Origin: Camelus ferus | Taxonomy: Eukaryota | DNA length: 64,000 nt | NCBI RefSeq assembly: GCF_009834535.1 | Contig: NC_045696.1 | Span: 15,440,001 to 15,504,000 of the forward strand | Reading direction: 5' to 3' | Shown here: in pieces, positions 1-64,000 of the stretch | Layout of the letters: every line of letters begins with the position of its first letter | Numbering within the stretch: position 1 is the first letter of the stretch | Translations under genes and position numbers: made by a program | Notes under the pieces: model-generated | What the model was told of the DNA's origin: nothing | What the model saw: only the letters and a program-made list of their open reading frames with translations | The model's database searches: none

Positions 1-689
1 ACGAAGTTGGTATGCGGTGCCCGTTCTCTTCCCTGGCCAAATCAAACACTTGTAACAGCTGCAATAGGAACCAGAAGACTTGGCAGTTAATCCCAGATTT
101 CTCCTGGTTCAGATGTGCCATTGGGGATTACATTTGTTTACATTTGCCCTTTTAGGGTTAACTAATAAGAGAGAAGGAAAGCGAAGTCAGGCACACACAG
201 TCGATATTTCCTTTCCGACAGTGCCTTTAAAAGTTTAAGAGAAATTCGCTACTGCCACTGGCTTTGTAAGCATCCGTAAGTGACTCTTAGAATTTGTTAC
301 AGTTGGCTATGGCACGCAGAGATGTTTCTGTTAGCAGTTACTCCATTGACTCATCCAGGGGTAATCAGTTTACACAGAAATGCATCAGGTTTTATTCCAC
401 TGTGAGTGAGAACAGTCTGCTCCTGTCAAAGGTAATCAATAGCTTATGGGCAACATTCCTGTCTGGTTTTATAGCAAAGCAAGTGGAACAAAACCTCACA
501 GTCATCGGGGTTTGTTTTAAAATGTCTCTTCCCTGGTTTGTTTGTCATAAGAAACTCACCTAAATCCTAACACTAGTAATTTAGGACGGAGTTGATGGTT
601 GAGAAACATCTCCTCAATTAGGAATATGTATTTCTTAACCATTGACCTAGTCTACTAGGTATGTAAGAAGTTTAGTACTTAGACACGTG

Positions 690-835
690 AGAATTAGACG
701 CATCCAGATTCAGCTCTTTCTGAAGTGTCTTCTACCTGTGTCACGGTGGTCTTACTATTTAAACTCTCTAAGCTTCAGTTTTCATACCTGAAATATAAGA
801 ATGACAGTGTATATTTCATTGAGTTTTTAGGGGCC
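690..835 (+). mobile_element. MIR SINE fragment
   Basis: Degenerate MIR core: tttaaactctctaagcttcagttttcatacctgaaatataagaatga. Confidence 0.6.
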
Positions 836-907
836 ATGTGTAGGTTATAGTTATTATTTATATCCATATCCACGTCTGTTTTGGTTTTTAACTAGTTCAT
901 TTACTTT

Positions 908-1063
908 ATATATTTTTTTAACTATAGTCAGTTTACAATGTTGTGTCAATTTCTCGTGTTCAGCACGATGCTTCAGTACTATAGAAACATACATATATTC
1001 ATTTTTATATTCTTTTTCACCATAAGTTACTACAAGATATCAAATATGGTTCCCTGTTCTATA
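908..1063 (-). mobile_element. 5'-truncated L1 3' end
   Basis: Reverse complement of the L1 3' tail family seen at 44.0-44.1 kb. Flanked by direct repeat CATTTACTTT (898-907 and 1064-1073). Confidence 0.8.
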
Positions 1064-4000
1064 CATTTACTTTTTAATATATCACCTTTTAGCATTATCT
1101 TTTGGGGGCAAAGTATGGTTTGATAATTATTGTACTTTTCTTTGCTATATTTGATTAAACAGATTTAGTTTTCTTCAGCCAAAATCATCATTTTTAAATA
1201 GAAATTAAAACTTTTTTTTTCCATATTCCTCATAAGCAGAGAAAGTTTCACAATGTGTTGATTTTGGGCTGCTATGTTTTCTTTGGGGACTTAAAATAAC
1301 TTCACATCAAAAGTATAATTGCATAAGTCGGTGTATCAGAGCAGTAAAATAGAAATCAGTAGTTAAATTCCAATTCTCTTGTGTTAATCATGACCTTAGT
1401 TTTCTTAACTGACGCCCTTGGGCCATCTAAGCAGAAAAAACCACAAACATAACCACAAAACCACCAATAGCATCACTGATAATAATTCAGTTTAACCCTT
1501 TATTAATTGAGCACCTTTAGCTTCAAGATGGAGTCCCAGCTCTGTTTCCATGTCCTGTTTTATCAGAGGCAAGAGATTCAGATGCTCCATCTCCATATCT
1601 TCCCTAGTAGGTGGAATCAATGAGGCACAGCTCCCTGGTGGCTGCACTAGAAGACCTGGTGTGCCTGGAAATGTTTTTAAAACACAAACCCCATTCCGTG
1701 TGAACTTCAGGGTTGGCGTTGTGTCTTCACCTCTCTCTCACTCATGCCTGTTCAACTAACTGATAAAAATTCAGCCTAACTTTGATTCTTCATCAATGTT
1801 TATTAGATATCTATGTGTGTACAGGAATGAGTGGGAGAAACACAAGAAGCCTCCAAGACAACATTCCACTTTTGCAGCAAAGCTAAGAATTAGTTCAAAT
1901 ACTCAAGAGCATTGTAATTACGTAGCTAGAGATGATTTTAAAAGTGTGCCAGTAGTTCATCAGCATTATTCAGAGTGGGAGAAGTCCCATAGGAAAAGTT
2001 CCCAGCCCTGGGCAGGCAGAGGCTGGTTCGTCTCAGACCAAGCAGAGGAATGATGAGAAAGAAGAGACAGAGAAGAATTGTGGCGTCAACTGTCCATATG
2101 ATTATGAGCCCTAAATCCTGACCTTCTAAAGAAGAGATTACAGATTCCATGAAGGAAGAGCGATTTTCTTCCTTCAATCCTCTAGTGATTTATTTTCACA
2201 CATTGACAGCATCTGGGAGCTTTCTTTGTAAGGGAACCACTGTGGCAGTAAATATAGCTTCTTTGAGGCTGCATTGACCCTGAGGGCAACTGGACTGGAA
2301 TGAAGAATCTTCCAGCATTTCCCAGCCCTCCTGAGTTCCTAAACCAAGAGTTCACATAGGCAGACAAAGCAGTGAGAGAAGTCGGAAGCTGGATGCTGGT
2401 GAGAACAGAAGTTTTATTAAAACTATGTACAATATGAACTTTTCTTCATACTATGAGGATATTGGACATAGTTTTAAGAGAACAATGCAGGAGAAATGTC
2501 GGTTTCTATGCAGAAAAAAATCTAACCTAAATCTTTGATGTGTAACTACGCTGTGTGCCCTTTCGTTTCTTGGTTGGATCATTTCTATTTACTTCTTTAG
2601 AATTCTCTGTCAGTCATTCTCCAGTCAAACAGTGCCTACTTAATGTCCCTTTTTGTGTTACGTATGGCCTAATCTGAGAAGTTTAAGGTCCGGGGATAGG
2701 GGATATGGATTTAATTTCCCTTTCATAAAGGGATCTGGCTTTCGTTCACTTCATTTTCTAATTGTTTTATTATTCTTTAATTTCACTTCTTGCCTAAATA
2801 TTGTGAACATGTGTTATAAAGTATGAGCTTTAAAAACTTTAGAGAAGATAACCTTACAAAATATTTCCCAATCATCTGTATGCGATTACAGAGCTTTGCC
2901 TCTGCAGGCAGTGGGATCTTGGGTAATACAGCTCGCTGTTCTGTTTCCAGCTCTTTATTTTTAGCTCCTTGCTTGAAACCATCAGCTCAAATTAACTCTG
3001 CTCTGGATTCTAATTCTACTCTGTTCTTATGTAATTTCCTCCCTTCCCTTTTATTAGACATTTACTACTTTCCAGATTTGGAGGTTATATATTCAGGCTA
3101 CATATGGTGATAAAATGACGTCGTGAAACCTCGATCTTGCTAGAGTGTTTTGAATTTGCTTGTCCCATTCCAAAATGAGCAACTTGCTTCATGCACACAG
3201 TATAAAGATGTTACTGTGTTCAATACATAAGTTGTTGAGAAAATTTCCAGACTATTCCCATGATTTTTCTACTTTATTTTTTCTGTAAGCAGTAAAAGGA
3301 TATATTTGATGAAAAATAACACTTTCATCAGCCAACTTAAGGTTTCTCATAGGATGCCTCATTCCTGGCTTCCTCTTTCTATACACGGTGGTTTGAAATA
3401 CAAAGTCATTAGAGTTGAATAAAAAGCTCTTCATCCCTTTACTCCCCTTTAACCTGTTCTTTTACTCCCTCCATTTAAAAATATCCCTACCCCGAGAATT
3501 TTCACGTAAGGTAGATAAAAGCAAGCCGGAAGCCCTTATCTTGCACCTTGTCTGTCCATGATGTTAAAGTCATAATGAAGTGACTTAAACGAACAGTTCT
3601 GAAAAGGGACTCTTCGTGTGCCACATGGCAATGGGAACACATCTCCTTGCCTGCTCACTCTTTCCAAAGGAGAGCTAGATTTTGGAGATACGGAGTCAAC
3701 TGATGCCAGGAAAGAGACTCTAATGAGTCTAGACTCTGCATAGGGGCGACAAATTGCCTGCCTTTTTGTTACGTTACATGTATGTCAACACTGCGTAAAT
3801 TGTTAGGACGTTTAAGAAAGCTGTTTTAAACTATCAAGAACACAATCCCCATCCCTGGGCCTTGGGTTGAGGTAAGAACATGGTTATAGCCATTTTACAA
3901 TCCAAATGTGAACCGTAGCAAGTTTCAAGTGAATGTAAGTTTACATTTGGAGTATATACTTTTAACTTGTCGAACTTTTATTATCTGCTCGTAATAATAA

Positions 4001-4934
4001 AGATTTCACCTGCTGCCCACATGGTTCTTCAACATCATAATTTTATTCATGTCGGGCCAGCTTCTAACATGCTAGAGGGAACAATCTGATTTTATTTAGA
4101 CTAATGGAATACATGATTTGCCAACATGCCGAAGCTTGGCTTTAGAGTAATTAGAAAATGTGCTAAGTGAATCTCCACCGTGAAAGATTCCAGAATGTCC
4201 TCCTAAGCTAAAGTCAAAGCCAGGTTTTCAGCTGGAAGCTGAGGAAGTGGTCGAGACACAACAGTATGGCAGCCTGTGTTTTGCTGTGGTTACAGGGAGT
4301 TCTCTGGTTGTGCTGATCTACGTGTGACTGCCCCCACAGATGATTAGATTAAACAAGGCCATGTTTTGAAAAGCTGCAGAGGCCCACGAAACACCACAGA
4401 CCAAAGGCAAGTGCACAGAATCAGATGTCAGGACTGGCTGTGAGATGTGAGGTAAAAGGAAACTCGGATTCAACTGGGTATTTACCTCCAAACCCATAGC
4501 TTTAATCAACATAAACCAAACATGTTTTTTTTTTCCTCCAGTTTGGAGCTATGCCACATTCTGGCTTTCTTGGCCCCCAGATGAAAGGCGTTTGCTACAT
4601 GTCCAGTGGCAGCATTGAGAGATTTGGTGTTTTAGCATCAGTTTGTTTGTTTGTTTTTAAATCAAATCCCAATTTTATTTCTCTAGGGGAGGCCTATAGG
4701 TTTTTCTGCCACACGTATAGAAACTCAACAGGTTGAAGATGGCATAAAATAAATATATCACACACTCAATGTGTGATGTTTTTTCCTCTTATGATTAGAA
4801 AATTTTCCCTTCTCTCCCAAATCAAGAGTCTCTAATAATATCACAATTTATCAAAAACCACTGAAGACTAGATACTCGTAAGTCAAGTTATAACAAATCC
4901 AAGTTTTCAGTGAGAACAATAAAGTCAGCTAACA

Positions 4935-5175
4935 ATCACTGCCCATTTATATTTGTTAAGCATGTATTCTAAGCACTTTGCATCTTTTATATTCTTTAAG
5001 CTTCACAAAATCCCAGGAGCTAAGTACTTTAAATGAGTCATCCAAGAGAGGAGGACACTGCCATGCAGAGAAGTTTCTAAACTAATCTAAGGTCAAAAAC
5101 TAGCATACTGCTTGGGTATAACTGGAACCCAATTCATCTGACTCCATTGCCCAAGATTTGGGTATTATCCTATAA
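4935..5175 (-). mobile_element. MIR SINE
   Basis: Reverse-strand MIR-like motifs: ttctaagcactttgcat...cttcacaa...ggaacccaattcatctgactcca. Confidence 0.6.
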
Positions 5176-6847
5176 TGACTTGACAGTGTTCATTTTGAAG
5201 GAGATAATCCTGAATTTGATTCACAAAGATATTGACTCAACTATTTATAAGGTGAAAAAAATGTGTTCTCTTCCTTCCAAATTACATCATTGATGTAAAG
5301 TTTTGCTTTTATGTTTAATGTTTTGAAATGAGGGTTTAAGAGTTTTCTCACTTCTACATAAGGACTTGTGTTTGAATAGACGTGTACCATCCAATTGTTA
5401 AGAGTTCCTGGTCCACTTCATCGAGGATTCTAGATTCTGATCCCATGTGAGCGTTTGACTCCCTTTTCAACCCCTGGCAAGACCTTCCTGCCCCCTTAAT
5501 AATCCCAGCTGGAAAATTAGGTAAAATAAAAACATGACCTCATTAAGAAACAGATGTTTCATCTGAGCTGGGCTTTCTTAAGTAAACACATTACAGAGCT
5601 TCTTGTGACATTTTTTAAGGATGTGGTGCTATGTCCCCTTGACCATTGGTCAGTTTGGGGTCAGGAGACAAGAACTTGTAATCCTGTTTAATTTACAGAC
5701 CAAAGTCTAGAAAAACAACCAAATTTACTTCCTGAGGTTAATGTTATAAGTCAGCCCTAGCTGTAATACCTGAAGCTGAGTAAGAAGCTGAACCAACGTT
5801 TTCCTCTAAAGTATTGTGCCTTTGCTCGGGGGGCACATTGTCTCAGATTTTCTAACACCAGGTTCACATGTGAATTGAAGGAGGCGAGACGCTTTTTGAA
5901 TCCACATTGTGAATATCAAAGGTGAAATGTATTTAATGAAACGTCACCCGCTTGCTAATTGAAAAAGATGATTACTGTACTAGAAAAATTATCAGGTGAC
6001 TAACTGTCTGCTATTTCTGAACTAACAACATGACTCAGACGCTTCCCCTGCAGACTTTTCTGTGACATAATTTACCATGAAATTCATTTCCTTAGCACAA
6101 TTCAGATAACTCCTTCCTGGTGTTGCTTTGTGTGATGGGCACTCCTTAGCAGGACTGCCGTGTTCATGACATGGTTTAGTATTTATTAAGAAGACATCAG
6201 TATTTTCTACAGACACACTTATAATTTACACCTTGATTTTTACTAATGATTTCGAACAAACAAGTTATAAGTTCTGGGGTCTGCATCACTTGAGGAAAAT
6301 ACTAGATTAGAGCCCTGCGTTACTCTGTACATTTCCCTCTGACTTCAGTTGTGCCTCTTTTTTTTTATTAATTTAGTAGATAAATACAAGTGCTGTTAAC
6401 AAGTGCACCCTCTTCACAACTGTGTTGGGTCCTTAACTGTGTGAGGTGAGAAGTATTTTAGCTGAGAAGTATTTTGCTGAGAATTATTTTCCAATTACAG
6501 AAAGATGCACAAAGAAAGGTAGCATTGTAAATAAGATTGCTTAACGTAGCTAAAGCATACAAACCTCTCTTCTGTCTTTTGCATGCCTCCTGATTGCAAA
6601 TGGTTCCAAATACAAAAGCTAATTCTTCCTTAAAGCCAGACTTTGGCATCTCTGCTTTAAACCCTGACCTTGAACCCTGGTTCCCTGTATCTGTATCTCC
6701 CTTATCCTATCACTAGAAGTTTTCCCGTCCTGTTTCACTCAGGGAGCTTGGCTGAACTTCCTCAGATCTCTTCATTTACCCTTCACAGTTGCCTTGACTC
6801 CTCTTCACCCTTTTCCTATGCATGGACTTGAGAAAGAAATATCTCTC

Positions 6848-6997
6848 GGGAGGAGGGTATAGCTCAGTGGTAGAGTGCATGCTTAGCATGCTTGAGGTCC
6901 TGGGTTCAATTCTCAGTACCTCCATTGAAAAAAAAAATTAAATAAGTAAATAAACCTAATTAGCCCCCTCCACCCCCCCTGAAAACAAACAAACAAA
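6848..6997 (+). mobile_element. tRNA-derived SINE (camelid Vic-1-like)
   Basis: A box TAGCTCAGTGG and B box GGTTCAATTC, A-rich run, aaacctaatta-C-rich segment, second A tail. Imperfect TSD aaagaaat(a/-)(t/-)ctct at 6833-6846 and 6998-7009. Confidence 0.85.
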
Positions 6998-9900
6998 AAA
7001 GAAATCTCTGAGTGCCTTCCTCCGTGGGGTTTTGGATTCAGTCACTCTGACTCCTTCAAAACCTCACCCCTCAACTGACTGTTTTTCATTGCTCTAAAAA
7101 CTCATCATAAAATACATTTTGATGAAAACAACAATACATTATTTTAGGAATTGTCAACATTTTCTCCAATGCTGTTTTTTATTCTCTGGGGCACGTGTGT
7201 TTAACCCCCCACTGCACTAACCCTGCCAGAGTCTGTTTGTGGGAGAAACGCACCATCTCCCATCCACACCTGTAGTTTTAAACATCTCCATGGGTGACTT
7301 AGGAACAGACTCTCACTGGTAAAAGGACAAGGTCCTAGGCGATCAGCGACATCATGATAAATTCTGATTCAACCCTTCACAACATGAAATGTATTGTTGT
7401 TTTCTGTGACGTTATATTTGACATTTCCTAGATGCTAGATTTTTCTCTGCTCATAAGCTTTTAGTATTATAGCAAGTTGTCTCTAATGTGAGTGTCCCTT
7501 TGAAATAGTTTTTGCTTTTAGATGTGTCTTGCCATGTCAAGGCTCAGAGATATGGGCAGATTTCAGCACCATGACTGAGGGATCACATTTGAAAAATCTC
7601 ACCTCTTCGGCTGTTCACAGCCTTTAGTATGCCTGTCACGTCTCTCCTGAAGAGCTTCCAAACATCCCTCACATGGCTTTTCCATTTCAATTCCTCTCCA
7701 GCCCCTGCAGGGAAATCACACAGGTCCCTCGCTGTGCCTGGTTCCAGCTACTGTGGAAGTGGCTGCCAGTTTCTCTGGGCCCTGAAATGTTCCTCAGTGG
7801 CCATGACTCTCATTGTCCTTGAGAGGGCACACCTCTCCCAGCCAGCTGCCAGACTTTCTTCATGGAGGACAGAGCATTCATCTTCCCTCCAAAGAGTCCG
7901 TCTCTCTTAAGGGACTCTCAAGCAGTCCCTTTCTGACCGACTCTTGGAGGTTCTTCCAAAATTCACATCACCTTTCAGCTCTTGCTAATGTGGAACTAAG
8001 ATTTGTTCAGGCCCAGAATGGCAATCTTATGGCCATCTAAGAATTTCTTATGTGTCTTTAGTGGCAAGTAAGATATATTGATAAATTAGTGATTTAGGGG
8101 CCAAAGGACATGCCAAAAGAATCATAAAATAGACCGAAATATTTTAAAATAAATTGTCTTTGCTTGCAGTATTGATATTTAACATGATAGACTCTACCTT
8201 TCTGTATAAAAGAAAAAAAAAATGAGATACTTGCTTAGATCCCTGAAAGAGAATTTAGTGTTTACCACATGGCTTGTATTTTATATCAGAAATCTAAAAT
8301 TTAGCCTCCAAATGAAGTGAAACTCCCTGGGTACAATCATAAAAATGCATATGAAAAACACTGTTTATTTAGATACACTTGGGGGAAAAAAAAAAAAAAG
8401 ACTGTTACTCCATTAAATAAACATGAATATCTTATGACATAGAAGGCAAAAATCACAAGTCTTTTAAATAGAAAATCTGGATTCATGTTGCAGAGGTCCC
8501 CTTAGGCCACGTTCCCTCTGTCTTCTATGCCAAGGTGGGGAAGAAAACTCAAGTGTGTAATTTCCACACAAATCCCACAGTCAGCTGATCAAGATTTTAC
8601 CTTCTCAACAAGTGTTTGATGTACTAAGTAACTTTAAGCAGTTTTGACTAGGACGTGAATGAAAGGGTCTATTTTTCTGTGAGCTGTGGATGCCATGAAA
8701 ATCTCAGCATACCACCCAAAAATTGGAGGATCCCCTGCCAGTCTTCTTTGGCATGTGATATGGGAGCTACTTTACAAACTATCATGCACGTTTATGGTCC
8801 TGACCAAATAAAGTGTGAGTGGTGGCGGGAGGGTTTCCCACAACTTGCTAGCCTTGTAAATGCTCTTGAAGTAAATAACTGCATAAATAACCTGAAAATG
8901 TGGAGCCTTAAAAGGTCACCGAGCCCTGGCCACTGAATTTCGGCCACAGAAGCAACCAGCTGCTCAGTGGACAATTTTGTTACAAGGTGTTAGTGATTTA
9001 ACAAGTTGGCCAAAAGCAGTTGGAATTTAGCATACAAAATTTCATCTCTGTTTGGGTTTTACTGTTGTACACTGGATTTTTTTCTTGGTGGAGTGGCCAA
9101 AGCTCCTGCCTTTGGCATTCAGGAACCCAGGGGGCATAGAGTCATCATTTTTCTGTAGTATTTCCCTCATACAGTTTTGGTGGTTTGTGTATAATTCTAT
9201 AAAACTTTGCAAAAAAAAAAAAACACTACTAGAATGACTTGGCTACTTTTTAGAGTCTCTACAAACTGATGTCCTGGATTTTTTTTTTTTAACAGCATTT
9301 TTAATATATTGGAGGCTGCATTATCTCCTTAGACTATGTGCAAATGAATCTTATGTAATTAAAACAAATTAGTCAGATTATAAGAATGGGGTTGAGTATT
9401 CTGTGAAATAATACCTGGCTTGCTAGAATGGAAACAGCTGTGATGGGTCGCATGTTGAGTAGTCTTAAGAACAAACACCACGCGCCGAGTGGTTTTGGAC
9501 CATCACTTACCTTCCCATATTTGTTCTCCCTGCAAGCACTAGCACACTAGCTTTGTGTCCTTGACATCTCTTAAGTGTAAATGGGTATGTCTCCAAAATA
9601 TACCTGTGGAACTAGTAAACATTCACAGCTCACTAAATAACTAAAAGAAATGAAAGAGTGAATGAAACAAGCTTACATTTGCATGGAACCAGAAAGTTAC
9701 TAATTTCACTTCTTTCTTTTCCTCCCCTGGTCATCTCTTAGATGACTACCTATTTACTTAGCCAAGAAAGTGGAAGTCACTGACATTCAAAAACCATTTA
9801 TTCAGTGTTTGTAACTCACAGAACACTGAGTTAAATACAGGCTTTTCATACAGTGAGGGGGGGGAGATGCTCTCTGATCTCATGGGGCTTATGGTTGATC

Positions 9901-10280
9901 AGAGAAGATGGAAAATTAGACAAGCTTTCAAAATAATATGTAGTGAGGGCTATGACATAATCCCACAGTTGCCTTGCAGATTCTAGATTCTAAATAAGGC
10001 CGGTTTGTATGTATCTTTGAGCATGTGTGATCCAGATGGATTATGGGAACATCCACTCCAGTGTAATTTTTCGGTTTTCCTCTAAATGTTCACCAGAAGT
10101 GACTGCCCTAATTCCATGCGGCTTTAATTTCCCTGGGGGCCCAGTCACTGTGTGAAAATGCAGTTAAAATGAACTCATGTACGATTGGGAGTTAAAAAGC
10201 CAAGGGCTAGTATAACTGCCACGGAAAAGGAGAAATGCAGACTCCCTCATTATTTGTTCTTCATATATTCTCTCCCTTAG

Positions 10281-10448
10281 GACATCTCCTTGGCCTCTCC
10301 CATGATGATTCCAAATTCTGTGAAGAGAACTTCGGGACCACAGAAGATAAGCGCTTAATGTCTTCCATCCTGACCAGCATCGACGCATCCAAGCCCTGGT
10401 CCAAATGCACATCTGCCACCATCACGGAATTCCTGGATGATGGCCATG
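10281..10448 (+). CDS. ADAMTS5: ADAMTS5 coding exon 3 (C-terminal part of metalloprotease domain)
   Basis: Acceptor tctcccttAG, donor GTaggt, 168 bp, phase 1/1. Translates (G)HLLGLSHDDSKFCEENFGTTEDKRLMSSILTSIDASKPWSKCTSATITEFLDDGH, the second half of the HExxHxxGxxHD zinc motif plus the Met-turn. Confidence 0.98.
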
Positions 10449-13400
10449 GTAGGTAAAGTTCAGGACAGCATAGGCTCAGAAACAAAACTTGGAATTATTA
10501 CAAGTTACACTTTATTATCTCCTCATGACATCCACCTGGCCCTCTAAGACAGTAGTTACTTGGATAGTATCAGAAGAAGGATAAGAGACTGTCTGTGGGT
10601 GTGCAATGCCAACACCCTTGGTGGCATCATAGCAATGGTATTTTTGCTTTTGAATCGCAAAGTTCAAAAGAGAAGCAGTGTGGGAGACCACACAGAATGC
10701 CTCGCTAGTGCCCTGAAAGCCTGGCTTTTATTCCCCCTTTCACCACGAGCTTCCTATGAGAACGCTGGCACGTATCTTGCTTCTCTGCTATTAATGTGAC
10801 TCTCAGAATTATTTGTTACATGCCTATTATAGGGGTGTGGTTAAAATGTAGGTGACAGTTCTGTCGGATTCTCTTTATGGCGACATAAAACCAGGAGAGG
10901 AAGCTCTTTAGATTTGCATTCACTAAAAGATTTGGTTTCATCCTGACAGCAGGTTTTCCTGAAAGCGGAGTCAAAACTGCAGAACAGAAATAGAAAATCA
11001 ATCTGAATGGTGAGAAAACAGTTTAAGAACTTCAAAAGAAAATCTTTGGCTTCACTCTTTAAATACAGTTCAGGAGCATAGCGTACTTTATTAAGTTCTG
11101 TAAATCCAGGATTAGTGCTGTAAATTATATAAAAATACTGAGGAAGTCACAGTTTTTAGAAATAATAAATTCTGACCTTTAAGCAATCTTTGAAACAAGC
11201 TCTTGCTAATTTCCTAGCATTCTTTATTACCTTAAAATACTAGAAACACAGGAGAATAGTTGCATTAGGGTTGGAAGAGATCTTTGGAGACCACAGAGTT
11301 CAAGTTTCTCGTATTACAGAAGAGGACATATTCTCATGTCTTTTTTTCTTCCTCTTAAAATTTACCTCTTTAAAATTGGTGGTTGAATACGAAATTCTTG
11401 ATCACGATAATCGTTCACAAAATTAGCACATGATGTACAATTCAAAGTCGGATAAAGAAAATCTGTGATAACTGTTTTTTTCCTAGTTCCACAAAGTTTA
11501 AAGCTTAATTTTTTTGTAATTTCTTAGTAAGTTGGCCACCTTGAACTTTGGGTACATAATTACAAAACAATTGATAAATTCAATTCTTTTCAGACAAAAA
11601 GAAATTTTACCATGCAGTTCTTTGGCATCTGGTAGCCAAAATATTCACTAACTCATTTCTTGCTATGTTAATGGTGAACTGATAATGCTAATTTAGCTAC
11701 TTGGGGCTGCTTAAATTTCTATTTCCTATTCCTGAAAACAGTCCACACCCAGCTTGCTTTAAAATTTCCCTCAATACAAAATAAATGTTCTCTGTTTGTT
11801 GAAAGGATGGCCGAATATCTCAAAGATTCAGAAACAATATCAAGAATTGATGTATGAGGTTTTTCTATTCTACTACTAATAAAATGGTAATTTTCTGTTT
11901 TGCTCAGTTTAAAATGCTGATAAATGCTGATAAAGTCCTGAAATGAATGTTCACCTAATTACCCGCCTATCTACATGGGTCAAATCCCTGTTTAAGAAGC
12001 TTCCTCTTGGGTGGAATCTTAGTTTCCACTCTTAATATTACGTTCACTGTTTTTTCCCCCCAGGTTTTCTGAAAATGGAGTAACATTAATATTTTATTTC
12101 CAAATCACACATACACATTCCAAAAGGTTGAGCTAAACTCTGAATCTCTAAATGAACGAATTTAGTTGCTAAGGCAGCAAATACTTATGGCTAAAATGGG
12201 ACCAACTTTTTTTTTCCCCATATAAGTATTAGGTCAGCTAATTACAATGCTGTGCAGAATTCTGTTCCTTATTGCCATCATTCTGGAATGATTCATTTAT
12301 TTCATGTTTGTGGAATTCACGATTTTACTTTCCATGCAGTAAATAAGCTCCCAATATTGTTTTCACTTTTTAAACATTATTTCTGTATTTAAAAGAGTCT
12401 ACACTCAGATTTTTAAAAATTTTCCAGCAAGTTTTCTGTGTCTATTCTAAGTGATTTTGTGGTAGATGGCAACCAAGCCTATACTTTTACTAGAAATAGA
12501 TCTTACTCATTTGCACGGATGAAATCTTATCTGAATTCCCCGTCTGCATGATAAATAAATCAATAAATTCAGTTACCAACGCTTGTTGGACAGGAAATGC
12601 TCATCATTAATTAACTAATTAATTGTATCAAACCTAGACTCTCTCACTTTTGAATGTGTTGGTTAGACAGTCTTGTGTTTTAACCACACCACCACCCTTA
12701 CCCCCCAGATTTGAGTTTATCAGTAGCCCGTAGTGAATGAATTTCAGAATGATGAGAATCCAAGGCAGGCACAGTGGCCATGATACAGTGGCAAAGCTCA
12801 GCCGTACTCATTTCAGAAGAGCAGGCATAGACACAGAGCCAAAGGAGCAATAAATACTCCCTGTAGGGCTGTCATTTAAACTCGAACTTACATAATTTAA
12901 TAATTTTTAGATTGCAACCCAAGACAGACTTAAGTCAGTTTAAGTAAAAGTGTGGTGATGGGAACTAGTTGACATGACTTTGAGAACGGTGGAGGTTCTC
13001 ACATTGCAACCTCCGAGCTTAGGAGAGAACCAAAGGGAAATCAAAGCCCAAGATGATGGGAAAGCAAACAAACATAAGTCTTTGTTCGAAGGTCAGCCTG
13101 ATGTCATGAAACCGTGTCATCAAACCTTTTCATTTTTACTCACCCTTTCGAGCAGAGCCCATGCATTCACATTTAGTAGAAATAGTTCTGCTCTTTTTCT
13201 GTTCGAATTTTCTAGGCCCCTCACAATTTAGAGCAATAAAATGGTCATTTTGGTGGGTAGGGCACTTCAGAAAGGTAAGCTGAGAGCAAGAAGTAAACTG
13301 ACTTGACAGTGAGAGAGAAACCAGAACAGCTGGAAAATGTTAGCCCTAAAACAGTAAAAGCACAGTGGTCTGGCCCCATTTCCCAGAAGGTCAAAAACTC

Positions 13401-16400
13401 TCTCCCACCATCACAGTCCCTCAAGGAACCTCTCTCTTTCAGCATGATACAATACTCAGAAAACTGATACTCAGTTCAACTGATACTCAGAAAAAAAAGT
13501 GATTTTCAGTTATTTAGGAAGATTAAATTCTGACACGCCCATAAAAGGCAACAAAGCCATTGCTGTTTTTAAGCAGATAGTCTCACAAAATTTATACAAT
13601 ATTTAGGTCGTTCTTAAAGAATACCTTGCCTAGAAAATCTTTGTATGGAATAGCTCGTCGGTGGCCTTCCCACCTCCAGCAGTGCTGGAGAAATGTGACC
13701 TTAGGGTACAATTACATTCAAGTCATTGGATTTGTTTTTTACATTATTAGCCATAAGTAGCTGGACATTGTAGCCCTTTATCACTGCCAAATTTAAATTT
13801 ATTAATCTTGAGTGTTTCCTGATTTAGGTCCAACAAGAAGTAGGCAACACTTAGGTTATGGTGGAAAAGTCAATGTGCACACTCGAAAATCACTGTGCCT
13901 GCAGATTTGTGATGCAGAAAGGAAAAAGCCAGGTCTCACAGGGAATTCTCTCCCACCCCAGCCTGGCCAAGATACTTGTAGACTTTCTGCAGTGTTTCTA
14001 CAAGTTAGCTCTAGGCAAGCTGGCCGGGAGGATGATCCCCCAAAATAAAGGTAAGCACTTGGCAGAGAAACTGCTCAGCAAAAGCAGGTTATTAAATTTC
14101 CTTTCTCAAATGCTTCATAACCTTGAAGCCAAAAACAACAGCTGTGTCCCCTGGATCCCAAGTCCTCAGCACCGGTTGATAAGAAAGGCCACTACCTACG
14201 TAGACACAGCTCAAGAACACCCAAGACACGGGCTGCAAAGGAGAATCTACAGACAGCTGTGAAAAATTAACAGGTAGCATATTTAAAGAACTAAGTTTAC
14301 AGCCACTTGCTAAACACAGAACTTTGGAGATAAAATGGTATTAGAAAACCAAGTCTCTGAATCCTTGGTAAGTGTAGACAAGAGAGCTAGTGATATGACC
14401 TTAAGGTCCAGTTTTCAAGGTCATACTCATAAAATTCAAAGCTCCTTGTGGAGTGTCTTGATTTTTACAATAAATAGGTTCTTTAACAGAGTCTGTCAGT
14501 AAGATGTATATTTGAAGTCCACGGTGACCTGTATGTTAAAAAACTATGCTTTATCTTTTAACACAGAGAATTTTTAACCTAATTTCCTTGGCATGACACC
14601 TGCTAAACTGTACCGATCTTCTAACCGTTTCACAAAGAAATGCCTTGAATTACTTTGGTCGGCAGCAGTCGTCATGGCCCGAGTTAGTTCATCCATCCCT
14701 GAGCCCATAAGGCATCAGTGTCCCTTCTAATGTTAGACGTTCAAATAAAGACCTAAAAGGAGAATCGCAGGGCCAGAGAGGTGGCAGGAGGAAGTAAAAG
14801 AAGAGACTCTGCCGTGTTGTGAGGCATCTTGGAACGAGTTTCATTAGGAATATTAACTGATATCTCCTGAGCCGTGGCTATTTGGGCCAATGCTTCATTT
14901 CATTCCTGTGTATTGAAAAGGAAGAGGAAACAGAAGTAACTATGGTGCTAGAAATGGGAGGGGAGGCGGAATGAAATGAATAAAGAACAACCAACTTTAA
15001 TCCGATAATTTTCTTTAATCATTAATATGAAGGCAAACAGGGCTAGAAGTCAGATATGAAAAACCAAAGATTTTTCTGCTCCATTTCCTGGAGGCAGGGC
15101 TTACTGTCCATCACCCCTTAGTGTACTTTTGGCCATGGAGAGACTACCACATTCTTTCTTTATTTGTCCATCACAAATCCCTGGGCCTTACTTTTTAAAA
15201 GTAATTTTTCACCTTACTTATAGCATTTATCTTAATTTAACATGGGTGGTAAAAACAAACAGGTGATGTGCACACATTTCTATTGTCTTTCTTTTGGAAA
15301 CTCTCCATCTATGTACACAAAATGCTGAACAAAAGGAAAGACGAAGGAAAGTGGGGAAAGAGAAAGAGAGAGGAAACGGAAAAGAACTAGGCAATTGTGT
15401 GGACCAGGGCAAACAGACAAAATGTCGGCAGTGAGGCCTAGATAGGAGTTCAGGCTGAGATAAATTTAAAAATACGTGAGTAGATGTTAAGAAATGGTTG
15501 AGAGTAAAAGGAAACAGATTAGGAAAGTGAACTAAAGATTAGATGCTTTTAGAGGTCAATATAAATGGTGCTAAAAGATTGATCAATTTCTTCTCTCACC
15601 CTCCTCCCCAAATTGTACACCTTTTTTTTTTGTAGATGGACAATGTTCATCCAACCCACTATTACTTAGATCTTAACTATTTCATATCATGAGATTCAGA
15701 ATCAGGATCTATACTGGGTTTTGTTGTTGCTGCTCCCTGGCACAAATCTGCCACTGGGTAGCGATCTCTGTACCTATTTTATTGCAAAAGGACATAATTC
15801 AACACAGAGATGAAATCAGCAGACTGTCTATTTCAGGGTTCACTGAAACTAATGCAGCAACAAACCTTAATGTTGAGAACACTGAAGTGAAAAATCAATG
15901 GCAAATCTGAAAGAAATAATTTTACTTTCAGTGATAAAAGATCGTCTCCAGATAACCTCTGAGGGAAAACCATAGCACTGAGATAACTTTTTTTTTTAAA
16001 TAGAGAAGCAAATGTGGTATTCATGTTTAAAACATACTTTGGTGTTGAGCTCTGTAAAGAGATGCCACATCTTGAAGTCTACTTGTTGTAGGCTGATTGC
16101 AAATTGCATTACACCTTTCTTTTCCCTCATCATCGGCCAGTAAGGCAGAAAGAATCCCGGTGACCACATGTCCAGGGACAGACGGTGAGTGATTTGGGCT
16201 GGAGATGATCAAGGTAGACCCAGGCTGCGTGCACCCACACACGTTAAAGACTTCAGCTAATATTTAGTTACACAGTTTCACAGTCTGTGCTTTTCAGTAA
16301 AATTAAAAAAAAAAAAAAAGTTTCTTAAAACAGCACTTTTGAAGAACTGGAAAGCGTTCTTGCTGCCTCAGAGATTTGTTGACAGTTTTCTACCATCAGC

Positions 16401-17254
16401 AGATCTGCTAAGCGTTCCCTGGTTTATACAAGGTTCTTTTTTTATGGAGCAAGGAAGATAATGCTTTTCCTGGAGTTCTGAAGTGCCTCATCTCGTTTTA
16501 TCTTCTAAACAAAGCTTAGTGAGCTTTCACTGTCATTCCTTCCTATTGCCTTGGTGTTGATGCTTTTCTTTTTACTTGATGTTTTTCTCCCAAAGTTCTC
16601 TTTGGCCGGATACTTATTTTTAATGCTTTTTCTGGCTGGCCTTAAGAAGCTTTACCTCTTCAAACGTTCTGGCTAAGAAGTTAAATAGAAACTTTTGCTC
16701 TTTATTCATTTTCATAGAATGCCTCCATCACAGATTGACAAATTTTAAGGCATTCATTTTGAAGAAACTTGAGTGTCGTTTTAAAAACATTTGCAGTAGG
16801 CTGTGCTGACTTAAAATGTGCTGAATATTCCATGTCTCAGTGGAAAATAGGATTTAAATATGCTTTTTGTTTGTTGAATAAAAAGAATAACTTGAATACA
16901 TCTGAAATGTTGTTAAATATGGGAGTAGTCCCAACTAGGATTGTTTTGTGTATTTCTGGGTTCCCCTTATATCTCTGTGAGCTGATTTTGCCCTTACAGT
17001 GTCACAGTGAGGAGAGAAACATTTCACAGATCTTGAAAATAAATTAGGGAGCAGTTAACTAACTTGGCCAAGCACTCAGCCATTTAGTGTTTTGCCAGAA
17101 TTAGACTTTAGACCGGGTGTTTCTACCATGAGGCAAGCTATCTACCACTTAAAGGATCCTTCTACGTGCCTGCGCTGGAGCAAGAAAATAAGAAATCTAT
17201 CCACGTTGCTAGGCAGAGGCAGGATGGTATAAGATGAGGAGGGGAGGCTCTGAG

Positions 17255-17445
17255 TGGAAAACCCTGACAGCCATGTGACTGACCTTGGGTAAGTGGTTCA
17301 TCTTTATGTGCCTCAGTTTCTGAATCTAGAAACTAAAGAAAATAATAGAATTCACTTCATAGAGTTCTCATGAAGATTGAATAAGCTAATACATTTAAAG
17401 ACCTGAAGGTAGTGTAAGTGTGTAACAAATATTAGTTATTTTTAG
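17255..17445 (+). mobile_element. MIR SINE
   Basis: MIR core: gaccttgggtaagtggttcatctttatgtgcctcagtttc...cttcatagagttctcatgaagattgaataag. Confidence 0.8.
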
Positions 17446-18452
17446 CATCGTTCATAATCAGCGTGTCAATTGTAAAATCAAATAAACAGAAAAATACAGG
17501 AACTGATGGGCAAAAAGCAAGCTCCCCTATGAAGAGAGAAAATTAATGGCGTTAACTCACTGGATAGGGACTCTTAAGGAAGCGTTTTGGGAGCACCTAC
17601 TTGTTTGGGGCAGACCCACTCCAAGGACCCAGCACGTACCAGTTAAATTCAACAACTGACACAAAGGGAAGAAAAAGGAAGAGATGAGTAAAAAAAAAAA
17701 AAAAGGGCCTGATCCCAAGTTTTCAGAGGTGCTTTCTCCCACTGCTCCTTTATTCTGTGATGCTTGAAAGCTCTTTATTAAAATTCTTTCAGTCTAGGAG
17801 AAAGACTTCATCTAGTTTATTGGGAGTCCTTGAGAGGTAGAGCTGGATCATTTTTCTATATTCCCAAAATCTAGTACCTTTGCTAGAACATTGTAGGTGC
17901 TCAGCACATGCTTGTTGAATGAGTGCAAGGATGAACGAGTCATCGCCTTGTTTATTTTTTACAGAATTAATGAAAAGATGACATGGAAGGGTTCATGAAA
18001 AGGGAGTAAAATGGGGCAATGGGAAGTAGAGAACGGGGTATAGAAAGAGTGCAAGGACTCAAAGTTGTATACACTTTATTATTATTATTAATTATTATTT
18101 ATTATTATATTCACTATCTCATTTTCTCTATGTCCAGCCCAATTTCTTTTAGTCCCTCACCACAATGGCTCTTTTCACAACCAATTATTATAAAATAATT
18201 TTATTTAATCAAACCACTGCCATCATTATGGATACCCCAAGCACATCATCCATTGGAAATCCGGGAGGAGGTTGACAAGCTCACGGAGGTGCCCAGCCTG
18301 GTCCCCCGTGGAGTCGCTTCTCCAGGACATCACACTGCAGATCTGTCTGGATGCATCGTGTTTCAGCACCAACCCGGGTCTTGCATTTTCAGGTCCAATA
18401 ATTTCAGAGATTTGAAATAGAAACGCAGAACAGTGGTCAATCTTGGTTATTC

Positions 18453-18930
18453 TGTTACCCCCAAAAGTAAAGACCCCAGTTCTTGTCATACCTGAAAGAC
18501 AAGTTTACAGTCGGGAGACGGTGCGTCGTGTAGTGAAAGATTTTTAAGATTTATTTAGAAAAAGGAAAGTGCACCTCCAAGAATGGGAGGCAGGCTGATC
18601 TAAGGGGGAAAAGCAGTGGTCTTTGTCTCTCCTTCTCTTACAACCTTGCTTAGAGATGGTCTTTTAATTGATTGACATGATGCTTTGTCATGTTTGGCCC
18701 CTTTTACAAGTGTCTTTACCCCTGGTTTTTACAGAAAAACCCATGGGGGGGGGGGGCGCTAAGCCGCAAAGTTAATTATAATACAGTTGTGTTTTAACCA
18801 GTTTCTTGCTGGCACTCATTCAGAGGAAGTAAAGCCCCTTTATGCTTATGGGCATAACCCCATCTTCCAGACCACCCTCCCTCTCCTCCAGCTATCTGCT
18901 CCATGCCCCGACTTATCTAACCACCTAACA
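18453..18930 (-). mobile_element. ERV1-like solo LTR, copy A (intron 3, abutting the exon 4 acceptor)
   Basis: TGTT...AACA termini, 478 bp. Colinear homology with 23322-23848. AATAAA on the minus strand near 18550. Probable 4-bp TSD ATTC/CTTC (one mismatch). Confidence 0.85.
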
Positions 18931-18940
18931 CTTCTTTTAG

Positions 18941-19224
18941 GTAACTGTTTGCTAGACCTACCACGCAAGCAGATCCTGGGCCCCGAAGAACTCCCAGGAC
19001 AGACCTACGACGCCAGCCAACAGTGCAACCTGACGTTCGGGCCCGAGTACTCCGTGTGCCCCGGCATGGATGTCTGCGCGCGCCTCTGGTGCGCCGTGGT
19101 GCGCCAGGGCCAGATGGTGTGTCTGACCAAAAAGCTGCCAGCCGTGGAGGGGACACCGTGTGGGAAAGGCAGGATCTGCCTTCAGGGCAAGTGTGTGGAC
19201 AAAACCAAGAAAAAATATTATTCA
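18941..19224 (+). CDS. ADAMTS5: ADAMTS5 coding exon 4 (disintegrin-like domain)
   Basis: cttcttttAG / GTaagt, 284 bp. Translates (G)NCLLDLPRKQILGPEELPGQTYDASQQCNLTFGPEYSVCPGMDVCARLWCAVVRQGQMVCLTKKLPAVEGTPCGKGRICLQGKCVDKTKKKYYS. Confidence 0.98.
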
Positions 19225-21054
19225 GTAAGTGATTTTCTTGTCACGCAAAGCCTGGAGACCCAAGGTCTGAAGTCTATTCCTGGGACATATGTGGGGCCTG
19301 TCACCAGAAAGGCTTTATTCCCTAGTTAGAATATTTTTTCCTGGAAAGATCTATATACAGATTCCTCCTTTACCCACAGGAGCCAACCTCAGTCCTCAAA
19401 TAGTGGAGAAAATACAGATCTCAGGCTATATACTGAAACAAAAACACAGAGCCCAGATTCTGTCGAATGGAGACCACAAGTAGGGCCCCAAATCAAGGTT
19501 TGGGAGTTTACTTTTGACTTCTCTTAAATGTTATGGGAACTTCACTAAGGAAATAGCCATAGACGTGATCCTCACACATACTTGGTGAGCTCCAAAAGGG
19601 TCATGTTTTTCCCCTTAGAGCAAGTTAATCTACCTGTAGGAATTGAAGTACACCTGCTCCAGGGAAACACCTCCTGCTGTTTCCAAACCAAAAAGTTCTT
19701 GTCCCCGAGGCACAGCAAGGCCAAAGAAACCAAAACGTAGGAGTTTCGAGCAGAGAAAGGTTTGTTGCAGGGCCAAGCAAGAATGGGTGGCTTGTGCTTG
19801 AAAAACTCAAACTCTCCATTGGTTTTCTGGGAGTAGGTTTCATAGGCAAAATTTAGGGAGAGGGCTGCAGGGTGTGTGACTGTTCTGATCGGCTGGTGGT
19901 GGGTAGCAGAGCAGTGCTCCAGGGATCTTGTGCTCAGCCAGAAGTTGCCATCCTCCACCTGGGTGGGGCCTTAATTCCTGCAGAAGAACTCAAAAGATAT
20001 TGTTATGGATACTCCTTGACGAGGTACCAGGATCCTGATTTAATGGCAACACTAGCCTTTCTTGACTGCTCCTCCTTGGACACAGAAAAGATTTGTACCA
20101 GGGAGGACCCCACAGGGTCCTGCTCCGTTTCACTGCCTCCCTGTGCACCCAGTCCAGCTTCAGGTCAGCCATCGCCACCTTCGTTTTCAAGGCCCACACA
20201 AAGCATTTGTTCCCTCTCAATCCAACATTTTCAGAGTCCCCAGAAGAGTGTTGCCATGTGCATGTTTCCTCTGCCCTTCAAGACTGTCATACAACTGAGC
20301 ATTCTCAGGTACCCTGACCCAGGCAGCCAGAGGAAGTTCTTCAGGAATTCCCTGGACAAAGGAGTTTCCAGTGTGCTTGCTTTTGGTCTCTCAGCTTCCT
20401 GCTGTAGTGTTTCCAGAGCAAGAGGCCTGGGGTGTCATAGCAGGGCTCTTCATTCTCTGTGGTGTGGGTGCATGTGACAGGTGCACGTCAGTATCTGTCT
20501 GTTTCCTCTCTGTGGGGTATAATGAAGTCAAGCCCAGGTCAGATACATTCATGCATGTGGCAGAGGGTCTGTCACAGATGGGATGTGTGATGTCCACCAG
20601 GGGACCGCAGAACTTCAATGCCAAAAAGGGAGAAAATATGTAAGCACTATCAGCTAATGCCTGAGTCATGCAAAACCTTTAGCATCATACTGTTTGTTAA
20701 ACATGCGAGATTAAGAGTGGACACAAAGTGAACTACGCTTCAGTGGTTATTAACCGAAATGCGCAGTATCAGAAGGCCATAAGTAACCCTTGCAGTGTGC
20801 TCAGAGCTTGGGGTGAAGTATTCAGACTCTCTGCTGCTGGAGAATGGAGAGGCAGACAAGGCGAGTTGCTTAGAACTGGAACTGTGTTGTAATTCCAGAG
20901 CGTCCAATACCTGTGGCCATGTTAAATTCAGTGACAATGTAACTGTATCTAAGATGAAGTTTCCTCTGAGTCATTGAATGCAAGTGATCTCCAAATGTAT
21001 GTTTTGAATGCTTTCCTCCCTTCTGAGTTAAAATATCTTCTATTTCTCTTTTAG

Positions 21055-21238
21055 ACTTCAAGCCATGGCAACTGGGGATCCTGGGGGTCCTGGGGTCAAT
21101 GCTCCCGCTCGTGCGGAGGAGGAGTACAGTTTGCCTATCGCCACTGCAATAACCCTGCGCCCAGAAACAACGGCCGCTACTGCACAGGGAAGAGGGCTAT
21201 CTACCGTTCCTGCAGCGTCATACCCTGCCCCGCTAATG
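21055..21238 (+). CDS. ADAMTS5: ADAMTS5 coding exon 5 (thrombospondin type-1 repeat 1)
   Basis: tttctcttttAG / GTacgc, 184 bp. Translates [61 protein letters not shown], with WxxW and CSRSCG motifs. This frame is absent from the ORF track. Confidence 0.98.
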
Positions 21239-21605
21239 GTACGCCGCTCCCGAGTGTCAGTAACCACCATGTGTCAGGTGTAATTTGTATTCTACCAGTC
21301 ATAAATAGGGAGGCCGGAGAAATAGCCTATTCATCTTGTCTGCACATTTCTACCAGTGTGCAAACCAATAACAAATACATGAGTGATTTTTATATTATTA
21401 CTGCAAACAACTGAGGATTCAGAGCGTAGAAAGAAAATAATTACTGTTTTCGATTTCGATAAAAAATCTTCCAATGCTGGTGTGTTAAGAGACTCTACAA
21501 AGAATAATAAGTTAGCATTTTCTCCTTAAAAGTATTTAGATGGATAAGAATATATCTAAGTTTCAGAACAGATCGCGTAATAATGCGATACGTTTGCTTT
21601 TTTAG

Positions 21606-21781
21606 GTAAATCTTTTCGCCATGAGCAGTGTGAGGCCAAAAATGGGTATCAGTCTGATGCCAAAGGAGTCAAAACATTTGTGGAATGGGTTCCCAAATAC
21701 GCAGGCGTCCTGCCGGGAGACGTGTGCAAACTGACCTGCAGAGCTAAGGGCACCGGCTACTACGTGGTGTTTTCTCCAAAG
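21606..21781 (+). CDS. ADAMTS5: ADAMTS5 coding exon 6 (cysteine-rich domain, first part)
   Basis: tttgcttttttAG / GTaact, 176 bp. Translates (G)KSFRHEQCEAKNGYQSDAKGVKTFVEWVPKYAGVLPGDVCKLTCRAKGTGYYVVFSPK. Confidence 0.98.
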
Positions 21782-22499
21782 GTAACTGCACACAGACTGC
21801 CACACACAGCAGGTGTCCTTGGTGGAGATTGTTTAAGAGAATGGGCCGTGCTCATACCAGATGTAAACAGTCATTATCTTGGGGGGTGGGGGCAGGATTT
21901 GGGGAGGTTTTTATTTTCACCTCTGTCGTTTCTATATTTTCAAACTATATACAATGAATCAAAATCATTTTGTAAACATAACGAGTAAATGTTTTAACAA
22001 CTATATTTGAAGAGTATGACTCTCTGTCAAGAAAGGTAAGAAGTGACCTTAACGTCACAATAATATTTCCCGGGTGCGTTTGTCAAGGAGACTAGGAGGC
22101 AAGGAAGCTTTCTGTTTTTCTCCCATGTAGTTAAGAATTCCTTTGTTGATTCATGAAGATAGATTTCAAGATCATCGTCTCTGACTTAGAATTTTAAATG
22201 TCTTGCATCTTTCATATGAATCAGTGTCCCTCTAGTTCTACACATTATAACGTGTGCATGTGACGTTATCCCTTATTTTCCACAGAAGAGCATTTTCTAA
22301 ATTACTTAAGTAATTCTCACAATCAACATTACACAGCAGTTTAAAATATTGTTTATCTAATTTGTAAATAGGTGCTACATTTGAAACCACCTCTGTAACT
22401 TAAGCTTTCAGATATTTATGACATACTATTGAAAAATTAGTGAATGTCTAACTTACACAACTTTTAAAATATTTTATCTTTTTATTGCAAAATAGTTTT

Positions 22500-22630
22500 T
22501 TTTCCAGTTTTTATTTTATTATTTTATTTTATTTTTATTGAAGTACCGTCAGTTACAGTGTGCCAATCTCTGGTGTACAGCACAATGTCCCAGTCTTGCA
22601 TATACATACATATATTCGTTTTCATATTTT
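22500..22630 (-). mobile_element. Short L1 3' end
   Basis: (TTTTA)n tail followed by ttgaagta..gtcagttacagtgtgccaatctctggtgtacagca. Flanking repeat tgcaaaata(g/a)tt. Confidence 0.75.
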
Positions 22631-22826
22631 AATGCAAAATAATTCATTTTTATTTAAAGTTGTATAGAGAAATAAAAGCAAAAATATTACTCGGAAATAT
22701 AATCATCTAGAGAGCTGTTAGTCTGTTGCAGTATACTCTACATCAGTTTACACACAGGTACACACACTTGTATCTTCACACACTTATGAAGAGTTTGATA
22801 TACACACAAATACAAAATACGTGTGC

Positions 22827-22885
22827 TTATTTGCACGTATGGCTACATATGTTATTTGCACGTATGGCTACATATGTTATTTGCA
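22827..22885. repeat. 25-bp tandem duplication (2.4 copies)
   Basis: TTATTTGCACGTATGGCTACATATG twice exactly, plus TTATTTGCA. Confidence 0.95.
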
Positions 22886-23321
22886 TTTACCAACATGCAC
22901 AAATCACTAGAGTCCATATACATACTGTTTTATAATGAGCTTTTAAAATATATACTAATTCTTTTATCCAAATATATTCAGTCCCTCCCAGTAACTACTT
23001 TTCTTTGACTTCCCCAGATTTCTGTTTTACATGAATTTGCCTCTATCTCAGCATCTCACAGTTCGACACAATAGGAAATGCTTTCCAACCATTGTGAGGT
23101 TGTGAATGTCAGACGTAGATTTTCAGTTTATTACTGTAATAACAATTATGCAACCAAGGATATCTGTGTCCTTGAGCCCACCCGTATTCTGTTCCCCACA
23201 TAAGTGACAGACAGTCCCATACATGAAGTGAAAGATGGACTCTGTCAGTAAAAAGGCAAGACTGTACCATGGGAGCTTATCATGCACATGGAAATGGAGA
23301 TCAGGACCCTGGGTCTCCTAA

Positions 23322-23848
23322 TGTTACCCCACAAGGGGAAGGGAAATACCCTAGTTCTTGTCGTAACCGAAAGATGGGAATACAGATGGGAGACAGAGCG
23401 TTACGTCGTGAAAGATTTTAAAGGATTTATTAGTAAAAGGAAAGTACTCTTCCAAGAACAGGAGGTGGGCTGATCCAAGGGGGAAAAGCAGCGGTCCCTG
23501 CCTGCCCTTTCTCTTATACCCTCGCTTAGAGATAGTCTTTTGACTGATTGACAGCTCTTGCCCCTGGAGTGCTTAGTCATGTTTGTCCCCTCCGCACATG
23601 TCCTTACGCGTGATGTACACAGAAAAACCCACAGAGGGGGCCTAAACTGCAATGCTAATTATATTACAACGAGCACTGGGTCACGTCCGGTTAGGTCCTT
23701 GTCGGATTCTAAGCGGTTTCTTGCTGCCACTCATTTAGAGGAAGTAAAGCCCCTTTATGCTGGAGGCAGGCATAACACCATCATCCGGACCATCCTCGCT
23801 GTCCTCCACCTGTCTGCCCGGTGCCCCCACTTATCTGCCTACTCAACA
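23322..23848 (-). mobile_element. ERV1-like solo LTR, copy B (intron 6)
   Basis: TGTT...AACA termini, 527 bp, perfect 4-bp TSD CTAA (23318-23321 and 23849-23852). Minus-strand TATAA (near 23515) and AATAAA (near 23428). Confidence 0.9.
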
Positions 23849-24122
23849 CTAACACATTCGGAATTAAGCTCAAGAGAGAAAGGGCATAACCCAGATCTAT
23901 CTCAATTCTTTCTGTCAATACATCAAGGATTTGTCAGTCGATACTCCTATTAACTAGGGGTGTTTTGGGGTTTTTTGTTTGTATGTTTTTTGTTTAGTTT
24001 TCAGTGTACTATCTCTTCCAATCAAATTTAAAACTTCCAAATTAGAACTTGCTGTTTTATCAAAGAAACCACGTTCACAAGCACAGGTATTTCCCACGGC
24101 TGACGTGTTTCCCATTGTTCAG

Positions 24123-24298
24123 GTGACTGATGGGACCGAGTGCAGGCCATACAGTAATTCCGTCTGCGTCCGGGGGAAGTGTGTGCGGACCGGCTGCGAC
24201 GGCATCATTGGCTCGAAGCTGCAGTATGACAAGTGTGGAGTGTGTGGAGGAGACAACTCCAGCTGTACAAAGATTGTTGGAACCTTCAATAAGAAAAG
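24123..24298 (+). CDS. ADAMTS5: ADAMTS5 coding exon 7 (cysteine-rich domain, second part, and start of spacer)
   Basis: cccattgttcAG / GTaatg, 176 bp. Translates [58 protein letters not shown](S). Confidence 0.98.
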
Positions 24299-25814
24299 GT
24301 AATGAGAGAGAACAATTGTCCTTATCTGACCTCACCAAGGCTTTAGATGCTTGCAAAATTGATAAAGGAGGACTCACGTTACATCATAAGCTATCTGTAG
24401 GAGGGGGTCTGTCTAGCTCAGCTCTAGGAAGACATGAATTGGAGAAGGGAAGGAGAGGAGATAAAAAAAAAAGCTCTGGATGCCGACTGGACACTAATGG
24501 CACCTCTGAAAGCAGGTTAACTGCAACGGCCATGGGCTCAATGTTTTACAAAGTGTGGAAAAGGAAACAAAAATGTCTGAGACGTTCCACTTTGGCAATA
24601 TCTTGCAGATCTATTATTCCTGAAACATGATTTAGGAAAGGATGGCTTGGTTCCATCTTAACTACTTTCTTTTACAAATAAATTCTTCTTTGGTTGTCTT
24701 TTTCTGGAGAGAACATTTCTCATGGCAAAATGTACATTATCTGCAGTGGTGTAGTGGCAATCCCGTTTTATAGTGAATTATCCTGATTCATATCGATAAA
24801 GAGTCATGTCTGCTTCCTGCTTCCCCTCCTGGTCTTTGATTACACACTTGCTTTAACTATGTGAGTTTATAAAGTACCAATTGCTGGCATAAAATATTCT
24901 GCTATCAGCTAGGGTGGCTGGGTTGGCTGAAGAGTCTGTTGAAATGCAGCACCGTTTTTCCTCTTCACCAGACCACTCCTGTGCTGAGTGGTTTTGGTCG
25001 GGTGCACCCGCACTCCTGCTGTATGTGCTGTGTTGTCTTTGTGGAGGGGAGTATGCAAACTGAGTCAACAATAAGGACTTAGTAAAACAATTGCATGCCA
25101 TGTTAATGTAAAAAAAAACTAGAAATCATCTTCCGTATGATAAAAAAAAGGTATGGCTGGAGAATTTATTCTGAATTAAAATATGCATTGCTAAAGCCTA
25201 TTTGCTGGTGATGGAATAATTATTCATCAAATTGTGTTGGGCCATCTAGGTCAAAAATCCTACAAGTCCAATTATACGCTGCATTTGAATGTACTTCAGA
25301 GATGCATGGCACCTTAGAAATGATTGATCTAAACTTTTGTTTTACAAATGAGGGAACTCGGACTCTGAAAGTTTAAGAATCTCCCAGTTTTACATGGCTG
25401 ATGAGTGCGGGAGTAGAGGCTGTAGCTTAGGTCATAGGAATACGATGCACAGGCCATTTGTAAAAAAAGACAGGGAAAAAAAAAAAAAAGGAAGGGAAAG
25501 AAAGAAAAGAACCAAATGAGAAATACCATAATTTTTAAAATAAGTGATAGCTTATTTACTATATAATATGCAGTCTTCCTACATAAACTTCTAAACCTCT
25601 TTTTATAATGCTTAATTTAGCATTTTAGGTTTTCTGAGTTTACAACAAATATCTGCACATTTGATGTCACAGGAAAAGATGAGGAGATTCAGGAGAGTAG
25701 CAAGGGGTACACAGCGTAGATGCTTGCAGATTGATTTGAGCAAGATTGTATTATGTGGTGCAAATGACCTGTGTGAGTAACCCAGATTAATGTGTGATGG
25801 ATAAAAGAGAACAT

Positions 25815-25995
25815 TGACCTTGGAGCTGGAATGTTTGCAGTCAAGCTCTGGCTCAGTAATTCACTAGCCGTGTGGTCTTTGCAGAGTCACTCAACTTCTT
25901 TCTCTTAAGAATTCTTGAGAGTAGAATGGAAATACGAGTACTTATCTTTCAAATTAATTTTGCTGTGTAGGTCAAGTGAAATAATGCATATTAAA
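25815..25995 (+). mobile_element. MIR SINE
   Basis: ctggctcagtaattcactagccgtgtggtctttgcagagtcactcaacttc...gtgaaataatgcatat. Confidence 0.65.
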
Positions 25996-26034
25996 ATATT
26001 TCCTTATTTTCAAACTGATTTGCAAATATGATCC

Positions 26035-26830
26035 AATTTTAATTCACTGCTCCCTTAATATTCTTCACGTCAGTAAATGGCAACTCAGTCCTTCTTCTGC
26101 GTAGGCCCAAAACTTTGCAGTCATCTTTCACACTTTATTTTCTCTCACACGCCCCCTCGATCCATCAGCAAGTCCCGTCAGTCCTTCCTCCAACATAGCT
26201 CCAGAATCTGGGTGCCCCTCACCACCACGAGCACTGCCACCCCAATCCAGTAGTCATTGTTTCTTGCCTGGACCAATCCAGCCATCTTCCCAGGGGTCTC
26301 CCAGCTTCTTACCTCTTCACAAAGCAGAGAGAGCCATCACCTCATTACCTACATCATTCCTTGGCTCTGTGTCCTCCAACGGCTATCATCTCATTTCGAG
26401 TCAGTTTCCAAGACTGTTCTGTAACCTATGAGAGGCTAAAAAATTGGCCCCTGCCCTGCTCTGGGTCCCTTCTACACTGTCGCCTTCTCTTGCCCTGTTC
26501 TCAGATACTGGACTTCCCAGCTTCCTAACATTCCTCCAACAGGGCAAGCAAGAGCATGTGGACTGTTTTCTCTGCCTGAAGCAAACCTTTTTTACAGTTA
26601 ACAACCAATGCTTCTAGAATTCCTTCCGCTGTCTGTTACATGTCACCCCCTACCAGGCAGCGGTTTCCCTAAATGAATCGGAGGATCTCTCCCCGATCTT
26701 CTTCATTCCTCTCTTACTCTGCTCTGCTTCTTCACAGCTCTTACCAGTAGATAATTTGTGGGTCTCACTTCCCCCCGCTAGGATGTCACTTCCATGGTGG
26801 CCTGCTTAGTATGTATGAATGAACGTATTC
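26035..26830 (+). mobile_element. L2 LINE 3' fragment
   Basis: L2-like text (gtaaatggcaactc...cccaaaactttgcagtcatc...tccatcagcaagtcc) ending in tgaatgaa. Confidence 0.75.
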
Positions 26831-27886
26831 CTTCGTGGCAGGTACTGTTCTTTGTACGGTAGGGAGAGCCCTGAACAAGAGAAGAGTCCCTTGCCCTGCC
26901 AGCCAGCCGCACATCAGATCTCAGTTGTAGGAGAACAACCGCATTCATTCATGGTAGCCAAGGAAGCTGGTTAATGTCCAGAGTTTAAATGCTACCAGGC
27001 AGGATGCAAAGAAAATGAATGAGCACAAAGGGAATCCTATTTCACTAAAGCACCAAGAAATCTGGGCTCTAGCCCTCAGACTTCCCAGTGCCTGGGAAGC
27101 TCAGTTTGCAGACCTGCCGCGGAGCTGACAGTTCCCACTGATTCTCGTAAGTATGAGACAGTCTCTAAGACAAGGATTTAAGACAAGAAAAATGCTCTCC
27201 TGTCTGAGTCCCTTACCCTTCATTCTTTATTTTCTTTATACTCTGGTATCATTTAAACTCTGAACATCACCAGAACTTATTTCCATTTAACTGTGACAAA
27301 ATACAGCTGGCAGAGGATAGGGTTTCGTGCCTGGTGGTGTGGGAAAAGGAGCACACAGTGGGAGGCAAGAGGCCCAGCCCTGCTGCTCCTTAGCTCTCCA
27401 GGGACCCTGCGCACGCGCTTTACTGTATCTCCACTTGCGTACGTAAGATGGAATGTTTTCTCCCAGCTTTGTTTGAAACCATTGTAGAAGCATCTCATCT
27501 CAATATTAGATATTAAAAAAAAAAAAACACAATCCTGTGACAGAATCGAATCCAACGTGTATTACAAAAATAAAAGTGACTCAAATTCAACATCGTCAGC
27601 ATTGCGCCTTTTCGCTTCAACACAGTAGGAAGCTCTGACACCTGTCTGGCAGTCACTGTAGGTCAGATGTCCAATAGAAAAGGCCCTTCCCTGGGGACCA
27701 GTCTCCTCTCCAATTCCGAGGAAATGCTCGAGCGGGGGAAACAGACTTGGATGTTCAGTCTGTGAATCAGTTACCCCATAGTCTCTAACCCCAAGTAAGA
27801 ATTTGAAAGTATATAATTAAATTTCACACACATCCGTCAAACTGCACAAGCAAAGTATTTCTTTCTATTTAAATAACTAGGAAAAA

Positions 27887-28020
27887 GGAGGGTGTAACTC
27901 AACGGTGGAGTGAGTGCCTAGCATACGTGAGGCCCTAGGTTCAATCCCCAGTGCCTCCACTAAAATAAATAAATAAATAAACCTAATTACCCCCCCTAAA
28001 AAAAAGTTTTAAAGTAATAA

Positions 28021-28051
<31 letters not shown>

Positions 28052-28083
28052 GATAAATAAATAAATAAGATAAATAAATAAAA
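27887..28083 (+). mobile_element. tRNA-derived SINE (Vic-1-like), second copy with (TAAA)n tail
   Basis: Homologous to 6848-6997, including B box GGTTCAATCC and the aaacctaatta-C-run. Expanded TAAA microsatellite tail. Confidence 0.85.
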
Positions 28084-28524
28084 GGAAAACAAAATACACA
28101 GTTACCTTACTATGAAATTACTTATACAGGCAAAGATTTTGGCAAAAGATGACTCCTTCTCAGTCCCTTGGTGCTGAATCAATGCTTCCGCCCTGGTGTA
28201 TTCTGCAAGTTTATTGCTATCAGAGATATTGAAGCCTTTGCCCATTTTCCTGAGCAGATGATGGATCACTAGAGAGCTATCTCATTCATCGCTCACCATA
28301 AAGCCTCACTCAATCTGTCATAACGCTTTATGGGCCCTAAGCATTTGGGGAAACTTGCTAAGGCATTAAAGATTCTGTATTTTTTTCTTCTGATGATACT
28401 AGTAAGCTATGGCTACCCAGTTACAGAATGTTATGTTCCATTTTCTGCCCCAGGAAATCCAGAGTTCAAGTCAAAATGGAATCAGAGCCTCTACCCTGTC
28501 TCTAGTCCAACAAATAATTAAATC

Positions 28525-28708
28525 CATGGTTTCCCAGCTAGTCTGCCCGTGTGGAACAACGTGAGGAACTCTGAGAGCATTGCTGCCCATAACCCGTCCT
28601 GAAAAATGGGATTTGACTGCCCGTGTGTCTGAGGATCTAAATTTGTAGGCTTTGGAATTTTTTAAAGATACTCATGTGATCTCAATGTGCAAACAAGTTT
28701 GAGAAATG
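28525..28708. mobile_element. MER5-like hAT-Charlie MITE
   Basis: Degenerate termini (catggtttccca ... gtttgagaaa) and typical tttttaaagatactcatgtgatctcaatgtgca. Confidence 0.6.
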
Positions 28709-29147
28709 TCACCAATTTCTATGAGATTAACTGAGGGTAGATTTTTATTGGTTTGTGTTTATGTGTGTCCCATTTTGTGCCAGAAGGAATCTTAGGTAGC
28801 TTTGTAAAGATGAAAGGGCTTGATAAAGATGTGTGATTTTTCTGTAAATCTTTAAATAAAGGTGGTATAAATTTTTAAAACAAAGGCAGGTTGCTAACAT
28901 TGTCCTAACTTTGAACATTCTAATGCAAAGGTATACAATATGATAGTCCAACTGCAATTCTATTTTGTTATAAGAAAATTAATTTTGGAAGCCAGTTTTA
29001 AACTAATCTCTTTCATACATTAAAACTTTGTATTAAGATAAGGTGAGACTTTTAGAGAATTTCTGTTGATCTATTTATTGTTTACTTATTTTTCCTTCTT
29101 CCCATTTCTCTCTGTTTCTCCTCCCCTGCGGACATTTCTGCTTCCAG

Positions 29148-29715
29148 TAAGGGTTACACTGACGTTGTGAGGATCCCCGAAGGGGCAACTCACATAAAAG
29201 TCCGACAGTTCAAAGCCAAAGACCAGACTAGATTCACTGCCTACTTAGCCCTGAAGAGGAAAAACGGTGAGTATCTTATCAATGGAAAGTACATGATCTC
29301 CACTTCAGAAACCATCATAGACATCAACGGAACAGTCATGAACTACAGTGGTTGGAGCCACAGGGATGACTTCCTGCATGGGATGGGCTACGCAGCCACG
29401 AGGGAAATACTTATTGTGCAGATCCTTGCAACAGACCCAACTAAAGCATTAGATGTCCGTTACAGTTTTTTTGTTCCCAAGAAGTCCACTCAAAAAGTAA
29501 ACTCTGTCACCAGCCACAGCAGCAATCAGGTAGGATCGCACACTCCGCAGCTGCAGTGGGTGACGGGCCCTTGGCTCGCCTGCTCTAGAACCTGTGACAC
29601 AGGCTGGCACACCAGGACGGTGCAGTGCCAGGATGGAAACCGGAAGTTAGCCAAGGGATGCCTTCTCTCTCAGAGGCCTTCTGCATTTAAGCAGTGTTTG
29701 CTCAAGAAATGTTAG
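29148..29715 (+). CDS. ADAMTS5: ADAMTS5 terminal exon 8, coding part (spacer domain and C-terminal TSP1 repeat)
   Basis: Long pyrimidine tract ending cttccAG, phase 2 matching exon 7. Translates KGYTDVVRIPEGATHIKVRQF...WVTGPWLACSRTCDTGWHTRTVQC...FKQCLLKKC and ends at TAG 29713-29715. Confidence 0.98.
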
Positions 29716-30150
29716 CCTGTGGTTATGAGCTGATACAGAGATAACTGGGTTGATTCTTCACTGATACGGTCCTGGTGAACAGAGGTCAACCTAAAGCACA
29801 GAGTCACACTTCAGTGTCATTAGCAACAGGAGTCCAGTCATGGGCAGAATCTGCTCTCAGCGACCAAATGAAGATGTGCACTGCTTCACAGGACAGTGGT
29901 GACCTTGGAATAGAGAAAACCTTGGGAGTACTGAACATGCCCTGGACCTACAAGAATGCAAAAACACTGATGAATGTAGAATCAGGGGACATTGGAAGCT
30001 GGCAGAGCAGTCTCCCCCTTGTCACCTACCTCTTATGGAATGTCTTCAAAGGCATCATAGTCATTTTGATGCATATTACACAGTAGCTTATTTTTACTGT
30101 TTGTAAATACATTCTTTCTTGGTATGTCACTTTATATCACTTGGTTCTAT

Positions 30151-30154
<4 letters not shown>

Positions 30155-30187
<33 letters not shown>
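30155..30187. repeat. (TA)n microsatellite in the 3' UTR
   Basis: About 16 uninterrupted TA units directly after ATTAAA. Confidence 0.95.
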
Positions 30188-30189
<2 letters not shown>

Positions 30190-32017
30190 CTATAAAAAAG
30201 TGTTTGACCAAAGTAGGTCTGCAGCTATTTCAACTCCCTCCAGTTTCCAGAAAGAGCTGTGGATGTTTTACTGGAAATTAAGAACTTGCTGCTGTTTTAA
30301 AGAGATTTACTATACTTTCAGACTACAGGAGATACAATTTTCGTCAAAAACCATTTTGACAGCAAGCATCTTCTGAGAAATTCTGAAAAGAAAAAGGATC
30401 TCCGTGTATTTAGTCACTGAAATATATACAGGGGTCCATTTATTTATATCTTTGACTGCCTGTATTTTTTCAGGCAGCCAGCCAAATTAATGCATAATGA
30501 GGAGGTAGAAGTAGTGTGTGCGTGTGTGTATGTTGTCTGTATTCAAGAGTCTAAAAAATAGTTTCCTTCTGTTGGGATTTAAAACGAAGAGAAAAAACAC
30601 CCTTCACCATATTTTTAAGTTATATCTTCACCACTGCATTCTCTTTCTGTAGCTCCCATCTGATATTGCACAATGTGTAGTACACGTACAGAACACACGG
30701 CAAAGTTTTCTATCACCTTCAACACTGGTATACCTCTTACCAGCAAGCCTTTAAAATGCATTTTTGTTTTCGCTTGTTTGTTTTGTTCAAGGGTCTTATA
30801 GTAACTACTATGTTTTATACTTCTTGTTGACTTAGCATAATAGGAATATTAAAGATCACTTGGTAACTAGCCACATCTAGACGTGGTTATTGTTAATGTG
30901 GCTAGTGCAAAAAAAAAGTGGTTAATATTAACAAGACTGTTTCCACACCATAGGCAATAATTTCTTGCATTTTTTTTTTAATCTAAGTATACTGATACTG
31001 TACTTAAGATTTTTCCCAATTAGAAAGCATTTGGTTGTGCCAGGAAGTGTTTGAGTGATGAAATGTGATGATTTTTGCAGTTTGCTTTTATTTCCATAGC
31101 CTGTCTAGTAGGTTGTAAGTTGGAATAGTTAGACGTGGAAAATTTTTACAGTCATCTGCATAACAATCTCATAGACAGGAGACCTCATCCCTCTATCCCA
31201 CAGCTGAGAAAATCTAACATATTTCATTTCATTGGTTTTTCTTTTTCTTTGTGAAATATCACAAAGCTATTTGTTTTTATAAAAGTTTATAATTATCATA
31301 CCAAATGTGCCTATTGTTAAAGACTTGCATGTAAGGATATTAGGGAACTATTATTTGAGTTCCCCTAAGCTCATGAGAGTTTATTTTTATTATATGATAT
31401 TTTTAATATAAAAGGATTATGTAATTGATCCTGCTGAAGCACATTCATTTCAGTAGGCCAAGGAAATGGATGTCTCACTAAGTATTTTCTTAAGAAATCG
31501 TTTGGTAAAACAAAGAATTGTTTTACAAAACTGTTAATCATCCTTTGGATTTTCATAGGCTGACTTTGCTTTAGATGTGGTCATTTTTCTTAATAAATGA
31601 TCAGCTACAGAAAGGAGGCCTATACAAGACTGGTCCCCTCCATTTGACAGAGGTCACCAGATACCAGGTACTGGGAGCAAAGCTGTTCATATCAGTCAGA
31701 AAAGATAAAAATAAAAATCACACTGACCATTTGACTATGCAGAGAAAATTAATGGAAAAGCCAACCTTACTGTTTCCAGTATTCAAAATAACTTGAATCA
31801 AGTAATTCCACTATGACAAAATTTATGTTTATCTTTTGCAGTATAGTGACAGCAACATTAAATAATCATTGAAAAGCAAACATGATTGTCTCCTACTCTG
31901 CTTCTCCAGACTGTATTTATAGATTTTTTAATATGAGTTATCAATGATTCACTTTTTCCCCAAATAATGAAGTTTTACACTTCTCATGGGAACAGTCCCG
32001 GAGACCTTAGGACAAGA

Positions 32018-32025
32018 AACCACTA
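32018..32025 (+). promoter_or_regulatory. miR-140-5p 8mer seed site (AACCACTA)
   Basis: Exact 8mer match to the miR-140-5p seed (AGUGGUU) in the presumed 3' UTR. miR-140 repression of ADAMTS5 in cartilage is established. Confidence 0.75.
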
Positions 32026-34493
32026 TTCCATGCTTTTAAGGAATTTTCTTTAGGTTTCTTTTTTTGTATGGGTATCAATAGATTGACTAACGAAATGTAT
32101 GTCTAAACTCCTGAGAAAATACATAGACTGGAAACTGAAGTTCAGAGAAATGGAGTGTTTGGCAGAACATAGAGAAAGATAAGCAAAGGGAAAATCCTAT
32201 ATAATGTAAAATAATTTAGCCCAGTTTCACTCTGGATTATACTTTTTACCTTTCCATAGTTACATCTTAAACCACGAGCCTAGGATTCAGGATGTGAGGG
32301 GCTATTTCCTCAAAAAAAAGTTTGTCTGAAAATGCTCAGGTTAGTAAGAATCTAATCTCACTCACAAAACTAAACACTTCAGGTTGAGTTTCATTAAACA
32401 CAAAGAGAGCCTAGAAGAAAATAGCATTTATTTCTTCTAGAACAGAAAAGGTCAAATGAAGCCCCACCTTGTTGTTTAGAAGTTTAAGGACATTGTTTTA
32501 ATTTATTCAGAAAATTCAGCTTCCTCTGCCTTCCTGTGGAAACAGTTTTAGTGCATTAAGAATGAAGGGATTAATCACAAACAAAAAAGTTGCAGCACTG
32601 AAAAAAGAAGTAATTTATTGTCTTTGCAACTGGTATGTGAATTTGTGTGATAAAATTATTTATTCTTATTTAACAAAAATATGTGCAAATTCTTCTATAT
32701 TTAAAATGTTTTGCTATTGTCCTACTTTTTAATTTATGCTTCATGTTTGTGTATAAAGTACACTTTGTGAGTTTACATGATATACAGCACTGGTTGCTTT
32801 TGTATTTTTTTTACAGAAAGCTTTCTGTGTGAAACAGGTGTATGTGTGTATATTTCTCATGTGTTCTTATGATACTATCCTTGTCCTTTCTAAGGAAGTT
32901 TTAAACTTAATCTTTCATGACTAGTAGTGTTCATTACTTGTAAGTTACATTAATAGGTCTTTGGGTTCCATTGAATGCTAACTTTTCCAAGTCACAGATA
33001 AGAAAAACACGTACTCAACCAACTGAGGTCTAGAAGTGTCCCACAGAAGCTAAGACTCAGCTCAGAACCAGGTCCATGCACTTCACTGATAAACTTGGAC
33101 AAGGAGCTGTTGATACATCATGACCTCCGAGTGACAGCAACAATGTAAAATTAAATATTGTCTTTTGCTGCTTTAGAAACACTCCTTACAATGACTATCA
33201 TTTAGTCTCTAGTATCTTTAAGGTTCTACAGATGAGAGTAAACAAACTGGATTGAATTATTCAAATATCTGTAGTCATAACAGTTTCTGCAAGTATGGGA
33301 TGTCCACTGATATAGTGTGACTTTTTACTACTACAAATTACTCTCATGGAGAGATAATAGGACTTGGGAAAAGCAGGGACCCCTATGATCACACCAGCTT
33401 GCCCCTGACTGTGATTGCACGGTCTGATCACAGCAATAGGGCAAAGCATCTTTGGATACACAACTGATCGGATCAACCTCTGGCTCTGAAGTTTCTCCCA
33501 TTGACTCCTTCCTTAGTAACAAGGTCATTGTAGTGGTTTACATGGGGACAGCAGCCAGATTCAAAGAAGTTCAGGACTTGTGCTATGGCTTGGAGTTCAC
33601 TTTTTGTGAAATTAGATTGAATTCAGTCATGACTGAATTTTGCTAATTGTTTGTGGCTGAGTGAAGTCTCATTGGCATGACTGATCACTATTACTAATCT
33701 ATTTATAGTTAAACTGAGGCCATAAAAATACCTAATTTTTTTTTAACATTTTGGAGCCACAAAATAAATGAATGACCTTGAGGACAGAAATGGTCATCCA
33801 AAGAACCAAATGCACAGTCAAGGTGATCTGTCACTTAGACACCCAGAATAGGAACTTGTATGTTTTCTCTATTTTTTTTTTTCACTTGCCAACAACATGT
33901 AGTTCTAGATGGTCGAATAGGTAGATCAACTTAGCTCACTAGCCCACTGAAAAAATACAGTGTTTTATAGTTCCTTGTTGACATCAACTACAGAAATGAC
34001 TTCTTAAGTTATATCACATGAAACACATCACTCTAAACTGCATAATTGTGTATTCTAGTCAATTAATGTATGAGAACATATTGAAACACCAACCCATGCA
34101 TTAGTGAGCTAGAAAATGGGAATGTATGTAGCATTCAGATCAGAAAACCATTCGATCTGTCACATATCTCCCTGGCGCCACGATATCATAATTCTCAATG
34201 TAGGTTTTGTAGAAAAAATAAAGGAACATGTTGTTAGAAAATGTTGGTTTTAAAATGGAATAGAGCTGAAATGTACACATTTGTTAACTCAGTTGACAAA
34301 TTGCACCCTCAATTTCCTAGCACTAACAATAAGTTTGCCGTCTGTGGTCCTTATCTCATAGCTCCACCGCCTGATCCATGTGCACAGACATAGGTTAGAT
34401 GAAAAAACAAGTAACAATGGCCCGTCACCCTATAAGGCACTGCCACATCAGAGTGACCCAAGTCTAGCACTGTGAGGAAAACTGTGATTTGTG

Positions 34494-34499
34494 AATAAA
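34494..34499 (+). terminator. Candidate polyadenylation signal AATAAA
   Basis: AATAAA followed within about 10-20 nt by a T-rich tract. One of several candidates. Confidence 0.4.
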
Positions 34500-34818
34500 A
34501 CCGAACATTTTTTTTTCCTTTGGCACGTTACAATTTACAATTGTAAATTTATCAAGGTGCTAACATCCTCAGTGACCAACTGTCAAATGTGATATTTTGG
34601 ACTTACTGTTTTATTATACATGAGTTTTCAATTTGCAAGAAAGAATGCCAAGTGTTTTGTCAAGTTTGGGCACACCTTGAAACTCAAAGTTTGGGAAATT
34701 GAATCTAGCGGTCATTCGGATCAGCAGTGTTTAGTGACATAAGCTACATGTACGCTGAGGATGTTTAAGGTGACATCAAACTTGAAGAGCATCAGGTTGA
34801 AGCAGCAGACTTTAAATG

Positions 34819-34876
34819 AGTCACGTTCCATCACTTACTAAGCCATTAGTCATGTTCCATTGCTTACTAAGCCATC
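34819..34876. repeat. 29-bp imperfect tandem duplication
   Basis: agtcacgttccatcacttactaagccatt / agtcatgttccattgcttactaagccatc. Confidence 0.9.
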
Positions 34877-37800
34877 AGCATCCCTTTCAAACAAACTTGT
34901 TTGTTTCTTATACGCAAACGCCTGTGTATATTTAGCCTGATTTTGTTTAAGCTTTGCAATATTTTATGTTCCTGGTAAACACTTGGCCACTATATCTCCA
35001 TCTTTTCTGTAATAATTCGCAGCATATTAGAAGCCTTTCAACCCATACAGAGTATATTTACAGTAGAGTATCATACTGTGTGTGACTTTGTGAAACTAGA
35101 CTTTAGATTAAGAAATTTATATTGTCTCTGGGTGGTATTCTTGCATTACACACTCCAGCATGACATAAATGTAGGACTTGACAAATACTGCTTACATTTT
35201 AGTATAACGCATTAATTAGAGGAAATCACGCACATGCTTTGTAAATAGAGCAGATAACTAAACAGATTGCGGAAATGTGTTCCACTTACTCTAGGCCGTG
35301 GCATGAATATTTGATTTCTATATTAGAGTCTGGGAGTCAAGTCAGGTAATAAACCTAAATAGGTAGAACTGAGATTTTTAAATCTTGAAAGATGCTTTCA
35401 AAATAGAGAAAAATACTGAGAATTTACATGCCAGACACAAGCAATATAAGCTGCTTTTTACCCTCAATTTTCCAGGAATGATGGCTTTTTTCAGTCAATA
35501 TAATGCAGCTGAAAAACCAAAAATATATCTTGGAAAATTAAGATGGGTCTTGTTTAAAATGTGTCTTCAGCTTTGGCAAATTTCAAACCCTGAATCGACT
35601 GTTGAAAGCATTCTTGTGTCTTGTAGCTCGCCCTCCACAACACTGCCCTCCGGCATCCAGGTAAACCACTTGTACTGAATCGGTTGGGACCTATACCGTA
35701 ATATTTTTCATTAAGGAACAGTATCCTGTTTTGTAAAGCATTTCCCTATGTATGACTTTAAACTGTAAAATTAAGCATTGGCTTTGTGATTTCAGTGGGC
35801 ATAATAAACGTAAATTGTAAACTAGGTTAACGTATGTACTGCATAGAATATGTTTTAGAGTTGGAAACTGTTGTCCATTTATTTTTAATTTTCTCATAAC
35901 AGCAGTAGGACCAAGCCAAGTCTTAACGAAACCCTAGGCTCACTATAATTTCTATCATCTCTCATCCACTTTGGCACAAACAATTAATACTTTCCTTAAA
36001 TTATTATGGAACTATTGCTTCAAGTTCTTCTTACCAGACCATCATTCCCTGAATCTGTCTAGCATTGAACTTCTGATGTTAAATTAGAAGCAGCAAGCAA
36101 CGTAATCTACCTGCTTCATCCTTACTTTGTAAAAGATTAAACACATCCTAGATATAAAATTAAAGAGCCAAGATAATAATGCACGCGCAGAAATTCAAAA
36201 AGAATTGACACCAGCAAAAGCCTATGTATTTGCTAACAAATTTAGAGTATCAGGATTCCAAAGGACATTCATTCCTTCTAAACCTGAAATCATTACTGTT
36301 TTGTGTACATGGCAAACATTGAATTTCTTTCTCCTATCAAATAATATTTCAGAACTGTGCCTTAAATTTTCTTCTTGGTAGGCTGTAAACTTTTTAAAGA
36401 AATAATTGAAAACACTTAAATGTTTGAAAGCATGATACATCATAATTTGGCTAAAATATGTTGAACATCTCTTTGGGTCAGGCCTTGGGATAAACACCTT
36501 TACATTCTCCCAAGTGTTTTTCTCCAACAACCCTCATGACATTGGTCATCAGACCCCAAAATTGCAGATGACAATCACATCATAATAACTAATGGTCATC
36601 TAGCTGTCACCAAGTTCCAGGCACTGTTATAAGCACTTTAGATATTTATTATCAATTATTGGCTTCTTGTAGCCCCAGGAATCTTAAATCTATATGGACT
36701 GTGAGTCTGAGGGAGGGACTGCAGAGTGGATGGAGGAGGGTGTGAGACTGGGGAAATGAGGGGGAGTGATTAGATGCCCTAATATGTGGGTGAGTTAAAG
36801 CAAGAGTGATCTTAAAATTCCAATTAAAATTGCATGGAAACTGGAGAATTGGACAAGCCGTGAGAGTAGAGACAAGAGCTCAGAGTGTACAAAGAACTAT
36901 TGTTTAAGGAGAGAGAACTTGATTTAGAAAACTAGTAAATGGCTGGGAAAGGTTAAAAAAGAAAAATACTCTTCAGTATTTAACCTTAAAATTTCCTTCA
37001 CAGGTAACAATGAGCTGATTCAGGCAAGGTCGAAGGTGTAAAAATTGTCCTGGGGGTAGTTTTTAGATTAGGAGTAGAGTGAATAAAGATGGTTAGAAAT
37101 TAAACGATAGACATTTGAAAAGTTCAACCATCTTTAGTTCCTAGATTCTGTGGGGGTCTTTCTTAGTGTATTATTGTTTTATCTGTTCAGGTAAACTCAT
37201 TTTTCCCCCAGAATGTAAGATTACATGTCTTAATGTAGACACAAGCAAGGGAGAACAGCTCTGTTTTTCTCAATTTCTTCCATGTTCACCTCAGAGGTAA
37301 AGAGAATTGAATCCCAGAATGATTCACCAACTGGGGCAGGTCCCACAGATGGAGAACGTTAAGAAACAGTCCCAGGACCTCACTCTAACATGAATTCATT
37401 AACTTTGCCATAATATTGACCTCTCTTCTTACCTCTGCATGTCCATAGCACTCTGCCACCCTATTTTAGCTCTCATTGGAGTTTGCCTTGAATTGGAGTT
37501 ACAGACATTTTGTTGTTATTATTTACTATTAAAAGCATGTAAATCTTGGAAAGCAGGAAGATTTCTTAATCACTTAGAAGTACTCATTCCAAAAACAATG
37601 GCTGAACTAGTTTTAGGTAAAAAGAATTGTTCATCTACAAAAGTAGATGAACCACTAACACATTCATCTTCCAGATAAGTCTGGCGCCTACTAGACGTTG
37701 TAAAGAATTTATCCAGATTTTTTTTTTTTTTTACTGTTGAGTCTTTATACTATCTCTTTGCCTATTCAGTGATGTTTTTTCTTGCTCCCAGGATCTTAGC

Positions 37801-38019
37801 TGTGTTGTTTTAGGCAGTTTGAATGTGGGAGCTCGTTTAGATCTGGATAGGATCAGGCAGAAGATACAAAGACACCAGAGCCTACGCAGATGGAACCCGA
37901 AAGAAGTGCCTGGAGTGTGACCACTGTGGGTATGTCAGACAGAACATCAGTGTATAGGAATAAGCAATGGACATCTTTACTTTGAGAAGATGCTAAGAAT
38001 AGCCACTTCTCAGCTCCTC

Positions 38020-38722
38020 TGCTGCTGCCAACTTAGTCCAAACCACCAACATTGTCCACCTTAAAAAGTAGCAAATGCCTTCTAATGGTGCTTCCTCCTT
38101 CCTTCAGCAGCCAGGCCGATCATGGAAAGCCCAGATCATTTACGTCCTTGGCTGAAAATTCTCCAACACCATCCTATCTTAGTCAAAGTGAAAAATAGTG
38201 TCCTTTCCATGGCCTTCAAAGCCCCAAGGATCTGATTCCTGCCTCCCTCTGACTTCCTTTCCTCTTTCTCTCACCCTGGTCCAGCTACTTGACCTCCCTG
38301 CTGATTCTCATGGTAACAAGCACGAACCCTGTCCAGAACTCTTTACCTAGAACATTCTCCCCCACATAAGCACTTGCTGCTTCTCTCCCTTCAAGTCTCT
38401 GCTTAAATGCTATCTCTCAGAGAAACCATCCCTGACCACTCTAGATCAGATAGAACCATTCTTCCTTCATTTTTCCTCAATTTATCAACAATTGAAATTT
38501 TAATATATGCTCATTTGTGTACATCTGATATCTATCTATGTATCTAAATATCTATGTATGTATCTATCTATCTACCTACCTACTTATGGATACAAACATA
38601 CATACTTTGAGGGTATAGTCTTTGTTTATTTCTCTGCCACATCATCAGCTCCTAGGAAGGTACCTGGCATATAATAAGTACTCAATAAATACTTGTTGTA
38701 TGAATGAATGAATGAATGAATA
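38020..38722 (+). mobile_element. L2 LINE 3' end with internal (TCTA)-like simple repeat
   Basis: Ends cctggcatataataagtactcaataaatacttgttgtatgaatgaatgaatgaa, a canonical L2 tail. Confidence 0.85.
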
Positions 38723-38956
38723 GATGGCAATCAAGGCAGGTAATTATCATTAAGGGGGTTAGGGAATCGTCAAAGGGGTCTTAGCAGGCGGGAAAAAATA
38801 TGGTAATGAAGATATTTTAAACGGGTAATACTGACATTCTAGACAAAAGGCGAGCCTGGGTTAGGCCAGGGAAGTAGGGGACCAGGGCAAATGAACGGTA
38901 GCAAGAACTCAGCTCCTTGACTCCAAAACAGATCTATAGTTCCTTGGATGACATGT

Positions 38957-39495
38957 TGTGAAAGACAGAATTCTAAAGATGTCCCTCCATAACTGCCATT
39001 CCTTGACCAGTCAGTCAAACACTAACCCAGCTACTGCTATACAAGTATGGTGCAGATGGAATTAATGTTACCAACCCACGTAACTTAAAATAGGAAGATT
39101 ACCCTGGACTAACTGGGGCACTCAATGTAATCACACGAACTCTTAGAAGCAGAAGAGAAGGGCAGAAGAAGAAGCCAGAGAAATGCCAAGTATAAGGATG
39201 CTGTGCACCACTGCTGACTTTGAAGGTGGAGAAAGGGAACCATAAAAGACAACAGGAAGACACTGGATTCTGGCAACAGCATGAAGGAGCTTGGAATCAG
39301 ATTCATCCTCAGAGCCTCCAGAAAGGGATGCAGCCCCTTCGTCACCTTGATTCCAACCTGGTTATACCCAGAGCAGAGACCCAGTTGAGCAGTGCTGAGC
39401 CTAGACATCTATAGAACTATGAGATACAGACTGGTGTTGTTTTAAGATGCTAAGTGTATGGCAATTTGATAAGGCAATTATAGAAAATGAAAACA
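38957..39495 (+). mobile_element. MaLR solo LTR (MLT1D/E-like)
   Basis: tgtg...cagaattctaaagatg start, agagcctccagaaagggatgcagcc core, gtgttgttttaagatgctaagt...atagaaaatgaaaaca end. Confidence 0.8.
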
Positions 39496-39960
39496 AGGAA
39501 GGATGCCAATCTAGAGTGGAGTATTAGAAAGGCTATCAGTTTACACCCTTAATCAGAATGCACAAGGTTAAGAACCAGTTACTGGGGTTATAGTATAAGA
39601 GGAAGGACACAAGAAAAACACAGAATCAGACTTACTAGAATGGGCACAAAAGCTTGAGATCAGACCCCCATCTAAGCTAACTTTGATATGGAGTCACTTG
39701 GTCTGCTGGCCAAGAGGTCCACATAAACCCCCTGACTCAAGGACAATGTTAACCGAAAGCTTGACGGCAAGTAAGGATCTGTCACCACAGTGATGAGAAC
39801 AAGCAAAACAGGTTGAAAACAGGGGCAAAAGGGATGAGTCCATGGGGAGGGAATCTATTGCCTGGAACAATGTTTTCCAAGATGCAGCTAAGAAATCTTT
39901 TGTTGGCAGTAGATGAATGCATAAAGGCTTTGATCAAATAAGTTAAAATTTTAGTAAGGA

Positions 39961-40375
39961 TGTTCTGATTTTATACTGCTATTAACAAGCCATCCCAAAA
40001 TGTTGTGGTTTAAGACAACAGTTTACTGAACCTCGTAATCTTGTGAGTCAGGGCTCAGTTGCGGCAATGCATCTGCTCTGCACGTCAACTGGAGTCATTT
40101 GATGAAATTCTTCTGGTAGCTAGACTGGACTGGAGGGTCCACGACAGATTCACTCACATGCCTGGTGTCTTGGCAAGGACAACCAGAAGGTCAGCCTCAG
40201 CTGGGGCCCTTCTTTTGCATGTAGTGTCAGGTCTCTCCCCATGGTCTTTTCCCCAAGTTGTAATCGGTCTTATGACAAGGCGGCTCAGGGTTCCAGAGTA
40301 GGTACTTCCAAAGACCCAAGTGGAATCGACAAGATTTCTTACATCCAAGACGTCAAAGTCCCAGAACATTCCTTT
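39961..40375 (-). mobile_element. MaLR LTR (MLT1-like)
   Basis: Reverse-strand MLT1 3' end (tgctattaacaagccatcccaaaat...gtggtttaagacaaca) and cactcacatgcctgg. Confidence 0.7.
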
Positions 40376-41764
40376 TTAACGCAGCTAATTAAAAAATTTC
40401 ACAATGTGTGAATCAGCAGCACTCAAAGATCCTTCCTCAATTCCTCCAAAGTCGAAACATTATACTATACTCCATCTTTGTACTTATCAACCTTTTAAAG
40501 TTAATTTTTCTTTGCAACCATGTCATTTCCACACACAAATAAATGGAGGTTTTCATTTCAGGAACAACAATGTTTAGAATTACAAAGGCATAATAGTTAA
40601 CAATTAAGTGGAAATCATTACCCTTTATGTTCATTTGAGTATAAATCCAGCGAGCTACAGACAATAAGTCACACAGTCTTGTAATTAACTTTGTGTACCA
40701 GCCCTGACTCTGGGGAATCTTTCGGGTTGGGTGGGGAAGATGAATTGATTTTTATTGTTTTGGGGTTTTTTTGTTTTTGTCTTTGTTGTTTTTTTTCCCC
40801 ACTCTGCATGCCTTTCCCTGAATAAAACATTTCAACATGTCTAAAAAGTTGTCGTCATCCTGTGGACCAGGAGTGTCTGACTTAAAGAGGTCTCAAATTT
40901 AAGACTGTAAAAATGAGGCTTGGGTATCAGCTGTATGTGTGGAATTAAATAAATAATACATAAATCTTTATTTTTCTAAAATATTAAGCCAGATATGTAC
41001 AAAAGAATAATAAATTGTTCAGTCATCTATCTGTAGGTCATTTTACAATCGAGCAAAACTCTTCTACCCAGGAAGATGAAGACTTCGAAAACGTGCTTGT
41101 TAGGAAACGTGCAAAGCACCTTAATTTGGCTCTATTATGCAGCTGTGACCAAGTTCCAGCTCTTTCAAAGTGATAGACCTCCCTCCTAATTCTACCAGCT
41201 TTTCTGCCATTGGTCCTCCCGGGGACCAGCCAGAGACTGTGGATGAATAAATACACACCCATCAACACAGATTTCAGAAGGCATCTGCTGCTGAAAATGG
41301 GTCAGGAGCCTATAGAAAGGATAGCTTGTATGTTGCATCTTTCTCATAGTGAAAGAACAAAACTGTCTTAATATTGGTAGAGTATGGAGCTCACAATTTT
41401 AATTTTTAAAATCCAATATATGTAGAATCTTAAACCCTCTTTGGATTTTGACATTGATAAGACTCCAGTATGTGAGCTCAAAGTTTGACATGAAATCCAT
41501 GACTGTCATGGCAGATGCTTTTATCTTTTTCCTTTTCTTTGTTTTTTTTTTTTTTTTTTTTTAACTTTTGGGCCATAGGAAGACACAGAAATCTCTCCAA
41601 AATAGGCCCTTTTGGGTTGTCCTATTTTCCTGAAAATTATTCTTCTCTCAGAATAGTTTTCTTTTGATATTTCATTTTTTTAAATCTACATTGTAGAAGA
41701 AGTTAAAATTTCGTGAGCCAAATATCACTTCAAGAACCTGATTAAAGCTTTGATTTGCTTAATA

Positions 41765-41798
41765 CACACACACACACACACACACACACATGCACACA
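41765..41798. repeat. (CA)n microsatellite
   Basis: About 13 pure CA units plus an interrupted extension. Confidence 0.95.
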
Positions 41799-43116
41799 AA
41801 GTATTATGCACAATTTCTAGAGAATTCATGGGCCTTTGAAGCTAAATAAGAAATTTCAATGCAACAGAAAGAAAAATAAATATGTTGTAAATGGAAACGT
41901 ACTAATAAACAGTGAAAATTTTGCTCTTAAGATTATCAGATATTTGGTATATAATGATAATTTTTAAAAATTTATTGATGTCTTAAATAATATAGCCAAT
42001 AATGATATTAGGGTGCAATAGTAAATAATTCACAATTTCTAAGGACCTAAAGCCAGGGTGATGCATAGAGATGACCAAGAAATTACACTGCAGTGTCATA
42101 GTTTCTCTGATACAGTTAAATACAGGGTTAATCAAGTAATGCAGTTACCAAAGAAGCAATTAGACTCTTGAAGTGTGTTGCTACAGTTATATACAGTGAT
42201 TCTCTCCCTATTCTGTGTGTTACAGGCACTGTTATGTTGACACCATTGCGCCCTCCCTCCTTGCTCTGTGCTAACAATGGTAAGGCAGAGGAGACTAGGT
42301 CATTGAGAAACCAAAGCCAACAATCAACCATCTTTGGAATACTTGTTTTGTGAGAACTATTTTTTTTTTAAGGTTTAAATCCCTATTGGATTTTTCTCTC
42401 TGCTGTAGACAAAAGCATTTCTAATTGATTCAAGTTCCCATTTCAATCCTGGGAATCCTAATTTAAAAATAATATAAACAGACTGAAGCTCCTTTAAGGG
42501 AAAGAAGTTGGAAAGCTGAAAGAACTTAAAACTATGTCCTATTTGGTGTGGTTAAAAAAAAAAAAGGTTGGAAAGGGATTTTAGAACAATGTAATATGTG
42601 TTTCAAATAGCTGATGGGCTATAGTGGGGAAGAAAAATTGTAATTACTTTGCACAACAAGAAAGGTAGAATTAAAACCGATGAGCTGGTCAAAATAAAGG
42701 CAAATGTCGGCAAAAGTTTCTACCATTCTCACATTCTAACTTCTCTTCCAAACACAGGTGCCCCAGAAGTACCATAACTACCGACGTTTATTTTTACTTC
42801 TCCCCTCCCCCAATGAAGTGTGCCAAAATGTCAGTGTATGCTTTGCACATACACACATACACACACACACACACACATATATATGCTGCTTTTTAGTCTG
42901 CTTAATAAGTATCTATCTTATTATTCCCTTTCATCCTATAGACTGATACATAGTTCATGAATTCATTATGCAATGTTGGCCAATTATAAAAGCCTAGTTT
43001 TATTTTTCCCTAATACAGTAGTTCTCATTCAGGAGAAATGTTGCCCCGCAAGGGATGTTTGGCAATGTTTGGCGATATTTTTGATCGTCACTATGCAGTG
43101 GCCAAGATGCTACTGG

Positions 43117-44136
43117 TGTAAATGAGGTGACTGAGAAGGGCTTAATTTCCAGAATATACAAACAGCTCATACAAATCAATAACAAAAAAAAAACATGAGC
43201 AGAAGATCTAAACGGACATTTCTCCAACAAAGATGTACCAATAAGCGCATGAAAAAAAAGTTCAATATCTCTAATTATCAGAGAAATACAAATCAAAACT
43301 GCAAAGGGCTTCACCTCACACCAGTCAGAATGGGCATCATTAAAGAGTCCACAAATGAAAAGTGCTGGAGAGGGCATGGAGAAAAGGGAACCCTCCTACA
43401 CTGCTGGTGGTAATACAGTTTGGTGCAGCCATTATGGAAAACAGTATGAAGATTCCTTAAAAATTTGAAAACAGACTTACCCATGATCCAGCAATCCCAC
43501 TCCTGGGCATATATCTGGAGGAAACTCTAATTTGAAAAGATATATGCACCCCATTGTTCATAGCAGCACTATATACAACAGCCAAGACATGGAAGCAACC
43601 TAAACGTCCATTGACAGATGATGGGATAAAGAAGATGTGGTATATAGATAAAATAGAATACTACTCAGCCATAAAAAAGAATAAAATAATACCATTTGCA
43701 GCAACATGGATGGACCTAGAGGTTATCATACTAAGTGAAATAAGACAGGGAAAGACAAATATCTGATATACTTATATGTGGAATCTCAAAAAAAAAAAAA
43801 AAAGGAAAGATAAATGAACTTATTTACAAAACAGAAACAGACTCACAGACATAGAAAACAAACTTATGGTTACCAGGGGGAAAGGGTCGGAGGAGGGATA
43901 AACTGGGAGTTTGGGATTTGCAGACCCTATCTACTATATATAAAATAGGTAAACAACAAGGTCCTATTGTATAGCCCAGGGAACTATATTCAATATCTTT
44001 TAGTAACCTATAATGAAAAAGAATACAAAAGAGAATATATGTGTACATATATATGTGTGTGTATAACTGAATCAGTATGCTGTATACCAGAGACCAACAC
44101 AACATTGTAAATAGACTATACTTCAATTAAAAACAA
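43117..44136 (+). mobile_element. 5'-truncated L1 (ORF2 C-terminal remnant and 3' UTR)
   Basis: ORF2-like peptides ([10 protein letters not shown]..., MFIAALYTTAKTWKQPK...FAATWMDLE) with frameshifts. TSD aagatgctactgg / aggatgctactag. Confidence 0.95.
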
Positions 44137-44149
44137 AGGATGCTACTAG

Positions 44150-44687
44150 TGAGGTGGGAAGCCCCATGATAAAGACCGGCAGGACACCCCGGCAGGGCCA
44201 CTACTCTCCTGCCAGCACCATCCGGTTCCCAGGCCTGGTGGCATTATCTCGCTTCTTGCCTCTGAAACGGCTTGTTTCTAGGAAAGTGGAACTTAACCCT
44301 AAGATTCTATTGGTTCCCTGAGCTAACTCCTGATTGGTCCATTTGTAGCACCTTATTTGCATGGAGCTCACTCCTGATTGGTCCATTTCTACCACTCATG
44401 ATTGGTCCATTTCTACAAAGTTCGTTCCTAATTAGTCAACTTTGTTATATGTTATTTGCATATGATGTTGCAAAGTGTAGACTGGCAGCCTATAAAAGCC
44501 TGTGTAGCCCTACAGACCGGGTCCAGAACTTGGAGTGTTAACTCCTCTGGGCCCACCGGAGTAATAAACCTGAGTTCTCCAACCCTCCGAGTGCTGCTTG
44601 GTCTCTCGCCCGGATCCAGGTTACTGTCACAACTGAGCTGTCACAACTGAGCTGTCACACTTAGCTGTCACACACTTTGCTGCAACA
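44150..44687 (+). mobile_element. ERV1-like solo LTR (different family from the intronic pair)
   Basis: TG...CA, 538 bp, perfect TSD CTAG. TATAAAA 44491, AATAAA 44563, repeated ATTGG boxes, tandem ctgtcaca repeats in U5. Confidence 0.92.
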
Positions 44688-47019
44688 CTAGCATCTAAGG
44701 GGTAGAATCAAAAGATGCTGCAATGCACAAAACAGGCCCCTGCAACAAGGAACTATCCCATCCAAAATGTCAATAATGTTGAGGCTGAGAAGCAGCACTT
44801 CAGTAGATCACGCCTGTCCCGCTCTGCCTATGGGATACACATTCTCAGGAAAGTACTTCTTACCTTCTAATTAGATGTGAGCCAACATGCCTGTGACTCT
44901 TCAGTGCTGTGAAATTTGGAGCAGCAGGAACTAGGGGCCAGTGCTTCATTTTCAGAACATTGGCACTTGGTGTGTGTTTCCTCATATGAAAACCAAATAA
45001 CCTCAGGTAGGTTATGAGCCCTGGGCATTTGGGAGACAACTGATGGATTATGCAGGTGAGCATGGCATAGACTGATGACAGGCAATTACTATAAATCACT
45101 GTTACTCTGACTTCCAGCCATATGCAACCGATTGCGGGAAATGTGCGGAAACTAGCCCATCCAATTGAGAAAATGAGTATTGTGCCCAAAGCCAGGTTTG
45201 CACATTTTCTGAATGAGCTAAGTGGAATATTTCCCGTATAGCCAAATGAAAAGAATTGAGAAGAATGAAAGTTTTGTTTTTCATGGGCATTTTTAAACAA
45301 TATTTTATTTTAGGTGAAAATAGCATACATATTTAAATAGTAACTGCTGTAAATGGGCATGGTTTAGTTTCCAGAGAATTCTAGTAATACAAAAACTCTA
45401 GGAAATACAAAAACAGGGTAGTACAACAGACAATCCGAATTCAATTTTCCATGAGTCAGAATCTACGGATGTTGGTTTTTTGTTGAAGAGTAAGAGTTAT
45501 AGAAAGGCTTATATATAAAGATCTAAGCCAAAATGTACATTCTCAAACTTAGCTATTCAGAATAGCCCCAATAATATTCTAATTGACTATAGAGGGGGAG
45601 AAAAGGGTTTTTGGTTTTTTTTTAAATTGTGTTTCTTTTTTTAAACCACAGCTTCCTAATTTAGAAAGGAAATCACCAATACCACAATAGCTGAAAATTT
45701 GATCAAAACCAGAAAGAAGCCACCATCTCTGAGAGATTAGGAAGAATGAGAAAGAGGGGGTGGGCGGGAGAGAGAGAGAGAGGGAGAGAGAGTTTGCAAG
45801 CACTGTTGTTAAAAGCAGGTAAGATCAAGGGAGGACACACTATGAAATTCTGCTTCCATTTTCGTGAGGTTACTGTTCATTTTTAGATATATACAGTGTA
45901 CTTGCCACTGGATCCCACCATGCCAAACCAGAAGGATTCCTGAGGTTCTTGTTTATTTCTAACATCTCATGGCATTACCTTCCACCTCCTAAAAGACTCA
46001 ATGCCACAGCTTTCAAGTTAAAGCCAAAGACACTCCATCTCTAGAAGCAAGTGTACAATTTGAAAAAATGATCACACTTTGATGTGCTTTGTTTTTCTCT
46101 CAGAGAAATGATTTTCAATCATAAGAGTCCATCCTGGCTCAATGCAGAACCTAATACATGATCACCCTGGTATGTTCAGACACAGCCATCAAAACGAACA
46201 GCCAACTCTAAAAATGCATTACCTTGGTTTTGCCTGACTGTGCCCATGATGCAGACAGGGGAGTGAATAATGCCTTTTGTCAGTTCAAAGCTAAATTCTG
46301 GAGGCAGCCTGTTTTCCTGGATGTTTACCTAAACCTTCTTGGCTAAGTTGACTAGGTCAGAGCTACCAATCTCCAAAACACTTGTTGTATTTAGAAACAC
46401 AGTGGGTTCTCATTTGTGGGGATTCTGAGCTTTGAAGAGTATTTACAGCTCAGTTCTTTACCCTGGAGGGCCTGAGTCTGGAATCCAGCAGATGATGGCT
46501 ACTCAGAACATTCCAGTTCCAACCAACTTTTCCAACCACACATCCAACCATCACATCTGATCAGACACACTTATAATTCTGTCCCCAAAAGCATATTCTC
46601 TCTTGAACTGTTTTCTCTGTGCCCAAGTTTCTGCCTTTGCCATGTGGTTCCTTCAGCCCGGGTTGCCTTTCCATTATGTCTCCCAATAAAATGCTCCACG
46701 GTTAAGAAGTAACATTTTTCGTGTAGACTGCCCAGATCCACACACACACTCCCAGTCAAAATCAATCACTGTGTCTTCTAAATACCCACATTATGGGTAA
46801 TTGCATTATTATCCTCTTCTATTTTTGCTTCTTTCCCTACCTCACTGACTTCACCACCCTACATTGGACTCTAAGTCTGTTGAAGGCAAAGAGCATCTTT
46901 TCAACATGTTTATATTTGTAGTATAAGGAGGCAATACAACATAAGGACTGGAAGCTTATTGTACAAATGATTGCATGAGCGTGTATTTGAATATTAGCTT
47001 GGGCAAACACTCTAAGACA

Positions 47020-47245
47020 TGAATTTAAAATACTAAATAAATCAAAAATTTTAAATGCAATGTTTTTATCTAGATTGTTGATGTTTTATGCTTATGGACT
47101 TTTCATTTTCATTTTGATTTTTAAAAATGGAACAACAGAGATGATTTTTCTCGAGTACTGAGTCTTTTATGACACCCCTGCTCCCTCCTTAAATTGGGGG
47201 CTGCAGACAAGTTCTTCACTCATCTCATCAGAGACCTGGTGCTGG
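47020..47245. mobile_element. hAT-Tip100 (Zaphod/MER91-like) fragment
   Basis: ctgagtctttt..acacccc...cttaaatt...ttcactcatctcatc...ctg resembles the recalled terminus of this group. Confidence 0.45.
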
Positions 47246-47923
47246 GACGGAATACCCAGGACATCTAAAATAACTGGGGAAAAGTTTGTAAAATGTGTTT
47301 TTTGTTTTGTTTGTTGTTCTCAATGCTAATGAGCTTCTGTTACTGAATAATAATAATAATATAATGTATAGATTAGAGAATTAAGGGAATTTCAAATTGT
47401 ATTATCCACCATCTTTATTATATAGATGAAGCCCCTGAGGGCTGGGTTGGCTAGGAGAAAGCAGTCCAGGTTCACACTCTTACTTCTCCTTTATGTTGGA
47501 AATACTGGGTCTTCAGGTGGCTGTTGGGGTCTATGGATATGAACAAAGTCCAGTAGGCTTCCTTGCGCATGGGACCCAGCATAAAGTCTTTGTCTTTATT
47601 AGTAAGGCTTTCTAGCAGCCTGAACTCAACCAATCTTGGAATGACAACACATTCTAAAATGAACAGGGTACAAGGAAGCCATCTTAGATTATATGCAATT
47701 TCAGTTTATCTCATTTGCTGTTTGGCTCTCATGTGGATATGTATTTCCTCAGAGGATTTTAGGATATAAACATCACAGGAAAGTAACAGCATTTTCAAGG
47801 AGGTAGGAGAAATACAATGACTCACTGCCTTATCAGAAGTTTCTCTTCTACCAGATAAGGAAACTGAGACCAAATAAGAGGCGAATATCTGTGGAGACAT
47901 GTTCTTGCACTAGCTTGCTCTAA

Positions 47924-48093
47924 CAGGTTCTCAGTCTTGGCTGCATTAAAGTCACCTGGAAGCACTTTTAAAAAGTACCAATGCCAAGGCCTGGCTCCAC
48001 ACCAATTACATCTGAAGTACTGGGTCTGAGGCCCAGGTGTTAGTATTTAAAAAAAAAAAAAAAAAACTCAGGAGATTCATCATGACTCCAGGG
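47924..48093. mobile_element. MER5A1-like MITE
   Basis: ggttctcagtcttggctgcattaaagtcacctgg...accaatgcc...accaattacatctgaa...gcccaggtgttagtattt. Confidence 0.75.
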
Positions 48094-50707
48094 AAGTAAA
48101 GTATTTCCGCACATCTTTGTGGCCATGTTCTCAGTCCTAATTCTGTATTTTTTTATCATAGGCCAAATGCTTTGATTAGTTTTGTTTTTAGGTGCTCATC
48201 TTTGAAGTCTATCCATACATGATTTTTGAAACAAAGAGGACAACCAGCCCCCCACCCCAGACCACTTGAATTTGGGGAGTTTGCCTCTCTGAACCTAAAA
48301 GCCAAGAGATGGAACATAATGCCTTGCTCATCTTGTGGCACATGATAGGAATTTACCCAGTGGGCACCTGGTGGACTGAGTCTGCTTCTTCTAGAGTAAG
48401 TTGCAGTGCAAGAATCAGATGCAGTACATCGTTCTTCTTTAGATCTTCAGTGAGCTGCATTTTCCCATCTCTACCTGTCTCTAGCTTCCTCTACTTCCAA
48501 GCCTTTTGTGTGCTGAAACTTGTAATCTCTGAGTGAATGTCGAGAGAGAAACGGGTGCATATAAAAGAAATGAGGGAAGGAACTGGGCTCTGGATTTAAT
48601 TTGTTTGGACCTGAACATGCTTACAAGTCAGGAGTCAATGTGCCTACTTGCTGGGGTGGCTCCTTTCTTGTCCGAGTTCAGAGATTGGAACCTAGAGTAT
48701 ACAGACTAAGACCAGCTTTTCAAATCCACCACACTAGAGATCCAATTAGCGAAAATTCCACCCTTGTTCTCTCCTTGTATTTGATTTATCATGCTCAGTT
48801 AAAATGAGGTATATCACTAAGTATGTCTAGTGTGCTGACCCTGAAATCCTATTAACTTTGATAATCAGAAAAAAATAGAATAAAAATAGAATTCTGGTGT
48901 CTGCTCTACATTCTGTACCATTAGATTTAGTTTAGGAGGTTGACCTTGATGCAGGCTAGAGGCTCCCATGAAGTGTCCCCGACCCTGGTCTCTTTGCCTT
49001 GTGCCAGATCATTGGTTCTGAAGAATCTCTTGAGTCTTGTCACTATTGAAGCTTAGGCTTTGTTCACTCAACAACGCTGGATCCAAATACTCAATCTACA
49101 GATCTCAGCAAGTTTTCAACATCCTGACCCCTCGTTTCCCTATCCATCTGTATAAGGGGAAACTTGACAAGCTTGTGTAATATACAGCACAGGAGAATAG
49201 CGCCATAAACTTGTGGTCTTGCTTCATTTCTTCTTTCTAGCTCACCCACTTTCTCTTCATGGAGCTACATACTTAACACTGTCCATGTCTACCAAGTGCC
49301 AATTATCCAAATAAAACTCTTAGTCCTGACATTCTGGGGCATGTGCAAGTCTAATTTTCCCACTTTTTCTCCCCCTTCACCTTTGTCCTGAACCATAAGG
49401 TCATCTCACTCATCTAAAATGACTTGGCCCCCTACCCTTATCCTTGCATTCAAAGATCGCTGTCCCTCCATCTGGGAGGACTCTACACCATCCTTTTGTT
49501 ATTGAAATTATGCCCTTTCCCTAAGGGCCCATTTAATTGCCACTTCCTCCAGGAAGCTGGCAGGACCTCACTCCAAAGACATTCTTTCAAATTTAGAGAC
49601 TGAAATTCATCCCTTGACTTTTAAAATCAAAAGTCAAATAAACCAAGAACACACCAAGAACTTATTTAAATTCACGGTGGAGTCAACAAATGGAAGAAGG
49701 AAATAAATCTGGCCCTCCGAAAAGAAAATATTCTAAAATATGCTTTTAATAAAAAATCTGATTCCTCATTCATACATTTTTTCCCCTTCTAATTTTAAAA
49801 AGTCAGATAAGTGAAATGACATTTGTTTCATTTTAGCTTAACCTTTTCTCACTCTACAAGAAAGTCATGTGTTCACATTAATTCTCTATGTTGATGAAAT
49901 TCTTAGATCCTTGAGGGGTCTGGTATACATCCTGTTTGCAAACTAAGATTTCTTTATGAATGAAGAATAAAATGTGCACACACAGGCCTGAAACAGAAAC
50001 CTTGCTTTGGGGCACTGCTATTAGTTCCAATCTCTGTAATCGGCAACTCTGAAATGTTCCACTTTGCAAAGTACAAAGCCTGTTTTCATAGTTCTCTCAT
50101 AATTTGTTTTCCTAATGCACTCCAATCAGTTTGATGCCAGTGAGTTTCTGTTGTGTTTATTATATTTTGTCTTCTTTCCACCCAGGCCCCCACCCTCAAA
50201 TCCCACATTGTGAACAAGCCTTTGAGCAATGAAAAGCTTATTAGTAAATTTTCCAGCAAATAGATTTTTTGGAACTTTTTCCACCTTTGGTTGATGGGCT
50301 TACACTGAAATAAACCAGTCATGTTTGTCCTAAACGTCTAATGGAACTGCACTTCCAGCCACATTTAATGAATGACAAATTGAATATACCAACAAAATCA
50401 ACTCATAAGTGAAAATAGAGAGACGGAGACACACTGAGTAAAACAGAAAGAATGCGCGAAGGGAAAGTCAGGAGAGAGAATGAATGCTCACTCTTGTGGC
50501 TCCTGTAACAAAAACTTCAAAAATATTGCTTTCCCTGAATTGGGTATGAATATATGACTATATGAGAGAATTAAAAATTTTAGAAGTTAAAGCCATATTT
50601 TATTTCCATGTAATTATTCCATAAAATCGTTCTCCTCTAGTGACACCAAAACATTGATAAATTTATTGTTAATGCAAGTGTTAAAAGTCACAAAATGAAC
50701 ATGAGGT

Positions 50708-51185
50708 TATAATACCCAGCAATTCCACTCTTGGGTATATATCTGAAAAAAAAAATAAAAACACTAATTTGAAAAGGTATAGGCACCCCAGTGTTACCAT
50801 ATGATCCAGCAATCCCACTCCTGGGCATACATCTGGAGAAAACTCCAATTTAAAAAGCTACATGCACCCTTATATTCATATCAGTATTATTTATAATTGC
50901 CAAGGTATGGAAGCAACCTAAGTGTTCGTCAGCAGATGACTGGACAAACATGATGAGATATATGTATACACACAGACAGAGAGGAATACTACTCGGTCAT
51001 AAAAAAGAAAGAAATTTTGCCATTTGCAGCAACATGGGTGAACTTGGAGGACATTAGTCTTAAGTGAAATTAGTCAGAAGAGAAAGACAAATACAGTATG
51101 AAATCACTTATATGTGGAATCTGAAAAATATCACAAACTAGTGAATAAAACAAAAAAGAAGCAGGTTTACAGATATAAAGAAAAT
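50708..51185 (+). mobile_element. L1 ORF2-end/3' UTR fragment with internal diverged duplication
   Basis: ccagcaattccactc..., ggaagcaacctaagtg, gccatttgcagcaacatgg, cacttatatgtggaatct. Confidence 0.9.
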
Positions 51186-53099
51186 ATGAACTAGATTCAA
51201 ATACTAAGTAGACACATCCAAGCAAGTCAGGAAGTACACGATGACAAACAGAATGAGATCTAGATTTCCTTTCTTCTAAAAAGTCCCCAGGCCTCAATTA
51301 TATTCCCTCTGTCAGTTTTTGGTCCCACTTTATGGCCTTTCATTTAATTTTTTAAAATTTAATTTATCTATATCTTTCTTATTACCTTTTCAAAAAGTCC
51401 TAAAGTATTTGCTTTTGAACTAAGATAAATAACTTAATAATAGGAAAATTAGAGGGAAAAAAGCAACCAGACAAAGAAATAATGACTTCAAAGAAAAAAC
51501 ACCTTGAAAGCAGTCACATCTCCATCCCGCATCTTGGCTCAACCTGCAATCATTTATTGTTAACGTCACTGAATTTTGTCCTAAGGATATGAGACGACTT
51601 AAGAAGATGATCAGAATATTACATCCTTCCTTGATAATGCCAATGCTTAACATGTTCTAAATACCTCAAGATACTTCTAAAGCCTCAAGTTACTAGATCA
51701 ATGATAATTTCTTACACATAAAATAGCACTGTGTATATTTTTGGAAATGCTGTCAAATACTGCATCATATTTCACCCAACTGACCCAAGATAAGTGTTGA
51801 TTCAATGCTTAGTTAATTAGATAAAAATACATTGAAATCATGTAAGAAGCTCTGCTGTGTGCTACAGACCTGGGAAATGAGAGTTCAATCTAAATGTTAG
51901 ATTGGAGAAAGCACTTGGTTTGTACGCAGTCAGATCAGAGCTAAGGACCAAACTTGTTGGAAAAGTTGACACACCAGAACAGCTGGAGTTAGTTTATTTA
52001 CCTGTGGAGGAAAACACATACACAGAGCAGTGGAACAGAGGCTGGTGATGACAAAACTAATTAGAAAATATGTGGTCACCTTCCCTATTGCATTTTTATA
52101 AGAAGAGATCAGTAATTCATGATGAGGAGTCAAATCACCTTTCATCCACTGATTCAAAGGGATCAAGTCCTTACTCATGTCTTCACAACACTTCACATTT
52201 CCATGACACTTCAGCATGCTGTTCCACTGCAATCATGGCACCATCCCACCCTCTCTCTTGGCTTTCCCTCACACCACAAGCACTGATCAAAACTAACACC
52301 TCTTCGAGCTTCAGGGACTCAGCAGGTACACAGGACTTCGGGTCCTCACTGGTAAACCTGGAATTTCCCAGCCATAAAGCCCTGTGCTGCCTTTGCGATG
52401 TGCTGATCTGACTTGGAGCAAGAGCAGATAGATGGGACAGAAGGAGTGAGAGCAGATAAGGAGATCAAAGTGAGACTGAGAAAAGTGAGAAGCATTGAGT
52501 AGACACAACTCTGAATCAAAAGGGGACGCTTTAAAGTTCTGTTTGAGAGCAGAACACTGCTTAAAGCTTCCAAAGAGTTGTCCCTTTTGTGTTACTTACC
52601 TGCATGGCAAAATATTCAAGGACAGAGAGCAAAGAAGTTGAGCTGCAATACAGGACTTTTGTTGTTGCTAATGTTTTAATTTTTTTCTTGTCTTTTTATT
52701 TGTGTTGGAATTTGATGCAAGAATATTATTCTAGTATGTAAAATAAGATAGGAGGAATGAAAAACTTCCAGCAGTACTAACTCATTCTAAAGACTATGAA
52801 TTTTATTCTTAAAACTGTAAATGAAAAACTGAAACAAACAAAGCACATTTATCTGTTTCGTGGCTGCTTTTGGACATTTGTTTGCTAAAGGGTTTTATTC
52901 TTTATTTATCATCAAAACTTAGGCCATATTATGATTCTGACAGTCAGAGACATCTAAGGATTCCCAAAATAAAATTCTGCTACTAATTCCACTTAAGACC
53001 AGCATATATGAGGAACATGTAGATTCTGGAAGTAAACTGTCCCAGATTATTGTTTTGTCACAGATTTAAATTTCAAAATACAGATTAAAAATTGAACAA

Positions 53100-54320
53100 A
53101 GGACTGTCACGTCTGCCTGTGACACAGTCATTGGAACTGGACTTGCCTTCTCAGTATAAACAATGAAAAAACTGAAAAAACATGCAAAACTACTATTTTT
53201 GGGCATTGGACAACTGACAATCCAGGACTATAGTACCTGAGAGAATATTTTTAAAAATGAGGTGAGCTACATGATCACTGCAACTTTTTTCCTGAAAGCA
53301 TTTTCTAAATTTCAAAGCAGGGAAGAGGAGCATGTTAGTCCTGCTGAGTTGATGGAACAGAGATTAATGTTCAAAGAGCCTGAGAAACCTGGATTTGCAG
53401 GGCAAGTACATATCTTGTGAGATGAGAAAGCTCCCAGAGAAATAGCTCCAGGAGACAGCATGGGCTTCTTGAGATTTGGGCTGAATACCAAGCCATACAT
53501 GAAGGGTAAAACTAAGCAATGCATAGGGTAAAATACCTATAGGGCTGGGCAAAAATAATAAGCTACTAGGGAGCTGTAAACTGAATAAATCCAAAATTCA
53601 CTCAGGGATGGGAGACTATTGTGTGTTGACTACGCAAACTGGAGAAACCTTGCTGAACACATGAGGCATCCAAAAGAGACTTCAGAAGGTGTCTTCATTG
53701 TCAGGCTACTCTATGTCCTCTAAAAAAGCTGAAAGATATGTTCAAGATAATCCATAAACAATTAAGCTTCCTGCCAAACTGTATTTCAATACTCTTTAAA
53801 GGAACACAGCAAAATTAGCACAATGTTCACAATGCCTATAATCATATAAGGATTTACTGAACATGGAAAGAAGCAGGAAAATGTAGCTCAGAGTCAGGAG
53901 AAATGCTTGTTAATAGCAATAAACTGAGAAATGACAAAGATGATGCAGTTAGCAGACAAATACTTTTAAACAATATTATAAATATGCTTAAGGATTTAAA
54001 TGAAAACAAAAACCTATTGAGAAGAGAAATTGATGATTTGAAGAAAAACAAGCATAATTTATAGGACTGACAAACAATATCTGAGAGGAAAATTTAACTG
54101 GATGAACTTAGTAGCAGATTAGAGATAGGGCAATAAAGGATTAACAAACTTGAAGACATAGCAACAGAAATGGAAACTAAAGTATTCAGGGTGAAAATGA
54201 ATGAAAAGTAAATAAACAGAACCTCTGTTACCTATGGAACAACTGGACTTCCAGAAAAATAGGAAGAAAAGGCAGATTGAAGGGGAAAAAAAAAAAGAAT
54301 GGCCAAAATTTCTTCAAAAT
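53100..54320 (+). mobile_element. Ancient L1M 5' UTR/ORF1 remnant
   Basis: A-rich ORF1-like text (tataaatatgcttaaggatttaaa...ctggatgaacttagtagcagattaga...aacttgaagacatagcaacagaaa). No intact ORF. Confidence 0.7.
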
Positions 54321-54324
54321 GTCT

Positions 54325-54640
54325 TTAAAACCACTTTATAGAGATATGATTGACCAACAAAATATAGTACATTTTTAATGTATCCAACCTGATGAGTTTG
54401 AAGCTAAAGGCACACCCATGAAACCATCACCGCAATCAATGCCATAAACACATCCATCACCTCAAAGGTTCCTCCCACTCTTTTTACTTATTACTATTAT
54501 TTTTTGTGATAAGAACACAAAATAAGATTTATCATCTTAGCACATTTTTAAGTATACAATACAGTATTGTTAACTATAGTCCCAATGCAGTACACAGATC
54601 TCTAGGACTTGTAAGTGAAACTTTGTACTCTTTGGCTAGT
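54325..54640 (-). mobile_element. L1MA/MB-like 3' end
   Basis: ctttatagagatatgattgac...catgaaaccatcacc...tacaatacagtattgttaactatagtc...cagatctctaggactt. Confidence 0.8.
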
Positions 54641-56647
54641 ACTTATATAAATCCACAGATCCAGGAAATTCCTGGATTATGGCCAAGGCTTATCAGATCA
54701 GAAGAATCCGCCACTTCAAATTTGTAGCTTGTGACATATAGATACAGAGACCATAGGAAATTGGTTCTAATGCCAGCAGCAGCCACATCCATTGTCCAGG
54801 GCACCAGTAGCCTACAGTGGCCTCCAGGAATTAAAGTGAAGGTTGTGTAATCTGAGACACCAAATTATACAGTGGTGGCAGTTGCAGCGTCCTTGCTGGA
54901 CAGGATCTGTGGCTTTCTCATTGTTTGTGCAGTTCTGGCTACCTTCCAGCCTCCTTTGTTCATGACAATTTCCTGAGTCTCATTCTCACTTTTTCTGGGA
55001 ATTCTGTGAGTTACCCAACATCCATTCAATATTCTTTCCTTGAAATGGTTTCTGCTAGTCTTTGTCTTTTGCTACTAAGAACTCTAATACAAATTGCATC
55101 AACCATGTATACAGTGACAATCTCTAGCTTTGACCCATCTACAGACACAGAACCACCCCTGCCTTGAAATCTCCCTTGGATAAAATTAAATAGCTATAAA
55201 ATAGAATTCTTGATCTCCTTCTCCCCCAGGAAGTGGTAATTGGCCAACAAAGGCAACATATTTTCTCTCTACAGTGCATCAGTTAGCAGCAACCAAACAA
55301 ATCCATCTTTCTTATAATTATCGTAACTATCCAATTCTTTAGATATCGTACAATCCAGTGACTCCCCTTTCCCTTGTATCCCTTCCCAACTCACAACAGG
55401 TAAAAGTATCGACAAATGTTAACATGACAGCAAGCCAGAGGTTATTACCCCTTCACTTACAGCAAACAACAGGATCTCTGTTGCCATCTGGCCATCGCAT
55501 GATCCAATTCCAGAATCTCATCCTGAGAGTCAGCATCCCAGAACCAATTCCAGCACCTAAGATGACTGACAAAGGGTTGAACTTCCCAGAAGCAAACAGA
55601 GATGAGGAATTTTCAGAAAGTGACGTATTTGAAATATTTCTAGGACATGCGTAAAGGAGTGACGACATGGGACCAGAAAAGGAAGGAGGACAAGGAACGA
55701 GGACAAAAGCCCCACAGAGTGTGACCTAAATTCAATAACTCAAAGGCACTCTGTGTTCCATGTAGTCTCACTGAAGAGTTGTCCCGATTAGGGGCTGGAG
55801 TATTTATATTCACCCACGTACCAGTCATTGGCTAAGAGCTTTCTCATGGAGAACTAAATTCTCAGGCATTTCCCCTCTCTGTGCTTGCAGGCAAAACAGG
55901 TTCCAGAAGCCTGGCAAAAGCATAAGTGTTGATTTTGTGCCTCTCCCACCAGCCTGTGGGTCCCATGAGGTCAGAAGCCATGCCACACTCTACAGTGCTG
56001 TGCGCAGTACCTAGAATGGTGTAAGATGGTAACGGTGCTTTTGCATCCAGTCACAACTATGCTGGGTCCCGAGAATCAGGGAGTGGAATTGGGAAGACAT
56101 TACTTAGGAAGCAGTACCTTGAGGAAACCATGGGAAGTAATGTAAATCAGGATCAACAAACGCTTCTTGAGTGTAACAAGGAGAGAAAGGAGGTTTAAGG
56201 CCAAGTTCAGAACTCTAGAGGAGACAATATACTAGTTAGACTGAAGCTGACTAAAGTAAGAGATCTTGGAGACATCACTCAATCAAACAGATAAGCAAAA
56301 CAAACAAACAAACAAACAAAAAAAACTTTTTAATGCCATGCATACCATTGTTGGTATGGGTTATCCTGGAGAATTCAAGAAAGCCAAGGAAGAAAGACAC
56401 TGGACAACATTTGGTGACTTTGACTGTTTGATAATAGTGAACTTGTTCTCAGGAAAAAAAAAAAAAAACTCTCCAAAAAGCTGGGAAATTACATGGAAGA
56501 ATCAGAGTCATTTCTTCTTAAACCAGCTATAAATCAATTCATGAAAAACAGGTATATAACCATCCCTCTGTGGGAAAGAAAACGAGGAGAGATTGTGCAT
56601 TGAGGAAACTTAGAGATCTCTGAGCGGCTAACGAGTACAAAGCACAA

Positions 56648-56968
56648 CCAGGCTGCCCAACAGAAATAGAATGGAAGCCATATATGTAATTTTAAATGTT
56701 TTGGTAGTCACAATGACAAAAAAAAATATAAAGCAACAGGTAAAATTATTAATAATGTGCTTTATTTAACCCAATATATTCAAAATATTACCGCCTTAAC
56801 ACATGATTGATCTAATAGTAGTAATGAGATATTTTATGTTCAAGTTGTAAAATTAAAGGAGTTAAAATTAAATTAAGTTGAAAATTCAGTTTCTCTGCCT
56901 CACTAGCTACATTTCAGGTGCTCAATGGTCACAGAAGGCTGATGACTATTATATTGGACAATGCAGTG
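56648..56968 (-). mobile_element. MER33/MER3-like hAT-Charlie element
   Basis: Termini gctgcccaacagaaata... and ...tattggacaatgcag. Internal tttatttaacccaatatattcaaaatatt and ctagctacatttcaggtgctcaat. Confidence 0.8.
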
Positions 56969-58547
56969 CTAGAACTAAAGAATAATGACAATGTGAGACT
57001 TTCTGAAAAGTACTCAGAATTTAATGAATATTTATATCTAATGCTTATAGTCGATAAAATTCTTAATCCTCTTTCCAAAGGGCAAACTGTTAAAAATTTA
57101 TTTCTTGGAAGCCTCCGAATAGCAGATCATCAGCGAGGCTTCTGCAGAAGCCAAAACAACCATCCCTTACTGAAGAGCGTGTTCTGAGTTAAGCTGCTTT
57201 TACTTTGAATTTTGGCCTTTCTGGAATGTTCCATAACTTCAACCTGATCTTGCCATTCAGTTTCCAGGTGTGCTGCCACATAGCAATGATATTCTCACTG
57301 TGGTATAAATAGCTGATGCACCCATAAGAAAAATTTAAAGAGTTCTAAACAGCTTTGATATGTATATCCGAGTGAAAAATCTGGTGTAAACTTCTCAGAC
57401 TCCAAACAAGTGCCCTGGGTATTATCCAGCCCAAATCAAGACACAGCCACACAGGAAACATAAATTCTAAAAATAAAGCAAGATTTTAAAATTTTCTTAT
57501 GTAACTTATTATAATTCCTTCTCCACCCATTCTCCCTTGGGGGGAGAAAAAAAAAAAGAGAGAGAGAGAGAGTCATACAAAGTCAACTTATTGTATGTGG
57601 GAATAAAGCTGGATCTGACAACTTTTTTATTGGAAATTTATTCTTCTATTATAAGATCAATTCAATAAAAATCAACTACTACTATCCGTGAAAAAATTAC
57701 CAGGAAATATAATCTTGAATGCAACAAAATTTTGGAGGCATTTCTCAGGGAATAAAACTTTTGATTTTAATATATTCCAAAATGGCTTCACATCTAGCAA
57801 CTTTCATTTTGAACCTCTCCTGAAATAATCCCCCAGTGCACAGAGAGCCACACACTTTTGTTTGCCAATAATAGTCTGAATTAATTTAGTTCAAAGAATT
57901 TCTCCACGTTATCACACGTTTCATCACCTTCAATTAATGACAGCCTGAAAGGTAGGTAGAGATGACTAAGAAAATGCTAAAAGAAATCCTCATAAAAATT
58001 TGACCAAGAAGAATTGCCAGGTTTTCATCATCAGCATGCCAGTCTACATCCCATCAGAAGGTATCCTGATTGCCATTTAGGGGACAGTATCCCCCATATC
58101 GCATCCCCTTTCCCAGACTGTAATAAGGATTTACACAACAAATAAGGATCTATCTTGGATTCTATTTGATCTCTGCCTATGGACTCTTCCCATCTGTAAT
58201 ACAAAGAAGCTAGCACGGACTTGTTAACTCCGCTGTAACTGTACTCCACGTGAAATGGGTTGGAGAAGCAGCGTTATTAAAATCAAAGTTTTCCTCTTAG
58301 ATGGCTTGGTAATATCAAGACATATGCAAACTCTTATACTCCCTCCAGACCATCAAATGAAAAACCAACTTATAAAGGGAAATTTCCAGATTTTTCTGCA
58401 TCAACTCATACGTATAGCTCTGCAGAATACCACTTGTTCGCAACTTATGGATGGTAGCTGATTCTATAGTTTAGAGCTGGCATTCAAATCCAGGCAGTCT
58501 GGCTTACATCCTTGACCACATCCCTGACAACAATAGTAACATAGATA

Positions 58548-58688
58548 CAGTTGACCCTCAATATCCGTGGATTCGGAACCATGGATATGAAGAGCTGTCC
58601 ATTGTATAAAAAAGATCTGAGCATCCATGGGTTTTGGTATCTGCAGGGATCCTAGAACCAGTCCCCCACAGACACCTTCAAACGACTG
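58548..58688 (-). mobile_element. Internally deleted MER2-like Tigger (TcMar) MITE
   Basis: CAGTTG...CGACTG termini with TA on both sides. tgagcatccatgggttttggtatctgcaggg..ctagaaccagtccccca. Confidence 0.8.
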
Positions 58689-60162
58689 TATTCATGTTTG
58701 GAATGGGGTTAAGAGATTAAGAGATTATCTAGTCCAACTCACAAATTGATGTCTAATGTGCTCAGTATCACCCCTGACAGTGTATTAATTCTCCTAACAG
58801 TAAGGACAGGAAAACACTTCTGAAGCAGAAGGAATATGTTGGGCCTTATTTCTGTGTGACAAATTAAAACAGTTTCAATTTACTCCTTAGGCAGCTCTGC
58901 TAAACGATTTCCAAATTCTGAAGAATTACTCCTTCCCATCTACTATTTCATAATCATCTTTTCTGCATAGAAAATGAAGAAAAAAAAAACCTCACACTCA
59001 TAAGAAGTAAAATAATAAGTGTAAATAAATGAACTATAAGTTATTATTTTCGAGGACCTCTCTCTAGCTTGGGAGAAGAAAAGAAAAACTGAAAAGTTCT
59101 GGAGTAAATTATAACATCAACTGTCTAGATTTATTAAACCAATCTATAACATGTCTAGTGTAATTTCTCACAGAAAATGCTAATTAAGTTTTCAAAAAGG
59201 ACTTTTCGCCCATCATTCTATTGTTTCATCTCTATTTCATCCTGCAAAAGAATGTGCGCTTTCTTCAAGAAGAAGTTCATCTTTGCTTGCCACAAAGGAG
59301 AAATTTTAGAATCTTTTATAATTTTCCTAGAAATGAAAGGAAATAGAGACATCATCAAAATTGTGGTTTCAAATATAGACCAACTTAAAAGTCTTACACA
59401 ATTTTCAGAATCAATCATAAAACCAGCTCTTTTAATTTATTTTCTCAGAAGGGATGGGGTAGAGAAACTTCATGGTGATCTCTAAGCAAAACTTCTTCCC
59501 ACAATCACCTAAACATCCTTCACAGTGATTTGACTTTGCAGCACCAGGACTGTCTGGCAGAGCAAAGCCCCAGCTGGCACAGCTATCTCCTGAGCTCTGG
59601 AGTGAGATTAGAGACGGAAGAAACATCAACATCTACCAAGGCCAGTGGAAATAAATTTAAACTCTCTTCTACCACCAAACAAACAACCACAGCCACATCT
59701 TAAAAGCCACCCTCAGGATGACTGATTCGAATTCCACAGCCTGAAGTGGCTTCTTCCATATCTTAGTCCTGTAATTAGTGGCGGGTGTTCCCTCCGGACA
59801 CTCAAGAGTTAGAGATTTGCTTTGAATGTCATTCTAAAGTTTATCCAAACAAAATTGGATTTTTCTTCTGTGTGTGTTCCTCCTTTTTCTTTCCCACTCC
59901 AATCCCTTCCCCTTTGCCTATTCACTCTTCTCCTGCAAAATCTGTGTAATATTTCCTTCCAAGTCTAGAATTTCCTATTGTGTCTCATTAGTTTAGTGCT
60001 TATGTGCTACTATTTTTAGATTTTTCATTTTACTTTCTAGAAGCTAAATAACAGATTAAACCCTTTGTCAAAGAGAGAAGCTAAATTGAAAAAGATCAAA
60101 ATTCCTTTTAGCCAGAAAATGAATTTCTCATGCCTATACTTCATAAAGCTTCATTTTTGTTT

Positions 60163-60481
60163 TATATGGAATCTAAAAAAAAAAGCAAAAGAAAAAACAG
60201 TCATGAACAAACTTATTTACAAAACAGACACAGACTCATAGACATAGAAAACAAACCTATGATTACCAGGGGGAAAGTGGGTGGGAGGGATAAATTGGGA
60301 GTTTGGGATTTGTAGATACTAACTACTATATATAAGGTAGCTAAACAACAAAGTCCTGCTGTATAGCACAGGGAACTATGTTCAATACCTTGTAATGGCC
60401 TATATGTATGTGTACATGAATCACTATGTTGTATACCAGAAATTAACACAACATTGTAAATCAGCTATGCTTCAATAAAAA
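60163..60481 (+). mobile_element. L1 3' end
   Basis: Same family as 43780-44136 (acttatttacaaaacaga...gtatagcacagggaactat...cttcaataaaa). Confidence 0.9.
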
Positions 60482-61194
60482 TGATTTTTTTCTAAACGGA
60501 AAAAAGCAATAAAAGTGCCAATCAGCTTGAAGTGGACATTTATAATTATTTGTCTTGCTAGCATCATTTTTCTTTTCCTAAGGGCACCATGATTTCCAAA
60601 TGTTGAGAAATTACCCCTTCCCTTGTTGTGAGACTATAATTAGGGTCCCAATCTTCTCCTGGTCAAGCAGTGAGATGTTACTCAAGATGGCCAATAATTC
60701 TGGAATTGGAATGTTAAGCAGACAAAGGGACTGAAAATTGTGGCTTATCCTATGGTTCTTGTTCCGTTCTCTGCATCTACTTTTCTACCTGTTTATTTCC
60801 AACCCTGTTTCTCCAGACTCTGTGTCAAGCCTGAGAACTTCCAATAACACACCACAATTTTCTTGGATTCGTGTTAGGCAAAGGCAGTTTCTATTACATG
60901 CAATCAGAGAATCCCAACTGATATTCAGGTGAGCCCCGTCAGTCATTCTTAGATGAATATCACCACATGCTACTTTGGATTCACTGAATTGTCATCAATC
61001 AATGAAAGTATTAGATCACATTTGTGTGATCAATACTGTTCTTGATGCTGGGAAAATTATAAGGAAAAAGAAGAAAGACCCTGACTTACTTGCAGTGAGT
61101 TTATTCTATAGTTAAGATTAATCCACATGCAACAGTTCCAGTTCCATACACACAAAGAACTCAGAAGGAATGCAGTCACTGTCCAAGCAATGAC

Positions 61195-62080
61195 TTCTCT
61201 TGTCACCCACCTCGTTCCCCAAGCCTGAACCTGTAATTCATCCTCAACATCCCCCTCTTCCTTCCCCCACGTATCTAATTAGTCACACTTCATTCATTGA
61301 GAAAATATTTACTAGCAAACCACGTTGATTGTGTTTATGTTCTATCATCTCTTACTTCTTGCCATCACCAAAGCCTCTGTCTTAATTCAGCCCCTCACAC
61401 TACAGCAACTTACTAACTGGCCCCTGCCTCTGTCTTTGTTCTTGCTCTTCACTGTTCTGTAAGAAGACACAATTATCTTCCTAAGGTGCAAATCTGACCG
61501 TATTGCTCTCCTTCTGAAACTTTTGGCAACATGTTAGGAAGAATTCCAAATGTCTCAGTATGGTATTCACAGCCCTGCAAGGGAGCTGAAAACTCTTCCG
61601 GAACAAAGCCAACTAAAACTAAACAAACAATTGAAAAGGCAAGGTCTAAGGTCTATCATGATCTGGCTCTGGCTTATCTCTTCAGATTCATCTCTCACCA
61701 CCCTGTGCTGCAGGTGCTGGGCACCTTACAGGTGCTCGCGACACCAGCATCTCATCTCCTGGCCTGGGCACCAGCTGCTCCTCAAATGCCTTTCTTGCTC
61801 CCTGCCCTCATTTCACCCGACAAACTCCTGCTCCCCCACCTCCGGGCCAAGGGGTGCCGCTCCTCTTTCACATTAGCACAGTAGTCACTCTGTGCATCCC
61901 TCTTACACAAAAATAAATCACTCTATAATATCATGTTCTATTCCTTTGTACGCCCTCCCTTCTAAAGGCAGGTTCTGTTCCCTGCGTTTGAAAATCTATC
62001 CGATTCGTCTTTGTCTTACCCACACCTAGGAGGACACCTAGCACATGAAAACATTCAATAAATGTTTTATTGACCGAATA
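61195..62080 (+). mobile_element. L2 LINE fragments
   Basis: Degenerate L2 text ending cctagcacatgaaaacattcaataaatgttttattga. Confidence 0.6.
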
Positions 62081-62492
62081 CACATAAAATATTTTCAGAA
62101 GTAATGCATACAGTATTTTTATTTTTTAGACTTTTTTCCCTTTTTCATTTTTTATCAGTTAGATTATTATAGTTCGAACTGCACATACACATTATATTGC
62201 ATGTAAATACATATATACAGTATACCGCACCTTTTTTTTAGTTTGCATATATGTACTGATTATTGTTTCTAAGAACAGATTAGAGCTTTAACTTTTTAAA
62301 CTTACATAGTTATCAAAGGAATAAAGCAAACAGTATTTTTTAGATGGACCCCCATAACAGAGAAGACCTGGGTGGAATCTATTTTAAGGCAATCTATTTG
62401 TAAACACAGGAACCATCTTTCTACCAAGACATTGTAGGGTTTCAGGACTCTCTAAAGATGCCAGCCCTGAGACTGTCAATGGACATTTAGGG

Positions 62493-63003
62493 ACCTAAAC
62501 TGACAGATGAATGGATAAAGAAGATGTGGCATATATACACAATAGAATACTACTCAGCCATAAAAAAGAATAAAATAATGCCATTTGCAGCAACCTGGAT
62601 GGACCTAGACATTATCATAATAAGTGAAGTAAGACAGAGACAGACAAATATCATATGATATCACTTACATGTGGAAGCAAAAAAAAATGAGACAAATGAA
62701 CTTATTTACAAAACAGAAAGAGACACACAGACATAGAAAACAAACTTATAGTCACCAAAGGGGAAAGGGGAGAGAGGTAAATTAGGAGTTCAAGATTTGC
62801 AGATACTAACTACTATACATAAAATAGATAAACAGCAAGGTCCTACTGCATAGCACAGGGAACTATATTCAATAACTTGTAATAGCTTATAATGAAAAAA
62901 AATTTAAAAAAGAATATATATATACATGTAACTGAAGCACTATGCTGTATACCAGAAACTAATAACACAACATCATAACTCAACTGTATACTTCAATTTA
63001 AAA
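62493..63003 (+). mobile_element. L1 3' end
   Basis: gacagatgaatggataaagaagatgtgg...gccatttgcagcaacctggatggacct...tacttcaatttaaaa, close to the 43.6-44.1 kb copy. Confidence 0.95.
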
Positions 63004-64000
63004 GACCATTTGTAGATGGGTCTAGGGAACACTTCTTTACTCCTGGTGTTTTCTTCTCTGTGCAGTGTTCCACTGTCGTCATACTCCCAGCTTCCCTCGC
63101 CCTCTCATTCCCACATGGCTTACCTAACTGGGAGCAGCTGATCTAACGGGTAAGTTTGGACAGAAGACCCAGGCAGGTGGAGCCAGTATCTTCCTTCCCT
63201 TTCTTCTCTTGAGAAACAGCTGCCCACATGTTCTGCTCTTCTTCTCTGTGGGCCAGCTCTGTTCTCACGGGAAGAACCTGCCCAGTCAAGCCTTCCTGTG
63301 ACGAGGTATGTGAGGCTGCGTCAATCTGAGGCTCAGCGTTCGGAAGCCCACGTTCTCCCAGATACAAAACACATTCTCTAATTTCAGTTTTAACTGTAAT
63401 AAGAATGATTTTTTTTTGTTCTCCATATGTTGACTCATTCATTGTATTTCTTAATTAATGAAGAATCTGAGTAGGTAGGTGGGGAAACAGTTACTGCATC
63501 CCCCAGTTGGTAGCACATTGTTTTATAGTATTTATTTAAATATGCTTGCCATCAATAGTTACAATAGGTTTTTTTTAAGTGTTACTATACTAAAAACTAC
63601 TACTTTAGTATTCAGTGATATAAATACATTTTTATCAGTTATTAGAATGTGCAACTACTGCTGATTTTTTCGTAGAAAATTTTATTAACAATTTGAAATA
63701 AATGTGTCAGTATATGTGCATTATATTCTTAATCTTCTTGTGCCACGGCTTGATTGTTTACACAGTGGCAAAGCAACAACAAAAACAAACAAAAAAATAA
63801 AAATCAGCTCCAGTATATCTTCTACTAGCCTTTTCTATAACTCATAGACATGCAGTAATGTATACATTTGGATTCAGATAAGATCATCCGTTCATTCAAA
63901 GTTTATTGCAGGAGGATGACTCCAAAGACAATCAAATGAGTCTACAAAAGCCAACATCTTGTCTTCTGATAACAAAAAGAGACACTAGTCTTAAAAGCGG

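Follow-up and report, generated by a model that had tools for sequence, protein, structure and literature searches.

The window studied here, a 64,000-nucleotide stretch of Camelus ferus contig NC_045696.1 (assembly GCF_009834535.1, positions 15,440,001 to 15,504,000 of the forward strand), carries a solo LTR ten bases in front of exon 4 of ADAMTS5, and this raises the question of where the exon now obtains its branch point. All coordinates below are those of the window, and every feature given with them lies on the + strand. ADAMTS5 exons 3 to 8 were found there, and compared with whale ADAMTS5 they formed six segments of 81-98% identity with no frame break inside any exon. Exon 3 (10281..10448) ends in ...GATGATGGCCATG, is followed by the donor GT at 10449-50, and was 95% identical to whale ADAMTS5 residues 413-470 as determined by tblastn. 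It gives the first base of a Gly codon that is completed by exon 4. Exon 4 (18941..19225), the disintegrin-like region, comprises 285 nt and 95 codons in phase 1-1, starts with GTAACTG and is followed by the donor GTAAGT at 19226. Over its 94 full codons the exon 4 protein was 100% identical to that of hippopotamus and 99% identical to those of several other mammals; identity to the exon 4 protein of dolphin ADAMTS5 was likewise 100%. A YDAS variant was common to the window, sheep, dolphin and hippopotamus, and YDAT was found in dog, shrew, pangolin, macaque and rhinoceros; this one residue fits a cetartiodactyl.

The solo LTR (copy A) occupies 18453..18930, which corresponds to -11 to -488 relative to exon 4. 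It is 478 bp long, belongs to a multi-copy family and has TGTTA...TAACA termini, with TG at 18453-54, CA at 18929-30 and a 5-bp terminal inverted repeat. Upstream of the exon, host sequence ending in ...GGTCAATCTTGGTTATTC is followed by the LTR, TGTTACCCCC...CCACCTAACA, and then by ten host bases, CTTCTTTTAG, at 18931-18940. A first-pass annotation, made from the sequence alone, had placed an LTR with these bounds and this ten-base spacer inside the 3' splice region of exon 4; re-reading confirmed all of its coordinates, the ends of the family copies concurred, and the insertion itself was borne out by structure, family and empty site. As read from the sequence and from the family comparison, the LTR is flanked by a target-site duplication with its left copy, ATTC, at 18449..18452 and its right copy, CTTC, at 18931..18934. 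Three of the four bases agree, and the one A-to-C difference lies at -10. The earlier proposal, in which the ancestral acceptor is rebuilt by removing the LTR plus one duplication copy, needs a minor amendment in that the duplication is imperfect. The A-to-C change takes a purine out of the tract, and one change per eight duplicated bases is expected at the age estimated below. What remains of the host acceptor is TTTTAG (18935..18940); in the outgroup contig L031 the intron ends in ...TCTTCTAG. The displaced ancestral end of intron 3, ...AGTGGTCAATCTTGGTTATTC, is found at 18432..18452 and translates as (Q)WSILVI, the same residues that stand directly before exon 4 in other mammals.

A second copy of the same family, copy B (23322..23849), lies in intron 6; it has a perfect CTAA/CTAA duplication and is 71% identical to copy A. 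A search of the animal's own 2.09-Gb genome gave 1088 first-look candidates, and the 40 that were scored yielded 52 segments of 70-85% identity on many contigs. The family comparison included 31 copies, namely copies A and B together with 29 loci elsewhere in the genome. All 31 start at or very near TGTTACC and finish at or very near CCTAACA. The 4-bp duplication was perfect in 13 copies, had one mismatch in 12 (including copy A) and two or more in six, several of which have damaged ends. Duplications with at most one mismatch were therefore present in 25 of 31 copies, against a chance expectation of about 5%. Since the dispersed copies share both their ends and their duplications, the bounds of copy A are no chance reading.

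The 31 copies were related in a star-like manner, with a mean pairwise K2P distance of 0.197 (median 0.193) and per-copy mean distances to the others of 0.17-0.24. For copy A the mean was 0.213 and its nearest relative was at 0.184, and copy B was the most diverged of all (0.241). The distance to the common source was about 0.10 per copy and about 0.115 for copy A. The mammalian neutral rate is about 2.2e-9 per site per year. On these figures the insertion would date to about 45-50 My ago, with a wide error given CpG decay and the uncertainty of the rate, and it would be expected in every close relative and nowhere else. The exons are intact, and the exon 4 protein was kept while the LTR drifted at about a tenth of its sites, suggesting that splicing of exon 4 was hardly lost tens of My ago.

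The empty site in other mammals, which the first-pass annotation had proposed to look for, was found in ORFs read in protein space. This was possible because the exon 4 frame stays open upstream through the acceptor, and gene-caller ORFs on raw contigs of other species cover the last part of intron 3 and continue into exon 4. Using the window's ORF 18763-19326 as the query, 54 matches were obtained among 83 candidates. A mammal-type exon start, GNCLLD(L/V/I)P, was present in 17 of the 54, and 14 of these 17 reach at least 14 residues upstream. For each of the 14, the comparison covered the 13 residues that precede the last residue before the exon. The left flank of the LTR in the window, NRNAEQWSILVIL (18416-18454), agreed with all 14 ORFs at 6-12 of 13 residues, whereas the LTR-derived peptide agreed with the same 14 at only 1-5 of 13. 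In all 14 the left flank (…EQWSILVIL) joins exon 4 directly. The three shorter mammal-type ORFs, which read M(I/V)IL(L/S)G, fit the empty-site reading as well.

The best match, P0010, reads NRNTEQWSILVILLGNCLLD (junction NRNTEQWSILVILLGNC). When exactly 482 bp, that is the LTR plus one duplication copy, were removed from the window, NRNAEQWSILVILLGNCLLD was obtained, in the same register as P0010. In the intron-derived part of P0010, 58 of 91 residues were identical to the window, and hence it does not come from a close relative. The ruminant-type ORFs P0003, P0004 and P0050 were also empty, KQIPGPEE being common to them and sheep P0155, and some of the empty lineages have an exon 4 protein identical to the one in dolphin and hippopotamus. 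The contig L031, a non-mammal-like vertebrate contig in a metagenome record, has an uninterrupted intron end, ...GGTTGGTTTGATCTTCTAG, with no LTR. Scans of genome contigs and viral contigs for orthologous mammalian DNA found no relative, and the metagenome scan for orthologous DNA returned only two contigs, both non-mammal-like. The LTR-exon junction occurred in none of the 54 ORF matches, a set that may omit very near genomes and is silent on sister species. The ancestral acceptor rebuilt in the first-pass annotation, ...TCTTGGTTATTCTTTTAG, was therefore right, as judged from the 14 mammal ORFs and the register of P0010, and the displacement of the ancestral branch region, put there at about 480 bp, is exactly 482 bp.

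What this displacement would mean for splicing can be judged from general rules set out in passages of Kralovicova et al. (2021, PMC7969005): in human introns the distance between branch point and 3' splice site is 19-37 nt in about 90% of cases, UACUAAC is a preferred human branch sequence, and the AG that is used is the first to occur more than about 8-12 nt past the branch point. The former branch region at this locus was probably the adenines of TCAAT (A18439/A18440). These adenines lie inside the widely kept W-S-I codons, in the one stretch of the old AG-free zone that contains purines; they were formerly at about -19/-20 and are now about 500 nt from exon 4. The LTR contains 33 AG dinucleotides and 34 occur between 18430 and 18938, so under the AG-exclusion rule the old region would be unable to serve the acceptor.

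The last AG upstream of the acceptor is at 18890..18891, in a CCAG (18888-91) that follows the C/T-rich CCCTCCCTCTCCTCC. Downstream of it extends an AG-free zone (18892..18938) of 47 nt, 39 nt from the LTR and eight host bases, all of them pyrimidines, with 72% pyrimidine overall. Three adenines in perfect yUnAy motifs were identified in this zone, all within the LTR. The first is A18915 at -26, in CTTAT (18912..18916), which is part of the family-wide ACTTATCTAAC. A18920 at -21, in the first CTAAC (18917..18921), is the best branch-point candidate by sequence. The third is A18928 at -13, in the second CTAAC (18925..18929), which is part of the terminal inverted repeat of the LTR. Re-reading gave both CTAAC motifs exactly where the first-pass annotation had reported them. 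A18915 and A18920 fall inside the 19-37 nt range; A18928 falls outside and is probably too near the AG to act as the principal branch site. Matches to the branch-point consensus are common by chance, and the presence of a motif is by itself weak proof. The pyrimidine tract is now a hybrid to which the LTR contributes CCACCTAACA and the host CTTCTTTT. Pyrimidines occupy 14 of its 18 positions, and the rebuilt ancestral tract has 13 of 18. Because candidate sites were found in the LTR only, the sequence strongly suggests that the LTR supplies the branch point of exon 4.

We consider it likely that the insertion replaced the branch site and that the LTR end now serves exon 4. A retrovirus-like element of this 4-bp-duplicating LTR family would have integrated in the polypyrimidine tract of ADAMTS5 intron 3, with ATTC at -10 to -7 from exon 4 as its target, after this lineage had diverged from those of ruminant type and whale/hippopotamus type, and would later have collapsed to a solo LTR. 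The conserved branch region TCAAT would thereby have been shifted upstream by 482 bp, so that 34 AG dinucleotides now separate it from the acceptor. The gene may have survived because the exon-facing end of the LTR already fit, being pyrimidine-rich and AG-free: ACTTATCTAAC(T/C)ACCTAACA would offer yUnAy branch sites at -26, -21 and -13. U2 snRNP would most likely pair with the CUAAC (A18920, -21) or the CUUAU (A18915, -26) of the LTR, U2AF would then bind the hybrid tract, in which CCACCUAACA is LTR sequence and CUUCUUUU host sequence, and the acceptor would still be the AG that the host had from the start. We infer both the position of the branch point and the correct splicing of exon 4 from these arrangements. 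It is reasonable to read this as the exaptation of a transposon into a core splice signal, but what it amounts to is a forced replacement by sequence that happened to fit.

The insertion might also have altered the outcome of splicing, with a sizeable share of transcripts using the AG at 18890-91 or skipping exon 4, which, if true, would mean lower ADAMTS5 output or a new isoform in this lineage. The CCAG behind CCCTCCCTCTCCTCC, which ends 49 nt before the exon, could be a competing acceptor, and among the copies compared it is specific to copy A: by eye, 25 of the 30 other copies have CCAC and none has CCAG. Use of this AG would add 49 nt, causing a frameshift and a TAA after nine codons. Exon 4, at 285 nt, is a multiple of three, so that its skipping would be in frame, and TEs near exons have been found more often in chimeric or aberrant splicing, according to parts of Zhang, Romanish and Mager (2011, PMC3088655). 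However, the perfectly conserved exon 4 protein and the intact downstream exons imply that normal inclusion must be common, and we regard a sizeable altered share as unlikely. A related possibility, which we hold to be about as doubtful, is that the CCAG decoy together with a weaker hybrid tract turned constitutive exon 4 into a regulated exon in this lineage. In that case unproductive splicing to the decoy or in-frame skipping of 95 codons would tune the output of aggrecanase-2 in a lineage-specific manner.

Compared with replacement of the branch site by the LTR end, continued use of the old branch point (about 18439-40) or of another distal site, with the whole LTR looped out, is very improbable. 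A few introns do use branch points at distances of hundreds of nt, according to portions of PMC7969005, and the sequence of the old region is still intact. But the 34 AGs before the acceptor violate the AG-exclusion zone on which distal branch points depend, and good branch motifs are available at -21 and -26.

Equally little probability attaches to the arrangement being a misassembly, or an insertion that is polymorphic and rare; nothing was found that speaks for either. Of the 24 public runs listed, 16 contained half or more of the words sampled from 18400-19260, with six runs at 0.96-0.99 of the words, and the 20 runs in which words occurred came from 10 studies. The run with the highest share of words may be the source sample of the assembly itself. 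The 861-bp stretch from which the words were taken spans both junctions, and the words are specific to this locus since the other copies differ from copy A by about 0.2 K2P. The divergence of copy A moreover implies great age, which argues against both an artefact and a polymorphism.

The family comparison also bears on where the CTAAC motifs came from. Among the 30 other copies, 25 had the proximal CTAAC at the same position and 19 ended in the terminal CTAACA, the common ending of the family being ACTTATCTAACTACCTAACA; the terminal TAACA mirrors the 5' TGTTA as an inverted repeat. Copy A is free of AG over the last 39 nt of its 3' end. In 15 of the 30 others the last AG is 55 nt or more from the end, and about half of them are AG-free over at least 60 nt. 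As judged from these copies, both CTAAC motifs are ancestral to the LTR family and were present on arrival. The first-pass annotation had left it undecided whether the LTR arrived with CTAAC or gained it after insertion; the former alternative stands and the latter falls. It had correctly read CTGCC and TCAAC at the equivalent positions of copy B, but as a contrast copy B was misleading, since it is the mutated one. Its claim that splicing of the exon depends on the LTR was upheld insofar as the only plausible branch sites under AG exclusion lie within the LTR, without the gain of motifs at the locus. That the CTAAC motifs arose after insertion under selection at the locus, as the absence of both from copy B in the same window might suggest, is the least likely reading of all given their frequency in the family, the mirroring of TGTTA by TAACA and the outlying position of copy B, and as far as the copy comparison reaches it was rejected.

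Comparison of the 31 copies over the last 40 nt, which offer few sites, gave no signal of purifying selection on the LTR end of copy A. The other copies agreed with copy A at 0.79 over the last 40 nt vs 0.82 over the rest, and copy A ranked 26th of 31 for relative conservation of this segment. Agreement over the last 20 nt of copy A was 0.88, again over few sites. Both CTAAC motifs were also kept together in 15 of 30 copies that are taken as neutral.

Several known systems resemble this locus in part. Antisense Alu elements carry branch points and pyrimidine tracts in Alu exons, as described in sections of Mercer et al. (2015, PMC4315302), where work on Alu exons is also credited to Lev-Maor 2003 and Sorek 2004. 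As in the Alu exons treated there, a mobile element here brings a ready B-box (CUAAU in Alu, CUAAC/CUUAU in the LTR) beside a pyrimidine tract, which the spliceosome uses in Alu exons and would use here. The Alu exons of those sections are new and usually alternative, with mapped branch points, whereas in ADAMTS5 the LTR would replace the signals of an ancient conserved exon. In minigenes of OGDH intron 4a, branch points are gained or lost through MIR insertions, according to passages of Kralovicova et al. (2021, PMC7969005). In the constructs covered by these passages, as here, a TE between the branch point and the 3' splice site alters the usable branch point, and the same AG-exclusion logic applies. 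Those are engineered constructs with distant branch points and mutually exclusive exons; copy A, unlike them, is natural, tens of My old and apparently fixed, and stands before an ordinary exon.

TEs within 20 bp of exons are rare, with strong depletion on the acceptor side, and acceptor-side TEs within 20 bp are enriched among disease-causing insertions, as reported in parts of Zhang, Romanish and Mager (2011, PMC3088655). Copy A falls in the same class of positions as the underrepresentation zones described in those parts, but it was tolerated and kept. The near-acceptor survivors are counted there without analysis of how their acceptors work, but they must work in a similar way. Our literature search, mostly confined to work outside subscription journals, turned up neither an account of this locus nor a conserved exon whose branch site had been taken over by an LTR. 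Mentions of ADAMTS5 in PMC4419796 concern a human MLT1J2 and are irrelevant to copy A. Judged by the portions of these sources considered here, branch points borne by TEs are already known, and the locus adds a natural LTR case and no new mechanism.

The locus can be regarded as a natural experiment, suggesting that a tolerated insertion at such a position needs an AG-free, pyrimidine-rich end and a motif that pairs with U2 at the right distance. It would illustrate turnover of a branch point by wholesale replacement, not by point mutation. The prediction follows that LTRs of this family in the orientation of copy A are unusually harmless near exons and may even form acceptors. Since a single gene offers both the old and the new branch region for comparison, it would make a clean minigene system.

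With respect to the kind of element involved, we take a 4-bp duplication to be typical of class I (gamma/epsilon-like) endogenous retroviruses. The family resembles class I solo LTRs in its TG...CA ends, 5-bp inverted repeat, 4-bp duplication, length of about 480-580 bp and dispersal in hundreds of copies or more. It is unlike them in that no internal retroviral region or primer-binding site was found among the LTR-end flanks compared. The orientation signals are ambiguous. A TATA-like ATTATAATAC occurs in 22 of the 31 copies; AGTAAA on the + strand is kept in 25 of 31, as is AATAAA on the - strand. With + and - strand signals equally kept, either orientation of the LTR is possible. Among the 19 + 20 LTR ends with TGG within 4 nt, no shared primer-binding site was detected, and the only downstream sequence shared by TGG-flanked ends was that of two neighbouring copies, L070 and L071.

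The solo LTR in intron 3 of ADAMTS5 (copy A, 18453-18930) carries the tetranucleotide CCAG at 18888-18891. The same position was CCAC in 25 of the 30 other LTR copies compared, and CCAG was found there in none of the 30. Since CCCTCCCTCTCCTCC lies directly 5' of the copy A CCAG, this site was regarded as a possible decoy acceptor, 49 nt upstream of exon 4. If such a decoy were used, nine codons would be read before a stop TAA at 18918-18920.

The two copies of the target duplication flanking copy A were also compared. At 18931 (position -10 relative to exon 4), a C was present in the right copy versus an A in the left, and this A/C difference amounts to one purine fewer in the pyrimidine tract of the exon 4 acceptor. 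The C at 18931 was indistinguishable from the outcome of drift.

The family of copy A has another solo LTR in the window, copy B, located in intron 6 at 23322-23849 and flanked by a perfect CTAA duplication; it was the most diverged among the 31 LTR copies compared. Copy A contains a run of 12 G at 18745-18756, where copy B reads GAGGGGG. Elsewhere in the genome, two LTR starts of this family (L070 and L071, both on G000:C34) were spaced about 1 kb apart. A common non-LTR sequence followed both, the sole shared flank among the 39 junctions seen, which may represent an internal-region remnant or a local duplication.

In intron 3, a 179-nt block was common to the window (16571-16743) and L031 (2507-2680), a non-mammal-like vertebrate contig from a metagenome record, with 65% identity and an E value of 6e-12. 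Its distance to exon 4 was about 2.2 kb in the window compared to about 320-490 nt in L031. The block may be a conserved non-coding element. In the annotated hippopotamus ADAMTS5 isoform X2 (P0056), ...TVAHEI was fused directly to GNCLLD, so that this gene model lacks exon 3.

A further interspersed repeat was present in several copies at 43483-44132, 50801-51048, 60181-60482 and 62501-62997, and inverted at 910-1065. These copies shared 63-91% mutual identity and look like 3' ends of a LINE-type element.
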